Assembly (NCBI GenBank): GCA_965243025.1
Contig: CBDETY010000003.1
Location: 1,056,001-1,120,000 of the forward strand
Reading direction: 5' to 3'
DNA from: Candidatus Latescibacterota bacterium
GTDB taxonomy: Bacteria; Latescibacterota; UBA2968; UBA8231
DNA length: 64,000 bases
In this document: piece after piece, positions 1 through 64,000 of the stretch
Numbering within the stretch: position 1 is the stretch's first letter
Layout: the number at the start of each line of letters is the position of its first letter
Translations under genes and position numbers: made by a program
Notes under the pieces: generated by a model
What the model saw: only the letters and a program-made list of their open reading frames with translations
Databases searched by the model: none
Told to the model about the DNA's origin: nothing

Positions 1-1410
1 CGCGTTGTTCACCGACTTCTCCAGGAAGGAACGCAGGCCCAGGGTGTCCCGGAAGGAATCGATCCGCCTCTGGTACTTGACCTCCACCGGTATGCGAGTG
101 CTGCCCACCGTCAGCACGAAGTCCACTTCCTGGTCGGTGCCTCGGGCGGGAAAGTGGGCGATATCAAGGCCGTGGATGGTCGCTGCGACCGAGCCGAAAA
201 CGGATTCCGCCAGGTGGCCGGCCATGGTGGTGAGCTCGGGGCGTTGGGCGAGCTGCCCCGGCACCAGGGGGATCCGCTCCTGAAGCCAGCTCGCCCTCAG
301 CCCGTGGTCGACCAGGCAGAGCTTGGGACTGCCCCGCCGGCGCTTGAGGCGGATCTCCAGTGGGGGCACGAGGCGAATGAGGAGGGTATCCCCGAGGAAT
401 TTCAGGTACTGGGTGACGCGCTGGGAGCCGATGTTCGCGCCCAGCGACAACCGGGCTTCTTCCGCCAGTGTAGCCATCCGCGGAGTCTGGCCGGCATAGC
501 GGCAGACCAGCCGGAAAAGTTCCTCCAGGAGATTCTCATCCCGCTTGCGGCCCCGTTCCCCGGTCCGCAGGTCGTGCTGGATGACCCTTTTTATGACGGT
601 CTCGTTGAGTTGATCGGAGAGCTGGGAAAACTCCATGCCCTCCTCGCGGTGGACCAGGGGGTACCCGCCGCGATCGGAGAAATGAAGGAACGCCTCCTCG
701 CGGAATGCTCCATGGTCGATACCGTATTCCCGCAGGCCTGCCCAGAATCCTTTCTGCAGAAGGTCCGCCAGGCCGTTGTCCTGAAGGAAGGGGGCCGGCG
801 GTCCCAGGCGGCGAAGGGCGCCGATCTCGGTGAGGGAGAGAACCCCCGCCTCGATGGTGTTGATGCGGCCGGCGAGAGAGTCGCGCCCCAGCTCGATGCG
901 CAGGGCCGAGCTCCCGGTCACCACCACCTTGACCGAAGCGTTGTCGACCAGGGACTTCAGCTGCACGTCCCAGCGTTTCAGGTTCTGGATCTCGTCGAAA
1001 AACAGGTAGGCCGGCTCGCCGTCGCGGGCAAGGGTGTTGAACCGCTTCGGAGCAAGGCGGCGTTCGAACCAGTCCGAAATGCGCAGTATCGGTTCCGGCA
1101 GACCGCCCAATGTCTCCAGGTCGTCGAACTGGACGCGAAGAATCCGCCTCGGGTCAACCCCCTCGTCGAGCAGGTCCTGGATCATCTGGAACTGGGCTGT
1201 GGTCTTGCCGATCTGGCGCGGCCCCCGAACCACGACGACGGGAGCGATCCCCGAATCCAGGCGCCTGCGCATCTGCCCCACCAGGTGCCGCCTCGTTACC
1301 GGCTGCGGCGGCATGGCCTCCCCTTCCCACCAGGGATTCAATCGCCGCAGGTTGTCGCCGAGACCGGCCGGTAGGCCGCGGTCCAGGAAGATGGTGGTTT
1401 GCTCGCTCAT
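1..1410 (-). CDS. AAA+ ATPase (AAA_14) with C-terminal DUF4143 / PD-(D/E)xK-like domain, 3'-partial
   Basis: Not in ORF track because it runs off the edge. Manual translation from ATG at 1410: MSEQTTIFL...NPWW...RGPRQIGKTT (Walker A) ... EVDFVL...IPVEVKY. Confidence 0.85.
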   Translation of the reverse strand, partial: MSEQTTIFLDRGLPAGLGDNLRRLNPWWEGEAMPPQPVTRRHLVGQMRRRLDSGIAPVVVVRGPRQIGKTTAQFQMIQDLLDEGVDPRRILRVQFDDLETLGGLPEPILRISDWFERRLAPKRFNTLARDGEPAYLFFDEIQNLKRWDVQLKSLVDNASVKVVVTGSSALRIELGRDSLAGRINTIEAGVLSLTEIGALRRLGPPAPFLQDNGLADLLQKGFWAGLREYGIDHGAFREEAFLHFSDRGGYPLVHREEGMEFSQLSDQLNETVIKRVIQHDLRTGERGRKRDENLLEELFRLVCRYAGQTPRMATLAEEARLSLGANIGSQRVTQYLKFLGDTLLIRLVPPLEIRLKRRRGSPKLCLVDHGLRASWLQERIPLVPGQLAQRPELTTMAGHLAESVFGSVAATIHGLDIAHFPARGTDQEVDFVLTVGSTRIPVEVKYQRRIDSFRDTLGLRSFLEKSVNNA

Positions 1411-1571
1411 GAATTCAGTTCGAAAAGGCCAGATGGACGGTGGTGTGATGGGGGGGAGGGGAACAGGTGCAGTTCCGGCAAATGATTTTTACGTTTCACC
1501 CCTCCGGAGGGGGATTCCCCGCATTCATGGACGAAATACGAACTGCCATACAAACCTAGGATACACAACGG

Positions 1572-2372
1572 ATGACGGTCGAAGAAACGCTGTTCCAGCT
1601 CAAGCTGCACGGATGGTGCCTGGTCGAGAACGTCATCCCGGAATCAGCCGTGCGCGGGGTGCGCCGCAGCATCGAGGCCACCGCGGCGGCGTTCGGCCGC
1701 GAGAAGGGGGAGGGCATCGACATTCCCGATGTCCTCAACGTCGACCAGTCGTTCGCCCCGCACCTCGCCCACGAGGCGATCCTTGGGCCGCTCAGGGCGC
1801 TGTGGGGCCCCTGGGTGCGCCTGCGGACCGCCAAGGGGTTCGTCTGCAAACCGGGGTACCCGGAGGGCAGCCTGCACGCCGACGGCCCCTACATCCAGTC
1901 CGCCCCGGTGTGCATGAACGCCCCCTACCAGGACTTCATCGCCAAGGTCACGGCCGTGTGGATGCTGACGCCGTTCACCCGGGAGAACGGGGCCACGGTG
2001 CTGGTTCCCGGAAGCCACCGCGCCGACAACAACCGCACCGGCGGGCTCGAGCAGCCGGTGCCCCATCCCGGGCAGATTCAGGTCACAGGGGCGGCCGGCA
2101 GCGTCGCGCTGTTCGACGCCCGCACCTGGCACGGCAGCGGCAGCAACAACAGCGACGGGGACCGGGTGGGCCTGGTCATGACCTACTTTCCCTGGTGGCT
2201 GGCACAGGATGCGGCCATGCCGCCGGGCACGCCGGAACGGCAGCGTCTCCGCGAGGAGACGGGGTTGAGCGACGAGGAGCTGGGGAAGGGAACGGCCCTG
2301 CTGCCGGCGGAGGTGTACCGGGCGCTGCCCGAGGACGTCAAGCCGCTGCTGCGGCACTGGGTGCGGCCGTAG
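1572..2372 (+). CDS. Phytanoyl-CoA dioxygenase (PhyH) family protein
   Basis: LHAD, ENGAT.LVPGSH and distal WHG Fe/2OG motifs. Confidence 0.9.
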   Translation: MTVEETLFQLKLHGWCLVENVIPESAVRGVRRSIEATAAAFGREKGEGIDIPDVLNVDQSFAPHLAHEAILGPLRALWGPWVRLRTAKGFVCKPGYPEGSLHADGPYIQSAPVCMNAPYQDFIAKVTAVWMLTPFTRENGATVLVPGSHRADNNRTGGLEQPVPHPGQIQVTGAAGSVALFDARTWHGSGSNNSDGDRVGLVMTYFPWWLAQDAAMPPGTPERQRLREETGLSDEELGKGTALLPAEVYRALPEDVKPLLRHWVRP

Positions 2373-2411
2373 CCCTGGAAAGGAATTGGGCAGACTGGTG
2401 CGGATCGGCCT

Positions 2412-2631
2412 CTATTCGAACAGTTCTCTGTGAAGCCCCGATTGCCTGATAATTGACATCAACGTCCCCATCCGCAATTCACCGTGGTCAGGTACAGGGA
2501 CGGTGATGGTGCTGCTGTTTTCGACCTTCTGCATGATTACATGGCTTCCGCGGCGCCGAACCTCGGAAAACCCGTGATTCACAAGTATTCGGCAGACTTC
2601 CCGGCCCGAAAGAATTCGGACGCCTGGCCAA
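2412..2631 (-). pseudogene. hicA: HicA-family toxin with a +1 frameshift near its start
   Basis: One frame reads RILSGREVCRILVNHGFSEVRRRGSHVIMQK...TVPVPDHGELRMGTLMSIIRQSG. The likely TTG start at 2631 is out of frame by 1 nt (span 220 nt). Confidence 0.75.
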
Positions 2632-2845
2632 CTGCAACCATCACCTGAGTTACATACACTTCTTCGTGAAGCCGATGCTGGATTTCGGTGGCCGAGGCGG
2701 TCTCGAAAAACAACTCCAATGCCTCTTTCAAATTTTCCCTGGCCTCTGCCACCGTTGCTCCCTGGCTCGCAATGTCCAACTCGGGGCAGAGAGATACGTA
2801 GCCATCTCCTTCACGCTCGATGATTGCCGCCAACTGTCGGGTCAT
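2579..2845 (-). CDS. hicB: HicB-family antitoxin
   Basis: IIEREGDGYVSLCPELDIASQGATVAEARENLKEALELF signature; the tail reads on into the hicA region. Confidence 0.88.
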   Translation of the reverse strand: MTRQLAAIIEREGDGYVSLCPELDIASQGATVAEARENLKEALELFFETASATEIQHRLHEEVYVTQVMVAVGQASEFFRAGKSAEYL

Positions 2846-2915
2846 AGGTTCCGCCTTTCCTGATCAATAATATGGACCGGCGACGACCATCGCACCGAAA
2901 CCGGGGTCAAACGAC

Positions 2916-4181
2916 ATGACCGAAAGCAGGAACACCTCTCTTCCGCGCTACCGTCAACTTCACTGGCAGGTGCTCGCAGCCATGGTCCTGGGAGTGGGCA
3001 CCGGCCTTCTCGGCGGCGAGACCGCCGCGTCCTGGGTGGGCTGGCTCGGCACCCTGTTCATGCGCCTGCTGCGCATGGTCATCATCCCCTTCGTGGTCGT
3101 TTCGATTGTCAGCGGCATCGCCACGGTAGGCGGGGGGCGGGCCCTCGGGAGGCTGTTCGGAAAGACCCTGGGGTACTACGTGCTGTCGAGCGCCCTGGCG
3201 ATCTTCGCCGGCCTCGCCCTCGTCAACCTCATCCGCCCGGGAGAGGGGGCCGACCTCGGGGCCGCCGAGGGGCAGGCGCTTCCGGAGCTGGAGACCCCCG
3301 GCTCCGCGGTCGAGCTGCTTCTCGACATCGTCCCGCAGAACTTCCTCGCCGCCGCCGCCGGGGGGGACATGCTGGCGGTCATTTTTTTCTCGATCCTTCT
3401 GGGAGCAGCGATCGCCAGTCTGCGGTCCCCGCACCAGGAGCTGCTGTCCGGCTTCTTCGGGGCGGCGTTCCAGGTGATGATGGCCCTGACGGGCGGCATC
3501 ATCCGCTTTCTGCCGCTCGGCGTCTTCGGTCTGATGACCGCGGCGGTGGCCAGGTTCGGTCTCGACGCCTTCGGACCCCTGGCGCAGTACTGCGCCACCA
3601 TTGCCGCCGGCCTGACGGTGCACCTCCTGGTAACGCTGCCGCTGCTGCTCCTGCTGCTGGGGCGCATCCGTCCGGGCATCCACTTCCGCAACATGATCGA
3701 CCCGCTGGTCGTCGCCTTCTCGACGAGCTCTTCCGGCGCGACCCTGCCGGTGACGATGAGGACGGTTCAGCGCAAGGTCGGCGTCTCCAACCGCACGGCG
3801 TCGTTCGTGCTGCCGATGGGGGCCACAATCAACATGGACGGGACCGCGCTCTTCGAGTGCGTCGGGGTGCTGTTCATCGCCCAGGCCCTCGGGGCGGACC
3901 TCGCCTTCGGCCAGCAGGCGATCGTGGTCCTGACCGCGCTGCTGGCCTCGATCGGGGCGGCCGCGGTGCCGTCGGCCGGCCTGGTGATCATCTTCATCGT
4001 GCTGGAGTCGGTGGGGCTGCGCGGGCCCCACGTCGATCTGATCGTCGGCTTCATGCTGGCGATCGACCGGCCGCTCGACATGTTCCGCACCACCGTCAAC
4101 GTCTTCAGCGATTCCTGCGGCGCGGCGATCATCGCGCGATCGGAAGGGGAGACGGGGGTGGACGTCGCCGCGGAAAGCTGA
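2916..4181 (+). CDS. Dicarboxylate/amino acid:cation symporter (DAACS, GltP-like)
   Basis: AFSTSSSGATLP, GATINMDG and DRPLDMFRT motifs; multiple TM helices. Confidence 0.93.
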   Translation: MTESRNTSLPRYRQLHWQVLAAMVLGVGTGLLGGETAASWVGWLGTLFMRLLRMVIIPFVVVSIVSGIATVGGGRALGRLFGKTLGYYVLSSALAIFAGLALVNLIRPGEGADLGAAEGQALPELETPGSAVELLLDIVPQNFLAAAAGGDMLAVIFFSILLGAAIASLRSPHQELLSGFFGAAFQVMMALTGGIIRFLPLGVFGLMTAAVARFGLDAFGPLAQYCATIAAGLTVHLLVTLPLLLLLLGRIRPGIHFRNMIDPLVVAFSTSSSGATLPVTMRTVQRKVGVSNRTASFVLPMGATINMDGTALFECVGVLFIAQALGADLAFGQQAIVVLTALLASIGAAAVPSAGLVIIFIVLESVGLRGPHVDLIVGFMLAIDRPLDMFRTTVNVFSDSCGAAIIARSEGETGVDVAAES

Positions 4182-4211
4182 GGTCCCCGGGAGCTGTTTC
4201 CCGGCGGACCC

Positions 4212-5363
4212 TCAGCCCCGGCCCAGGCGCCTGTCCTCCGCCGCCAGCCATTCCCCGTAAGGCCGGGGCATGGGCTCCGGCGGCCCCAGCCCGGCCTCGG
4301 CGCGCCAGCGCAGCAGCGGATGCTCCCGCCCCTGCTGGGGCAGGTCCACCGGCCGGCGGCAGGCCGCGGATTCGAAGATCCCCATCAGCATCTCCAGGAC
4401 GTGCCGCCCCTCGGAGCCGCTGCACAGGTGCTCCCGCCCCTCGTCGAGGGCGCGCACGTACTCGTCGGTGAAGGCGTAATCCTCTGCCGACGACTTCTCC
4501 GGATCGTAATGGCCGGGATGCTCCAGCTCCAGCGGCTCCCATTCCCTGTCCTGCCCGGGCTCGAAGTGAGGCACCGGCAACCACCAGGCCCCGGTGATCT
4601 TCCAGAACATCCGCCCCTCGGTGCCGAGCACTTCCAGCCCGTAGGCGGAAACATCGATGGCGGGGAACCGGTGCTGCAGGAGCGCGACCGTCGTGTTTCC
4701 ATCGAACTCCAGGGTCGCGGTGATGTGCTCTCCGGCGATGGTGCCCATGCCGCCGGGGGAGGGGACCGCGTCTTCCGGGGTGATCGGGCGGCCGTCCGTA
4801 AGGGCGCTGGCGGTTACCCGGCGGCAGGGTCCTGCCAGCTCGAGGATCGCGTTGAGCAGGTGGGTGCCGATGTTCATCAGCCCGTAGCCGCCGTAGTACC
4901 CCTTGCCGCTGGCGACGATGTGGCGGAGGCTGCCGATGCGCCCCTCGCGCAGGCCACGGGAAATCGCCTGCATCGCCGCCCCGGTCCGCGCCTGGTGGTG
5001 GACGGCGGTGCGCACCCCCTTTGCCGCGGCTTTCGCCATCACCGCGTCCGCCTGCTCGAGGTCGACGCAGATCGGCTTTTCCACCTCGATATGCACCCCG
5101 TGCTCCAGCACGCGCATGCAGAGGTCGTAGTGGAACTCGGTGCCGGTCGGTATCGCCACGATGTCCGGCCCGCTCCGGCGGATCATCTCGTCGAGATCGG
5201 TGAAGCGGGCGGAAACCCCGAGCTCTTCACCCAGTTTTTCGAGCAGCTCCGGCTTCAGGTCGCACAGGGCCACGACTTCGGTGCGGGGATGGGCGTGGTA
5301 GGCCCGGGCGGCGGCGGTGCCCCGGCCCCGGCAACCGAGAATTCCGACGCGATAGGTCTTCAT
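4212..5363 (-). CDS. Gfo/Idh/MocA family oxidoreductase
   Basis: Start reassigned to MKTYRVGILGCRGRG; VEKP motif. Confidence 0.88.
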   Translation of the reverse strand: MKTYRVGILGCRGRGTAAARAYHAHPRTEVVALCDLKPELLEKLGEELGVSARFTDLDEMIRRSGPDIVAIPTGTEFHYDLCMRVLEHGVHIEVEKPICVDLEQADAVMAKAAAKGVRTAVHHQARTGAAMQAISRGLREGRIGSLRHIVASGKGYYGGYGLMNIGTHLLNAILELAGPCRRVTASALTDGRPITPEDAVPSPGGMGTIAGEHITATLEFDGNTTVALLQHRFPAIDVSAYGLEVLGTEGRMFWKITGAWWLPVPHFEPGQDREWEPLELEHPGHYDPEKSSAEDYAFTDEYVRALDEGREHLCSGSEGRHVLEMLMGIFESAACRRPVDLPQQGREHPLLRWRAEAGLGPPEPMPRPYGEWLAAEDRRLGRG

Positions 5364-5380
5364 GTTGGTTCCCTCCGTTT

Positions 5381-6061
5381 TCAGGCGCTCTGCCGCTTCA
5401 TCCACGAGGCGGCCACCCGGGCCAGCTCCTCCATCACCGGTTCGGTCGAGGAGCGGCTGCGCTTCCTCACCCGGAAGCCGTGGTCCGCGGTGTCGACGAG
5501 GTGCAGGGTGGCCCGCTCCCCGAGCCTGGCCACCGCCGGCTCCAGCAGGGAGAGCCCGGCAAGGGCGTCGCGCGGGCCGGAGATGAACAGCATCGGCACC
5601 GTCACCTTTTCGAGGTGGGCGGCGCGTTCGGTCCCCGGCTTGCCCGCCGGGTGCAGGGGGAAGGCGAAGAAGAGGATTCCCCGCAGCCCTTCGAGCGGCG
5701 CCCCGGCCGCGGCCATCGAAGTCATGCGCCCGCTCATCGAGTGCCCGCCGGCGAACAGGGGCAGGCCGGGGGCCTGCCGGGCGGCCGCCGCCACCGCGGC
5801 GCGCACTGTCGACAGGCGCACCCTCTCGCCGTCCATGCCGCCGCCCCCTTTTTCCGAGTACGGGTAGTTGTAGCGGAAGGTCGCCACCCCGGTGTCGGCC
5901 AGGGCCTGCGCCAGCTCCTCCATGAAGGTGTGGCGCATGCTGGTGCCTGCGCCGTGCCCGAGCACCAGCAGGGCCCCGGCTTCGGGGGGGCCCAGATACA
6001 GGGCGGAGACTTCCCCTTTCTCTTCGTGGGCGGTGAACTTCAGCTCTTTCGCCTCCGGCAT
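5381..6061 (-). CDS. Alpha/beta hydrolase (Tex30/KANL3-like)
   Basis: HGAG, GGHSMSGR nucleophile elbow, FPLHPAGKP, ADHGF. Confidence 0.88.
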   Translation of the reverse strand: MPEAKELKFTAHEEKGEVSALYLGPPEAGALLVLGHGAGTSMRHTFMEELAQALADTGVATFRYNYPYSEKGGGGMDGERVRLSTVRAAVAAAARQAPGLPLFAGGHSMSGRMTSMAAAGAPLEGLRGILFFAFPLHPAGKPGTERAAHLEKVTVPMLFISGPRDALAGLSLLEPAVARLGERATLHLVDTADHGFRVRKRSRSSTEPVMEELARVAASWMKRQSA

Positions 6062-6089
6062 GACCTCGCCTCGCTATCTTCTGGTGCCT

Positions 6090-7568
6090 GTGTCGCAACC
6101 CTTCAGTCGAACACGGAGCCCGCTAATTACACCCCCGCTTCGCAGCGCCGCCAGCCTGGCGCGGCTGATCGCCCTCGTCGCCCTGGCAACACCCTTTTCC
6201 TGCGCAGGACCGCGCGAGACCGCGGCCGGGGACGCGGTCACCATCACCCTGTGGACGCAGGACACCTGGCTCGGGATCACCGGCCACGAGCTCGACGGGG
6301 TGCCCCTCGACGACCCGCGGCGGGCCCTGTACACCCACCGCGACTGGTACGTGAAGGTTACCGACGACTTCAGGGCCCTGCACCCTGACAGGCGCATCGA
6401 CTTCGAGATCGAGGTGCTCGACTGGATCACGGGATACCAGAAGCTCGACATCGCCGTGGCCTCCGGCCTGCCGCCGGATATCATGGTCAGCACCTCCGGG
6501 ATCGCCCTGAAGTATGCCCGCTTCGGCCTCCTCGAAGCGTTCGACGAGCACGTCACCGCTGCCGACATCGAGGACTTCGGCCCCTTCTACGACTTCGGCG
6601 AGTACGAGGGCCGGCATTACTTCCTCCCCTTCATCGGCGGCAGCCGCTACCTGACCGCCAATCTCGAGATCTTCGAGGAGCGCGGCGCCACCCACCTGCT
6701 GCCGGCCGCCGGGGACCGCCTGTGGACGTTCGCCGAGTTCCTCGCCGCGGCGCGGGCCACCACCTTCGACCGCGACGGCGACGGCGAAACCGACGTGTAC
6801 GGCTTCGCCATGCCGTTCCAGCGCAGTGCCCCGCAGCAGCAGCAGATGCCGTTCTTCTGGGGGCACGGGGCGTTCATGTTCAACCCGCCGGGCGACACCC
6901 TGACCATCGACAGCGACGCCGGGGTCCGCGCCCTGCAGTTCATGGTCGACCTCGAGCACGAGCACGGGGTGATGCCTCCGGGAAGCGCCGGCCTGCGCAA
7001 CAGCGACGTCGCCGACCTCTGGAACCAGGGCCGCGTCGCCATGCGCATGGGCCACCACGGCACCCTGGTCGCCCACCAGCGGTCCCTGCAGACCGGCGCC
7101 CTGGCTCCCGGCATCGTCGAGCTCTACCCGATGATGTACCCGAGCCTGCCGGGGGTCGACCCGCACGTGTTCGTCGTCGCCGACTCCCCCTGCGTCTTCA
7201 GGCAGCCCGACCCGGAGAAACGCCGGCTCGTCATCGAGCTGGCCAAGTTCATGACCAACACCCAACACGAGCGCGAGGCCGCGTACGCCCTCTCCACCCT
7301 GCCGACGCGGCACTCGGCCGCCGACGTATGGTCCGACGACCCGTTCCAGCAGTACGTGCTGCGGGTCACCAGGTACGGCACCCGGGACGCCATCCAGGGA
7401 TACGGCATCCCCCTGGTCGAGATGACCCGCGCCGCATTCCAGGCGGCGATGTCGCGGCAGCTGACCCCGAGGCAGGCGCTGGAGGACCTGACGCGGCGCG
7501 GCAACCGCTTCATCGCCCGCGACATCGAGCGGCGCCGGCGCGTCCGCCTGACCGGGGAGGCGGGATGA
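6090..7568 (+). CDS. ABC transporter sugar-type substrate-binding lipoprotein (start approximate)
   Basis: Lipobox-like PFSCAG, PPDI, DRDGDGETDVYGF loop; precedes two permeases. Confidence 0.82.
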   Translation: MSQPFSRTRSPLITPPLRSAASLARLIALVALATPFSCAGPRETAAGDAVTITLWTQDTWLGITGHELDGVPLDDPRRALYTHRDWYVKVTDDFRALHPDRRIDFEIEVLDWITGYQKLDIAVASGLPPDIMVSTSGIALKYARFGLLEAFDEHVTAADIEDFGPFYDFGEYEGRHYFLPFIGGSRYLTANLEIFEERGATHLLPAAGDRLWTFAEFLAAARATTFDRDGDGETDVYGFAMPFQRSAPQQQQMPFFWGHGAFMFNPPGDTLTIDSDAGVRALQFMVDLEHEHGVMPPGSAGLRNSDVADLWNQGRVAMRMGHHGTLVAHQRSLQTGALAPGIVELYPMMYPSLPGVDPHVFVVADSPCVFRQPDPEKRRLVIELAKFMTNTQHEREAAYALSTLPTRHSAADVWSDDPFQQYVLRVTRYGTRDAIQGYGIPLVEMTRAAFQAAMSRQLTPRQALEDLTRRGNRFIARDIERRRRVRLTGEAG

Positions 7569-8464
7569 CCGCAAGCGCGCGCGGGACCTGGCGGTCGATG
7601 GTCCGGGAGCGCTGGGCTTACCTGTTCCTGGCGGTCCCGGTAGGGCTGTTCGCCGTCTTCCACCTGCTGCCGATGGCGGCCACGGTTCTGCTCGGTTTCG
7701 CCGACTACTTCCCGGGGGGGCGGCCTGTCTGGGTCGGCCTCGCCAACTATGACTACGCCCTCTCCGACGACCTCTTCTGGAAGTCGCTGTGGAACACCGC
7801 CCTCTACACCGCGGCGGTGGTTCCCGCGAGCATCTGCCTGTCGCTGCTGCTGGCGCGCCTGGTATACGGCCTGCGGAGCGGCGCCGCCCAGGCCTTCTTC
7901 AAGTCGGCCTTCTACCTGCCCGCGGTCACCTCCGGCGCCATCCTCGCCCTCGTCTGGCTGTGGCTCTTCAACCCGTCGCGCGGACTGCTCAACTACCTGG
8001 TCTCGTTCGCCGGCCTCGGACCCTACACCTGGACCAGCGACCCGCAGATGGCCCTGCCCTCGCTGGCCCTGATGGCGGTGGCCGGAGGCCACGGCGCCGC
8101 CATCGTGCTGCTGACCGCGGCCATGGGGAACATCCCGGCCTCCTTCTACGAGGCGGCCCGCCTCGACGGGGCCGGGGCCTGGCGCCAGTTCCGGGACGTC
8201 ACCCTGCCGCTGCTGCGGCCGACGCTGCTCTACCTCGTGGTCACCAGCACCATCTTCTCCTTCCAGGTGTTCACCCAGGTGCTGATGATGACCAGCGGCG
8301 GCCCCTACTACGCCACCACCACCCTCGTCTACCTGATCTACACCGACGCCTTCGAGTACTTCGACTTCGGCAAGGCGGCCGCCGAGGCGACGCTGCTCTG
8401 CCTCGGCCTGGCCGCCATCGCCGTGGTCCAGTACAAGTGGCTGTCGAGCGACGTGGAGTACTGA
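7565..8464 (+). CDS. Carbohydrate ABC transporter permease
   Basis: EAARLDGAG EAA loop, TLPLLRP; ATG overlaps the SBP stop. Confidence 0.92.
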   Translation: MTASARGTWRSMVRERWAYLFLAVPVGLFAVFHLLPMAATVLLGFADYFPGGRPVWVGLANYDYALSDDLFWKSLWNTALYTAAVVPASICLSLLLARLVYGLRSGAAQAFFKSAFYLPAVTSGAILALVWLWLFNPSRGLLNYLVSFAGLGPYTWTSDPQMALPSLALMAVAGGHGAAIVLLTAAMGNIPASFYEAARLDGAGAWRQFRDVTLPLLRPTLLYLVVTSTIFSFQVFTQVLMMTSGGPYYATTTLVYLIYTDAFEYFDFGKAAAEATLLCLGLAAIAVVQYKWLSSDVEY

Positions 8465-8654
8465 GGATGGGGCAGACCCGGATTCCCGGGAGTCATCCGC
8501 CGGGGGATCCCCGGCCGCATTTCACCCGGCCCGCTCCCTCGCGGCACCCCGGCCCTCTGGTGCGGGCGCTTTCCGTTCCGCGTCGGCGGGGCCGCGGATT
8601 GATCAGCCTTCGCCCCGGGATCTCGGCAACCTGTTTCGGCGACAGGGCAGCCTG

Positions 8655-9464
8655 ATGAAGCGCTTCCTCGCGGTATCGCTGCTCCTCCTGTTCGCCGCGG
8701 CCACCCTGCTGCCGCTCTACTGGATCGCCGTCTCCGCCTTCCAGCCGCCGTCGGTGGTGATCACCTTTCCGCCCAGCCTGTACCCGTCGCCGCCGACCTG
8801 GGTGAACTTCGCGCGCCTGTTCAACGGCTCGCAGATCCTGCGCTGGCTGCTCAACTCGCTGCTGGTCACCGGCGCGGTGACGATGTCGCACCTGCTGCTG
8901 GCCACCCTGGCCGGGTACACTCTCGCCAAGAAGAGCTTCCCCGGGAGCCGGCTCGTCTTCTGGACCGTCATCAGCCTCATGCTGATCCCCGGGCAGCTCA
9001 CCCTCATCCCCCTCTACGCGCTGATCATCAAGCTCGAGTGGGTCAACACCTACAAGGCGCTGATCGTGCCGGCCCTGATCGGCCCGTTCTCGATTTTCCT
9101 GATGAAGCAGTTCCTGCAGACCCTGCCGTCCGAGCTGATCGACGCGGCGCGCATCGACGGCTGCGGCGAGTGGGGGGTGTTCCGGCGCGTCATCCTGCCG
9201 ATGGCCAAGCCGGGGATGGCGGTGCTGGGCATCTTCACCTTCACCGGCACCTGGAACGATTTCCTGTGGCCCCTGATCGTCACCAACCAGGCTTCGATGA
9301 TGACCCTCCAGATCGGCCTGCACAGCCTGCAGAACGCCTTCTACACCGACTACGGCCTGCTGATGGCCGGGGCCGCGGTCTCGGCGCTGCCGATGATCGC
9401 GGTATTCCTGCTCTTTCAGCCCTTCTTCGTGCGCGGGGTGACCATCGGGGCCCTGAAGGGTTAG
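8655..9464 (+). CDS. Carbohydrate ABC transporter permease
   Basis: DAARIDGC, WNDFLWP, GALKG terminus. Confidence 0.93.
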   Translation: MKRFLAVSLLLLFAAATLLPLYWIAVSAFQPPSVVITFPPSLYPSPPTWVNFARLFNGSQILRWLLNSLLVTGAVTMSHLLLATLAGYTLAKKSFPGSRLVFWTVISLMLIPGQLTLIPLYALIIKLEWVNTYKALIVPALIGPFSIFLMKQFLQTLPSELIDAARIDGCGEWGVFRRVILPMAKPGMAVLGIFTFTGTWNDFLWPLIVTNQASMMTLQIGLHSLQNAFYTDYGLLMAGAAVSALPMIAVFLLFQPFFVRGVTIGALKG

Positions 9465-9657
9465 GATTATGGCGAAGCGGGGGGACGACCTGTATTCCGG
9501 ATGGGTGCCCGGGGACGCCGGGGAACCACGAACCGGGATTCTGCCAGGGCGGGAGTGCCGGGAAAAGGGGGTTGGGGGGGACCGGTCAGCGCCGGAAGTC
9601 TCGCCGGAAATGGGGGCTTTTTGCCGGATGGAACGACACGAGTGAGGGAACTGATCG

Positions 9658-10599
9658 ATGATAGATGAAAGACCGGAGAAAATCAGCGTCGTCGGCGCCG
9701 GGCTGATGGGCCACGGGATCGCCCTGCAGTTCGCCGTTGCCGGGTTCGAGGTGGCGCTCCACGACACAACCGGGGAACAGCTGCAGAAGGCGCTCGACGA
9801 CATACGGTCCGCCCTCGATTCCCTGCGGCAGCAGGGGATTGTCGACGCGGCCGCTGCCGGGGCTGCTCCCGGACGCATCCGCACCACCACCTCGCTGCCC
9901 GAGGCCGTTGCCGGAGCGAACCTCGTGGTCGAGGCGGTGTACGAGGACCTCCCGCTCAAGCAGCAGGTGTTCGCCGACCTCGACCGCCACTGCCCGCCGC
10001 CGGGGGTGCTGGCGAGCAACACCTCCTCGTTCATGACCAGCCAGCTCGCCTCCTCGACCCGGAATCCGGACCGGGTGGTGGTCGGCAACTGGTGGAACCC
10101 CCCCTACCTGGTGCCGCTCGTCGAGGTGGTGCGCGGGCCGCAGACGAGCGACGGGACCATCGCCAGTCTCCGCCGCCTGCTCGAGGCCGCGGGAAAGCGC
10201 CCCATCGTGCTGCAGAAGGAGTCGCTGGGGTTCATCGGCAACCGCATGCAGTTCGCGCTGCTGCGCGAGGCCCTGGCCATCGTCGACCGGGGGATCGCCA
10301 CCCCCGAGGACGTCGACGACGTCGTCAGGACCAGCTTCGGCCGCCGGCTCGCGGTAGCCGGCCCCCTCGAGGTGTTCGACTTCGCCGGTTGGGACACCAT
10401 CTCCCACATCATCGACGAGCTGTTTCCCGACCTCGACACCAGCCGGGAGAACTTCCCCGTGCTCAGGGAGATGGTCGCCCGCGGCGAGTTCGGGGTGAAA
10501 TCCGGGAAGGGGTTCTACGAGTGGGACGAGGAGAGGGTCGCGGCCCTGAAGCGCCGCCTGGCGCACGCCCTTTCCAGCATCGACCGGTTCCCGGAATGA
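9658..10599 (+). CDS. 3-hydroxyacyl-CoA dehydrogenase family protein
   Basis: VVGAGLMG, EAVYEDLPLK, ASNTS, NPPYLVPLVEVV, GFIGNR. Confidence 0.92.
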   Translation: MIDERPEKISVVGAGLMGHGIALQFAVAGFEVALHDTTGEQLQKALDDIRSALDSLRQQGIVDAAAAGAAPGRIRTTTSLPEAVAGANLVVEAVYEDLPLKQQVFADLDRHCPPPGVLASNTSSFMTSQLASSTRNPDRVVVGNWWNPPYLVPLVEVVRGPQTSDGTIASLRRLLEAAGKRPIVLQKESLGFIGNRMQFALLREALAIVDRGIATPEDVDDVVRTSFGRRLAVAGPLEVFDFAGWDTISHIIDELFPDLDTSRENFPVLREMVARGEFGVKSGKGFYEWDEERVAALKRRLAHALSSIDRFPE

Positions 10600-10627
10600 T
10601 CAGGCGACCGCCGACAGGAGCAGGAAC

Positions 10628-11056
10628 ATGATAAAAGCGTTGAACCACACCGGATTCGTCGTCCGCGACCGCGACGCCGCGGTCGCCTTCTACCGCGACG
10701 TGGTCGGACTGAGCCTGATCAGCGAGTACGGACGCCAGGGCCCCGGGGTCGACCAGGTCGTCGGGTACGAAGGGACCGAGCTGCGGTCGGCGGTTCTCGA
10801 CCTCGGGGGAGGACACATTCTCGAGCTGATCCAGTATCTCAGCCCGGCGCCGGCAGAGCGGCCCTCGGAGGAGCGGAACGTGCTGGGAGCCGCCCACCTC
10901 GCCTTCGAGGTGGAGGATATCGAGGAGACTTTCCGGCGCCTGGAGCGGGGCGGCGCCAGGGTGATGAACCCTCCTGCCGAGCTGGCGCCAGGCCGCGTCG
11001 GCTGCTACCTGCAGGACCCGGACGGCAACTGGCTGGAGCTGCTGCAGTTGGGATGA
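10628..11056 (+). CDS. VOC (glyoxalase) family protein
   Basis: LNHTGFVV, HLAFEV, DPDGNWLEL. Confidence 0.9.
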   Translation: MIKALNHTGFVVRDRDAAVAFYRDVVGLSLISEYGRQGPGVDQVVGYEGTELRSAVLDLGGGHILELIQYLSPAPAERPSEERNVLGAAHLAFEVEDIEETFRRLERGGARVMNPPAELAPGRVGCYLQDPDGNWLELLQLG

Positions 11057-11177
11057 GGGGGGAGCCAGGCTGCGCCGGCTTTGAATTCCGGGTGTGTCCC
11101 GGGCAATGCCGGGGCGGCGCCCCCGCAGGCATCCCGGGGGTTGATGCGCCGGCGCCGGGCGGCACCGGCGCGGGAAT

Positions 11178-11498
11178 TCAGCCTCCCGGGACCCGGTAGG
11201 CCACCCCCTTGTTCACCGCCTCGTCGATTGTCTCCGGTTCGATCAGCACGGTCACGGCGACGTCGAGAGCGCCGGCGGCCCCGATGTTGAGAGAGACGGC
11301 GGCTGCGGCCGCGTCATCGGCGAGGTCGGCGATCAGCAGGAGATCGTCGTCGCCGAAGGCGTAGTAGAAGCCGTCGAGGGTACCGCCCACTCCCTCGATG
11401 GTCTGCTTCAGGGCCTCCCGCCGCCCGGTGCCCCCCTCCCTGAGCAGGCCCTCGAGACCCGCCTTCGTGTACTTCGTGCGGAACAGGTATTTCGCCAT
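11178..11498 (-). CDS. GYD domain-containing protein
   Basis: MAKYLF..KYT..GL.GL..EGGTGR...GG.L.GFYYAFGDDD; AGGAG RBS upstream. Confidence 0.85.
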   Translation of the reverse strand: MAKYLFRTKYTKAGLEGLLREGGTGRREALKQTIEGVGGTLDGFYYAFGDDDLLLIADLADDAAAAAVSLNIGAAGALDVAVTVLIEPETIDEAVNKGVAYRVPGG

Positions 11499-11790
11499 GG
11501 TTTCTCTCCTTTCGGATAGCGGCTGATTCAGCGGCGGCTCCGCTCCTGGGACCGGACCGGACCGCCCTACGGATTGCAGGTAGTATATAAGGGGCTTGTT
11601 GACGGGAAAACCCCAGGCGGCCGGGATGTCCCCGTTACCGTAACGGGCAGAACCGGATCGAGAGGCTGGCCCGTTCGCCGCCCCTGACGGCCGGGGGAAG
11701 CCTGCGGGATCTCCAGGGAAACTCCCGCTCATCCAGGCACACGGCAGCACCGGCTGCCCGAGCGTGCAGGATTCGGGATGATTCCCGCCT

Positions 11791-12042
11791 CTACAGGATC
11801 AGCCGCATCACGTGCCTTCGGGTGCCGGCCCTTCCCACCGCGCGGAAACCCATCGCCTCGAAGGTGCCGACGAACCCCATGAAGCGGTAGCTCGGCGAGT
11901 CGGGGTCGACGGGATAGGCCTCGACCACCGCGGCCCCCTTCCGCCTGGCGTGCTCCACCGCGGCGGCGATCAGCTGCCTCGTCATCCCCTGGCCGCGGAG
12001 CCGGCGCGGCACGAAGAAGCAGGCGATGGACCAGACGCTTCC
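11791..12042 (-). pseudogene. GNAT acetyltransferase, C-terminal fragment only
   Basis: VWSIACFFVPRRLRGQG...VVEAYPVD...GF. The N-terminal half is absent; the upstream gene ends about 30 nt away. Confidence 0.7.
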
Positions 12043-12074
12043 GGGGCGGCCGGAAGGCGCAGGACGGGGAATCC

Positions 12075-12491
12075 CTACTCCTTGTGCTCGCAGTTGAACT
12101 GCCAGCCGATCCCGAACCTGTCCTTGCAGGAGCCGAAGTACGCCCCCCAGAACATGTCGGCTGGCGGCATGGTCACGGTCCCGCCCTCCGAGATCTTCGC
12201 GAACAGCTCGTCGGTCTGCTCACGGCTCCGGGTCTGACAGGAGATGGAGAAGTTGTTCCCCATGTCCGCCGGCCCGTAGTTCGACGGGACGTCGCTACCC
12301 ATCAGCACGCTGCTTCCGATGGGGAGGGAGACGTGCATGATGTTGTCCCGCTCCGCCTCGGGGACCTCGAAATCGTCCGGTCCGTTGGCGAAGGTGTCGA
12401 TGAACAGGAACTCACCCCCGAATACCGAGCGGTAGAACTCGAAGGCTTCCCTGCAGTTGCCGTTGAAGTGGAGATAGGTGTTGAGGGTCAT
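12075..12491 (-). CDS. PhnB-like VOC family protein
   Basis: YLHFNGNCREAFEFY..VFGG, IMHVSL, FWGAYFG..DRFGIGW. Confidence 0.92.
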   Translation of the reverse strand: MTLNTYLHFNGNCREAFEFYRSVFGGEFLFIDTFANGPDDFEVPEAERDNIMHVSLPIGSSVLMGSDVPSNYGPADMGNNFSISCQTRSREQTDELFAKISEGGTVTMPPADMFWGAYFGSCKDRFGIGWQFNCEHKE

Positions 12492-12577
12492 GTATTCTTT
12501 GCCTCCCTGGCTGGTTGTGAATCGAGGCGCCCAATTTATCCCTGAGCTCGAAGCCTCGTCTTGTTGTTGCCCAAGTG

Positions 12578-13414
12578 TCAGGCCGCCCTTCGCCTGACAA
12601 CTGCGATAATGTGAGTACCCCCGTCGATTGCTCCTGGCTCCTGGCAGTACTCGGTCTCCCAGCGCAGGAACCAGTCGAAAAGTTCCGGATCTTGTTCGAA
12701 GGCAGTTAAGGTCCCTTCGTTCCGAATTGCCAGGAAATTCGCCGCGGACTTCCCGACTACTTCGCATTCTTGCGTGTTCAACAAAGTTTCCAAATCCCTC
12801 CAGCGATACATGCGACACCTGTTGCCTCGCGAAGTGGGCCCGTATAGATCTCCGGTTTCAAGCTCTCTGTCGAGGCTTTCCCGTCCGAATTCCTCGATCA
12901 GGTCGGGGAACTTGGAGAGCAACGCCCCAGCGCTGCCAACCAGGGACATTACGCTGGCCAATACATAACCGCCCGGTTTCGTAACGCGAACGAGTTCTGC
13001 GAGTGCGGTTCCGGCCTGGTCCATCACGTGGCTCAATCCGCCGCCGTAGCAGACCGTTGCATCGAATGCGGCGTCGGGGAATTCGCGCAGGTCGACGATG
13101 TCCGCGAGGTAACGTCCAGAGACGTTGGGTTCGAATCCTGCTTCGCCCAGCTTTTGCCGGTTCAGTTCCAGCTGCACCGGTGATATATCGACTACCGTGA
13201 TAGTCGCCCCGATTCGCGCAAGCTCGATAGTGAAACGTCCTGGCCCAGCCCCAGCGTCGAGCACGTTATCGCCGGTTTTGACGAACTGCTGAAGGTGGTG
13301 CAGATGGACGCGAAAGTTGACCCGGTCCGCCGCACTCCGCTCGAACCGTTCCCATTCGCGTTCTCCAAAGTCGTCGTAGAAGGAACTTATGTAATGGGGA
13401 TCGTAATTTGCCAT
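12578..13414 (-). CDS. Class I SAM-dependent methyltransferase
   Basis: VLDAGAGPG, FPDAAFD, RVTKPGG. Confidence 0.9.
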   Translation of the reverse strand: MANYDPHYISSFYDDFGEREWERFERSAADRVNFRVHLHHLQQFVKTGDNVLDAGAGPGRFTIELARIGATITVVDISPVQLELNRQKLGEAGFEPNVSGRYLADIVDLREFPDAAFDATVCYGGGLSHVMDQAGTALAELVRVTKPGGYVLASVMSLVGSAGALLSKFPDLIEEFGRESLDRELETGDLYGPTSRGNRCRMYRWRDLETLLNTQECEVVGKSAANFLAIRNEGTLTAFEQDPELFDWFLRWETEYCQEPGAIDGGTHIIAVVRRRAA

Positions 13415-13425
13415 CGTACCCAGAG

Positions 13426-13728
13426 TCAGGAGGTTCTGGCGCCGAGTTCTTCCTGAACGATTGACGGCCGCTTTTCAATCAGGGCCAGAAGCACGCGCGC
13501 CGGCCCCTCCGGACGCCTCCGCCCCTGCTCCCAATTCTTGAGAGTGCCCAGCGCAACACCGATGCTCTTGGCAAAGGCGAGCTGCGACAATCCCGTCTTT
13601 CCCCGGATGGCCGCTACATCCGGTTCGGGCACTTCAACTCCATGCACCGCGAACCCCTCCCGCTCTCCGTTGAAGTAGGCGCGGGCGTCCCCAAGCCCGG
13701 CCAGGATCTTGTCGTATGCCTTGCTCAT
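13426..13728 (-). CDS. higA: Xre/HigA-type HTH antitoxin
   Basis: IR.KTGLSQ..FA..IGV..GTL.NWEQGRRRPEGPA. Confidence 0.88.
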   Translation of the reverse strand: MSKAYDKILAGLGDARAYFNGEREGFAVHGVEVPEPDVAAIRGKTGLSQLAFAKSIGVALGTLKNWEQGRRRPEGPARVLLALIEKRPSIVQEELGARTS

Positions 13729-14069
13729 CTAGGCCTCCTGTAATCTTGGACTATCTGTTTTGCGGCAGAGATCAGCGCTTTTCGTTCCCCGGTGCTGAGA
13801 TTCGCTTTCTCGTTCCTGGCGAAGACAGTAAGCAAGAATACGGGAATGTCTGTGCCGGAGAATAGGAACACCACGCGCGCCCCACCTCGTTTTCCAGTTC
13901 CTTGACGGGCGATCCGCAGTTTTCGGAGCCCGCCACCGAGCCCCACTCCTGCCTCGGGATTCTCGGCCACCGTATTGACGACCTTAGACCGATCGGTTTC
14001 GGAGAGAACACCCTTGGCCGCGGCAAGGTAAGCGGGCGTCTCGACGACAGTCTGCAGGCAGGTGCGCAT
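13725..14069 (-). CDS. higB: RelE/HigB-family toxin
   Basis: NPEAG..GGGLRKLR.A..G.GKRGGARV..F, FARNEKANLS; toxin-first order with 4-nt overlap. Confidence 0.88.
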   Translation of the reverse strand: MRTCLQTVVETPAYLAAAKGVLSETDRSKVVNTVAENPEAGVGLGGGLRKLRIARQGTGKRGGARVVFLFSGTDIPVFLLTVFARNEKANLSTGERKALISAAKQIVQDYRRPR

Positions 14070-14077
14070 GCTAACTC

Positions 14078-14106
14078 AATAAAGGCGCCATTGGCGCCTC
14101 CGTCAA
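14078..14106 (-). promoter_or_regulatory. Sigma70-like promoter with palindromic operator for higBA
   Basis: TTGACG-17 nt-TTTATT; perfect inverted repeat AGGCGCCA-T-TGGCGCCT (14083-14099) in the spacer. Confidence 0.65.
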
Positions 14107-14293
14107 CGACAAGCCGTGCCGGTCCCGGAGGAAGCCGGCGGCCTCGGTGTCCCGCCCTGCCGCGCTGCTCCCCGGCGGGGGTTGACCCCGGCGCCCCCGG
14201 TTCTCAACGTTCCGCAAGGGCAACCGGAACCCCCCGCTCCCTCGTAAGCGGAGGCCCATTTTTCACCCAACTCACAGGAGACAGGCAGGGACC

Positions 14294-15703
14294 ATGGCAG
14301 ACACGGACACCGTTTTCAAGATGATCAGCGACCGCGACGTAGAGTTCGTCGACCTCCGCTTCACCGACCCCAGGGGGCGCTGGCACCACGTGACCATGAC
14401 CGCCGACGCGTTCGACGAGGACGCGTTCGAGGACGGGGTCATGTTCGACGGCTCCTCCATCAACGGGTGGAAGAGCATCGACCAGTCCGACATGGCCCTG
14501 CTCCCGGATGCTGCCACCGCGGGGCTCGACCCGTTCATGGCGGACCCGACCCTGTACCTCATCTGCAACGTGCACGAGCCGACCACCGGCGAGCGCTACT
14601 CGCGCTGCCCCCGGTGCACGGCCCGGGACGCCGAGGCGCACCTGCAGTTCTCGGGGATCGGCGACACCGCGTATTTCGGTCCCGAACCGGAGTTCTTCCT
14701 GTTCGACGACGTGCGCTTCGGGGTCGAGGCCAACCACACCTTCTACGCGGTGGACGATGCCGAAGGTCCCTACAACCGGGGGCGGGAGTTCGAGGGGGGC
14801 AACAAGGGCCACCGGCCGCGGACCAAGGGAGGCTACTTCCCCCTGCCGCCAGTCGACTCCGCCCAGGACATCCGCGCCGACATGCTCAAGGCCCTTGGCC
14901 ACGCCGGCGTCTCCGTCGAGAAGCACCACCACGAGGTCGCCGCCAGCCAGCACGAGCTGGGCATAGAGTTCGCGCCCCTGACGGTCATGGGGGACAAGCT
15001 CCAGGTCTTCCGTTACGTGGTCCTCAACGTCGCCGGCCGCCACGGCAAGTCGGCGACCTTCATGCCCAAGCCGGTGACCGGCGACAACGGCTCCGGCATG
15101 CACACGAACCAGTCGCTGTGGAAGGAGGGCGAGACCCTGTTCTCCGGGTCGGGCTACGCCGACCTGTCCGACACCGCCCTCCACTACATAGCGGGCATCA
15201 TGAAGCACGCCCGCGCCCTCAACGCCTTCACGAATCCCAGCACCAACAGCTACAAGCGCCTGGTGCCCGGCTTCGAGGCGCCCGTGCTGCTGGCCTACTC
15301 GGCCCAGAACCGGTCCGCCTCCTGCCGGATTCCCCACTCCGCTTCGCCGCGGGCCAAGCGCGTCGAGATCCGCTTCCCGGACGCCACCGCCAACCCCTAC
15401 CTCGCCTTCGCCGCCTTGCTCATGGCCGGCCTGGACGGCATCGAGAACCGCATCGATCCGGGTCCTCCGATGGACAAGGACCTCTACGCCCTGCCGCCCG
15501 AAGAGCTGAAGGACATCCCCACGGTGGCCCATTCCCTGCGCGACGCCCTGGAGGCGCTCGACGCCGACCACGAGTTCCTGACGCGGGGGGACGTGTTCAC
15601 CAGGGACCAGATCGACGCCTACATCGAGCTCAAGGAGGAGGAGGTCGTGCGCTTCGAGCAGGCCCCCCACCCGGTCGAGTTCGACATGTACTACTCCCTC
15701 TGA
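14294..15703 (+). CDS. glnA: Type I glutamine synthetase
   Basis: FDGSS, HHHEVA..QHE, MPKP...[28 protein letters not shown]-like motif, adenylylation loop KDLY. Confidence 0.98.
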
Positions 15704-15726
15704 GGCGCCGGCGGCCGGAGTTTCCC

Positions 15727-18717
15727 GTGGAGTCTGCGAGCGTTCTGGCAACCGCGGCCCGGGCCCCGGGGTTCGACGACCTCCGGGGGCACAGGCAGGA
15801 CCAGGCCGCCTCGGGAATCGAACGGCTTGGGGAAGCTGCCGCCGGCGCCGGCAGGGACGCCCTCGGCGAGTCCCTGGAAACCCCCGAGGCCAGGGTCTTC
15901 TTCTCCTTCCTCTTCGGGAACAGTCCCTACCTCGGACGGCTCCTCCTGCGCGACCTGGAGTTCACCGAGTCTCTGGTTGCCGAGACCCCGGAGGCGGTCA
16001 CCCGGGGGCTGCGGAACGAGCTTGCCGCGGCGGACCCGGGGATGGACCGCGACCGGCTGATGGCCTTCCTGCGGTCCCGGCGCAGCCGCGTCGCCGTGGT
16101 CGCGGCGGTCTACGACTGCTTCGGCATCTGCGGCGTCATGGAGTGCGCCGAGCTGCTGTCCGACATGGCCGACCACGCCGTGCGCCTGGCGGTCTCCCAC
16201 CTGCTGCTGGGCAGGGTCGAGCGCGGCGACCTCGAGCCGCCGGAAGGGTGCGAGCCCGGGGCCCCGGACGGGAACTGGGGATACTTCGTCCTCGCCATGG
16301 GCAAGCACGGTTCCCGCGAGCTCAACTACTCCTCCGACATCGACCTCGTCGTCCTCTACGACCCCGCCTCCGTCCGCTACACGGGGCGGAAGACCCCGGG
16401 AGACTGTTTCGTGCGGGTCACCCGCGACCTGGTGAGCATCCTCCAGTCCCGCACCGGCGACGGCTACGTCTTCCGCACCGACCTCCGGCTGCGCCCCGAC
16501 CCCTCCTCCACCCCCACGGCCATCGCCGTCGACTTCGCCCTCGACTACTACCTCCGCTTCGGGCGCACCTGGGAGCGGACCGCCTTCATCAAGGCGCGTC
16601 CGGTTGCCGGAGACCTCGGCGCGGGAGCGGCCTTCCTCGAGCGGCTGTCGCCGTTCATCTGGGACGAGGGGCTCGACTTCACCTCGGTCGAGGAGATCCG
16701 CTCCATGAGCCAGCAGATCCACGACTTCCACGGCCACGGCGCGGTGACTGCCGCGGGCCACGACGTCAAGCTGGGGCGGGGCGGCATCCGCGAGATCGAG
16801 TTCTTCGTGCACATGCACCAGCTGGCGTACGGGGGGCGCAGCCCCCGCCTGCGGGGTCCGCGGCTGCTGGCCATGCTGGAGGTCCTCGACGGCGAACACC
16901 ACGTCCTGCCGGCGGAGGCGGCCGCATTGCGCGGGGCCTACCTGCTGCTGCGGCGCGTCGAGCACCGCCTGCAGATGGTCAACGACGACCAGACGCAGAC
17001 GCTGCCGGAGTCGGCCGACGGGTTGGAGCACGTCGCCGCCTTCATGGGTCTGGCCTCGGCCGGGCAGCTCGAAGGCCTGGTAGAGAAGGCCTGCGGCGAG
17101 GTCCACGATCTCTACCGCACCCGCTTCAACGTCCCGGAGAGCGAGCAGGACGTCACCGCGGTGGTCCTGGACGGGCCGGAGGGAAAGGAGAATCCCGACG
17201 CCGTTGAACAGCTCAAGGCCGCGGGGTTCGCGCGGGCGCAAACGGCCATCGAGGTCTTCCGGGGATGGGCGGAGGGCCGCCACGCCTCGACCGCTTCGGA
17301 GCGGGCGCGCGCCATCGTCCGCGAGATCCTGCACGAGATCATCGAGGCCCTCGGCAGGACCCCGGACCCGGACCGCGCCCTGGCGCGCATGGACAAGTTC
17401 CTCGAGACGCTCCCGGAGGACGTCTCCCTGTTTTCCATGCTCAGGGCCAACACCTGGCTGCTCAACCTCGTCACCGCGGTCATGGGCAGCGCGCCGCGCA
17501 TCGCCGACACCCTCGGCGGCAACCCCCGGCTCCTGAAAGCCGTCATCGAGCCTTCCTTCTTCCTGCCGATCCCGGACAGGCAGTCCCTGTCCGAAGAGCT
17601 GGGCGAGCGCCTGCACGGGGAGCGGGACCCGGAGAAGCGGCTGCGGCAGGTGGCCGGCTGGGCCGGGGACCGCCGTTTCCAGGTGGGGGTCCAGTCCCTG
17701 CAGAATCTCGTCACGGTGGACGAAGCCTCCGCCTCCCTCACTCACGTAGCCGAGGCCGTCGTCGAGGTGCTGTTCGCCGACGTGCTCGCCGAGCTGCAGG
17801 AACATCACGGCCGGGTGCCGGGCGGGGGATGCGCGGTGGTGGCCATGGGCAAGCTCGGGGCCGGGGAACTGACCTTCGAGTCCGACCTGGACCTCCTCTT
17901 CGTGGCGGACGTGCCGGAGGACCGGGAGCAGACGACGGGTCCCGCAGCGATCGAAGCGGGGCGCTTCTACGGGCGCGCCGCCCAGCGCCTGATTGCCGCG
18001 CTGCGCAGCCGCTCGCCCTCCGGCAGGCTCTACGAGGTCGACATGCGCCTGCGGCCCTCCGGCGACAGCGGCCCCCTGGTGACGACACTCGGGGCGTTCC
18101 GGGAATACCACGCCTCGGCGGCCTGGACGTGGGAGCAGATGTCCCTGACGAGGGCCCGCGTGGTCTGCGGCGACGCGGCCACGGCCGCAGCCGTCGCCGG
18201 GGAGATCAGGGGCATCCTCGTCCGCCCCCGGGACCCGGAACCGCTGCTCGAGGACGTGGCGCGGATGCGCGACAGGATCGCCGCCGAGTACCCGCCGGGC
18301 GACCCGTTCGACCTGAAGTACGCGCGCGGCGGGCTCGTCGACCTCGAGTTCATCGCCCAGTACCTCCAGCTGCTGCACGCGCACGGGCACCCCGGGGTGC
18401 TGGCCGGCGGGACCGCGGCCTGTTTCGAGGCCCTGGCCGGGGCCGGCGTCCTGCCGCAGGAGGAGGCGCGCATCCTCGCCGCCGCGGTGCGCATGCAGCG
18501 CACCGTTCAGGCCCTGCTCAGGCTGACGTGGAACGAGGAATCCCCGGTGCGCGAGGCCCCCGAACCGCTGCGCGCAAAGCTGGCGGCCGCCCTGGAGTGC
18601 GAGGGCTTCGGGGAACTGGAGGGGAAGCTGAGAGGCACCCAGGAGCAGGCGTTCGACCTGTACCGGCGCTGCATCGGCCGGCCTGCGATGGGCGCGGGCA
18701 AGCAGGAGGGAGGGTGA
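15727..18717 (+). CDS. glnE: Glutamine synthetase adenylyltransferase/deadenylase
   Basis: Two NTase domains (MGKHGSRELNYSSDIDL; MGKLGAGELTFESDLDL), DLRLRPDP, KLGRGGIREIEF; GTG start chosen just after glnA. Confidence 0.95.
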   Translation: MESASVLATAARAPGFDDLRGHRQDQAASGIERLGEAAAGAGRDALGESLETPEARVFFSFLFGNSPYLGRLLLRDLEFTESLVAETPEAVTRGLRNELAAADPGMDRDRLMAFLRSRRSRVAVVAAVYDCFGICGVMECAELLSDMADHAVRLAVSHLLLGRVERGDLEPPEGCEPGAPDGNWGYFVLAMGKHGSRELNYSSDIDLVVLYDPASVRYTGRKTPGDCFVRVTRDLVSILQSRTGDGYVFRTDLRLRPDPSSTPTAIAVDFALDYYLRFGRTWERTAFIKARPVAGDLGAGAAFLERLSPFIWDEGLDFTSVEEIRSMSQQIHDFHGHGAVTAAGHDVKLGRGGIREIEFFVHMHQLAYGGRSPRLRGPRLLAMLEVLDGEHHVLPAEAAALRGAYLLLRRVEHRLQMVNDDQTQTLPESADGLEHVAAFMGLASAGQLEGLVEKACGEVHDLYRTRFNVPESEQDVTAVVLDGPEGKENPDAVEQLKAAGFARAQTAIEVFRGWAEGRHASTASERARAIVREILHEIIEALGRTPDPDRALARMDKFLETLPEDVSLFSMLRANTWLLNLVTAVMGSAPRIADTLGGNPRLLKAVIEPSFFLPIPDRQSLSEELGERLHGERDPEKRLRQVAGWAGDRRFQVGVQSLQNLVTVDEASASLTHVAEAVVEVLFADVLAELQEHHGRVPGGGCAVVAMGKLGAGELTFESDLDLLFVADVPEDREQTTGPAAIEAGRFYGRAAQRLIAALRSRSPSGRLYEVDMRLRPSGDSGPLVTTLGAFREYHASAAWTWEQMSLTRARVVCGDAATAAAVAGEIRGILVRPRDPEPLLEDVARMRDRIAAEYPPGDPFDLKYARGGLVDLEFIAQYLQLLHAHGHPGVLAGGTAACFEALAGAGVLPQEEARILAAAVRMQRTVQALLRLTWNEESPVREAPEPLRAKLAAALECEGFGELEGKLRGTQEQAFDLYRRCIGRPAMGAGKQEGG

Positions 18718-18802
18718 CCGGGGGGCGCCGGGAGAGGCGCGGGCAGGGAGCTTCCGTGGAATTTGCCATCTTCGAAACAAACCTCGATCGAGGAGGAAGA
18801 AC

Positions 18803-19687
18803 GTGCTGAGGGAGCATCAGGTGCAGGAGTTCGAGCGCAACGGTTTCATCAACGCCGGGAAGGCGCTGTCGCTCGGGGAGGTCGACGAGCTCGGGGCCGA
18901 GCTCGACCGCGTTCTCGACATCGGCCCGGACGGGTTCGCCCCGGGCGAGCCGCAGCCGGTCTCCTTCCGCGACATGGGGGGCAAGACCGGCGGGGTCAGC
19001 GAGCATCCCGTGTGGCAGATCGTCAACATCTGGGAAGCCTCCGACGCATTCCGGCGGCTGCTGTCACACCCGTTCCTCGTCAAGGCGGTGAGCCGGCTGA
19101 CCGGCCATCCCGACCTGATGGTGTGGCACGACCAGATCCAGTACAAGCCGGCCTCGAGCGGCGGCTCGACCAGATGGCACCAGGATGCGCCGCTGTGGCC
19201 GATCATCAAGCCGATGACCCCGGTGTCGGCCTGGGTGCCGCTCGACGACGCCGACGAGGAGAACGGCTGCATGTGGATGGTCCCGGGAAGCTTCCGCTGG
19301 GGCAACCAGATCGATTTCCTGCGCACCCAGCACGGGCTGACTCAGCTCGGCGAGTTCGGCGATCTCGAGGGGTTCACGCCGCCGGCCGGGGCGGAGGTCT
19401 CCGAGGTCAGGCCGAGGCCGCTGCCGGTCATGCGCGGGGAGGTCTCCTTCCACCATAGCCTCAACTGGCACGGGTCGCCGTTCAACCGGTCGCCGCGGCC
19501 GCGGCGGGCCATTGCCATCCACTACATGACCGGGGACGCGGTCTTCGACGCGAGCGGGCAGCACCTTATGAAGCGGTTCGTCGAGGTGGCCGACGGGGGG
19601 CCGATGAGCGCGGCCGGCCCCCATTTCCCGACGGTCTGCAGGGCGGGGGAACCGGTGCCGGTCACTGCGCCTGCGGGGGAGGCGTGA
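18803..19687 (+). CDS. PhyH family dioxygenase
   Basis: WHQD, ENGCM..VPGS, HH...WHGS..N. Confidence 0.9.
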   Translation: MLREHQVQEFERNGFINAGKALSLGEVDELGAELDRVLDIGPDGFAPGEPQPVSFRDMGGKTGGVSEHPVWQIVNIWEASDAFRRLLSHPFLVKAVSRLTGHPDLMVWHDQIQYKPASSGGSTRWHQDAPLWPIIKPMTPVSAWVPLDDADEENGCMWMVPGSFRWGNQIDFLRTQHGLTQLGEFGDLEGFTPPAGAEVSEVRPRPLPVMRGEVSFHHSLNWHGSPFNRSPRPRRAIAIHYMTGDAVFDASGQHLMKRFVEVADGGPMSAAGPHFPTVCRAGEPVPVTAPAGEA

Positions 19688-19688
19688 A

Positions 19689-20462
19689 ATGAGCAAGCTT
19701 CGGCTGAATCTGCGGCAGCAGCGGCTCGGACAGGACGGGGGCCGCGCCTTATGGGAAGTGGTCGCCGCCGAGGTAGAGTACGACTGCGCGGAGACCGCGC
19801 TGCTGCTGTGCGACGTCTGGAACAATCACTGGAGCCGCGGCGCCTCGGAACGGGTCGACGCCATGGTGCCGCGCATGAACGAGGTGGCCGCGGCGGCGCG
19901 CGCTTCCGGGGTGCAGGTCGTGCACGCCCCTTCGAGCACCATGGAGTTCTACGCAGGAACCCCTGCCCGGCAGCGCGTCCTCGAGACCGCGCTCGTCGCC
20001 CCGCCCCCCGGCCTCGAGCGGGAGGATCCGCCGCAGCCGGTCGACTCAAGCGACGGGGGCTCGGACACCAAGGAGATCGACCGGCAGTACCACGACCCCG
20101 ACCGGGACGGCACCGCCTGGACGCGGCAGCACCCCGGCATAGAGATCGACGACGGCGCCGACCTGGTCAGCGACGACGGCAGACAGGTGTTCAGCTGCCT
20201 CCACCGCAGGGGGATCGGCAACCTGCTGATCATGGGGGTGCACACCAACATGTGCGTCCTCAACCGCAGCTTCGCGATCAAGCAGATGGTGCGCTGGGGG
20301 AAGAACGTCGTCCTGGTCCGCGACCTGACCGACGCGATGTACGACCCCGCGATGCCCCCCTACGTCAGCCACGACGAGGGCACGCGGCTTGTGGTCGAGT
20401 ACATCGAGAAGTTCTGGTGCCCGACGGTGCTGAGCGGAGAGATTCTCGCTTCCTGCAGGTAG
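19689..20462 (+). CDS. Isochorismatase/nicotinamidase-like cysteine hydrolase
   Basis: LLLCDVW, GVHTNMCV, RDLTDAMYDP. Confidence 0.8.
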   Translation: MSKLRLNLRQQRLGQDGGRALWEVVAAEVEYDCAETALLLCDVWNNHWSRGASERVDAMVPRMNEVAAAARASGVQVVHAPSSTMEFYAGTPARQRVLETALVAPPPGLEREDPPQPVDSSDGGSDTKEIDRQYHDPDRDGTAWTRQHPGIEIDDGADLVSDDGRQVFSCLHRRGIGNLLIMGVHTNMCVLNRSFAIKQMVRWGKNVVLVRDLTDAMYDPAMPPYVSHDEGTRLVVEYIEKFWCPTVLSGEILASCR

Positions 20463-20474
20463 GGGACTGTAAAC

Positions 20475-20763
20475 ATGAGAACGACCGTTACACTGGACGC
20501 CGATGTCGAGCGGCGCCTGAGGGAGGAGATGCGCAGGAAGGGCAAGGGGTTCAAGGAGACCCTGAACGATGCCCTGCGCCGGGGTCTGGGTCCGTCAGGC
20601 CCGGAATCGGAGGTCGGGGAGTTCGTGGTTGAGTCGCGTCCCCTTCCGCCTGCGCCCGGAACTGGACCTGGCCCGACTGCGGGAGCTGGACGACGATCTG
20701 GAGATTGCAGGGTTCCTCGGAAAGACCGCGCGGCTGAACGAGCGCCGGGCTGATCCTCCTTGA
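20475..20763 (+). pseudogene. Orphan VapB-like (RHH) antitoxin with a +1 frameshift
   Basis: MRTTVTLDADV...FKETLNDALRRGL; the C-terminal part FRLRPELDLARLRELDDDLE is in the +1 frame after the C4 run at 20640-20643. No toxin follows. Confidence 0.65.
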
Positions 20764-20766
20764 TGG

Positions 20767-22041
20767 TCAGCGCATCGACTCGACGACGCGGAGGGCCGTC
20801 TCCACCACCCGGTCCTCGACGTCCCCGGTGAACGGCGCCGGCAGGCGGAAGTAGTAGTGGGATCCGCCGACTTCGTACCCGCCCAGAGGCCAGGCGTTCT
20901 TCGAGGGGATGTACCCGATCAGGCCGTTGCTGTAAGCCGCGGCGACCGTGACCGACGGGGACAGCGCCCGCTTCAGGTGCAGGCCGATCTCGCTCAGCAC
21001 CTCCCCTCCCAGGAACAGGACCCGGAACCCGGGGTTGAGCTGGAGCACCTGGACCTCGTGCGGACAGCCCCCCGGCAGCGGTCCCCGCGCCAGCTGACCC
21101 TTCACGTATTCCGCCCACCGCCGGCGCTGTCCCTCTTCGCGGGCGGCGAAGCGGTCGAGGTATGCCCCGTCCGGGAGCTGGGCGTAGGGGAGCAGGTGGA
21201 ACTCCCCGGCGATCTTCATTCCCCCCGCATCGACAGGCTCTGCTGAATCCCGGCCGGCCAGCACTTCTTCGGCCAGGCCTTCGCCCGCGGCGGCGACCTC
21301 GTCGACCTCCGGGCGCCGGAAGTCCGTCCCCCCGGGGTTGTACCAGGGCCGCACGTCGCCGGCGCATCCGGCGCTGAAGAACGCCGGCGCCCCTGTCCTT
21401 TCGCGCAGCCCGGCGCAGAGGAACCCGGGGTAGTCGCCGCCGATCAGGCAGCCGCCCATGCTGGTGGCGTGACAGCCGTACACGGTCAGGGTGGCCAGCA
21501 GCTCACCGGCTTCGCTCTCGAACCAGAGGGTGTCGAGGTCGCGGTCGACGGGTCCGTCCGGATTGGGGGCGAACACCGCTTTGCCGCGGCGCGGAAGCCG
21601 GCGGTTGACCCCGAACCCGGAGCGCGTCCTCGAGAAGGAGACCCGCCCGGGCACGGCGCCGGACCGGGCGGCCACGGCGGCGGAGGCCAGCTTTTCGCAC
21701 AGCCGCTCGGCGTACTCGAGCTCAGGCTCCCCGGGCATCATCATCGGGTAGAAGAGCGGTCCGCAATGGGTGTGGGTGGCGGTCAGCACCACCTGCCGCG
21801 GCAGCATGCCGGCGGCCGCGGCGATCCGCTGCTTCGCCTGCGCCGCGTACGCGAGGTCGAAGCCGATCAGGTCGGCGGCGATCACCACCGCCTCCTCGTC
21901 AGCTCCCCCGAGATAGACCGCCCCGGCGGTCAGGGGCTGGTACACCCCCTCGGAGCGCCGGTCGCGGTCCCCGTACCCCGCCATCCACACCGGGCCGTCG
22001 GGGGTTATGTCCGTCGTGGCCGCGCCTGTCCTGATCGACAT
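20767..22041 (-). CDS. Neutral/alkaline ceramidase-like metallohydrolase
   Basis: DITP...MAGY..R, ATHTHCGP, VNRR, YGCHAT, DYPG, GGYE. Confidence 0.8.
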   Translation of the reverse strand: MSIRTGAATTDITPDGPVWMAGYGDRDRRSEGVYQPLTAGAVYLGGADEEAVVIAADLIGFDLAYAAQAKQRIAAAAGMLPRQVVLTATHTHCGPLFYPMMMPGEPELEYAERLCEKLASAAVAARSGAVPGRVSFSRTRSGFGVNRRLPRRGKAVFAPNPDGPVDRDLDTLWFESEAGELLATLTVYGCHATSMGGCLIGGDYPGFLCAGLRERTGAPAFFSAGCAGDVRPWYNPGGTDFRRPEVDEVAAAGEGLAEEVLAGRDSAEPVDAGGMKIAGEFHLLPYAQLPDGAYLDRFAAREEGQRRRWAEYVKGQLARGPLPGGCPHEVQVLQLNPGFRVLFLGGEVLSEIGLHLKRALSPSVTVAAAYSNGLIGYIPSKNAWPLGGYEVGGSHYYFRLPAPFTGDVEDRVVETALRVVESMR

Positions 22042-22324
22042 GTTTCTTCTTCTCCTCCTCAGGGGAAGAAATGGGCGACAAGACTAAGGAAAACTGGAGT
22101 GGGGAGCAGTTTGAGTCCGCATCCGGCCGGGTTATTTTCCGGCGGTGAGCAGGGGGTTTGCGGAGCCCCACCCCCGGCAGGAACCCAGGCGACTATCCAG
22201 GGAAGTCGGGGACGATGCGGCTGGACCGATCCCGATTCCACCTGATACGGCGGCAACCGAATCCGCCTCGGAATAACCCGGGCAAACATCCAGTACCCTT
22301 GAAGGCCGGAAAGTCACACACAGG

Positions 22325-23509
22325 ATGACGGAGATGAAGGAGCCGCGCCAGGTCGGAGTCGGGGCGATCGCCCGCCTCTTCCTGAAGCTGGGGACCATCG
22401 GTTTCGGGGGCCCCGCGGCGCACATCGCCATGATGGAGGACGAGGTCGTCGGCCGCCGCAGGTGGCTGTCGCGCGAAAGCTTCCTCGATCTCCTAGGGGC
22501 GACGCACCTGATTCCGGGGCCGAACTCGACCGAGATGGCGATTCACATCGGGTACCGCCGCGGCGGCTGGCCGGGACTGCTCACCGCGGGAATCTGCTTC
22601 ATCCTCCCTGCCGTCCTCATCACCGGTGCGCTCGCCGCCGTGTACGTGCGCTGGGGGAACCTGCCGGAGCTGGACCCGATTCTCGCCGGGGTGAAACCGG
22701 TGGTCGTCGCCGTCATCGCCGTCGCCCTTCTCCGGCTCGGGCGCACCGCCGCCCGGGACTGGCGCCTGGCGATGATCGGGATCGCGGTGGCCGCGGTCTC
22801 GTACAGACAGGGGTTCGAGGTGGTTGCCCTGCTGGCCGGCGGCCTTCTCGGGATGCTCTGGATCGGCATCCGCAAACCGGCCGGGCCCGCGGTCTGGGCC
22901 GGTCTGATCGCGGCTCTGGGAGCAGTGCCGGCGCGAGCGGCGGCGATTTCCGCGGCCGCCGCGGCTGCAGGCGGTGCCGCAGCCCAGGTGCCGCTGTGGA
23001 CTCTCGGCCTCTTCTTCCTGAAAGTCGGGGCCGTCCTCTTCGGCAGCGGCTACGTGCTGATCGCCTTCCTCGAAGGCGGCCTCGTCGACGATCTCGGCCT
23101 GATCACCGGCGAACAGCTGATGGAGGCGGTCGCCGTCGGCCAGTTCACCCCCGGCCCGGTGCTGTCGACGGCGACCTTCATCGGCTACGTGATCGCCGGC
23201 CCCTGGGGAGCCCTGGTGGCGACGGTCGCCATCTTCCTGCCCTCGTTCTTCTACGTCGCCGCGGTCAACCCGCTGATTCCGAGGCTGCGCGAGTCGCGCT
23301 GGGCAGGCGCCTTCCTCGACGGGGTGAACGCCGGCGCCACCGGGCTGATGCTGGCGGTGACCGTGAAGCTCGCCGAGGCCTCGCTGACCGGCGGGTTCTC
23401 CTGGTGGATGGCGGGCATGGCCTTTCTCATCGCCGCGTACACCGGCATGAGCCCGGCCTGGCTGATCCTCGCCGGCGCCCTGACAGGCTACCTCGTCTCG
23501 ATGGGGTGA
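22325..23509 (+). CDS. chrA: Chromate efflux transporter
   Basis: GFGGPAAH, PGPNST, FGSGY, GQFTPGPV duplicated CHR domains. Confidence 0.93.
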   Translation: MTEMKEPRQVGVGAIARLFLKLGTIGFGGPAAHIAMMEDEVVGRRRWLSRESFLDLLGATHLIPGPNSTEMAIHIGYRRGGWPGLLTAGICFILPAVLITGALAAVYVRWGNLPELDPILAGVKPVVVAVIAVALLRLGRTAARDWRLAMIGIAVAAVSYRQGFEVVALLAGGLLGMLWIGIRKPAGPAVWAGLIAALGAVPARAAAISAAAAAAGGAAAQVPLWTLGLFFLKVGAVLFGSGYVLIAFLEGGLVDDLGLITGEQLMEAVAVGQFTPGPVLSTATFIGYVIAGPWGALVATVAIFLPSFFYVAAVNPLIPRLRESRWAGAFLDGVNAGATGLMLAVTVKLAEASLTGGFSWWMAGMAFLIAAYTGMSPAWLILAGALTGYLVSMG

Positions 23510-23527
23510 CCGCCCGGGTGTGCCGGG

Positions 23528-25597
23528 TCAGGGAAGCTGCCGGCGGAACCCGTCGGTGAACAGCCCGATGCGCTCGAAGGGGATGCGCTCGAACTCCGGC
23601 AGCCGCTCGTACACCGGGGAATCCTCCCGCAGCTGGAACCCGAGATTGTCCGCGTCGACGAACCCGACTTCGGCGAATTCCTCGAATACCAGGTTGTCCT
23701 CGATCCGGTTGAGCCCGAGATACGGCTCCATTTTCGGCGTGTGCAGCCAGTCCTCGCAGCGCACGGCGACGTTGCGGTCGACGACGTTCCTCTTGGGGAA
23801 CCCGGGGTCGTCCTCGAGGATGCCGGCGAGCTCGGGATAGCGCTCGCTCCAGGGCGGCTCGCGGTAGGGCATCGCTTCCAGGCGCTCGAAAAAGACCGCC
23901 TTCAGCTGGTGTCCCTCCATCACCCCGGCGCAGCGCGCGTCGATGTGGAAGGCGTGTCGCGACGCCGTGAGGATGTTGTTGCGGAACAGGTTGTCGCGGC
24001 CGCCGCCGGTGTGCATGGCGAACGTCGCCTTGTGGATGACGTTGCCGAAAACCGTGGTGCCGCTGATGCAGTCGTCGAGGTACACCCCCATGGAACCGAC
24101 GACCCCGGGGCCGGCGAGGTCGTGGATGAAGTTGTGGCGGATGAGGTTGCCGCGGGCGGTCCAGTCGCGGCCGGTGTAGAGGGCGCCGACGTCACCGGTC
24201 TCGCGGGCGACGCGGTGGATGTGGTTGAACTCGATGACGTGGTCGTTGCCCTTGAACTCCATCGCCAGGTGGGGGGCGTCGTGGACGAGGTTGTGGGCGG
24301 CGCGGTTGCCCACGCCGTAGAGGTGGACGGCGCCGGCATAGGTGCGGCGGGTGCGGCCGAAGCGGAAAATGTGGTTGTTGACCGCCTCGTGGCCGCCTGG
24401 CTCGAGGGTTCGCCGGTCCCCGCCGGTGAGGCTGATTCCGGAGCCGCCGACGTCGTGGATGTCGCAGCTGACGACCCGGTGCCTGACGCCGCCGCTGACG
24501 GTCACGGCGTCGGTGCCGAGGTTGCGGAAGGTGCAGCCGGCAACCCGGTTTCCGGACCCCCCGGTCACGGCGATGCCGGACTCCCTGCCCGCCTCGAAGG
24601 TGATCCCCTCGACGGAGAGGTGGGAGGCGTCCTCGAGGAGGACCAGGGGCTCCTCGAGCAGCGACAGGATCACCTCCTTCTCCTCGAAGCCGGCGGGCGG
24701 CCAGCAGTAGAGGACCATCTCCTGCGGGTCGAGGTACCATTCCCCGGGGCGGTCGAGCTCCGACAGCAGGTTGAAGGCGAAGTAGCGCCGCGGCGCGTCG
24801 TTCCAGGGGTACCCGGGATCGAAGCCGACGCCGTACGGGTGCGGAGCCGCGAGGGTGATCCGCCGGGCGGCCGTGTCGATCGCGGCGACGCGGATCGACT
24901 CCTCGTACCAGTCCCAACACCAGTACCCCTGCAGCCAGACCCCTTCCTCCACCGACCAGCGGGCCGGGCGCTCCTCCTCGTAGCGGAAGGCGCCTCCCCG
25001 GGGGACCTCGTCGCCGCTGCGGGAGCCGCGGTCGACGACCTCGGTGAAGGTCGCCCACCCCTCGTTCGGCCAGCGCGCCGCCGGCAGGCGCTCGCCGCCG
25101 GCGAACAGCTCGGGCAGCGCGCTCCCCTTGAAGGCGTCCGGGGCCGGGGGGATTGCGGGCACGCCGAGCCGCCCGAGGTCGATGCGGCGAACCGAATCGC
25201 GCGCCTCCTCGGGGAGCTTGCGCAGCACGGCCGGATCCTCGACGGGATCCCAGGCGGACGGGGGCAGCTGGATCCCGCCGAGGAAACGCGGCCGTTCTCC
25301 CGGGGCCGCCCGCCAGGTAATCGGGGCCCCGGGCGAGCCGGAGTCCTGTTCTTCGAGGAGAAATGGTTGGCGCAACCGGTAGTCCCCGCGGTGGAGCCAG
25401 ACGGCGGCGCCGGCTGCGGGAAGGGTGCCCGCGCTTTTCAGATGGCGCAGCGCATCCCGGGCGCCGGCGGGGGTAGCGAAAGGTTGTTCGGCCGATCCGT
25501 CGCCGGCGTCGTCGCCGGACGGGGAGACGTGGAGCTCGATGGCGTTCGCCATGGTACCGATCCAGAGGGGAAGCAGGAGAAGGGGAAGGGGTCTCAC
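23528..25597 (-). CDS. Secreted right-handed parallel beta-helix protein (GH141/pectin-lyase-like fold)
   Basis: Signal-like N-terminus, VSP.GDD..DGS..QPFAT, ARWPN, ELDRPGEWY, ETGDVGALY, GVYLDD repeats. Confidence 0.85.
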   Translation of the reverse strand: MRPLPLLLLPLWIGTMANAIELHVSPSGDDAGDGSAEQPFATPAGARDALRHLKSAGTLPAAGAAVWLHRGDYRLRQPFLLEEQDSGSPGAPITWRAAPGERPRFLGGIQLPPSAWDPVEDPAVLRKLPEEARDSVRRIDLGRLGVPAIPPAPDAFKGSALPELFAGGERLPAARWPNEGWATFTEVVDRGSRSGDEVPRGGAFRYEEERPARWSVEEGVWLQGYWCWDWYEESIRVAAIDTAARRITLAAPHPYGVGFDPGYPWNDAPRRYFAFNLLSELDRPGEWYLDPQEMVLYCWPPAGFEEKEVILSLLEEPLVLLEDASHLSVEGITFEAGRESGIAVTGGSGNRVAGCTFRNLGTDAVTVSGGVRHRVVSCDIHDVGGSGISLTGGDRRTLEPGGHEAVNNHIFRFGRTRRTYAGAVHLYGVGNRAAHNLVHDAPHLAMEFKGNDHVIEFNHIHRVARETGDVGALYTGRDWTARGNLIRHNFIHDLAGPGVVGSMGVYLDDCISGTTVFGNVIHKATFAMHTGGGRDNLFRNNILTASRHAFHIDARCAGVMEGHQLKAVFFERLEAMPYREPPWSERYPELAGILEDDPGFPKRNVVDRNVAVRCEDWLHTPKMEPYLGLNRIEDNLVFEEFAEVGFVDADNLGFQLREDSPVYERLPEFERIPFERIGLFTDGFRRQLP

Positions 25598-25663
25598 GGG
25601 ATTCGCTTCGAAGGCGGTCGGTCAGGTGCCAGGGCGTTTGCCCAGGGACGAACCAGTTCGGCA

Positions 25664-25850
25664 GGACCTGTGCCCCCGCGCCACAACCGCGGTTGCGAGC
25701 CCGAATCAGCCGTCCTTCCGGCGCGGACACCTTCCCGTTCAGCCCGCCTGTCCTGGACCTGTGCCCCGCGCCAACACCGACGTTGCGAGCCGCCCAAAAG
25801 CCGCCCTCCCGGCGCGGAAGGCTTCCTTATGTAACCCGCTTTCCGGGACT
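25664..25850. repeat. Diverged tandem repeat, ~91 bp unit, about 2 copies
   Basis: GGACCTGTGCCCC(C)GCGCCA...GTTGCGAGCC...CCGGCGCGGA...CTTCC starting at 25664 and 25755. Confidence 0.8.
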
Positions 25851-25918
25851 GGGACGAATCAGTCGATCAGCCGATCCAGCGCCCGATTCCAGCCGCCGCC
25901 CGATCCGGGGCTTCCAAT

Positions 25919-26959
25919 TCAGGCCAGCTCCGACAATTTCACCGGCCGGCCCTCCTCCGCCGCCCGGTCCGCGGCGAACACCACCCTGGAGGACTCGAAG
26001 GCGGTTGCCCAGTCGGTCAGCGGCATCGCCTCGTTTTTCCCGATGGCCTCGACGAACGCCTGGAACTGCGGCTGGTACGGGTGGTCGCTGACGTCCCCGG
26101 AATCGATCAGCGAGGTCTCGAGGGTGCTCCAGCGGTCCTTGACCATCCCCTTGAGCTTCTTCGAGTAGATCCGGTTGTCGAGCAGGCTGCCCTCGCTGCC
26201 GACGAGGTGGATGTGGAAGTAGTAGGGCTGCAGGCAGTCGATGCAGGAGGTGACCTTGGCGAGCTTTTCGCCGCCGGCAAACTTCAGGGTGCTGACGCTG
26301 GTGGTGTTGTACTCGTACGGCGCGAAATCCGTCCCCTTGGACATCACCTGGTAGCTCGACACCTCCTCGACGCTGCCGTCCATGAAGAACAGGCAGGCGT
26401 CGAGGGCGTGGCATCCGGCGGTCAGCAGGGAGCTGCCCCCCATCTCCTTTTTGACGTTCCAGCCGTACTGCCCGTACCAGGGCCCGATGCCGTGGTAGTA
26501 GTCGACCTCGCCGTAGTGCAGCTCCCCGAGCAGCCCCTGGTCTATAACGGAGCGGATCAGGGTGAAATGGGCGCTGTACCGGCACTCGAAGCAGACGCAG
26601 ACCTGGACCCCGCTCTCGCCGATCGCCTCGCCCATCGCCACCATGTCCCCGTACGTGAGGGAGATCGGCTTCTCGATGATCAGGTGCTTGCCGGCGCGCG
26701 CCGCGGCGATCGCCTGTTCCGCGTGGAAGGGGTGGGGGGTGCAGATGTCGACGGCGTCGATGCCGCCGTCGGCGAGCATCTCCTCGTACCTGGTATACGC
26801 CTTCAGCGGGGTGCCGAACTGCGCTTCCAGTTCGGCCTCGTCCTGTTCCCTGCGGGAGCAGACCGCGGTGACGTCGGCCCCCTCCACCGACTTGAAGGTT
26901 TCGATGTGGGCGCCGGCAACCCAGCCAAGTCCCACGATGCCGACGTTGAGGTCGCTCAT
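25919..26959 (-). CDS. Gfo/Idh/MocA family oxidoreductase
   Basis: [39 protein letters not shown]. Confidence 0.9.
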
Positions 26960-27102
26960 GACTCTCTCCTCGTCCGTTGCGATGCCTGCCAGCCGCCCGG
27001 GGCGGCGGCCCCGGGGGCCGAACCGCCGGGCTTGCAATCAGGTCCGGTGTTGCGGAAAATCGACGGCGGCCGGGAGGCGGTCGCCGGGGCAAAAGGGTAA
27101 CC

Positions 27103-27903
27103 ATGCAGCTCAGCGAACAACAGCTCAACCACTTCGAGACCTTCGGATTCCTGGTTTTCCCGCAGCTGCTCTCCCCCGCGGAGATGGAGCGCTACAGCGA
27201 GGAGTTCGACGCGGGGATGGCCGCCTGGCTGGAAGGGGAGGAGTTCGACGGCCGGCAGCGCCACTACGCCACCCTGATGGAGGAGGCGAGCCCCTTCATC
27301 GCCGGCCTCGCCGACGATCCCCGCTTCGGCGACGCCTCCGAGCAGCTGTTCGGCCGCGAGGGGATCGCCATAGCCGTCGACGGCAGCTACATGGTGGGGG
27401 ACACCCGCTGGCATCCCGACACCGCCTCCCTCGACTACAGGGGGATCAAGTTCTGCATCTACCCCGACCGGCTCGGGCGCGGCACCGGAGCCCTGCGCGT
27501 CATCCCCGGCTCGCACCGGGAGCCCCTGCACGGAATGATCGCGCAAGACCCCGGGGAGGCGTACGGAATCCCCCCGGAGCAGTTGCCCGCCCACGTCTTC
27601 GAGTCGGAGCCGGGGGACGTGCTCGCCTTCGACGTCGGCGCCTGGCACGCCTCGTTCGGCGGCGCCGCGGGGCGGCGCCAGGGGGTCATCGTCTACTACG
27701 AGGATCCGGAGACCCCGACGGCGACCGAGGCGGTGGTCGCCCAGATGCGGGGGAACCACCAGATCTTCGCCGGCAGGAAGCGCCGCATGTACGGGGATCA
27801 CTGGCGTTCCCTTCCAGGCAAGCGGCGCCAGCGCTGGCTCCGCCGCCTCGACGACCTCGGGGTGCTCGACACTCCAACCGAAACCGACCGAGAAATTCCA
27901 TGA
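27103..27903 (+). CDS. PhyH family dioxygenase
   Basis: F.TFGFLV, WHPD, GALRVIPGSH, WHAS. Confidence 0.88.
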   Translation: MQLSEQQLNHFETFGFLVFPQLLSPAEMERYSEEFDAGMAAWLEGEEFDGRQRHYATLMEEASPFIAGLADDPRFGDASEQLFGREGIAIAVDGSYMVGDTRWHPDTASLDYRGIKFCIYPDRLGRGTGALRVIPGSHREPLHGMIAQDPGEAYGIPPEQLPAHVFESEPGDVLAFDVGAWHASFGGAAGRRQGVIVYYEDPETPTATEAVVAQMRGNHQIFAGRKRRMYGDHWRSLPGKRRQRWLRRLDDLGVLDTPTETDREIP

Positions 27904-28934
27904 GCGACAGCGTGCGCATCGCCATCACAAGGGACCTGTTCGACGAAGAGGGAAACCTCGTCATACCCGGGGAGGGGCTGGGTCTCTTCGACCGAATGCC
28001 CGGGGTCGAGTACGAGATACTCGCCGAGATCCTGCCGGAGATCGCCCCCGAGCAGGTCGCCCACTGCGACATGGTCATCACAGCGGGAATCCCGTGGACG
28101 ACCCGCTCCGTCGCCGACAGCGGGCGCCTGGTGGCCGTGCTCTTCATGGGGGTCGGGTACGATCACATCGACGTCGCCGCCCTGACCGGGGCCGGGGTGA
28201 TGCTCTGCACCGCTCCCGACGCGGTGCGCCGGCCGATGGCGGTGACCAACATGACCCACATCCTCGCCCTGGCGACGAAGCTGATCAACAAGGACCGGGT
28301 CACCCGCGAGGGGCGCTGGGCGGAGCGCACCAATTACAAGGGGGAAGGGCTGACCGGGAAGACCCTGGGAGTGATCGGGGTCGGCAACATCGGGCGCGAG
28401 CTGCTGGTGCTGGCGCAGCCGTTCGCCATGAGGCTGCTGGCCTGCGATCCGTACGCGACCCCGGAGGCGCTCGCCGGCCTCGGGGTGGAGCTGGTCGACC
28501 GCGGCCGCCTGCTGGCCGAGTCGGACTTCGTCTGCGTCTGCGTGCCACTGAACGACGAGACGCGGCACATGATCGGCGCCGAAGAGCTGCGGCTCATGAA
28601 GCCGTCCGCCTACCTCGTCAACACCTCGCGGGGCTCCGTCGTCGACGAGTCGGCCCTGATCGAGGCGCTGCGGCAGGGGACGATCCGGGGCGCCGGCCTC
28701 GACGTCTTCGAGCAGGAGCCCGTCGACCCCGACAACCCGCTGCTGCGCATGGAGAACGTCGTCGTCTCCCCGCACTCGCTGTGCCACACCGACGAGTACT
28801 ACACCACCGCCTGGAGCGGCAAGCTCGAGCAGGCGCGGGAGATCATGGCGGGGAAGATCCCGGAGGCCCTGGTCAACAGGGAAGTGCTCGACCGCGAGGA
28901 CTTCCGGGCCAAGCTCGCCAGGATCCGGCGCTGA
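27900..28934 (+). CDS. D-2-hydroxyacid dehydrogenase family protein
   Basis: GVGYDHID, GVIGVGNIG, NTSRG, LDVFEQEP, SPH. Confidence 0.92.
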   Translation: MSDSVRIAITRDLFDEEGNLVIPGEGLGLFDRMPGVEYEILAEILPEIAPEQVAHCDMVITAGIPWTTRSVADSGRLVAVLFMGVGYDHIDVAALTGAGVMLCTAPDAVRRPMAVTNMTHILALATKLINKDRVTREGRWAERTNYKGEGLTGKTLGVIGVGNIGRELLVLAQPFAMRLLACDPYATPEALAGLGVELVDRGRLLAESDFVCVCVPLNDETRHMIGAEELRLMKPSAYLVNTSRGSVVDESALIEALRQGTIRGAGLDVFEQEPVDPDNPLLRMENVVVSPHSLCHTDEYYTTAWSGKLEQAREIMAGKIPEALVNREVLDREDFRAKLARIRR

Positions 28935-28963
28935 GGGGAAAGGGCTGGCTTGCATGCAGTGGA

Positions 28964-29076
28964 GCCGGCCTGTCTATTGGATTCGATAGGCGGCGGACGC
29001 GGCCGGTCGCAGGCAGTGGTGCCGGACCGTCCGCCGGTATTCGATTGGGCGGCCGATGCGGCAGGTCGCTGGCAAG
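28964..29076. repeat. Diverged tandem repeat, ~58 bp unit x2
   Basis: GCCGG...ATTCGAT.GGCGGC.GA.GCGGC.GGTCGC.GGCA occurs twice. Confidence 0.7.
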
Positions 29077-29079
29077 CGG

Positions 29080-29385
29080 TTCTTCGCCGGGTGAGATTCG
29101 CGGCAGCTTCTTCTTCACGGAGATGTTCCGCGGCTTTTGACGGCGTCCCGCCGCCGTGGGGAGGAGGCTGGAGGCGGCGGCATGAGTGCGGCGGATAGGG
29201 AAACCAGGCGTTGCTGTTCAAGGGCGGTGGTCGAGGGTGACCGGCTCTTCCCGGGGGGGATTTGCAGCCAGCCCCTTCTCTGGAGATGGTCCGCTGTTAC
29301 GCGGCGTCCCCGCCGCTGGCGGGGTCGCCGTGGCGAGGAGACTGGAAGCCGCGGCATAAGGGCGGGGCAGAGAGAAACCCGGCCG
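29080..29385. repeat. Diverged tandem repeat, ~165 bp unit x2
   Basis: TCTTC..GG...GGAGATG.TCCGC...CGGCGTCCC...CGCCGTGG.GAGGAG.CTGGA.GC.GCGGCAT.AG.GCGG...GAAACC.GGC occurs twice. Confidence 0.7.
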
Positions 29386-29424
29386 TGGCCGCACAGGGGG
29401 CCGCCCCGCTCCTGCCGCCCGGCG

Positions 29425-29610
29425 CGGTCCCCTCAGTACCCCAGGCTGCGCAGGTAGTCGCGGTTGCGGCGCAGGCTCTCCTCCGCGGGCCGCCGGCCCC
29501 CCGGCAGAACCACCACCCACCCCGAGAACCCCGCTCCCCCTGGAACGCCGAGGAACCGGCCGCAGCCGCCCAAGGGGCCGTCGTCGAGGTCTGCCGGCTT
29601 CTTCCACTTC
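29425..29610 (-). pseudogene. Degenerate duplicate of the 3' end of the adjacent isomerase gene
   Basis: Aligns to 29634-29820 (CGGTCCCCTCAGTACCCCAGGC...) with roughly 18 substitutions and two small deletions. Confidence 0.85.
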
Positions 29611-29641
29611 AGGATCCTCGCTCCTGCAGCCGGCGGTCCCC

Positions 29642-30400
29642 TCAGTACCCCAGGCCGCGCAAGTAGTCGCGGTTACGGCGAATGCTCTCCTCCGCTGGCC
29701 GCCGGCCCCCCGGCAGGACCACCACCCACCCCGAGAACCCCAGCTCCCCCTCGAGCGCGGACAGGAACCTGCCGTAGTCGCACAGGGGGCCGTCGTCGAG
29801 GTCGGCCGGCTCCTTCCCCTTCCTTCCGTGCAGGTGGACGTAGGCGATCCTGCCTGCGAACTCCCGCGCCGCCGCGGCCGGATCGCATCCCCACAGCACG
29901 GCGTGCATGACGTCGAGGCAGAGGCGGCAGGTCTTCAGCCGCGGCATGAACCGCCGCCACTCGCCGGCGCTGTCGACGAAGTGGTTCTCGTGCGGGTGCC
30001 AGGTCACCGCGACCCCGAGCCGGTCCCCGTGTTCGGCGAGGTCCTCGTAGACCGCGGCGATGCCGTCGAGCTCGGTGTCCGGGGAAGGGGAGACCTCCCC
30101 GTGCCCGGGACCCTTGGTCATGAACAGCCCGACCCCGAGGTCGGCGGCGTACTCGATGCGGCGCCTGCAGATCTGGTGCGCCGGGTCCGCGGTGGAGCGC
30201 GTCGCGTTGGGCCCGGTCACCGCGGCGATCTCGATGCCGGCGTCGGCGCACAGGCGCAGCAGGCGCCGCGGCGGGCCGAGCAGATCGAGGGGCTCGCGGG
30301 TCTCCCACCCCTCGTAGCCGCTCGGGGCGAGCAGGGCGAGGTTGCGCTCGAGCTCCTCGTGGGGCCAGGTCAGGCTGCTGCAGGCGAAGCGGAGGGTCAT
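29642..30400 (-). CDS. Sugar phosphate isomerase/epimerase (xylose-isomerase-like TIM barrel)
   Basis: GYEGWE, HPH, LCLDVMH, YVHL, GFSGWVV. Confidence 0.8.
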   Translation of the reverse strand: MTLRFACSSLTWPHEELERNLALLAPSGYEGWETREPLDLLGPPRRLLRLCADAGIEIAAVTGPNATRSTADPAHQICRRRIEYAADLGVGLFMTKGPGHGEVSPSPDTELDGIAAVYEDLAEHGDRLGVAVTWHPHENHFVDSAGEWRRFMPRLKTCRLCLDVMHAVLWGCDPAAAAREFAGRIAYVHLHGRKGKEPADLDDGPLCDYGRFLSALEGELGFSGWVVVLPGGRRPAEESIRRNRDYLRGLGY

Positions 30401-30513
30401 CGTTCCCTTTCCGGTTTATGGCGGCGCAGTCGGATGCCCCGGGCGAGTCCGTCGCGGATTCCGCCGCGGCCGGGGAATCGGGGGCCGGCGCCGGAGTTCG
30501 CTTGCAGGCGGCC

Positions 30514-30963
30514 TCAACCGGGCGGCGGCTGGAACAGCTCCATCGGGATGCCGTCCGGGTCCTCGATGTACACCCCCCAGGCCCCCTTGTTGGCGCCGTA
30601 GTCGACTTCGACCGGGGCCGAGCGGACGACCACCCCGCGGGAGCCCAGCTCCTCGCAGGCGGCGTGGATGTCGTCGACGAGGAAGGCGATGTGGGAGCTG
30701 CCCGGGCGGTTGACGGGGGGAACCGCGGGGGCGGCGCGCGGGTGGGCGTACTCGAACAGCTCGAGCACGTGGTCGGATCCGGGAATGCGCAGCTGCGCCG
30801 CCTTCACCACGCAGTCGGGAAAACCGACGATGGCGCGGAAGTAGCTCTCGACGATCTCCCGCTCCCACACCACCTCGCAGCCGAGAAGCCCGCAGTAGAA
30901 CCGCTTGGACCGCGCCAGGTCGGAAACCGTGTACGACGTGTGCGCCGCTCCGGAAACTTTCAC
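30514..30963 (-). CDS. VOC family protein
   Basis: HTSYTVSDL..S..FY, HIAFLVDDI, DPDGIPMEL. Confidence 0.9.
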   Translation of the reverse strand: MKVSGAAHTSYTVSDLARSKRFYCGLLGCEVVWEREIVESYFRAIVGFPDCVVKAAQLRIPGSDHVLELFEYAHPRAAPAVPPVNRPGSSHIAFLVDDIHAACEELGSRGVVVRSAPVEVDYGANKGAWGVYIEDPDGIPMELFQPPPG

Positions 30964-30975
30964 GTCAGTCCTTTC

Positions 30976-31749
30976 TCAGAAGAAGGAGTAGGCGCCCCAG
31001 CCGCCGTCGATCTTCAGGGTCTCGGCGGTGATGAACGAGGCTTCGTCGCTGGCGAGGTAGAGGACGGCGTCGGAGACCTCGCGCTTGGTTCCGAGCCGCC
31101 GCATCGGGGTGCGCCGCTCGTACGCGTCGACCGTGGCGGTGCCCTCGGTCAGCCCTTTTTGGACCATCTCCGTCATCACCACCGCCGGGGCGACGCCGAC
31201 GACGCGCACCCCGCGGTCCGCCCACTCGATCCCGAGGGCTTCGGTCAGGGCGATCAGCCCCGCCTTGGCGGTGCCGTAGGCGACGCGCTGCTCGATCGGG
31301 AAGCAGCCGATGATGGAAGCGACGTTGACGATCACCCCCCGCCCCTGTTGCAGCATGGGGCGGGCCGCCGCCTGGGAGCAGTAGAAGGCCCCGGAGAGCA
31401 TGACGTCGACGCTCTCGCGCCACTGCTCCGGCGGCAGGGTTTCCGCCGGCCCCTTGTGGGCGACCCCGGCGTTGTTGACCCAGACGTCGACACCGCCCCG
31501 CTCGCCGGTCACGGCCTCGACCAGGCCGGCGCTCGAGGCCGGATCGCGCACGTCGAGAGGATGGTAGACGGCCTCGATGCCGTCGCCGCGCAACTGGTCG
31601 GCAACTGCCCGCCCGGCGGCAGCGGCGATTTCGGCGACCACCACGAAGGCCCCGGCCTCGCCGAAGCGGCGGACGATGTCCGAGCCGAGACCGCCGCCTG
31701 CGCCGGTGACCACCACGGTCCTGCCGGAGAAGTCAGGCCCCGCCGTCAT
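30976..31749 (-). CDS. Short-chain dehydrogenase/reductase
   Basis: VTGAGGGLG, NNAG, YGTAK, IDGG. Confidence 0.92.
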   Translation of the reverse strand: MTAGPDFSGRTVVVTGAGGGLGSDIVRRFGEAGAFVVVAEIAAAAGRAVADQLRGDGIEAVYHPLDVRDPASSAGLVEAVTGERGGVDVWVNNAGVAHKGPAETLPPEQWRESVDVMLSGAFYCSQAAARPMLQQGRGVIVNVASIIGCFPIEQRVAYGTAKAGLIALTEALGIEWADRGVRVVGVAPAVVMTEMVQKGLTEGTATVDAYERRTPMRRLGTKREVSDAVLYLASDEASFITAETLKIDGGWGAYSFF

Positions 31750-32530
31750 CTTCGGGAAAGCCGACGGCATCGAGGTTGCCCCAGGGCACCCAGCCGCCGT
31801 CGACCCGCAGGTTTTCCCCGGTGATGTAGGAGGCGCGGTCCGACACCAGGAAGAGGACGGCGCTGGCGACCTCCTCGACCTCGGCGATCCGCCCGAGGGG
31901 GGTGCGGTGGCGGTAGCGGTCCATGGAGGAGGCGCCAGAGGCCATGATCTTTTCGATCATCTCCGTCCGTGTGACCCCGGGGGAGACGCAGTTGAGGCGG
32001 ATGCCGTGCTGCGCCCATTCGCTCGCCAGCACCTCGTTGAGCACGATGACCCCGGCCTTGGCGGCGTTGTAGGCCGCCCGCATCGGCCATCCGCCCATGC
32101 CGCCGATCGAGGCGACGGTGACGACGTTGCCCGACTGCTGCGGGATCATCGCCCGGCCGACCACCTCCTGAGTGGTGAAGAAGACGCCGTTCAGCAGGAC
32201 GTCGATCTGGCGGCGCCAGTCCTCCTCGGGAAACTCCTCGGACCGGTGGGCGGTGAAGATGCCGGCGCTGTTGACGAGGATGTCGATGCGCCCGTGTTCG
32301 TCCAGCACGGCATCGACCAGGGCGGAGCAGGACTCCGGCCGGCTGACGTCGAGCTGTATCGCCCGGGCGCGGTACCCCTCCGCCCGCAGGCCCGCGGCCG
32401 CCTCTTCCCCGCGGTCCGGGACCAGCTCGCCGATGACCACCCGCGCCCCCTCGCCGGCCAGGGCGCGGGCGACTCCGAGTCCTATCCCCTGGCCGGCGCC
32501 GGTGACGACCGCTGTCCGGTCCTCGAGCAT
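31733..32530 (-). CDS. Short-chain dehydrogenase/reductase
   Basis: VTGAGQGIG, NSAG, YNAAK, VDGG. Confidence 0.92.
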   Translation of the reverse strand: MLEDRTAVVTGAGQGIGLGVARALAGEGARVVIGELVPDRGEEAAAGLRAEGYRARAIQLDVSRPESCSALVDAVLDEHGRIDILVNSAGIFTAHRSEEFPEEDWRRQIDVLLNGVFFTTQEVVGRAMIPQQSGNVVTVASIGGMGGWPMRAAYNAAKAGVIVLNEVLASEWAQHGIRLNCVSPGVTRTEMIEKIMASGASSMDRYRHRTPLGRIAEVEEVASAVLFLVSDRASYITGENLRVDGGWVPWGNLDAVGFPEDDGGA

Positions 32531-32540
32531 GACGCGGCGC

Positions 32541-32819
32541 TCAGGGGCCCTTAACGGTCCGGTCTCCGAGGTGTTCCTTCATTCTGGAGATCAGCTCGTC
32601 GTCGTCGGCGCTCGCCAGCACCATCTCCGAGAACTCCTCCGACTTCAGCTCCGCTTCCTCCAGGAAGCGCTGGTCGGCCGGTCACGGGAAGATGTAGTCG
32701 CCGATGCGCCCGGCCTGCCAGGCGCGCGCCTTGTCCGCTATGCGGGCGAGCCAGGGAATGCCGCCGATAACGAGTCCCCGGGCCCGGGGTTTGAAGTCGA
32801 GGTTGTCCGATTCGCTCAT
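32541..32819 (-). CDS. DUF5069-like small protein, probable selenoprotein (in-frame TGA at codon 46)
   Basis: Manual translation: MSESDNLDFKPRARGLVIGGIPWLARIADKARAWQAGRIGDYIFP-U-PADQRFLEEAELKSEEFSEMVLASADDDELISRMKEHLGDRTVKGP*. AGGAG RBS upstream; fills the gap between neighbouring genes; hairpin follows the TGA. Confidence 0.78.
32639..32677 (-). promoter_or_regulatory. Putative bacterial SECIS hairpin
   Basis: After UGA (32684-32682): CCGAC-CAGC-GCUUCC-[UGGA]-GGAAGC-gga-GCUG-aa-GUCGG; the apical loop starts 20 nt after the UGA with G at loop position 2. Confidence 0.7.
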
Positions 32820-32876
32820 GGTTGTTGCTCCTGAATCAGGGGTCGGGTGGGTGAAACAGGCTGTAAATCCGTGAAT

Positions 32877-33926
32877 TCACTTGCTTCCGGCATCGACCCG
32901 GCCGGGTTCCGAATCCCGCATCCTCACAATCCATTCAGGGGAGAGGAGACGGGCGAACTGCCTCCTCAAGCCCGTGGTCATGGTATCGTCCCCGAGGGGG
33001 GCGGCGACCGCGGCGCAGAGCTGGCGCAGCCGCAGGTCCGGCTGCCGCCATGCCTTCAGAAGCGCCCGGTGCGGCTCGTGCCCGGGGCGGTCGAGGGCTC
33101 CGCAGAGCCTGGCCGCGGCGTTCAGGTGGAAGAGGATGTGGTGGCCATCGAGGGCGAACGCCCTGCGGGCCCGGCCACCCGGGGCCGAGCGCGCGTACCG
33201 GCGGGCGGCGGTGCGGTCGAGGAGGCCGGCGAAGCCGCCTTCGGCGCCCGCTCCCAGGCCGGTGGCGTACTGCACCAGCCTCCGCTCCGGCCAGTCCCAG
33301 CCGATCTTGGCGAACTCGATGAAGCTGACGGCGCCGCTGCCGGGGTCGACGACGACGTTGCGGGCGTTGTAGTCGGTGCTGCCGAGGCTCGGCTCCTCAC
33401 CGGCGAGCCGGGAGCAGAGCTCGTCGATCAGTTCCTCGAGCTTCCGGAGAGCCGGCCCGTCCCCCTGCCCGAAGCGGCGCAGAAGTCCGTGCAAGCCGTC
33501 CAGGGCGCCGCCGCGAACCTGGTCGAGGACGGCCGGGAGCCGGTCGCGGGAAGCAGCGGGAGAGACGTGGGGCTCCAGCTCCGGCCGGCAGTCGGCGAAG
33601 GCCTGCTCGAGCCGCAGGAACCCGCTGACGAGCCGCTCCCGCAACCGCTGGCGGCTCTCCGGGCCGGAGCTGCGGGCCGCGTCGTCCAGGGTCTCGTCTC
33701 CCACGTGCTCGAAGAAGATGATGCCCGCCGACGGATCGGAGCCCAGAACCCGGGGCACCGGGCATTTCCGTTCCCCCAGCAGGGCGAGAACCCGCTGTTC
33801 CACGGCGAGCAGGTCGTCGGCCCGGCCCCGGGTGAGGCCGGCGAAGGGCTGGCGCTTGGCGACGGCGCGGCGGCCGCCGTCGAGGTCGAGCCTCCAGACC
33901 CCGGCTGCCAGTTCGGTCGCGGTCAC
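32877..33926 (-). CDS. Aminoglycoside-phosphotransferase/choline-kinase-like protein with atypical motifs
   Basis: AVAK, CPVPRVLG, FEHVGDETL, STDYNARN, FIEF; GTG overlaps the upstream stop. Confidence 0.7.
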   Translation of the reverse strand: MTATELAAGVWRLDLDGGRRAVAKRQPFAGLTRGRADDLLAVEQRVLALLGERKCPVPRVLGSDPSAGIIFFEHVGDETLDDAARSSGPESRQRLRERLVSGFLRLEQAFADCRPELEPHVSPAASRDRLPAVLDQVRGGALDGLHGLLRRFGQGDGPALRKLEELIDELCSRLAGEEPSLGSTDYNARNVVVDPGSGAVSFIEFAKIGWDWPERRLVQYATGLGAGAEGGFAGLLDRTAARRYARSAPGGRARRAFALDGHHILFHLNAAARLCGALDRPGHEPHRALLKAWRQPDLRLRQLCAAVAAPLGDDTMTTGLRRQFARLLSPEWIVRMRDSEPGRVDAGSK

Positions 33927-34300
33927 TCTTCCCCGAACAGGATGATCTGGGAGGAGAGCTTGCCGGCCTGGTTGTTGTGTTCGGGATTCTCGTTCATCGC
34001 CAGGTGGAGCAGTCCGTCGCGGTCGCAGAGGAAGTCGTGGCGGCTGCCGACGGCGAAGGGCGGGCCGTCGTCGCCGACGCGGGCGATCAGCATGCCGACG
34101 TTGGCCCCGGGCAGCAGGTATCCCTCCTCCGCCGGGAGGTTGTACACCCCGTCGGCCCCGCACCAGGCGATCTGGTTGCGCATGTCCGGCGACCAGACCT
34201 CCTCGGTGTCGATGACCACCCGCTGTCCCCGGCGCAGGCGGATCAGGGTATCCTGCCACTCGGGGCTGGGGCGGACGGTGCGGATGACGGTCAGTGCCAT
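33923..34300 (-). CDS. LecA/PA-IL-like lectin-fold small protein
   Basis: WQDT.I.L..GQ.V.I...W, G.LIARVG...PF.VG, G.L.LAMNE...NN.G pattern; no signal peptide. Confidence 0.6.
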   Translation of the reverse strand: MALTVIRTVRPSPEWQDTLIRLRRGQRVVIDTEEVWSPDMRNQIAWCGADGVYNLPAEEGYLLPGANVGMLIARVGDDGPPFAVGSRHDFLCDRDGLLHLAMNENPEHNNQAGKLSSQIILFGEE

Positions 34301-34544
34301 GGTCCTTCCTGCGGGGTTCGGCCGCCTGTGGCGGCGGTGTGAGGAACGTCGATGCTCGCCGGATCCGGGGCATGCCCAAGATAGGCCGGGACCGCCGGGA
34401 GCGTCCATTGCCCACCCCGGCTCCTCCAGGGCCGTCGGCCCTCCACTCCTGTCTGGTTGTCCGGCTCGTCCTGGTCCCCTTCCCGATTGCTCAGTACAGC
34501 CCCGCCATCCGCAGGCCCGGGGACTCGGTACTGGCGCGGAGAGA

Positions 34545-34976
34545 TCAGTGCCGGATCAGGACAAGGGCCTGGAGGCCGCCGGGAACTCGTGAGGGATCGA
34601 TGTGGGAATCCAGAGTGGCGAAACGGCCGCCGCGATGTACGGCCAGGGCCAGCAGGTAGGCGTCGGTAAGCTGCTTCGAAGTGATGCCCTGAAGTGACGG
34701 CAGCGTGCGACTGTCGGCCGCGGAGATGCTGTCCTCCCAGAACAGGTGCCCCGGTACGGAACGCAGGCGCTGGAGCAGAGGCCGGACCTTTTCAGGCGAC
34801 CCGGGCCCTCCCGGGTACCCGGGGTGACCCATGACCCGCAGCAATCCGTTCTCAGTCAGTGGGCAGGTTACCCAGCCTTCAGCCCGGTATGCGCGGAACC
34901 ACTGCGCTGCCGGGCGATGGTGGACGTGATCGGCGTCGCAGAGCGCGACGAGGAGGTTCACGTCCAGCAGGTTCAC
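34545..34976 (-). CDS. vapC: VapC PIN-domain toxin
   Basis: LLDVNLLVAL, TCPLTENG, QLTDAYLLALA...G..ATLD. Confidence 0.92.
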   Translation of the reverse strand: MNLLDVNLLVALCDADHVHHRPAAQWFRAYRAEGWVTCPLTENGLLRVMGHPGYPGGPGSPEKVRPLLQRLRSVPGHLFWEDSISAADSRTLPSLQGITSKQLTDAYLLALAVHRGGRFATLDSHIDPSRVPGGLQALVLIRH

Positions 34977-35212
34977 CCGGTCTCCTCATCCAGAAGCCTC
35001 CCGACGATTTCCGCGGTAACGCGGGCACCCCGGGAAGGAAGGTGGGGCAAACCGTCATCGTCCACCTCGAAGAGGGCCGGCGTTGAAGCGCCGTGGTGAA
35101 CCTCTCGTTCGAGAGCGTGGGTGACTATGGCCTTCAGAGTGGTGCCGCGGCGGGCTGCCATGGCCTTCGCCGCACGCAGGAGGGCATCGGGAAGCTCGAT
35201 GGTCGTCTTCAT
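34973..35212 (-). CDS. vapB: VapB-type RHH antitoxin
   Basis: MKTTIELPDALLR.AK..AA..GTTL..IV..AL; overlaps vapC by 4 nt. Confidence 0.88.
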   Translation of the reverse strand: MKTTIELPDALLRAAKAMAARRGTTLKAIVTHALEREVHHGASTPALFEVDDDGLPHLPSRGARVTAEIVGRLLDEETG

Positions 35213-35247
35213 ATGGGTGATGATATGGTTTTATGGGTCAAGGTCAA
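35213..35247 (-). promoter_or_regulatory. Sigma70-like promoter of vapBC, likely leaderless
   Basis: TTGACC-16 nt-TATCAT ending 7 nt before the ATG; three CCATA direct repeats overlap it. Confidence 0.6.
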
Positions 35248-35373
35248 TGGCAAGTTTCGGAGTCGGTTCCAGGCATCGCAGGAGGGTCTCGCCGGATCAA
35301 CCGGAGGTTCGGCCGTCCTGGAATTGATGCGATTCGGACTGGCGCAGGCAGCGCCCCCGGAACTGCGAAGCTG

Positions 35374-36408
35374 TCAGTCGGAGTCGGTGACGACGTTGTG
35401 CCTGGCCCGGCGCTTCTCCCGCATCGCCGCGTGGGCATCGGGGGAGCCGTCGTGGCTGGTGCCGAACCAGTGGTCGAACGGGAAGTCGGGCTCGCCGTAG
35501 TTGCACTCGAAGTAGCGGTGGTGGAGCTGGTGGAAGTAGGAGCCCGCGGCGACCCCGGCGTCCCCCTTCAGCAGCAGCTTCTCGAAGCCGACGTGGCCCT
35601 GGGCCGGTGTGAAGGCGGCGTGCTGCCCGTTGAGCACCATGTGTATCGGGTGGGACGGCACGACCCAGTGAACGAGCATGCAGCTGAAGTAGAGGACGTG
35701 CTCGAGCGGGTGCATTGCCAGCCCGGACCAGGGGCCGACGTTGATGTTCCTGTGGTGGAGGTAGTGGCCGGCCCTGTAGAGCGGCGGCCAGTGCAGGAGG
35801 CGGTGGACCCAGTAGAAGTGGAAGAGGCGCCAGAGCTGGATGCCGCAGAGCCAGGCGGCGAAGTACAGCGGCTGCTGCCGCGGGTCGACGTAGGGCAGCA
35901 TGCCGTTGGCGTAGGCCCAGGTCATCAGCACCTCGTACGCGGTCCAGACCGTGCAGCCGCTGGCGCAGCTCCAGAAGATGTTGTCGCGGAGCTGGCTCCC
36001 CCCGAGGAACTTGCGCTTTCCCGTCGCCATCCAGTCCGAGGTGTACTTGAAGCGGAGGCCCTGGGATTTCCGGGTCCAAAGCGGCAGGTGCCAGGCGCTG
36101 ACGACGACAATCAGCATCAGCTGGTTGCGCGCGAACATCTCGAGGATCCAGTCGGCCCGGAACTCGACGCAGCGGGAGAGCGCCGGCTGGAAGTGGAGCC
36201 AGGTGAGGGCGGCGATCCCCATGTAGAGGAGGTTCCAGGGGTAGAGGTACCCCGGGAAGCCGAACAGCCACTTGAGCGCCAGGCCCGGTTTCAGCGGCCA
36301 GGAGAACCAGGGATTGGCCGGCGCCGTGCCCCGCTCCGGCTGCCAGAACCCGCGCCCGTCGCGGCGCATGCCGTCGATCGGTTGCCGTTGCCTCGGGGTA
36401 TCCGTCAT
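35374..36408 (-). CDS. Sterol desaturase / fatty acid hydroxylase family protein
   Basis: His boxes HFYWVHRLLH, HYLHH, FHQLHHRYFECNYG; GPWSGLAMHP. Confidence 0.9.
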   Translation of the reverse strand: MTDTPRQRQPIDGMRRDGRGFWQPERGTAPANPWFSWPLKPGLALKWLFGFPGYLYPWNLLYMGIAALTWLHFQPALSRCVEFRADWILEMFARNQLMLIVVVSAWHLPLWTRKSQGLRFKYTSDWMATGKRKFLGGSQLRDNIFWSCASGCTVWTAYEVLMTWAYANGMLPYVDPRQQPLYFAAWLCGIQLWRLFHFYWVHRLLHWPPLYRAGHYLHHRNINVGPWSGLAMHPLEHVLYFSCMLVHWVVPSHPIHMVLNGQHAAFTPAQGHVGFEKLLLKGDAGVAAGSYFHQLHHRYFECNYGEPDFPFDHWFGTSHDGSPDAHAAMREKRRARHNVVTDSD

Positions 36409-36450
36409 CGTCGCTGCCTGTGCCTTTGCGGACGCGGGGAAGGGACGGGG

Positions 36451-37242
36451 TCAGACCTTCTGCAGCGACGCCCAGCGGTCGTAGTAGAGGTGAATGGACT
36501 CGGGCAGGAACTCGCGCGCCCCCGGGTTCAGCATGAAGGCGCACCGGCCCGGCTCCGACTTTTCCTCCTCCTCGTCGAAAACCTGAAAACTGGTGGAGAT
36601 GGTCAGCCTTTCGCGCCCCGGGGTGGCGGCGGAGCGGTGCAGGCAGTCGCCGTTCCAGAAGATCGTCTGCCCCGCCTTGAGGTCGACGACCATGTCTCCT
36701 GGCAGCCTCTCGTGGCGGCTGTCCCGCATCGCCGCGTACTCCTCCCCGGTGCGGAAGCGGCGGTGGCTGCCGGGAATCAGCGAAAGCGCGATGTCGTCGA
36801 CCATCGCCATCTCCCAGCGGCAGCCGCGCCGGGGCTGGCGCAGGTACTCCATCTCCTCTTCTTCGCCGCGGTCCATCACCAGGCCGTCGTCGCGGTGCCA
36901 GCGGATGTTGAACGGCTCGTTCTCCGGATTGGTGAACATCGCCATCGGGCCGATGCGGATACCGGTGCCGATCTGCCCGTGCACGTAGTCGAGCAGGGCC
37001 CGGCAACCGTAGTATTCGGCGAAGACGGGTTCGCCGAACTCCGGGGCGTTCAACCCGACGATGTGGTAGGGCTCCCCGTCGCCGTGGAAATCGGTGTAGA
37101 GGTCGACCTCGCCGGCGCGGACCTTCTGCCTGATTCTCCGCGCCGCGGCGCGCATCTCCCCGGTCATCCCCGGTTCCTGGGCGTCGTCGACGATGAAGTA
37201 CCCGAGCTCGTCGAAATCCTTGAGGTGCTGCTCCGTCAGCAT
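36451..37242 (-). CDS. PhyH family dioxygenase
   Basis: F.ELGY, WHRD, LIPGSHRR, LHRS. Confidence 0.85.
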   Translation of the reverse strand: MLTEQHLKDFDELGYFIVDDAQEPGMTGEMRAAARRIRQKVRAGEVDLYTDFHGDGEPYHIVGLNAPEFGEPVFAEYYGCRALLDYVHGQIGTGIRIGPMAMFTNPENEPFNIRWHRDDGLVMDRGEEEEMEYLRQPRRGCRWEMAMVDDIALSLIPGSHRRFRTGEEYAAMRDSRHERLPGDMVVDLKAGQTIFWNGDCLHRSAATPGRERLTISTSFQVFDEEEEKSEPGRCAFMLNPGAREFLPESIHLYYDRWASLQKV

Positions 37243-37438
37243 CGGTTTCCGAACCCCTCCTGTGTCCGGGGTCAACCGTTCAGGGCGAAGAACAGGCATA
37301 GCATACGGCCTGCCGGGGGGCATGTCGATTGTTCTGTCGTTGGAGGCGGGCGTCCTGTCCGTGTCCCACCGGCTCGCCCCGACCCTTTCATCCGTTCTGT
37401 TCCTGCGGGGCGGGAGCCCACGGACCGGTGGCGGGCTC

Positions 37439-39109
37439 TCATTCCAGGGGAAAGAAGATCGACTTCCTGCGCCAGACCTTGAGGCTCTCGAGCCGGGCCC
37501 GGCCCCCCAGCGCGAACAGCCCGGCCCCGAGGCTGTCCTCCCGGGCGGGGTAGAGACGGTCGCTGGCGCAGGCGCGCCGGTTGGCGAACACCTCGAGTGT
37601 GGAGCGGTCGAGGAAGAGGTGCAGCCGGAGCCGCTCTCCCGGCTCGAGGTCGAGCGGGGCGGCGCTGACCGTGCGGCCGGTGTCCGGCTCCAGGCTCGAT
37701 TTCGTCGTGTCGACTCCCAGCACCGCTTCCCCGCGGTCGTAGCGGACGACGGTTTCCTCCTCGCCGCCGGGGGAGCGCCGCAGCTGCAGCCCCACCTCCC
37801 GGGCCCCGCCCGGATCGATCTCCGCGGCCATTTCGAGGCAGTCCCCCTGGACCGGGGCCAGCGCCAGCGGGCGGTCGGGGGCCAGCTCTTCCCCGGCGAA
37901 CTCCCAGTCCGGCTCGCCGCTCGAGCAGACCTCCGGCGCCGGGTCCATGAGCAGGCGGTCCCCCTCGCCGAGCTCCAGAACCCGGGGCAGGGAGAGGACC
38001 CCGGCCCAGCCGTGCGGGTTGCCGGCGACCAGCCGCCGCTCCGCCAGCACCCCGAACAAAATGCGGCGGCCCGCCGGATCGAGCAGGGTGCGGGCGCAGT
38101 GGAAGCAGGCCATCGGGTGGGTGTCGAGGAACCCCTCGGACTCCGGGGTGAAGCGGTGGCCGCGGTACTCCCCGACCATGTAGACTGCCTTGCCGGAGCG
38201 GCCGCGCGAAGTCGCCGCGGCGAGCAGCACGTGCCTGTCCCCGAGCGGGAAGAAGTCCGGCACCAGCCAGCGGTTGTACTCCGGGTCGGAGCCGACGCAC
38301 AAGGGGTGCATGTACTCCCAGGAGATCAGGTCGGGGGAGCGGTAGAGAAGCACGGCGCCGCCGACCCCGAGGAAACCGCAACCGAGCCCCATGTACCAGG
38401 TCTCTCCCTCCCGCCACACGTGGGGGTCGTGCCAGGCGGTGAGCTGGCCGCGGGTTTCGTCCTCCTCGACGGCGTCGAGCCGGCGCCCGTCGATGGCGCG
38501 GTCCTGCCCCTCCTGTTCCAGCCACCGCCGCGGTGAGGGGAGCACCCCCTCGGTCCAGACCGGGGCTTCCGGGCGCTGCGAGGGATCGGCAAGCCCGGGC
38601 GGGGGATGGGGGATCACGGGATTGGCAGGGTGCTTGTGCCAGGTCAGCATGCCGTCGTCGCTGGTGGCGATGCACTGCGACCTGCCCAGCATCACCGGCG
38701 CGTCCTGCAGGCCGTGAAGGATGCCGGTGTAGACGAGGGTGGGGACGCCGCGGTCGATCACCGCCGAGCCGCTGAAGCAGACCTCGCGGTCGTAGAGAAT
38801 GGGAGGAATGCCCGAGCGGTCCAGGCTCCTGACCAGGTCGGAGCGGGCGAAGGCGGCGTAGTAACCGGCGCCGAACGGGGTCGGTCCGATGGCGACCGGG
38901 CGGTGCTCCCAGTGCACGAGGTCGCGGCTGACCGCATGCCCCCAGGAGGCGTTGCCCGAGGTCGAGCCCATGTAGGGGTCGAACTGGTAGAAGACGTGGT
39001 ACTGGCCGTCGTGGTGGATGGTCCCGTCCGGACCGCCGCCCCACCACCCGAGGGGGGGCGAGAAATGGTAGAGCGGGCGATGGGGGTCGATCGACCTGTC
39101 GAAGTTCAT
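37439..39109 (-). CDS. Glycoside hydrolase family 32-like protein with degenerate catalytic motifs
   Basis: P.YHF.PP.GW, YHVFYQ, WGHAVSRDLVHW, FSGSA, SLPR.L, FLDRS.LEVFAN. Confidence 0.88.
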   Translation of the reverse strand: MNFDRSIDPHRPLYHFSPPLGWWGGGPDGTIHHDGQYHVFYQFDPYMGSTSGNASWGHAVSRDLVHWEHRPVAIGPTPFGAGYYAAFARSDLVRSLDRSGIPPILYDREVCFSGSAVIDRGVPTLVYTGILHGLQDAPVMLGRSQCIATSDDGMLTWHKHPANPVIPHPPPGLADPSQRPEAPVWTEGVLPSPRRWLEQEGQDRAIDGRRLDAVEEDETRGQLTAWHDPHVWREGETWYMGLGCGFLGVGGAVLLYRSPDLISWEYMHPLCVGSDPEYNRWLVPDFFPLGDRHVLLAAATSRGRSGKAVYMVGEYRGHRFTPESEGFLDTHPMACFHCARTLLDPAGRRILFGVLAERRLVAGNPHGWAGVLSLPRVLELGEGDRLLMDPAPEVCSSGEPDWEFAGEELAPDRPLALAPVQGDCLEMAAEIDPGGAREVGLQLRRSPGGEEETVVRYDRGEAVLGVDTTKSSLEPDTGRTVSAAPLDLEPGERLRLHLFLDRSTLEVFANRRACASDRLYPAREDSLGAGLFALGGRARLESLKVWRRKSIFFPLE

Positions 39110-39412
39110 TTCCCGGGGAATCTACGGATTTCGGGGTCGCCGGAGACCGGGCTTGACCCGGCCCCGGCGGGGCGGCACTGTAACCGCCATGGTTGGTCAA
39201 GCAATTCCGGTACGGCAATTCCCGAGGGCCCGGGGATCCTCCCCGGGCGGGGTACCGCACGTGTCCGGGGGCTCGGGGATCCCTGCCGGAACAGGGCAAG
39301 GGGGCAGGCAGGGAACCGCCCTGGCCGGTCCTGGGCCCTCGACGAGTCCTGTCCCGGAATGGCGGGGGCAGACTGAGGGACCTTGCCCGGACCCGCGAGG
39401 GGAGCGGGGGGC

Positions 39413-40147
39413 GTGAAGGCGCTCCTGGCTGCGGCGCCGCTTGTTCTCGCCGCATCGCTGCTCCGGTGCGGGCCTTCCGAGTCGGCCGCCAGCCATTACG
39501 AGCGCGGGCAGGCCCACCTCCGCGCCGGCAGGTACCTCGAGGCGGCCGGGGAGTACCGGCGCGCCGTCGAGCTGGAGCCGGGGTTTGCGAGGGCCCACGC
39601 CAAGCTCGGCCTCAGCCACGCCCTGCGGCTGGAGCTCGGCGAGGCGCTGGAGTCGATCCGCATGGCCATTTCCCTCGAGCCGGACAACGGCTTTTTCCAC
39701 ATGTACCTGGGGAAAGTCCACATGCTGCAGGCGGACGGCGACCGCGCGGAAAGGGCCTACAAACGGGCGATAGAGCTCGGTCTTCGCAGGGCCAAGCCGT
39801 ACTTCGACCTCGGGGTGATCAGCGAGCGCCGCAACCTCCTCGACGAGGCGGAGCGCTACTACAGCCAGGCGATCGAGGTCGTTCCCGACTTCGGATCCTC
39901 GTACTACCGCCTCGGACTGATCTCGGAAAAGCGGGGGGACGTCCAGCGCGCCGCCAGGCTGTACGCCCAGGCGCTGAAGCTGTCCCCGGGAAACGACTCC
40001 GCCCACTACCGGCTGGGGCGGCTGCTGATCGCGCAGGGGAAGGCGGAGGAGGGTGCCCGGCATCTCGAGCTGTTCCGCAAACTGAAGGCGGACGGACACC
40101 CTGCGCCGGATCAGTCGAAGGCGACCAGCGTCGCCTCCTCTCCCTGA
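39413..40147 (+). CDS. TPR-repeat (lipo)protein
   Basis: Signal/lipobox-like N-terminus; about six 34-aa TPR units (A..LEP..A.AH..LG). Confidence 0.85.
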   Translation: MKALLAAAPLVLAASLLRCGPSESAASHYERGQAHLRAGRYLEAAGEYRRAVELEPGFARAHAKLGLSHALRLELGEALESIRMAISLEPDNGFFHMYLGKVHMLQADGDRAERAYKRAIELGLRRAKPYFDLGVISERRNLLDEAERYYSQAIEVVPDFGSSYYRLGLISEKRGDVQRAARLYAQALKLSPGNDSAHYRLGRLLIAQGKAEEGARHLELFRKLKADGHPAPDQSKATSVASSP

Positions 40148-40188
40148 CGGACCTTGACCAGGCGGTTGGCCGGCAGGCCGCGCAGCCT

Positions 40189-41007
40189 CTAAGCCCAGGC
40201 TGCGCGGGCACGGAAGAACGCCACCTCCCGTTCGAGGGCCGCCCTGAACCCGTCCCCCGGGATCTCGAACTCGCAGTGGATGGACATCGGGCCGTCGAAC
40301 CCGAGGCGGTCCAGCTCCGCGAAGACCCCCGTCCAGTCGACCATGCCGCCCCCAGCCTCCACCCAGCGCACCTGCACGCTGCCGTGGCCGTTCCGTTCTC
40401 CCCGCTCCAGCAGGGCGTCCTTCAGACCGAGGATCGACAGGTGCTCCCCGACGATGGCGGTCGCCGTCGGGAACTCCTCCCCTTCGACCACGAGGTGGCA
40501 GGGGTCGAGGTAAACCCCTATGTGCCGCGGGTCGAAGCCGCGCACGAGATGGGCCATCATGCCGGCGTTGAGGCCCATGCAGCCGTGCGAGTGGGTGTGG
40601 TGGCAGACCTTGACCCGGTGCTTCTCCGCCAGCCGGCTCCAGCCGTCGAAGGCGGTTCTGATGCGGTCGACCTCGCTCCAGTAATCCTGCGACAGCGGAT
40701 CGAACTTGAAGTAGCCGAGTTTCAGCAGGCGGACGTTGGCGGCGTCCATCGCCCCGAGGATCGGCTCGGCGGTTTCGTCATCGGGCAGCAGCAGGTCGAA
40801 GTTGCCGGTGACCATCGGCACGGCGAGCCCGGCCCCGCCCAGGGCGCGCACCGCGCCGACAAGCACGGCGGCGGCGTTGTCCGGGTTGATCGGGTACTCC
40901 GGGCGCACGCAGAGGTCGTACCCCTCGAGGCCGAGCTCGTGGGCGAGGTCGATCAACTGCGGAACGTTGTGGTCCTTGACGCTCTTGGTGAACATCACGA
41001 CGGCCAT
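40189..41007 (-). CDS. Sugar phosphate isomerase/epimerase
   Basis: GYDLCVRP, HTHS, YLDPCH, LKD, G.VDW, GFDGPMSIHCE. Confidence 0.85.
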   Translation of the reverse strand: MAVVMFTKSVKDHNVPQLIDLAHELGLEGYDLCVRPEYPINPDNAAAVLVGAVRALGGAGLAVPMVTGNFDLLLPDDETAEPILGAMDAANVRLLKLGYFKFDPLSQDYWSEVDRIRTAFDGWSRLAEKHRVKVCHHTHSHGCMGLNAGMMAHLVRGFDPRHIGVYLDPCHLVVEGEEFPTATAIVGEHLSILGLKDALLERGERNGHGSVQVRWVEAGGGMVDWTGVFAELDRLGFDGPMSIHCEFEIPGDGFRAALEREVAFFRARAAWA

Positions 41008-41032
41008 GGGATTCCTTTCGATTCCTTTCGTG

Positions 41033-41752
41033 TCACAGCCCTGCGGGCATCAGCATGAGCTCGGGAACCCTGGCCCGCGGCGGCAGCGAGGCGACGAACA
41101 GGCAGGCCTCGGCGACGTCTTCGGGCTGCAGGGCCCTGGCCAGCACCTCGGGCGGGGTCGGCGCCGGCCGCTTGTCGACCAGCGGCGTGTCGGTCAGGCC
41201 GGGGAAGATGACGGTGGTGCGGATGCCGTTCTCCCGCTCCTCCTGGAAGGTGCCGTGCGCCAGGCCGACGAGTCCGTGCTTCGCCGCTTGGTACGAGACT
41301 CCGGACAGATCGGGGATCTGCACGCAGGCGCTGCCGACGTAGAGGATCAGTCCGGCCCCCTGCGAGCGCATGACCGGCAGCACCGCCCGGGTGCAGTGGA
41401 AGGCACCGCTGAGGTTCGTCGCCACCATCATGTCCCAGGTCTCGGGGGTGAGCACCTCGAGGCCGCGTTCGGGAATGTTGGTTCCGGCCGCGTAGACGAG
41501 GAGGTCGATGCGGCCGAAGCGCTCCACCGAGGCGGCGGCCAGGCGCTCGAGCGAGTCCGGGTCCTCGACGTCGGCCCGGAACGCCAGGGCCCCCGCCCCG
41601 ATTTCCGTGGCCAGTTCCCGAAGTTGGTCGCCGCTGCGCGCCGCCACCACCACCCTCGCCCCGGCCCCCGCCAGGGAAAGGGCGGTCTGCTTCCCCATGC
41701 CGCTGCTGGCGCCGACGACGACGGCGACCTGGTCCTTCAGTGCCTCACTCAC
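41033..41752 (-). CDS. Short-chain dehydrogenase/reductase
   Basis: VGASSGMG, YQAAKHG, PG..DT; GAGGAGG RBS before GTG. Confidence 0.9.
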   Translation of the reverse strand: MSEALKDQVAVVVGASSGMGKQTALSLAGAGARVVVAARSGDQLRELATEIGAGALAFRADVEDPDSLERLAAASVERFGRIDLLVYAAGTNIPERGLEVLTPETWDMMVATNLSGAFHCTRAVLPVMRSQGAGLILYVGSACVQIPDLSGVSYQAAKHGLVGLAHGTFQEERENGIRTTVIFPGLTDTPLVDKRPAPTPPEVLARALQPEDVAEACLFVASLPPRARVPELMLMPAGL

Positions 41753-42018
41753 GGGAAACCTCCTCATTCAGTGTTTGAGCGGTCAGTTGGAAACTACATC
41801 CGGGTTCCGCACTCCAGGCAAACGATTTCCCGCCTCGAAAATCCACTGTCACCGACGAGCCGACCCGGGAGTCCTGCCGCGGGAGTTGAGGGCCGCTGGG
41901 GGGAGGCTGTCCCGAAGTCGAAATCGGTTTTTTTTGCACTCTGCTCCGCCAGCCCTTCCTTTCTTGACGCACCTGACGATCTGCCCCGAAAACCTCCCGC
42001 ACACTGAAAACTGGTCCG

Positions 42019-43995
42019 ATGGTATTTCCCGGGTTCTGCATAGCATTCGCCGGAATGGCGATTACCCTCGGTCTGATGCAACCGGCCGGAGGGACGAAGG
42101 CCCCTGGCGCAGCCGCGGCCGGGGGAATCTCCGGGGATGCCTGGCCGCGGAGCTGGTTCGAGCCGCCGCGGACGGCATCGGAGATCGGTATCGAAAGTTT
42201 CCGGCAGTCCCCGCTGCTCGACGCCGAAGTGGCCTCCGGAGAGCTGCCCCCGGTCGAGGAGCGGCTCCCCGAGGATCCGATAGTCGCCGAGCCGTACGGC
42301 GGCATCGGCCGCTACGGGGGAACGGCCTCGATTTTCGACCCGGGCACCTGGATCCTCAACCCGACCGAGGGGCCGTACCGGGTCGGGCCGCAGCTGCGCC
42401 GCAACCTTCCGAACTTCGCCGCGAGCGCCGGGTTCAGCGACGGCGGGCGCACCGTGACCATCACCCTGCGCAAGGGGGTCAGGTGGTCGGACGGGCATCC
42501 GCTGACCGCCGCCGACTTCGCCTTCGACCTCGAGCACATAGAGCTGAACACCGACCTGACTCCCGTGGTGATGCCCAGGTTCAAGGGGGCGAGGATCGAG
42601 GTCCACGGCCCCCACAGGTTCAGCTACCACTTCCCGACGCCGCGGCCCCTGCTGCTCAAGTACATGGCCCACAGCGGCGAACGCCTGCTGGCGCCGGCGC
42701 ACTTCCTGAAGCGCTATCACCCGGCCTTCACCGACACGGCGCAGCTCGAGCGCGAGGCGGTGGAGCAGGGGCTGCAGGACTGGCGCAAGTACTTCGAGGT
42801 GGTCAACAACATCCACGACCTCAAGGTCTTCCACCGCCCCGTCTTCTCGGCCTTCGCCGTCGTCAGCAAGACCTCGACCCGCTCCCGCTACCGGCGCAAC
42901 CCCTACTACTTCAAGGTCGATCCCGAGGGCAACCAGCTTCCCTACATCGACTTCCTCGAGGTGCAGAAGGTCGACAGCAAGGAGATCATGGCGGCCAAGG
43001 CATCGACCGGACAGGTGACGGTGGCCGGGCGCCAGCTGATGACGGCCGACATCCCGCTGTTCAAGCGCTACGAGGAGGAGAACGGGTACACGACCTACAT
43101 CTGGCCGCGCTGCTACGGTTCCGACGTCGTCTTCCAGCTCAACGTCACCCACCCGGAGGAACGCCTGCGCCGGATCTTCGCCGACGCGCGCTTCCGCCGC
43201 GCCATGTCGCTGGCCATCGACCGCGGCGAGATCAACGACATCCTCTATTTCGGGCAGGCGGTGCCGCGGCAGCTGACCGTCGTCCCCTCGAGCGAGTACT
43301 TCGAGCCCGCCTTCGCCGAGGCCTGGGCGTCCCACGACCCGGAGAGGGCGGGGGCCCTGTTCGACGAGACCGGGGTGCGCGACCGCGACGGGGACGGCTA
43401 CCGCGAGGGGCCGGACGGCGAGCCGCTGCACATCACTCTCGAGTACAGCCTCGGCGAGACCCCCAAGCAGAACACCGTCGAGCTGGCGGTCGCCCACTGG
43501 CGCGAGGCCGGCATCCGCGTCGGCAGCAAGCAGATCAGCGGCGCCCTGCTGTCGATCCGGGCAACGGCCGGGCTCATGGACATGACCTTGTGGCACGCCG
43601 ACCGCCAGGCGGACATCCTGTTCCCCATCGAGCCGTTCTGGTTCGTGCCGATGCACATCGGCCAGGAGCAGGGGGTGTGGTCGAAGTGGTCGCGGTGGTA
43701 CCTGTCGCGCGGCCAGCTCGGATGGGAACCCTCCCCGGAAGGAAAGCAGCTTCTGACCTGGTGGGAGCGGCTGAGAAGGACATCCGACGAGGAGGAGCGC
43801 CGCGAGATGGCCCGCAGGATCCTCGCCAGCCAGGCGGAGAACGTCTGGGGGATCGGGGTCGCGGGGCTCGCGCCCCACCCGGTGATCGTCCACGACGACC
43901 TCAAGAACGTGCCGGACAAGGGTTACTGGGGCTGGGACTCGCGCTGGTCCTGGCCCTACTACCCCGAGACCTGGTACCTCGACCCGGAGGGTTGA
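42019..43995 (+). CDS. ABC transporter substrate-binding protein, family 5 (Opp/Dpp type)
   Basis: G.LPPVEERLP..P, LRKGVRWSDG.P.TA.D, RNPYYFKVD..GNQLPYID. Confidence 0.92.
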   Translation: MVFPGFCIAFAGMAITLGLMQPAGGTKAPGAAAAGGISGDAWPRSWFEPPRTASEIGIESFRQSPLLDAEVASGELPPVEERLPEDPIVAEPYGGIGRYGGTASIFDPGTWILNPTEGPYRVGPQLRRNLPNFAASAGFSDGGRTVTITLRKGVRWSDGHPLTAADFAFDLEHIELNTDLTPVVMPRFKGARIEVHGPHRFSYHFPTPRPLLLKYMAHSGERLLAPAHFLKRYHPAFTDTAQLEREAVEQGLQDWRKYFEVVNNIHDLKVFHRPVFSAFAVVSKTSTRSRYRRNPYYFKVDPEGNQLPYIDFLEVQKVDSKEIMAAKASTGQVTVAGRQLMTADIPLFKRYEEENGYTTYIWPRCYGSDVVFQLNVTHPEERLRRIFADARFRRAMSLAIDRGEINDILYFGQAVPRQLTVVPSSEYFEPAFAEAWASHDPERAGALFDETGVRDRDGDGYREGPDGEPLHITLEYSLGETPKQNTVELAVAHWREAGIRVGSKQISGALLSIRATAGLMDMTLWHADRQADILFPIEPFWFVPMHIGQEQGVWSKWSRWYLSRGQLGWEPSPEGKQLLTWWERLRRTSDEEERREMARRILASQAENVWGIGVAGLAPHPVIVHDDLKNVPDKGYWGWDSRWSWPYYPETWYLDPEG

Positions 43996-43999
43996 CGCT

Positions 44000-44983
44000 G
44001 TGACCGGCTACATCATCAGGCGCCTGCTGCTGATGATCCCGACGCTGCTGGTGATCTCGGTGCTGGTGTTCGTCATCATCCAGCTGCCCCCGGGCGACAT
44101 CATCACCTCGCGGCTGTCCGAGCTGCAGCAGCAGGGTCAGGACGTCTCCGAAGAGGCGGTCGCCGCCCTGCGCGAGCGCTACCACCTCAACGATCCGCTG
44201 CCGGTCCAGTACTGGCGCTGGATCACCGGCTTCGTCCGCGGCGACATGGGGTACTCGGTCATGTACGGGCAGTCGGTGGGCACCCTGGTCTGGGAACGGC
44301 TCGGCTACACCCTGGTGCTGACCCTCTCGGCGACCCTGTTCACCTGGCTGGTCGCCTTTCCCGTCGGGGTGCTGTCGGCGCTGCGCCAGTACTCCGCCTT
44401 CGACTACGCCGCCACGGTGCTCGCCTTCCTCGGGCTGGCGACCCCGAACTTCCTGCTCGCCCTGGTGCTGATGTACATCGGCTACGACTGGTTCGGGATC
44501 GCCATCGGCGGGCTGTTCTCACCGGAGTACGCCTCGGCTCCCTGGAGCGGGGCCAAGCTCGCCGACCTGCTGTCGCACCTGTGGATCCCGGCGGTCGTTC
44601 TCGGCACCGCGGGCATGGCGGGCCTGATGCGCGTCATGCGCGCCAACCTCCTCGACGAGCTGGGCAAGCCCTACGTGACCACCGCCCTTGCCAAGGGGCT
44701 GAGCCCCGGGCGGCTGGTGGTGAAGTACCCGATGCGCATCGCCGTCAACCCCTTCATCAGCACGGTCGGCTGGATGCTGCCGCACCTGCTGTCCGGGGCG
44801 GCGATCACCAGCGTCGTCCTCAGCCTGCCGACCACCGGACCGCTGCTCCTCGAGTCGCTCAAGAACCAGGACATGTACCTCGCCGGCAGCTTCCTGATGA
44901 TGCTCAGCACCCTGACCGTGATCGGCACCCTGATCTCCGACATCCTGCTGGCCGCCGTCGACCCGAGGATCCGCTACGAATGA
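44000..44983 (+). CDS. Opp/Dpp-type ABC permease
   Basis: YIIRRLL, LPPGD, PYVTTALAKGL, DPRIRY. Confidence 0.93.
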   Translation: MTGYIIRRLLLMIPTLLVISVLVFVIIQLPPGDIITSRLSELQQQGQDVSEEAVAALRERYHLNDPLPVQYWRWITGFVRGDMGYSVMYGQSVGTLVWERLGYTLVLTLSATLFTWLVAFPVGVLSALRQYSAFDYAATVLAFLGLATPNFLLALVLMYIGYDWFGIAIGGLFSPEYASAPWSGAKLADLLSHLWIPAVVLGTAGMAGLMRVMRANLLDELGKPYVTTALAKGLSPGRLVVKYPMRIAVNPFISTVGWMLPHLLSGAAITSVVLSLPTTGPLLLESLKNQDMYLAGSFLMMLSTLTVIGTLISDILLAAVDPRIRYE

Positions 44984-46116
44984 GCGATCCGGCGACCACT
45001 GCCGCTCCATCCCCCGGGGCTTCCGCCGGAGCGGAGCAGGATCTCTCCTTCGCCTCGCAGTGGAGGCTGATGTGGCTGCGCTTCCGCCGCCACCGGCTGG
45101 CCCTGGCCGGAAGCGCCGTCCTGCTGGCCCTGTACTTCGCCGCGGCCTTCTGCGAGTTCCTGGCGCCGCTGCCCCCGGACCGGCGCCACGCCGGCTACGT
45201 GCAGTGCCCGCCGCAGAAGATCCGCTTCTTCGATGCGGACGGATCCTTCCACCTGCGGCCGTTCGTCTACGGCCTCAGGAGCGAAGCGGTGGACGACTGG
45301 CAGCGCAGCTACGTGCCCGATACCGGGGTCGTCTACCCGCTGCGCCTGTTCGCATCGGGGCCGGAGTACGAGATGTGGGGGCTGTTCCGCGCCGACCTGC
45401 ACCTGTTCGCCGCCGCCGACGGGGCGCCGCTGTTCCTGTTCGGCACCGACGACCTCGGACGCGACCTGTTCAGCCGCATCCTCTACGGGGCCCGCATCTC
45501 CCTGACCATCGGGCTCGTCGGGGTGGCGCTGACCTTCTTCATCGGCATCCTCCTCGGCGGCCTCGCCGGGTACTTCGGGGGCTGGCCCGACATCCTCGTG
45601 CAGCGCTGCATCGAGATCCTGATGAGCATTCCGCAGCTGCCGCTGTGGATGGCCCTGAGCGCGGCGCTGCCGGCGCACTGGCCGCCGCTGGGCACCTACT
45701 TCGGCATCACCCTCATCCTCTCGCTGATGGGCTGGACCGGTCTGGCCCGGGTGGTGCGCGGCCGCTTCCTGTCGCTGCGGGACGAGGATTTCGTCGTCGC
45801 CGCCCGCCTGTCGGGGACCGGTGAGCTCGGCATCATCTTCCGGCACCTGCTGCCCTCGTTCCTCAGCCACGTCATCACCTCGGCGACCCTGGCGGTGCCG
45901 GGGATGATCCTCGGGGAGACGGCGCTGAGCTTTCTCGGGATAGGGCTGCGCTCCCCGGTGGTGAGCTGGGGGGTGCTGCTGCAGACGGCGCAGAACTTCC
46001 AGGCCGTGGCGATGGCGCCGTGGCTGCTGCTGCCGGGGCTGTTCATCGTCGTCGCCGTGCTCGCTTTCAACCTCGTCGGGGACGGCATGCGGGATGCCGC
46101 CGACCCCTACAGCTGA
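44980..46116 (+). CDS. Opp/Dpp-type ABC permease
   Basis: GTDDLGRDLFSR, LSFLG.G, GDGMRDAADPY. Confidence 0.93.
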   Translation: MSDPATTAAPSPGASAGAEQDLSFASQWRLMWLRFRRHRLALAGSAVLLALYFAAAFCEFLAPLPPDRRHAGYVQCPPQKIRFFDADGSFHLRPFVYGLRSEAVDDWQRSYVPDTGVVYPLRLFASGPEYEMWGLFRADLHLFAAADGAPLFLFGTDDLGRDLFSRILYGARISLTIGLVGVALTFFIGILLGGLAGYFGGWPDILVQRCIEILMSIPQLPLWMALSAALPAHWPPLGTYFGITLILSLMGWTGLARVVRGRFLSLRDEDFVVAARLSGTGELGIIFRHLLPSFLSHVITSATLAVPGMILGETALSFLGIGLRSPVVSWGVLLQTAQNFQAVAMAPWLLLPGLFIVVAVLAFNLVGDGMRDAADPYS

Positions 46117-46120
46117 GGCG

Positions 46121-47194
46121 ATGGATTCCGACCGTTCTTCCGGCATGGCCGCCGGCCCCGGCCGCACGGCTTCCCGGGAGCCGCTGCTCGAGGTGCGCGG
46201 CCTCGAGGTCCGCATCGAGCGGGACACCGGGGTGGTGCGTCCCCTCAACGGCGTGAGCTTCCGCGTCGAGGAGGGGCAGTCGGTCGCCATCGTCGGGGAG
46301 AGCGGCTGCGGCAAGACCATGGCGGCCAACGCCCTGCTGCGCATTCTGCCGCGGTCCTCCGAGATCACCGGGGGAGAGATGCTGTTCCGCCCCGGGAAGG
46401 GAGAACCGGCCGTCGACCTGGCGCGGCTCGACCCGGGCGGCAGGCAGATGCGCGACATCCGCGGCGGCGGCATATCGATGATCTTCCAGGAGCCGATGAC
46501 GGCCTTCTCGCCCGTGCACACGGTGGGCAACCAGATCGCCGAGATGATCCGCCTGCACGACGGCGCCCTCGACGCGGAGCAGAGGGAGGAACGCGTGGTC
46601 GAGCTGCTCGACCGGGTGGGTATTCCGCAGCCCGCGGAGCGCGCCCGCGACTACCCGTTCCAGCTTTCGGGGGGGATGCGGCAGCGCGCCATGATCGCCA
46701 TGGCGCTGGCGAGCAGCCCGCGCCTGCTGATCGCCGACGAGCCGACCACCGCTCTCGACGTCACCGTGCAGGCCCGAGTGCTCAAGCTGATCGAGCGCAT
46801 GCAGCGGGAGCTCGACCTGGCGCTGATGCTGATCACCCACGACCTCGGGGTGGTCGCGCACACGGTGAGCTACGTGTACGTGATGTACCTCGGCCGCGTC
46901 GTCGAGGAGGGGCCGGTCGAGAGGATCTTCGATTCGCCGGCCCACCCGTACACCGCCGCCCTGCTGCGCTCGATACCGAACCTCGCCGCCAGGACCGAGA
47001 AGCTCGAGCCGATCGAGGGCAGCGTCCCCAGCGCCCATGCGCTGCCGCCGGGATGCCCCTTCCATCCCCGCTGCCGGGAGAAGGTGGGGGAGATCTGCGA
47101 GCGGGAAATGCCGGGGCGCGACGCGGTGCGGCCCGGCCATTTCGCCAGCTGTTTCAGGCTGTCCGGGGAGACCGGAGGAGGAGCCGGTGGCTGA
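46121..47194 (+). CDS. Opp/Dpp-type ABC ATPase
   Basis: GESGCGKT, LSGGMRQR, ADEPTTALD, C-terminal Cys motif. Confidence 0.94.
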   Translation: MDSDRSSGMAAGPGRTASREPLLEVRGLEVRIERDTGVVRPLNGVSFRVEEGQSVAIVGESGCGKTMAANALLRILPRSSEITGGEMLFRPGKGEPAVDLARLDPGGRQMRDIRGGGISMIFQEPMTAFSPVHTVGNQIAEMIRLHDGALDAEQREERVVELLDRVGIPQPAERARDYPFQLSGGMRQRAMIAMALASSPRLLIADEPTTALDVTVQARVLKLIERMQRELDLALMLITHDLGVVAHTVSYVYVMYLGRVVEEGPVERIFDSPAHPYTAALLRSIPNLAARTEKLEPIEGSVPSAHALPPGCPFHPRCREKVGEICEREMPGRDAVRPGHFASCFRLSGETGGGAGG

Positions 47195-48227
47195 GCTGTC
47201 GGAGGGGACCATTCTGCAGGTCGAGGGCCTCAGCAAGCATTTCCCGGTGCGGCGGGGGCTGCTGCGCCGTGTGGCGGGAACGGTGCGCGCTGTCGACGGG
47301 GTCAGCTTCCGCCTCGACGCCGGGCACACCCTGGGGCTGGTCGGGGAGAGCGGCTGCGGCAAGACAACTACCGGGCGCCTGATCCTGCGCGCCCTCGACC
47401 CGACCGCGGGCAGTATCCTCTTCCGGCGCCGCGAGGGAGAGGTGGTGGACCTCGCCCGGCTCGAGGGGCGGCAGATCAAGGAGGCGCGCCGCGACATCCA
47501 GATGATCTTCCAGGACCCGTACTCCTCCCTGAACCCCCGCATGCCGGTGATGGACCTGATCGCCGAGCCGCTCAGGGCGCGCGGCTGGGACCGCGGCCGC
47601 TGCGAGCGCCGCGTCGCCGAGCTGATGGAGCGGGTGGGGCTCGACCCGCGCTACATCCGCCGCTATCCCCACGCCTTCAGCGGCGGCCAGCGGCAGCGCA
47701 TCGGCATCGCCCGCGCCCTGGCGGTGAGCCCGTCTCTGATCGTCGCCGACGAGCCGGTCTCCGCCCTCGACGTCAGCGTGCAGGCGCAGATACTCAACCT
47801 GCTGCGGCAGCTGCAGCGGGACCTGAAGCTCACCCTGCTGTTCATCGCCCACGACCTCAGCGTGGTCCGCTACCTGTGCGACCGCGTCGCCGTGATGTAC
47901 CGGGGCCGCCTGGTGGAACAGGGGGAGACCGAGGCGCTGTTCACCAGACCACGGCATCCCTACACCGCGACGCTGCTGCACGCGGCGCCGCCCCCGGACC
48001 CGCACGCTCCCTGGATGGTCGCCGGGGAGGAGGAGGCCGATGCCGCGGGGGAACCGGGGGCTGCGGATGAGATGGAGGGTGGCTGCGCCTTCGCGCCCCG
48101 CTGCCGGTACCGCGCCGACCTGTGCGGGCGCCTGGAGCCGGCGCTCGAAGAGACCGGCAGCGAGCGCGGGGTGCCGCACGTCGCCGCCTGCCACCGCAAG
48201 GAAGAGATCGAGCTCGAGGGTCTGTAG
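47187..48227 (+). CDS. Opp/Dpp-type ABC ATPase
   Basis: GESGCGKT, FSGGQRQR, DEPVSALD. Confidence 0.94.
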   Translation: MAELSEGTILQVEGLSKHFPVRRGLLRRVAGTVRAVDGVSFRLDAGHTLGLVGESGCGKTTTGRLILRALDPTAGSILFRRREGEVVDLARLEGRQIKEARRDIQMIFQDPYSSLNPRMPVMDLIAEPLRARGWDRGRCERRVAELMERVGLDPRYIRRYPHAFSGGQRQRIGIARALAVSPSLIVADEPVSALDVSVQAQILNLLRQLQRDLKLTLLFIAHDLSVVRYLCDRVAVMYRGRLVEQGETEALFTRPRHPYTATLLHAAPPPDPHAPWMVAGEEEADAAGEPGAADEMEGGCAFAPRCRYRADLCGRLEPALEETGSERGVPHVAACHRKEEIELEGL

Positions 48228-48244
48228 CTGCAGGGGCGGTCAGG

Positions 48245-49198
48245 TCAATCGAGGTTGTAGGCGCGCGCCGCGGTGTCGTGGAACAGGGCCCTGAGCTCGT
48301 CCTCGGCCAGGTCCTCCGTCCAATCGAGGAACAGCCCGTAGAGCGCCGCCAACGAGATCCCGCGGATCTTGTCGACCGGGTAGTTGCTGGCGAACATGCA
48401 GCGCTCCGGTCCGAAGACGTCGATCACCTCGCGGACGAGGTCCCGCACCTTGGCCTGCTTTTCCGGGTCGCTGTGAAACCCGGCGCGGGCGAACCAGAGC
48501 ATCGACAGCTTGATGTCGATATTGGGCAGCGTCGCCAGGCCCTGGATGCCGTCGCGCCACAGCTCCTCGTGGGCGTCGTCCTCTCCGTCGTGGAGGAACC
48601 CTAGGTGGTTGGCGACGACCCGCAGGCCGGGGAAGTCCGCGAAGACCCGGACGGCGCCGGGGATCTGGTGGGGATTGCAGGAGAGATCGAAGGCGAGGTT
48701 GCGGTCTGAGAGAAGCCCCAGGCCTTCGCGGAACTGCGGGGAGTGCATCAGCTCCCCGCCGGCGACCTGCGGCCAGGTGAGGTCCGGGTTTTCCGGGTGG
48801 TGGTTGAGGATCATGCGGATCCCGCGCAGCCGCGAGGAAGAGGCCTCGATGTGCCGCTCGAGGGTGCGCTGTGCCGCCGCGGGGTCACCGGCGAGATTGA
48901 GGTAGGCGACCAGGTACGAGGGCCGCTCCGCCTGGGTCGGCTCGACCTGGGCGGACACCCACTCGGTTTCGGAGACCGTGTCGACCACCGGTCCCCCTTC
49001 CATCTGGCCGACCACGGTTTCGACGTGGACCCGGGAAACCAGGTTCAGCCGCGGCGGCAGGGTGGCGGCGTCGGCGTCGTAGTCGGCGGCCCGGTACGAC
49101 CGCAGCAGCTCCTCCGCCTCGGGACCGAGGTTGGGGTTGGGGCGGGCGTCGAGGTCCCACAAGTGGAAGTGGGGGTCGCACAGCGGCAGGGTGGTCAT
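48245..49198 (-). CDS. Amidohydrolase_2 family protein (lactonase-like)
   Basis: DPHFHLWD, RGIR, NHLG, IKLS, FGPERCMFASNYPVD. Confidence 0.88.
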   Translation of the reverse strand: MTTLPLCDPHFHLWDLDARPNPNLGPEAEELLRSYRAADYDADAATLPPRLNLVSRVHVETVVGQMEGGPVVDTVSETEWVSAQVEPTQAERPSYLVAYLNLAGDPAAAQRTLERHIEASSSRLRGIRMILNHHPENPDLTWPQVAGGELMHSPQFREGLGLLSDRNLAFDLSCNPHQIPGAVRVFADFPGLRVVANHLGFLHDGEDDAHEELWRDGIQGLATLPNIDIKLSMLWFARAGFHSDPEKQAKVRDLVREVIDVFGPERCMFASNYPVDKIRGISLAALYGLFLDWTEDLAEDELRALFHDTAARAYNLD

Positions 49199-49392
49199 GG
49201 CTCTCCTCTTCTGGCTCTCATCGGGGATTGATTCGATTAATTCAGGTCTGAAATCGGGCAAAATGCCAGGGGCGTTGTTCCGGTCTCCAGGCGTTGTTTC
49301 TGCCCGGCACGTGTGTCCGATGCGACTGCTTCAGGCGGCGACGGAGTTTGTCGCCCCGGGCTGCGGTTCCTTTCCGAGGAGATCCGGAACCC

Positions 49393-50523
49393 TCACTCGA
49401 TCACCTCGACGGTCATGTCCTCGATCGCGTCCCAGTCGAGGTCGACCCCGAGGCCGGGGGCCTCCGGCATCTCGACGTACCCCCCCGACATCCGCAGGGG
49501 GTTCCTGATCGCCGGGTTGGCGTGGGTCTCGAAGGGGGGGTGCACCTCGAGCAGGGACCCGTTCTCGATGGCGCCGTTGACGTTGAGCGAGGAGAATCCC
49601 CACATGTGGCTGTGCGCGGACATGTGCAGGGTGGCTCCGAATGCGTAGGTGAGCTGGGCGAGCTTGAGCATTTCGGTGATTCCGCCCATTTCGAGCAGCG
49701 GCTTGAGGGCGTCGACGGCGCCCATGGACAGCATCTGCGCGTAGCTGTGCAGCTGGTGGGGGAAGTACTCGCCGGCGACGACGGGTATTTCCAGGGCGTC
49801 GCGCACCCGTTTGTACCCGGAGAAGTCCTGGTCTCGGAGCGGCTCCTCGAACCAGGTGAATTCCCGCTCCTCCAGGGCCCTTCCGACCCGGATCGCCTCC
49901 TTGACGTCGTAGTAGCCGACGGCGTCGTGCATCAGGTGAAAGTCGGGCCCCACGGCGTCCCGCAGCTCTCCGGCGAGCTCGATCATGAACTTCGGGCCGG
50001 CGTAGCAGTGGTCCTTGCTTCCGAGGTAGCCCTCCTCCTTCACCTGCAGCGCGAAATCGAGGAAGTGATCCTTTCTCAGCCCCTCCGGCCCCATGGTGCC
50101 GGACTGGGTCCGGTACGCCGGCACCTTGTCGCGGCAGGCTCCGAGCAGGCGCCAGACCGGGAGGCCGTGGCGCTTGCCGGCGATGTCCCAGAGGGCGGTG
50201 TCGATGGATCCGCGCAGCTTCTTCGGAGGCCAGGTCAGGCGCTCGAGCATCAGCAGGTCGTGCCAAAGGCGCTCCCGCCCCAGGGCGTCGCGGCCGACCA
50301 GGTGCTCGGGGAAACGGGTGGTGATGACCCGCGCCGTCTCCGCGTCGATCTCGTTGCACCAGCCCTCGATGCCCTCCCCGGTGATGACCCGGAGCAGACC
50401 GTCGCGGGTGCCGGAGTGCGGATCGTCGAGCATGTGGACCTTGAGGCCGGTGATCGGAAGCGGATCGCAGCCCTCGCGATCGACCGGCCTCCAGGGGCCG
50501 GCGCTGCGGTTGTCGGTTACCAT
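49393..50523 (-). CDS. Mandelate racemase/muconate lactonizing enzyme (enolase superfamily)
   Basis: IDTALWDIAGK...PVW.LLG, LMHD, WFEEP, AGE, PGLG. Confidence 0.9.
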   Translation of the reverse strand: MVTDNRSAGPWRPVDREGCDPLPITGLKVHMLDDPHSGTRDGLLRVITGEGIEGWCNEIDAETARVITTRFPEHLVGRDALGRERLWHDLLMLERLTWPPKKLRGSIDTALWDIAGKRHGLPVWRLLGACRDKVPAYRTQSGTMGPEGLRKDHFLDFALQVKEEGYLGSKDHCYAGPKFMIELAGELRDAVGPDFHLMHDAVGYYDVKEAIRVGRALEEREFTWFEEPLRDQDFSGYKRVRDALEIPVVAGEYFPHQLHSYAQMLSMGAVDALKPLLEMGGITEMLKLAQLTYAFGATLHMSAHSHMWGFSSLNVNGAIENGSLLEVHPPFETHANPAIRNPLRMSGGYVEMPEAPGLGVDLDWDAIEDMTVEVIE

Positions 50524-50645
50524 TGCAAGACCTCCCTCGGGTGACTTGGCGGGATCGCCGCGGAAGGGATATACTCAGGGAATCACCCATCGGCCGCGCC
50601 CGGTAGGGGCGTCCGGCCGCGGACCCCGGAACAAGAGAGACGACC

Positions 50646-51419
50646 ATGACCACGACGCTGCCGGCGACCTTCGAGACCGACGAAGCCTGCGCCGCCGAGC
50701 GGGACCTGCGCGTCCAGCTCGCCGCCGCGTACCGGATTTTCGACCACCTCGGCTGGTGCGAGCTGATCTACGGCCACATCTCCATGCGGGTGCCGGGTCC
50801 GGAGCACCACTTCCTCATCAACCCGTACGGCCTGCGCTACGACGAGATCACCGCCTCCAGCCTGGTGAAGATCGATCTCGACGGCAACCTCGTCGAGCCT
50901 TCCGAGTACTCCTTCAATCCGGCCGGCTTCGTCATCCACAGCGCCATCCACGAGCACCGGGGGGACGCGCACTGCGTCATGCACACCCACACCCGCGCAG
51001 GAATGGCCATCGCCGCTCTCGAATGCGGGCTGCTGCCGGTCAGCATGAACGGAATGAGCTTTCACGGGAACCTCGCCTACCACGATTTCGAGGGCTCCAC
51101 GCTCCTGCTCGAGGAGCGGGAGAAGCTGGCCGCCGACCTCGGCAGCGCCGACGCCCTGATCCTGCGCAACCACGGCCTGCTGTCGGTCGGCCGCACGATT
51201 GCCGAAGCCTTCCTCTATCTGTATCGCCTCGAAAGCGCCTGCCGGGTCCAGCTCGACGCCATGGCCTGCGGCCGGCTGCAGTACCCGCCGCAGGAAGCCG
51301 TCGAGCGCTCGGCGCGGCAGATGCGGGAGTTCGCGCGCTGCGCCGCCGACACCGGCCAGTTGGAGTTCGACGCCCTGGTCCGCCTGGTCGAAGAGAAGGA
51401 CCCCTCGTTCCGCAGCTAG
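50646..51419 (+). CDS. Class II aldolase/adducin family protein
   Basis: HISMR, GFVIHSAIH, VMHTHT, LRNHG. Confidence 0.92.
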   Translation: MTTTLPATFETDEACAAERDLRVQLAAAYRIFDHLGWCELIYGHISMRVPGPEHHFLINPYGLRYDEITASSLVKIDLDGNLVEPSEYSFNPAGFVIHSAIHEHRGDAHCVMHTHTRAGMAIAALECGLLPVSMNGMSFHGNLAYHDFEGSTLLLEEREKLAADLGSADALILRNHGLLSVGRTIAEAFLYLYRLESACRVQLDAMACGRLQYPPQEAVERSARQMREFARCAADTGQLEFDALVRLVEEKDPSFRS

Positions 51420-51563
51420 TCCCCGGGCCGTTACGCGAGCGTGCCAAGGAGGGCCGCCCGGCTCGCGCGGCGCCTTGGCGGGTGATACGGATTGATCAGG
51501 GAGAGTGAAGGCAACGGACCGGGACGGGAGCAGTGGATCGGCGCCTGAAGGCGCTCGCGCCCG

Positions 51564-52226
51564 CTACCGTTTGCGCGCCAGCGTCAGGCCGTCCCCGATC
51601 GACAGCAGCGACACGTCGATCCGCTCGTCCCGGTGGAGGGCGGCGTTGAGCTCGCGGATCGCGACAGTGTCCTCGTCCACCTCCTCCGGGCGCGCCGGGC
51701 GCCCGTTCCAGAGCACGTTGTCGATCAGGATCAGTCCTCCCGGGCGCAGCAGCTCGAGGCAGCTCTCGTAATACGAACCGTAGTTGACCTTGTCGGCATC
51801 GATGAAGGCGAGATCGTAGGTGCCGGCGGCGCCTTCCGCGAGCAGGGCGGAAAGGGTGCCGGCCGCCGGGCCGAGGCGCAGGTCGATCCTGCCGGCGACC
51901 CCGGCTTCCTCCCAGTAGCGGCGCGCCGTCGCCGTGAATTCCTCGCTGAGGTCGCAGGCGGTGATGCTGCCGGATTCGGGAAGGGCCTGCGCCATGACCA
52001 GGGCGCTGTACCCGGTGAAGGAACCGACTTCCAGGATTCGCGCGGCCCCGGTCAGCTTGACGAGCAGGGCCATGAACTGCCCCTGGTCGGGCGAGATCTG
52101 CATCCCGCCGCCCGGCATCGCCCCGGTCTCCTCGCGGAGGCGGGCGAGCAGGGGGGTGTCCCGCAGGGAGTTGGCGAGGATGTAATCGTAGAGCGCGGCG
52201 TCTATGTAGTTGTTGCGGCTGCTCAT
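51564..52226 (-). CDS. O-methyltransferase (caffeoyl-CoA OMT family)
   Basis: MQISPDQG, EVGSFTGYS, FIDADK, DNVLW.G, IGDGLT. Confidence 0.93.
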   Translation of the reverse strand: MSSRNNYIDAALYDYILANSLRDTPLLARLREETGAMPGGGMQISPDQGQFMALLVKLTGAARILEVGSFTGYSALVMAQALPESGSITACDLSEEFTATARRYWEEAGVAGRIDLRLGPAAGTLSALLAEGAAGTYDLAFIDADKVNYGSYYESCLELLRPGGLILIDNVLWNGRPARPEEVDEDTVAIRELNAALHRDERIDVSLLSIGDGLTLARKR

Positions 52227-52342
52227 GAACCGGTGCTCCGCGGCCTCGGGAGGAGGGTGGATTGCAGGGTGCGGTGTTGAAAGGGCCGCGGGGGCGGCCG
52301 AGCTCCAAAGACCCGCCGCGGAGATGGCGGCCCCTGGCCCGA

Positions 52343-53335
52343 TCACTCCTCCGCGGTGATCTGGTCGTAGAACTTGATGATGTCCCCCCTGTCCTCCGAC
52401 TGGTTGAAGGCCATGCCGGACCGCGGGTGCTGGTTGAGCAGACCGGTCAGCATGTAGGGGTAGTCGTATCCCCACAGCAGCTCCGAGCGCAGCGGCTCGA
52501 TGTGTTCCTGGATGCACTTGAGGATGGGGCGGAGGCGGTACTTGGGGTTGTGCAGAAAGCCGAGCAGCAGCTCGATCTGGCAGTTGCCGGCGCCGCGCCC
52601 GAGGCCGGCGACGCTGGCGTCGAGCATGTTGGCCCCCTTGACGATCGCCTGCACGGTGTTGGCGAAGGCGAGCTGCTGGTTGTTGTGGCAGTGGATGCCG
52701 ATCTCCTTGCCCGAGCCCCGGGTGAAGCCGAGGAACTTGTCCATCAGGAATTCGATCTGTTCCCCGTACATCGACCCGAAGCTGTCGACGACGTAGACAC
52801 TGCCGACAGGTGATTCCATCAACAGGGCAAGCGCCTCGTCCATTTCGTTTTCCTGGACCGTCGAGGCCGCCATCAGGTTCAGGGTGGTCTCGTATCCCTT
52901 GCCGTGGGCGTCGTCGATCATGTCGAGCGCCAGCGGTATCTGGTGGATGTAGGTGGCGATGCGGATCATGTCGAGGACGCTCTGGTCGCAGGGGAGGATG
53001 TCCTCCCTGTAATCGCTCTTCTCCGCGTCGGCCATGGCGCACAGCTTGAGGTCGGTGTCGTTGTCGCCGACGATGCGGCGGATGTCCTCTTCGCGGCTGT
53101 GGCGCCAGGGTCCGAACTCCCCCGGCGGAAACTGTTCCCGGGAGTTGATGTAGCCGACCTCCATGTAGTCGACTCCCCCCTCGACGCAGGCGCTGTACAC
53201 GCCGCGGACGACCTCGTCATCGAACTTGCTGTCGTTCATCAGGCCCCCGTCCCGGATCGTGCAGTCCAGGACGCGGATCTCCTCCCGGTAGGAGATCCAC
53301 TCGGCCACGGGCTGGTGCTGTTCGTTTTCGCTCAT
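52343..53335 (-). CDS. HMGL-like aldolase catalytic-domain protein (4-hydroxy-2-oxovalerate aldolase-like)
   Basis: LDCTIRDGG, DSFGS, HCHNNQQLAFAN, GRGAGN. Confidence 0.88.
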   Translation of the reverse strand: MSENEQHQPVAEWISYREEIRVLDCTIRDGGLMNDSKFDDEVVRGVYSACVEGGVDYMEVGYINSREQFPPGEFGPWRHSREEDIRRIVGDNDTDLKLCAMADAEKSDYREDILPCDQSVLDMIRIATYIHQIPLALDMIDDAHGKGYETTLNLMAASTVQENEMDEALALLMESPVGSVYVVDSFGSMYGEQIEFLMDKFLGFTRGSGKEIGIHCHNNQQLAFANTVQAIVKGANMLDASVAGLGRGAGNCQIELLLGFLHNPKYRLRPILKCIQEHIEPLRSELLWGYDYPYMLTGLLNQHPRSGMAFNQSEDRGDIIKFYDQITAEE

Positions 53336-53440
53336 ATCTCTTCTCTGAGGGCGGTTGGAATGGAACGGGTGCGCCGGGAAAGGCCGACGCGCATTGAAAA
53401 ACGCAAGACATCAAACATAAGGCAGATTGCGGCAGGTGAT

Positions 53441-53950
53441 TTAGCCAGCAGAGTAGGTCGGGTCAACGGGAATTCGGCAGGGAGCCGCTCCTGCCGGTCG
53501 GCCGGAGCGGCCGGATGCGAGCAGCTCCATCGCCCTGCGGGCGCAGCCGGGGTTGACGATCTGGCGGTAGTACGCGCCGAGAAGGCGCCGCCTCTGGATC
53601 TTGCCGGAGGAGAGCGGCAGGGGCTGGTCCTCGTAGAGGCCGATGAGGTGCAGCAGGCCGCCGACGGCGAGCATGTCGAGGCCCTGGTCGAATGCCTTCG
53701 GTCCCGCGGGGCCTCCGACGGCGTAGACGACGACGTCCGCCCCGACCGCGTCGACGACTCCGGCGAGGGAATACCCCATGCGCTCCGGATCTATGGCGTG
53801 CTCGCGGGTGTAGCGGGCGCCGATTTCGGAGCCGCGGCTGAGGAGGCTGCGGACCGCCCGGACGCGGATCTCATCCGCTTGCGGCTCAGGGAAGGGAGCC
53901 TCTTCGATGACGACGTTGAACCGGCCCGCTGGTTTGGCTACTCGTTTCAT
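53441..53950 (-). pseudogene. Internally deleted copy of the 56119-57099 MDR dehydrogenase
   Basis: Near-identical N- and C-terminal parts; lacks 414 nt including the GQGLVG nucleotide-binding motif and lacks the true C-terminus. Confidence 0.88.
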
Positions 53951-54027
53951 GTCACGCTGCTTCCTGTGTTGTTTCCCGCTTCGAAAACCACCCCCATTTT
54001 TTAAACTTAGGCCGAGAGAGCCCGCGG

Positions 54028-56043
54028 ATGAAGCCTGTTCCTGCACTACTTTTCGGCATTGCCGCCATGTCGGTTCAGGGGCCGGCCGGAAGCCAGGACC
54101 AGGTTGACCACTGGACTTTCGGCGGCCGGGGAGGGGAGCGCTGGGCGGACTGGGTCGAGGTGAACGTCGTGGCCGACGATTTCAGCATTCCGGGGGTGCT
54201 GCAGCCCCGCGAGCTCAAACCCGGCGAGAACCTTCTTCCGAAGCTGTACCACACAGTGCCCTGGGAACGGTACCAGGAGCCGGCCAACCCCCTGTGGGAA
54301 GACGGCCTTCCCAGGCTGTGGCGCTGGACGGGGAACCGCGCCGGGAGCTACAACACCCCGTTCTCCAATTTCATCGACGGGGACCTCGAGACCTTCAGCT
54401 GGCAGTCCCCGGCCCACGTCGACGAGGAATGGTACACGATCGACGTAGGGGCCCCGGTCCCGGCCGAGCGCTTCGCAATCCGCATGCCGGACGGGGTGGA
54501 TCGCATCGGCCGGCCCTGGGCGGCGTACGTTCCCAAGGCGGGGGAACTCTCGGCAAGCCTCACTGAAACCGCAATCCTCGGAGAGGGAGACAGGCCGAAC
54601 TGGTGGGAGTACCAACCGCTGGAGACCGTGCTGGGAGGGGTGAAGCAGAACCTTGAGGCACCGATAGAAATCCCGTTCCCTCTGCAGTACCTGCGCTTTT
54701 TCAGGTGGATTACCTACCCCGAGGAGATCCTGGCTTCGGGCCGCAAGGTTATCGAGGCCCTGGCGTACGCGGAGATGGAGCTGTACGGAAGGGGTTTCGC
54801 GGCCGAGGCCCGCTATGTCACCCGCGCCGTCGACGCCGCCCGTCCGGTCTCGATCGGCCGGCTGTTCATGGGAGTCAGCCGCTGGCGGAGGCAGGACGGG
54901 GAGCTGATCCCGTATGCCGACGCCGATGCCGGAGTCGCTGTGCGGTTGAAAACCGGCCTGGACGACGACCCGCGGACCTATTTCACCTGGAACGATCAGT
55001 CGGAGTTCACCGAGATCAGCCTGGAGGAATACCAGGGCCTGAAGCCCCGGGCCCACGAGACCCACGACCCGAAATTCGTCGGCTGGCAGGGCCCTGTCGG
55101 CTTCGACAAGGAGAACTGGTCCTCCTGGACCGGGGGCGTGGCGCAGTCCGGGACCGCCCTGGAGGTTCCGAGCGGCCGTTACTTCCAGGTGATGGTGGTG
55201 ATGACCTCGTCCCTTCCGACCGATGTGGCGCGGCTGGATTCCCTGCGGATCGAACTGGTTCCCCTGCTGGTACCCGAGCTGGTCGGCGAGGTCGGACTGG
55301 CGGGGGATCCCCTGCGCCGGGAAGTGCCGACCGTGCGGTTGGGAGAGCCTGAGGAGCTGATCTTCGCAATTCGCGCTCGATTCAGGGGGGAGAGCGCAGA
55401 GGGATTCGACGCCGTCCACATAACAACCCCGGCTGAACCGTTGTTCACGAGCCTTCGAATGGGGGATCCTCCTGCCGATGTCGAGCCCGACAGCGTCGCT
55501 GTCGACCCGGAGGGTCTGACGCTGTTCCTGCCTCGCAGGGTAAGGGCGGACGAGGACCTGCGTATCGGGCTGGGAACGACCCTCTACACGGTTTCCGCTC
55601 AGTTCAGGGGCGAGGTTTTCAATCGCGGACTGTCATCGCGCCGGCAGCTGATCCGCGGCGCCGACGCTACCCCGGAAATCGGGGCCGACAAGCTTCAGGT
55701 GGTTGCAGAGGTTGAAGCGGGAAAGAGCCCGCTGGCGGATCTCGCCTTCTCTTCGGCCACCCTCACTGCAAACGGCGACGGCCGCAACGATCGTCTGCAG
55801 ATCCGCTACACCCTGTATGGGGTGATTTCCACCGACGTGGAGGTAACCTTCCACGGCCTGGATGGGCGGAAGATCCACTCCGTGAAACAGTCGGGGCAGG
55901 CGGCGGGAAGGCACACGGTGGAATGGGACGGTACCGGTTCAGACGGCCGGCTGCTGTTGCCGGGGACCTATTTGTGCAGAGTTGCCGCGGAAACCGGCAG
56001 CGGGCGATTCGAGCTCATCAGGCCTGTTGCGCTCGTTTACTGA
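54028..56043 (+). CDS. Secreted protein with C-terminal FlgD-Ig / T9SS-CTD-like domain (paralog 1)
   Basis: Signal peptide; TANGDGRND ... WDG.GSDG....G.Y; ends VALVY. Confidence 0.85.
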   Translation: MKPVPALLFGIAAMSVQGPAGSQDQVDHWTFGGRGGERWADWVEVNVVADDFSIPGVLQPRELKPGENLLPKLYHTVPWERYQEPANPLWEDGLPRLWRWTGNRAGSYNTPFSNFIDGDLETFSWQSPAHVDEEWYTIDVGAPVPAERFAIRMPDGVDRIGRPWAAYVPKAGELSASLTETAILGEGDRPNWWEYQPLETVLGGVKQNLEAPIEIPFPLQYLRFFRWITYPEEILASGRKVIEALAYAEMELYGRGFAAEARYVTRAVDAARPVSIGRLFMGVSRWRRQDGELIPYADADAGVAVRLKTGLDDDPRTYFTWNDQSEFTEISLEEYQGLKPRAHETHDPKFVGWQGPVGFDKENWSSWTGGVAQSGTALEVPSGRYFQVMVVMTSSLPTDVARLDSLRIELVPLLVPELVGEVGLAGDPLRREVPTVRLGEPEELIFAIRARFRGESAEGFDAVHITTPAEPLFTSLRMGDPPADVEPDSVAVDPEGLTLFLPRRVRADEDLRIGLGTTLYTVSAQFRGEVFNRGLSSRRQLIRGADATPEIGADKLQVVAEVEAGKSPLADLAFSSATLTANGDGRNDRLQIRYTLYGVISTDVEVTFHGLDGRKIHSVKQSGQAAGRHTVEWDGTGSDGRLLLPGTYLCRVAAETGSGRFELIRPVALVY

Positions 56044-56118
56044 CCCACCTGCATGCCGGAAATGAAGGGGAGCCGCTCCGGCAGTCGGCCGGAGCAGGGG
56101 CAGGGGGGCGGGTCGAGC

Positions 56119-57099
56119 TTACTCCTCCTCCCAGTCGAGCAGGACCCCCATCGCCTCCCCCGGGCTGTTGTAGAGCAGGTCGAAGGCCGCGGCGGCATCG
56201 CGGTACGGGAAGCGGTGGCTGGTCATGCGGTCCGTCCTGATGGCGCCGGATGCCAGCAGCTCCATCGCCCTGCGGGCGCAGCCGGGGTCGACGATCTGGC
56301 CGTAGTACCCCCCTAGAAGGCGCCGCCTCTGGATCTTGACTGAGGAGAGCGGCAGGGGCTGGTCCTCGTACAGGCCGATGAGGTGCAGCAGGCCGCCGAC
56401 GGCGAGCATGTCGAGGCCCTGGTCGAATGCCTTCGGTCCGGCGGGGCCTCCGACGGCGTAGACGACGATGTCGGCCCCGGCGCCGTTGGTGAGGCGTTGC
56501 ACCGCCTGCACCGGATCCTCGGCGGCCGCGTCGATCACGTGGTCGGCGCCGAGCTCCCCGGCGAGGGCGCACCGCTCGGGAAGGGGGTCGACGGCGATGA
56601 AACGCCCCCTTCCGTTCGCCTTGCCGACCTGCAGCATGAGGCTGCCGACCAGGCCCTGCCCGAGAATGACCACCGTGTCGAACGGCTGAATCCGTTCGAT
56701 CTCGGTCCAGGCCACGGCGCCCCCGGATAGAGGGAAGTAGGCCGCCGCTTCGAATCCGAGGTCGTCCGGCATCGGCACGACCCTCGCCTGCTCACCGGGT
56801 CTCCTCGCGCCCGCGGGCCGGATGACGTACTGGGCGTGGGGAGCGACGGCGACGACCCGGTCCCCCTCGCGAAGGTGCCGGACGTCCGCCCCGACCTCGT
56901 CGACGACCCCGGCGAGGGAATACCCCATGCGCTCCGGATCTATGGCGTGCTCCCGGGTGTAGCGGGCCCCGATTTCCGAGCCCCGGCTGATGAGGCTGCG
57001 GACCGCCCTGACGCGTACTTCATCAGCTCCCGGGTGCGGGATGGGAGCCTCTTCGATGACGACGTTGAACCTGCCCGCCGGTTTGGCTACTCGTTTCAC
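56119..57099 (-). CDS. MDR (zinc-binding dehydrogenase-like) oxidoreductase
   Basis: SLISRGSE, GYSLAG.V, GDRV, ILGQGLVG, GADIV. Confidence 0.88.
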   Translation of the reverse strand: MKRVAKPAGRFNVVIEEAPIPHPGADEVRVRAVRSLISRGSEIGARYTREHAIDPERMGYSLAGVVDEVGADVRHLREGDRVVAVAPHAQYVIRPAGARRPGEQARVVPMPDDLGFEAAAYFPLSGGAVAWTEIERIQPFDTVVILGQGLVGSLMLQVGKANGRGRFIAVDPLPERCALAGELGADHVIDAAAEDPVQAVQRLTNGAGADIVVYAVGGPAGPKAFDQGLDMLAVGGLLHLIGLYEDQPLPLSSVKIQRRRLLGGYYGQIVDPGCARRAMELLASGAIRTDRMTSHRFPYRDAAAAFDLLYNSPGEAMGVLLDWEEE

Positions 57100-57187
57100 G
57101 GCGTTTCCAGTGAGTTGTTGTCCGGCGGTGAAAACCACTACCGGTTTTTTTAACTTAAGCCTGAATCAGGTCGCGAGATACCGCGGA

Positions 57188-59206
57188 ATGAAAACACCTC
57201 CTGCATTTTCCATCGCCATCGCCGCCGTGTTCGCTCAGGGTTCCGCCTGGAGCCAGGAGTATGTCGATCACTGGACTTTCGGCGGCCGGGGAGGGGAGCG
57301 CTGGGCCGACTGGGTCGAGGTGAACGTCATGGCGGACGATTTCAGCCTGCCCGGGGTGCTGCAGCCGCGCGAGCTCGTGCCCGGCGAGAACCTGCTGTCG
57401 CAGCTGTACCACACAGTTCCCTGGGAGCGCTATCAGGAGCCGGCCAACCCCCTGTGGGAAGACGGACTTCCCAGGCTGTGGCGCTGGACGGGGAACCGCG
57501 CCCGGAGCTACTACACCCCGTTTTCAAATTTCATCGACGGCGATCTCGGGACCTTCAGCTGGCAGTCCCCGGCCACCCACGTCAACGAGGAATGGTACAC
57601 GATCGACGTCGGCGCCCCGGTCCCGGCGGAGCGCTTCGTGATTCGCATGCCGGACGGGGTGGACCGCATCGGCCGGCCCTGGGCGGCGTACGTTCCCAAA
57701 GCGGGGGAGTTCTCCGCAGGTCTGACGGAAACCGCGATCCTCGGAGAGGGAGACAGGCCGAACTGGTGGGAGTACCAACCGCTCGAAACCGTGCTGGGGG
57801 GCGTGAAACAGAACCTCCGGGCGCCGATCGAGGTTTCCTTTCCGCTGCAGTATCAGCGCTTTTTCCGGTGGATTACCTACCCCGAGGAGATTCTCGCTTC
57901 GGGCCGCATGGCAATCGAGGCACTGGCGTACGCGGAGATGGAGCTGTTCGGAAGGGGGTTCGCGGCCGAGGCCCGCTACGTTACCCGCGTCGTCGACGCC
58001 GGCCGTCCAGTCTCCATCGGCCGCCTGTTCATGGGAGCAAGCCGCTGGCGGAGACAGGACGGAGAGCTGATTCCATATGCAGATGCAGAGGCCACAGTCG
58101 CGGTGCGGTTGAAAACCGGCCTGGACGGCGACCCGCGGACCTATTTCACCTGGAACGATCAGTCGGAGTACTCGGAGATCAGCGCAGAAGAATACCAGGG
58201 CCTGAAGCCCCGGGCCCACGATACCCACGACCCGAAATTCGTCGGCTGGCAGGGCCCTGTCGGCTTCGACAAGGAGAACTGGTCCTCCTGGACGGGGGGC
58301 GTAGCGCGGTCCGGGACCGCTCTGGAAGTTCCGAGCGGCCGTTATTTCCAGGTGATGGTGGTGATGACTTCGTCCCTGCCGGCCGATGTGGCGCGGCTCG
58401 ATTCCCTGCGCATCGAACTGGTTCCGCTGCTGGTGCCGAAGCTGTTCGGCGAGGTCGGGTTGGCACGGGATCCCCTGCGCGAGGAGGTTCCTGTCGTGAC
58501 GTTGGGAGAGCCTGTGGAGCTGATCTACGCAATTCGGGCTCTGTTCGGGGGTGAGAGTACGGACGGATTCGACGCTGTCCACATTCAGACGCCGGCGGAG
58601 CCTTCGTTCAGGGGCCTGCAGATGGGAGATCCTCCGGCGGATGTCGAGCCCGACAGCGTCGCTGTCGACCCGGAGGGTCTGACGCTGTTCCTGCCTCGCA
58701 GGGTAATTGCGGACGAGGAACTCCGAATCGGCCTGGAAACGACCCTCTACGCGGTTTCCGCTCAGTTCGGGGGCAAGGTTTTCAACCGCGAACTGTCTTC
58801 GCGCCGGCAGCTGATACGCGGCGCCGACGCTACCCCGGAAATCGGGGCCGACAAGCTTCACGTGGTTGCCGAGGGTGAAGCGGGAAAGAGCCTGTTGGCC
58901 GATCTCGTCTTTTCCTCGGCCACCCTCACTGCAAACGGCGACGGCCGCAACGATCGTCTGCAGATCCGCTACACCCTGTTCGGGGTGATTTCCACCGACG
59001 TGGAGGTAACCTTCCACGGCCTGGACGGGCGGAAGATCCACTCCGTGAAACAGTCGGGGCAGGCAGCGGGAAGGCACACGGTGGAATGGGACGGTACCGG
59101 AGCGGCCGGCCGGCTGCTGTCGCCGGGGACCTATTTGTGCAGAGTGGCCGCCGAAACCGGCAGCGGGCGGTTCGAGTTGATCAGACCTGTTGCGCTCGTT
59201 TACTGA
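57188..59206 (+). CDS. Secreted protein with C-terminal FlgD-Ig / T9SS-CTD-like domain (paralog 2)
   Basis: Highly similar to 54028-56043 over its full length; start MKTPPAFSI. Confidence 0.85.
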   Translation: MKTPPAFSIAIAAVFAQGSAWSQEYVDHWTFGGRGGERWADWVEVNVMADDFSLPGVLQPRELVPGENLLSQLYHTVPWERYQEPANPLWEDGLPRLWRWTGNRARSYYTPFSNFIDGDLGTFSWQSPATHVNEEWYTIDVGAPVPAERFVIRMPDGVDRIGRPWAAYVPKAGEFSAGLTETAILGEGDRPNWWEYQPLETVLGGVKQNLRAPIEVSFPLQYQRFFRWITYPEEILASGRMAIEALAYAEMELFGRGFAAEARYVTRVVDAGRPVSIGRLFMGASRWRRQDGELIPYADAEATVAVRLKTGLDGDPRTYFTWNDQSEYSEISAEEYQGLKPRAHDTHDPKFVGWQGPVGFDKENWSSWTGGVARSGTALEVPSGRYFQVMVVMTSSLPADVARLDSLRIELVPLLVPKLFGEVGLARDPLREEVPVVTLGEPVELIYAIRALFGGESTDGFDAVHIQTPAEPSFRGLQMGDPPADVEPDSVAVDPEGLTLFLPRRVIADEELRIGLETTLYAVSAQFGGKVFNRELSSRRQLIRGADATPEIGADKLHVVAEGEAGKSLLADLVFSSATLTANGDGRNDRLQIRYTLFGVISTDVEVTFHGLDGRKIHSVKQSGQAAGRHTVEWDGTGAAGRLLSPGTYLCRVAAETGSGRFELIRPVALVY

Positions 59207-59401
59207 CCCCGTCCTGCCTGCCGGAAATGAAGGGGAGCCGCATGCGCAGCTGGGGTGGAACTATTTTGTTGTTTTTTCGGTAGTTATGCAGATTTTCCCG
59301 GCCGCTGTTGACCCGCGCCTAATTTATTGGTAATCTATTGCGGACAATTCGCCACTCGTACACCTGTCACGAGACAGAAAGCCTAAGGAGGAAACAACGA
59401 G

Positions 59402-60322
59402 ATGAAGCGAATACCACTGATCCTCGCACTTGGCCTCTTTTTTGCGGCCAACGCGTTCGCGCACAACGGCGCCTTGACGTTCATGCCGACCGTGCCGGAT
59501 CCGACTGCCATGACCATGGATGGCACCGAAGACGACTGGGAGTGGTATGACCGCACCTTCGCGGTCACCCCGGAAGAGATCGGATCCTGGTTCGGTGAGC
59601 ACGTCGAGCAGGGAGGCAACCCGAATCCGACCGACTGGAGCGGCAGCTACTTCATCGCCTGGAGCCCCCCGCCGGACAACCGCTTCTGGTTCTTCGCGCG
59701 CGTCTTCGACGATACTCTTCGCGCTGCCGAGGGCGAGAACAAGGGCGCCTGGTGGAACGACGACGTCGTCCAGCTGTCCATCGACGGCGATCACTCGGGC
59801 GGGGGCTACCTTGCCAACGAAGTCGCCGAAGACATCAACAACGGGTACCGCATCCAGCAGCACCCGTTGTTCTCCGACGAGTTCGGCGTCGACATCGGCG
59901 GCGGCGCCCTTCCCCCGGAAGGTGAGTGGGGCGGCGATCCCGAGTGGATCGACTTTGGCGGCACCATTCTGCCTGCCGATGCCGATCACCTCTCGACCAA
60001 CCTCGAATACACCTATGAAATGTCGCTGACGATGTTCGATTTCTACGACATCTTCGGTCCGGAAGACAGCGTCATTCACACTTTCGAGCCCGATCAGGTT
60101 ATCGGACTCACCGTCCGTTTCTGCGACGGGGACCGCGGTGAGAACGGCGAACAGGACGGTTGGGGACTGCTCACCGGCAACTACCTCGGCGACCGCGACG
60201 GCGACCAGTCCGGCGACGCCCAGGCCCTCCTGACCATCGAGAGTCTCGACGGTTACCCGGACGGCAAGGGCACGGCTGTCGAGAGCGTTACCTGGGGTCG
60301 TATCAAGAGCAACACCAAGTAA
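59402..60322 (+). CDS. Secreted acidic CBM9/DOMON-like protein with TAVESVTWGRIK tail
   Basis: AGGAGG RBS, signal peptide (ANAFA), MDG..DDW, F.ARV.DD, WNDD.V...IDGDHSGG, YTYE. Confidence 0.75.
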   Translation: MKRIPLILALGLFFAANAFAHNGALTFMPTVPDPTAMTMDGTEDDWEWYDRTFAVTPEEIGSWFGEHVEQGGNPNPTDWSGSYFIAWSPPPDNRFWFFARVFDDTLRAAEGENKGAWWNDDVVQLSIDGDHSGGGYLANEVAEDINNGYRIQQHPLFSDEFGVDIGGGALPPEGEWGGDPEWIDFGGTILPADADHLSTNLEYTYEMSLTMFDFYDIFGPEDSVIHTFEPDQVIGLTVRFCDGDRGENGEQDGWGLLTGNYLGDRDGDQSGDAQALLTIESLDGYPDGKGTAVESVTWGRIKSNTK

Positions 60323-60353
60323 GACCCGGGGTGCTTGACAGGTAGAGCCATTC

Positions 60354-60389
60354 GAGGGGGCGAGGGACATCTGTTCCCCGCCCCCTCTT
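60354..60389 (+). terminator. GC-rich hairpin after the CBM9-like gene
   Basis: GAGGGGGCGAGGGACA-tc-TGTTCCCCGCCCCCTC followed by only a short T run. Confidence 0.5.
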
Positions 60390-60598
60390 GCATGACCGGA
60401 GCGTTTCCAGCCAGACTGTCCGGCCCGGCAACCACAGTCTCGTCATTTTTTCGAAAAACTTCATCAAACCTTGCCCATGCGGGGATCTGGAACAGGGGGG
60501 ACAGGGGGTCTGTTATTCACTCCTTGTCCCCTTTTTGCTTTCGCCGACGGTTTTCTGAATCCCGAAGCAGGGCGGGCCGGGCGAACAGGAAATTGCAA

Positions 60599-62542
60599 GT
60601 GACCAAGCAGTGGAAGGCCGGCGCGGCCGGTGCTGCCCTGACGTTTTTTGCCGTGTACAACACGGTCGGCGCCGAGGTGACCTGGTGGGAGGTAAACGGC
60701 GACGGGGGCGGATGGAGCTCCCCCGATCTGAACAGGTCCTCGACCGCCATCGATTTCGGATTTGAAAGAGCCATTCAGATAGCCGGGTTCCAGCCTGGTG
60801 ACAACATCGTCGGGAGTCTGGCCTGGGAGGATGGATTTCCCCAGGGCGGTTTCGCGGTCGAGCGCCCCCGGGCGCACATCTGGAACAACTATCCGCTGAA
60901 ATCCACCGACATCCCGATGGTCGACGGCGACCCGGAGACCTCGACCGAAGACCGGTTCAAGGTGTTCGGGGCATCCCAGACCGGCAGGCAGTTCTATCTC
61001 GATCTCGGCAGCCGCTTCCCGCTGAACCGGATGACCTTCTTTCCACGGCTCACCGGCCTCAGTCCGACCGGCGATCCCTTGAGCGACGATTTCATTCGCG
61101 GTTACGAGGTCCATTTCAACGACGGCCTGCTGCTGGGCGAAGACGGGCGGCCAATCTACAATTTGCTGAAACGGGTGGACCTGACTCGCGACAGTGTCGC
61201 GGTGGTCGAGTTTCCGCTGCAGTTCGTCCGCCACCTCCGCCTTGAAGTGATCCAGCCCAACCCCTTCGAGATCGCCGAGATTCAGTTGTTCGGTGCCGGG
61301 TTCGTTCCCAGGGCGGAGTACTTGTCCAACGTCATCGATCTCGGGCGGCCGGTGAACTTCGGCAGGCTGGGGTGGAACGCAACCAGGCTGCGCCTGCTGA
61401 ACGAGGAGATCATCTTCGAGGATGGGGCGGCGGCTTCCGCGTTTCTGCAGATGAAATCCGGATCGGACGATTCCCCCCTGATCCATTTCCAGATCACCAA
61501 CAAGTTCTTCGGAGAAACCGCGGAAGTGTCCGAGAGCGACTACAATTCACTGGCCCCGGACGACCGCGGGGGGATCGAGGACGATCAGATCAACTGGAGT
61601 CCGTGGTCGGAGCCGTTCACCGAATCCGGCCAACTGATTGCCCTTCCCAGTCCGCGGCAGTTCTTCCAGTTCCGCGTCGTCATGGAGAGCGAGTCGATTC
61701 TCGACGGCATCCGGCTCGATTCCCTGGCGGTCGAGATCTCCTCTCCACCGCTGGCCAACTCCCTCATCGGAGAGATCTCGCTGCTCGACGAACCTCAACC
61801 CGAAGGACGGTTCGCCGTGGTTCCCGCCGGAGAGACCGCCACCTTCGCCTACGACATCCATGCCGACGTCAGCGGCGAAGCGATCGGGTTCGACGCCCTG
61901 ATGATTTTCACCCCTTCCACTGCCGTTTTCCGGGAATTCCACATGGGGGAGAACGATCTCTCGCTGGCCCCGGTGACTCCGGAGAAAGTAACCTCGACGG
62001 AGGAGGTGCTGACTCTGGAGTTTCCCGGCAACCGGGTGATCTCCGAAACCTCCATGCGGGTGGTGTTCGACGCCCAGGTCCTGATTCAGGCTACCTCCTT
62101 CGATGCCGAGGCGTTCGATACCCAGAGCGAGGAGTTGACCCAACCGGTGTTGCCCTCGAATGCCACCGACCTCGTCAATACCGACAAACTGCAGGTCCTG
62201 ACTTCGGCGGAAACGCGCCGGGACGTGTTGAGCTCACTCGAAATCGCACCCAGGGTCCTCACCCCCAACGGTGACGCCGTCAACGACGCGGCGGGGATCG
62301 ATTTTCAGATCCTTCAGGTGCTCGAGGAGGTACCGATCCGGATCGAGGTTTTCGACCTTTCGGGGCGGCGGGTTCGGACCCTGGTGGACACCCGGTTCGG
62401 GCGGGGTGTGTACGGAGAGTCCTGGGACGGCACCGACTCGAGCGGCAAGGTCGTACCGGTCGGACTCTACATCATCCGGGTCGCCGTCGAGAGCATCGTC
62501 GAGGATTTCTCGGAAGCAGTGGCGGTCGGTGTGGCTTATTGA
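60599..62542 (+). CDS. Secreted protein with C-terminal FlgD-Ig / T9SS-CTD-like domain (distant paralog)
   Basis: Start reassigned to GTG after AGGA; DGDP.T, FPLQFVR, NWSPWS, RLDSL, GFDA, TPNGDAVND, VFDLSGRRVR, WDG.D..G..V..G.Y. Confidence 0.85.
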   Translation: MTKQWKAGAAGAALTFFAVYNTVGAEVTWWEVNGDGGGWSSPDLNRSSTAIDFGFERAIQIAGFQPGDNIVGSLAWEDGFPQGGFAVERPRAHIWNNYPLKSTDIPMVDGDPETSTEDRFKVFGASQTGRQFYLDLGSRFPLNRMTFFPRLTGLSPTGDPLSDDFIRGYEVHFNDGLLLGEDGRPIYNLLKRVDLTRDSVAVVEFPLQFVRHLRLEVIQPNPFEIAEIQLFGAGFVPRAEYLSNVIDLGRPVNFGRLGWNATRLRLLNEEIIFEDGAAASAFLQMKSGSDDSPLIHFQITNKFFGETAEVSESDYNSLAPDDRGGIEDDQINWSPWSEPFTESGQLIALPSPRQFFQFRVVMESESILDGIRLDSLAVEISSPPLANSLIGEISLLDEPQPEGRFAVVPAGETATFAYDIHADVSGEAIGFDALMIFTPSTAVFREFHMGENDLSLAPVTPEKVTSTEEVLTLEFPGNRVISETSMRVVFDAQVLIQATSFDAEAFDTQSEELTQPVLPSNATDLVNTDKLQVLTSAETRRDVLSSLEIAPRVLTPNGDAVNDAAGIDFQILQVLEEVPIRIEVFDLSGRRVRTLVDTRFGRGVYGESWDGTDSSGKVVPVGLYIIRVAVESIVEDFSEAVAVGVAY

Positions 62543-62579
62543 AGGTGCCCCGCCAATCATCAACCTGGGAGGCCTGAAG

Positions 62580-64000
62580 ATGAAAATCGCCTGCAAGGGA
62601 CTTTGCGTAGCCGTGATGCTGTGCTGCTCTACAGGAGTCCGGGCCCAGGACCAGGAAGCCTGGACCTTCGGCGGCAACGGCGGGGTTTCGTGGTCCGAGT
62701 GGATGGACCTCAACGTCATGGTCGACGATTTCTCCACCCCGGGCGCAATCCAGCCGCGGGAGCTCAGACCCGGCGTCAACCTGCTGCCCCAACTGACGGC
62801 GTTGGGTGACGCCGTTTCATTGTCCTCCCCCGAGGGATCGTTCTGGTCGCGCTGGCAGAAACCGCTCGACCCGTTCTGGGAGGACGGCCTCCCCCGCATG
62901 TGGCGCGGCTACCAGAATCTTTCCTGGGCAACGGTTTTCATGCCGATCGAAAAATACGTCGACGGGGATCCCACGACGTTCAACTGGTTTCTCAACTTCG
63001 GTCCCGGGTGCAACAAGACCGCCAGCGAGTTCTACACCATCGACGTGGGAGCGCCCGTTCCGGTAACGGGGTTCCGCCTTGTCGAACCCCCCGTGACGGA
63101 AACCGATCCTCTGGGAAACCCCTGGGCAGAGGGGTACAGCCCCACGGACCGTTTCGGAGAGCCATGGGCGAACTACATACCCAAGCACGGGGAGTTCTCA
63201 GGCGCCCTCGACCCGGCCCCCATAGCCACCGAAGGGGAAGACGAGCATATATGCAGTCTCGTATACAAGCCCCTCGAGTTCGTGCTGGGCGGGGTCGAGC
63301 AGAACCTCGTGGCTCCAATCGAGTTCACCTTTCCGCCGCAGTACCTGCGCTTCTTTCGCTGGCGGACCTTCCCGGAAAACACGCGCACCGTGGGGGGCCA
63401 GACCGCAAGTTCGGTGCTCTCGATCGCCAAGATCGCCTACGCCGAGTTCGAGCTGTACGGCGACGGTTACTCGGCCGCATCCAGGTACCGGAGCCATGTG
63501 GTGGACCTCGGACGGACCGCCACTCTGGGCGCCGTGACAATGGGGGTGAGCAAGTGGCGCCGGGAAGGGGACGTGCTCGTGGAGGCGCCTGACGCCGATG
63601 CCAGTCTCTCGATTCGGATCAAGACGGGATCTACCCCGGATCCGAGGCAGTACCACACCTACAACGACCAGTCGGAATACGTCGAAATTTCCGGCGAGGA
63701 ATTTTCCCAGCTCAAGGTGCGCGGCAATCCTCAGGACCCTCAATGGGTGGGCTGGCAAGGTCCGGTGACCGAAGACCGCACCAACTGGACGCCCTGGTCG
63801 GGCCTGATCAAGAAGTCCGGAACCCAGGTTGGACTGCGAAGCGGACAGTACTTCACGGTCGAGGTGGAATTGGAGTCGGGAACCCCGACGGATATGGTGC
63901 GGCTCGATTCCCTGTCGATCGAGGTCTCTCCCCTTCTCGCTTCCAGGCTGGTCGGGGAACTCGCTGTCGCCGATGACGCCCTGTTCCCGGCGATGCCGGA
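62580..64000 (+). CDS. Secreted protein, paralog of 54028/57188, 3'-partial
   Basis: Not in ORF track. MKIACKGLCVAVMLCC...WTFGG...DDFSTPG..QPREL...WEDGLPRMWR...YTIDVGAPVP...VGWQGPV...RLDSL. Confidence 0.85.
   Translation, partial: MKIACKGLCVAVMLCCSTGVRAQDQEAWTFGGNGGVSWSEWMDLNVMVDDFSTPGAIQPRELRPGVNLLPQLTALGDAVSLSSPEGSFWSRWQKPLDPFWEDGLPRMWRGYQNLSWATVFMPIEKYVDGDPTTFNWFLNFGPGCNKTASEFYTIDVGAPVPVTGFRLVEPPVTETDPLGNPWAEGYSPTDRFGEPWANYIPKHGEFSGALDPAPIATEGEDEHICSLVYKPLEFVLGGVEQNLVAPIEFTFPPQYLRFFRWRTFPENTRTVGGQTASSVLSIAKIAYAEFELYGDGYSAASRYRSHVVDLGRTATLGAVTMGVSKWRREGDVLVEAPDADASLSIRIKTGSTPDPRQYHTYNDQSEYVEISGEEFSQLKVRGNPQDPQWVGWQGPVTEDRTNWTPWSGLIKKSGTQVGLRSGQYFTVEVELESGTPTDMVRLDSLSIEVSPLLASRLVGELAVADDALFPAMP

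Follow-up and report, generated by a model that had tools for sequence, protein, structure and literature searches.

An in-frame UGA in a short DUF5069 gene of a Candidatus Latescibacterota bacterium very probably encodes selenocysteine

Introduction

Can a short reading frame that is interrupted by a UGA codon be one intact gene, with the UGA read as selenocysteine (Sec)? This question is raised by positions 32,541 to 32,819 of the 64,000-nucleotide stretch of DNA that we analysed (hereafter the window), which comes from a Candidatus Latescibacterota bacterium (GenBank assembly GCA_965243025.1, contig CBDETY010000003.1, positions 1,056,001 to 1,120,000 of the forward strand). An initial annotation of the window had picked out a hidden frame there, had placed it in the DUF5069 family, and had proposed that Sec is inserted at its UGA with the help of a hairpin immediately downstream. 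In bacteria, the SECIS element is a stem-loop that lies directly 3′ of the UGA, with a G needed in its apical loop and a distance criterion to be observed, and E. coli fdhF is the canonical example both of such an element and of recoding by SelB. In known bacterial systems, the decoding of UGA as Sec competes with termination.

Results

A DUF5069 reading frame interrupted by a single UGA

Reading the window sequence directly, we found 92 sense codons on the minus strand that run from an ATG at 32819-32817 (coding sequence 32819-32544) to a closing TGA at 32543-32541. The frame contains a single in-frame TGA at codon 46 (32684-32682), in the context GDYIFP-U-PADQRF. It is preceded by a ribosome-binding site, AGGAG (32832-32828, minus strand), 8 nt 5′ of the ATG, and the ATG of the next gene, at 32530, lies 10 nt beyond the terminator. 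The frame, its sole interruption, its ribosome-binding site and its spacing to the next gene were all re-found here as the initial annotation had described them. When translated with table 11 the frame is visible only as two open reading frames of 45 and 44 aa. The encoded 92-residue protein contains no Cys.

With U replaced by C, the product matches PF16798 (DUF5069) with 60.2 bits (cut-off 27), residues 11-87 being aligned to profile positions 4-80 of 133. Note that because the match ends at profile position 80 of 133, the C-terminal third of the domain is absent; the protein, which stops at residue 92, is not a full DUF5069 domain. The two halves of the product align independently to consecutive stretches of the profile (28.2 bits for positions 4-37 and 18.3 bits for positions 42-80), such that the homology expected beyond the TGA of a genuine selenoprotein gene is present in the form of DUF5069 matches on both sides of the codon.

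The initial annotation had also placed the TGA on the signature Cys of the DUF5069 family. In a profile-free exhaustive search we recovered 324 representatives at E ≤ 1e-3, the best 150 of which contain 167 domain matches; in these matches the column of the TGA is Cys in 114, Ser in 28, some other residue in 10, and uncovered in 15. Cys thus occupies the column in 114 of the 152 covering domains from the best 150 of the 324 representatives, as well as at the aligned site of a protein of known structure (3omd, see below), which agrees with the assignment. Within the same 150 representatives, single-domain proteins of 106-200 aa have Cys in 79 of 87 cases and multi-domain proteins mostly have Ser. 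(The window's own genome encodes a three-domain paralog of 433 aa, at C3:4138490-4139740, or 1039-2340 on the minus strand of locus L012, that has no Cys at any of the Sec columns.) Public full-length relatives have Cys at the column in 64 cases by pattern match and in P0040 by eye. The motif that surrounds residue 46 is Y-x-[YF]-P-C/U-P-x-D.

Sec and Cys alternate at one column

We searched 61 related genomes, the window's own included, in all six frames and found an ortholog of ~90 aa in 51 of them, in each case at E ≤ 7.6e-20. All 51 orthologs were extracted, and they range in length from 87 to 94 aa. At the column of codon 46, 41 of them have TGA and 10 have Cys. Another 80 loci came from scanning named genome records for a pattern; 24 of these duplicate the 51-ortholog set, and the 80 divide into 67 with TGA and 13 with Cys. 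Their records name them as MAGs from Candidatus Latescibacterota, Gemmatimonadota/-etes and Candidatus Poribacteria, together with a few other labels. The resulting 107 non-redundant orthologs, which as relatives are not independent samples, comprise 91 with TGA and 16 with Cys, and no other residue or codon occurs at the column. Such pairing of TGA with Cys is what the initial annotation had named as support for its proposal.

A tree of the 107 orthologs, in which the Sec column was masked, calls for at least five changes between TGA and Cys, two of which are forced by well-supported branches. A second Cys, seven residues upstream of the Sec column, is confined to one genus.

We entertained the idea that what was once a DUF5069 gene has been cut in two by a nonsense mutation, leaving either a pseudogene or two small genes. 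This would account for the 45-aa and 44-aa frames given by table 11, and also for public gene calls that contain the halves (P0067-P0069) and for representatives that end at query residue 45. Several findings argue against it. First, the identical TGA column is kept in frame in 91 non-redundant orthologs from several lineages, and additional in-frame stops are absent from all 51 orthologs of the first set. Second, homology extends beyond the TGA in every one of these 51, and the codons downstream of the TGA are under purifying selection: the TGA forms gave a median dN/dS of 0.20 over the 36 codons that precede the TGA (505 of the 820 pairs being usable) and of 0.31 over the 36 that follow it (476 of the 820). 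Third, because the TGA is followed by the residues P/G/A-A-D, no conserved start codon is available for separate translation of the second half. Finally, the hairpin described below is conserved only in the presence of the TGA. On this evidence a pseudogene or a pair of small genes is exceedingly improbable.

It could also be argued that recoding is regulated or inefficient, so that the 45-residue peptide is the main product, the full-length protein appears only under selenium supply, and the UGA is chiefly a selenium-dependent switch, and the competition between Sec decoding and termination in known bacterial systems gives this proposal a basis. However, the C-terminal half is under purifying selection (the dN/dS of 0.31 given above) and the Cys forms can yield the full-length protein only, and we regard the proposal as improbable. 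Note that it is a refinement of the selenoprotein reading and no true alternative to it.

A conserved stem-loop accompanies the UGA

The initial annotation had drawn, downstream of the TGA, a hairpin of 15 bp in three parts whose loop is UGGA. The minimum-energy fold of the UGA together with the next 51 nt is a hairpin of just this description, which begins at the fifth nucleotide after the UGA (32677-32639, minus strand). Considered alone, this hairpin is only mildly unusual; it folds at -22.7 kcal/mol (z = -2.12), and because 6 of 200 dinucleotide shuffles were as stable, it is not compelling by itself. What sets the hairpin above chance is the comparison across genomes of its upper 7 pairs in the 91 TGA-bearing orthologs. 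In particular, when the 91 TGA forms were aligned (80 distinct rows, with columns 16-22 paired with columns 27-33), 95.5% of the cells of the 7-pair upper helix were paired, a value that was reached by none of 500 shuffles. Shifting the 3′ partner by 1-3 columns lowered the pairing to 31-69%. Pair 18-31 is GC in 45 rows and CG in 35 and is never unpaired, and pair 17-32 is UA in 26, GU in 22, AU in 21, GC in 10 and something else in 1. The Poribacteria-type loci (L110-L145), 31 of 31 of which have the TGA form, carry a third compensated version of the stem, AUGUUCC...GGAACAU. Covariation of this kind within a coding region could in principle reflect the coevolution of amino acids, but the pairs are exactly Watson-Crick or wobble.

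The conserved SECIS core in the window consists of the 7-bp stem CGCUUCC/GGAAGCG (32669-32652, minus strand) and the loop UGGA (32662-32659). Across the TGA forms the core has a stem of 6-7 bp, the start of which lies 12-13 nt from the UGA, and the element coincides in part with codons 51-56. The two lower helices, for their part, are only 59.5% paired across 41 TGA forms; they are lineage-specific and were rejected as conserved structure. The hairpin as originally drawn is thus correct as a fold of the window, but conservation is confined to its loop and its upper 6-7 bp.

Next to these pairs, the codons that make up the core differ in their constancy between the two forms of the gene. The UGGA loop is present in 91 of 91 TGA forms versus 4 of 16 Cys forms, the CTG codon for L53 in 91 of 91 versus 11 of 16, and the TTC codon for F52 in 89 of 91 versus 9 of 16. 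Codon 55 ends in A in every one of the 91 TGA forms (GAA in 85, GGA in 6 and GAG in none), whereas in the Cys forms it is GAG in 6 and GAA in 5. Residues 51 and 56 change together in the manner that the pairing dictates: R occurs with A or V, H with V, K with L, and M with H. The recoding element would in this way fix codons F52-L53-E54-E55 from within the coding sequence and oblige residues 51 and 56 to change in concert.

Pairing in the helix amounts to 75% in the 16 Cys forms, a level also attained by 66 of 500 shuffles, and pair 18-31 is broken in 9 of the 16. Moreover, in one genus there are two Cys forms that each carry one stem-breaking change absent from their TGA-bearing congeners. 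The covariation across TGA-bearing homologs, which the initial annotation had put forward as a check, was therefore found, together with its decay in the Cys forms. Because relict stems persist in several Cys forms, the direction of change is suggested to have been from Sec to Cys. The locus would be a clean natural case in which an RNA signal constrains a protein sequence and decays after the switch from Sec to Cys.

Like the canonical bacterial elements of selD and fdhF, the hairpin lies within the coding sequence 3′ of the UGA and has a short GC-rich upper stem and a small G-containing loop. The selD of this same genome is similar in spacing and geometry, with a 6-bp stem and a 4-nt loop, GGUC, that follow the UGA after 11 nt, compared with a 6-7-bp stem after 12-13 nt here. 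The UGGA loop has the G expected of a bacterial SECIS; unlike the SelD loop it is without the GU and is not of the GGUC type. A further difference from the canonical elements is that no Rfam model matches (a scan of 32500-32850 at E up to 10 returned no matching family, only one IRE_II and one lncRNA hit at chance level).

Sec machinery in genomes that carry the gene

The assembly that contains the window (6.8 Mb in 3 contigs) encodes SelA (457 bits), a SelB wing-3 domain within a 661-aa open frame, SelD (362 bits, contig C3:31883-32806, locus L009) and one tRNA-Sec with the anticodon UCA. The presence of selA, selB, selC and selD in the genome was a further check named at the outset, and each component was found. 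(SelD has one in-frame TGA at the canonical position, and is a selenoprotein itself; the 11-nt spacer, 6-bp stem and GGUC loop mentioned above follow that TGA.)

When SelA was scored at E ≤ 1e-40 across the 61 genomes, it was found in 40 of the 41 genomes with the TGA form, and the SelB wing domain was found in 39 of them. Five of the 61 genomes have neither SelA nor SelB. Three of these, G008, G022 and G024, carry the ortholog and have it in the Cys form, and they are all of the ortholog-bearing Cys-form genomes without the two proteins; a fourth, G011, has no ortholog; and the fifth, G005, has the TGA form and is represented by an assembly that is 81% complete and in 810 contigs.

These observations also bear on the possibility that TGA has been reassigned genome-wide to Trp or Gly, as in codes 4 and 25. 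One public protein of 91 aa, P0073, has W at the Sec column in what is otherwise a typical TGA-form sequence, apparently as a result of a caller that used TGA as Trp. Against a reassigned code, SelA and SelB have unbroken frames under table 11, a dedicated tRNA-Sec and SelB are encoded in the genome, and among the 107 orthologs the column pairs with Cys and never with a Trp or Gly codon. Furthermore, TGA terminates the DUF5069 gene itself, and it is the ordinary terminator in 14 of the 51 orthologs (9 of the 41 with TGA at the Sec column, 5 of the 10 with Cys there). Because TGA doubles as an ordinary terminator, a reassigned code can be set aside with near certainty.

On the strength of the Sec/Cys column, the SECIS core, the machinery, and the purifying selection downstream of the TGA, we consider it very likely that the frame at 32819-32544 on the minus strand is one intact 92-residue selenoprotein gene with Sec at codon 46, as the initial annotation had proposed. 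Comparison of sequences thus shows the gene, its recoding signal, the pairing of Sec with Cys and the machinery to be present. In the decoding that we propose, the ribosome would not stop at the UGA of codon 46; the stem-loop in the mRNA would recruit SelB with Sec-tRNA(Sec), and selenocysteine would be inserted.

The TGA codon in other sequencing runs

A simpler explanation for the interruption would be an error of sequencing or assembly, the true codon being TGC or TGT. Three DNA runs that belong to other studies, and one metatranscriptome, have contigs over 32682-32684, and no letter other than those of the TGA was found there. Note that because none of the pieces listed has at least 31 nt on both sides of the codon, the support that these contigs give against an error is modest. 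The TGA is, in addition, kept in 91 non-redundant assemblies. Together these findings leave the error that the initial annotation had allowed for with scarcely any probability, and we take it to be ruled out.

Contigs from one RNA run, X19, cover 32475-32864 at a depth of ~4-5. Because DNA carry-over is possible in this run, we make no claim of expression from it.

In several runs, the summed depth of metagenome contigs rises 10- to 40-fold over 32636-32707, the stretch that contains the Sec codon and the core of the hairpin, and many contigs end at the edges of this high-depth stretch. Such a peak would be expected if a sample contained several related organisms with a nearly invariant element in common.

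Gene neighbourhood

On the minus strand of the window, a gene for a kinase-like protein of ~345 aa (32877-33920, start approximate) is followed after a gap of 57 nt by the selenoprotein gene and then by two genes for short-chain dehydrogenases/reductases, after which comes one for a glyoxalase-fold protein. The first dehydrogenase gene (31733-32530; adh_short_C2, 220 bits) begins 10 nt after the stop codon, and the second (30976-31770) lies downstream of it. Upstream of the kinase-like gene are a gene for a protein of ~126 aa that belongs to no Pfam family (33923-34303) and, upstream of the cluster, a pair of genes for a VapB antitoxin and a PIN-domain (VapC-like) protein (34545-35212), all of them likewise on the minus strand. 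The selenoprotein gene and the downstream dehydrogenase genes are probably co-transcribed; a scan of 30300-34600 for promoters and terminators gave no promoter-like site and one terminator-like site, which is on the other strand and at shuffle expectation. The arrangement of selenoprotein and dehydrogenase genes is not among the neighbour clusters common to other loci.

We compared 76 loci of at least 2.5 kb each (31 short sequences and 24 duplicates having been dropped), of which 45 are of the non-Poribacteria type and 31 are of the Poribacteria type. No other neighbour is as conserved as the kinase-like gene, which lies upstream and on the same strand in 35 of the 45 non-Poribacteria-type loci, and the family-less protein of ~125 aa is encoded further upstream in 32 of the 45. 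A GT2 glycosyltransferase is found in 29 of the 45 loci, and an FNR-type reductase (NAD_binding_1) whose gene begins approximately where the selenoprotein gene ends is found in 25; the window locus has no FNR-like neighbour. In 21 of the 34 loci listed, the end of the kinase-like gene and the start of the selenoprotein gene overlap by 4 nt, instead of which the window has its 57-nt gap. The 31 Poribacteria-type loci have UPF0182 (30), PheA (30) and QueG (27) instead, in the order UPF0182, selenoprotein gene, PheA, QueG. Because of these loci, the conserved gene order is only a partial guide to function.

The kinase-like family has an invariant K, E, D..N and D, as in a protein-kinase-like fold. 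The protein in the window belongs to no Pfam family, a match to Bud32 (E 0.006) being below the cut-off, and for it and the 126-aa protein together Pfam gave nothing except DUF5397 at chance level (E 0.09). Neither protein matched any PDB sequence at E up to 1. A complex prediction for the kinase-like protein and a Cys-form DUF5069 protein (from locus L021, with alignments) scored 0.01 against a mark of 0.32, and we give it no weight either way. From the gene order we infer that the kinase-like enzyme, whose upstream gene is translationally coupled to that of the selenoprotein, is probably the partner with which the selenoprotein works.

Fold and predicted role of residue 46

An AlphaFold model of the protein (pLDDT 77.4, pTM 0.67) is mostly helical, with helices at residues 24-36, 47-55, 60-69 and 73-84, and residue 46 directly precedes helix 47-55, at its N-cap. 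A Foldseek search of the PDB with this model gave a single match, 3omd (E 1.7e-3, TMq 0.71, rmsd 2.0 Å over 73 columns, 36% identity), the next having E 3.5. The sequence of 3omd, a 145-aa protein of Leptospirillum rubarum without an assigned function, also matches (E 7e-10), and it has Cys at the aligned site. A search of the ESM Atlas with a Cys ortholog returned DUF5069 clusters only, with scores of up to 0.88. The window protein thus has family, fold and signature motif in common with DUF5069 Cys proteins such as 3omd, and differs from them in having Sec for Cys and in being shorter.

A thioredoxin-like fold is absent from the model and from among the Foldseek matches. Because the window protein is without any Cys, it has no resolving Cys and no UxxC or CxxU motif, and in both respects it differs from redox selenoproteins of the thioredoxin-fold and CxxC types. 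Five basic residues, R12, R14, R26, K30 and R32, are invariant.

These features, namely the position of the residue in the model, the conservation of the motif and the order of the neighbouring genes, are the bases for what we say about function, whether redox or nucleophile chemistry or partnership with neighbours, and this we hold with much less certainty than the selenoprotein reading itself. Sec46, which would take the place of the signature Cys at the N-terminus of helix 47-55 in a small helical protein, is the probable active-site residue of the family. The most economical reading is that the selenol would be a reactive centre, either nucleophilic or redox, placed at the N-terminus of a helix and next to the invariant basic residues. 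The redox- or metal-active role that the initial annotation had suggested for the residue is likewise putative. A more specific proposal, which we put forward as tentative and rather doubtful, is that the protein is the selenol-bearing part of an unrecognised enzyme system with a non-thioredoxin fold, acting together with the kinase-like enzyme and, in many relatives, with an FNR-type flavin reductase; such a system might, for example, carry out redox chemistry or group transfer that depends on Sec and acts on a phosphorylated substrate. If this were so, the SECIS element would dictate six codons of an enzyme component, and residues 51 and 56 would be set by RNA pairing and not by protein function. 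More generally, because Sec/Cys pairs mark reactive residues, the alternation described here points out the functional residue of DUF5069, and given that a crystal structure of the domain already exists (3omd), the function of the domain is directly testable at the Sec/Cys site.

Relation to known selenoproteins and public annotation

The mechanism of recoding proposed here is a standard one, and it is the fold and the lack of a partner Cys that are atypical of known selenoproteins. Table 1 of a 2026 review (PMC13188914), which covers 119 families or subfamilies, includes DUF-type selenoprotein families that were predicted on the basis of Sec/Cys pairs, namely DUF523, DUF166, DUF1573, DUF1858 and DUF3179. 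The DUF5069 protein resembles these in the kind of evidence available (a TGA/Cys column, a SECIS element and Sec machinery) and in that its function is likewise unassigned. Most families in that table have a thioredoxin-like fold or a UxxC/CxxU motif; the DUF5069 protein has neither.

PF16798 is absent from Table 1 of PMC13188914, and the window protein matches no NCBIfam family at E up to 1, and with this every family for which the review gives an NF or TIGR accession is ruled out. The DUF5069 family is also not named in the parts that we consulted of a 2022 review table (PMC9312934), of deep-Sep (PMC12013277), of BSepDB (PMC13326102) and of the GOS study (PMC2398784). No main-text mention of 'DUF5069' or 'PF16798' was found in the selenoprotein literature searched, and '3OMD' turned up there only as an abbreviation for unrelated things. 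The GOS_A family of PMC2398784, in the parts consulted, comprises 2 Sec sequences given in a figure or supplement only. PMC9312934, as far as consulted, lists GOS_A with no conserved domain, and this argues against its being the same as the short DUF5069 family. The initial annotation had not known DUF5069 as an established selenoprotein family, and the sources just cited, within the portions covered, agree. The gene is unannotated, and the short DUF5069 selenoprotein family is absent from the main texts of the inventories covered. Its 91 non-redundant TGA forms come from MAGs that bear the labels Gemmatimonadota, Latescibacterota and Poribacteria, and it would be a well-supported addition to the prokaryotic selenoproteome.

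The selenoprotein reading also corrects the annotation of the family in public collections, where calls hold the TGA forms as halves and, once, with Trp. In particular, the TGA forms appear there as fragments that end one residue before the Sec, about a dozen representatives of which are present beyond P0073. The public Cys forms are named 'DUF5069 domain-containing protein' or 'hypothetical protein', with the exception of one that is named RlmL, which looks like a mislabel.
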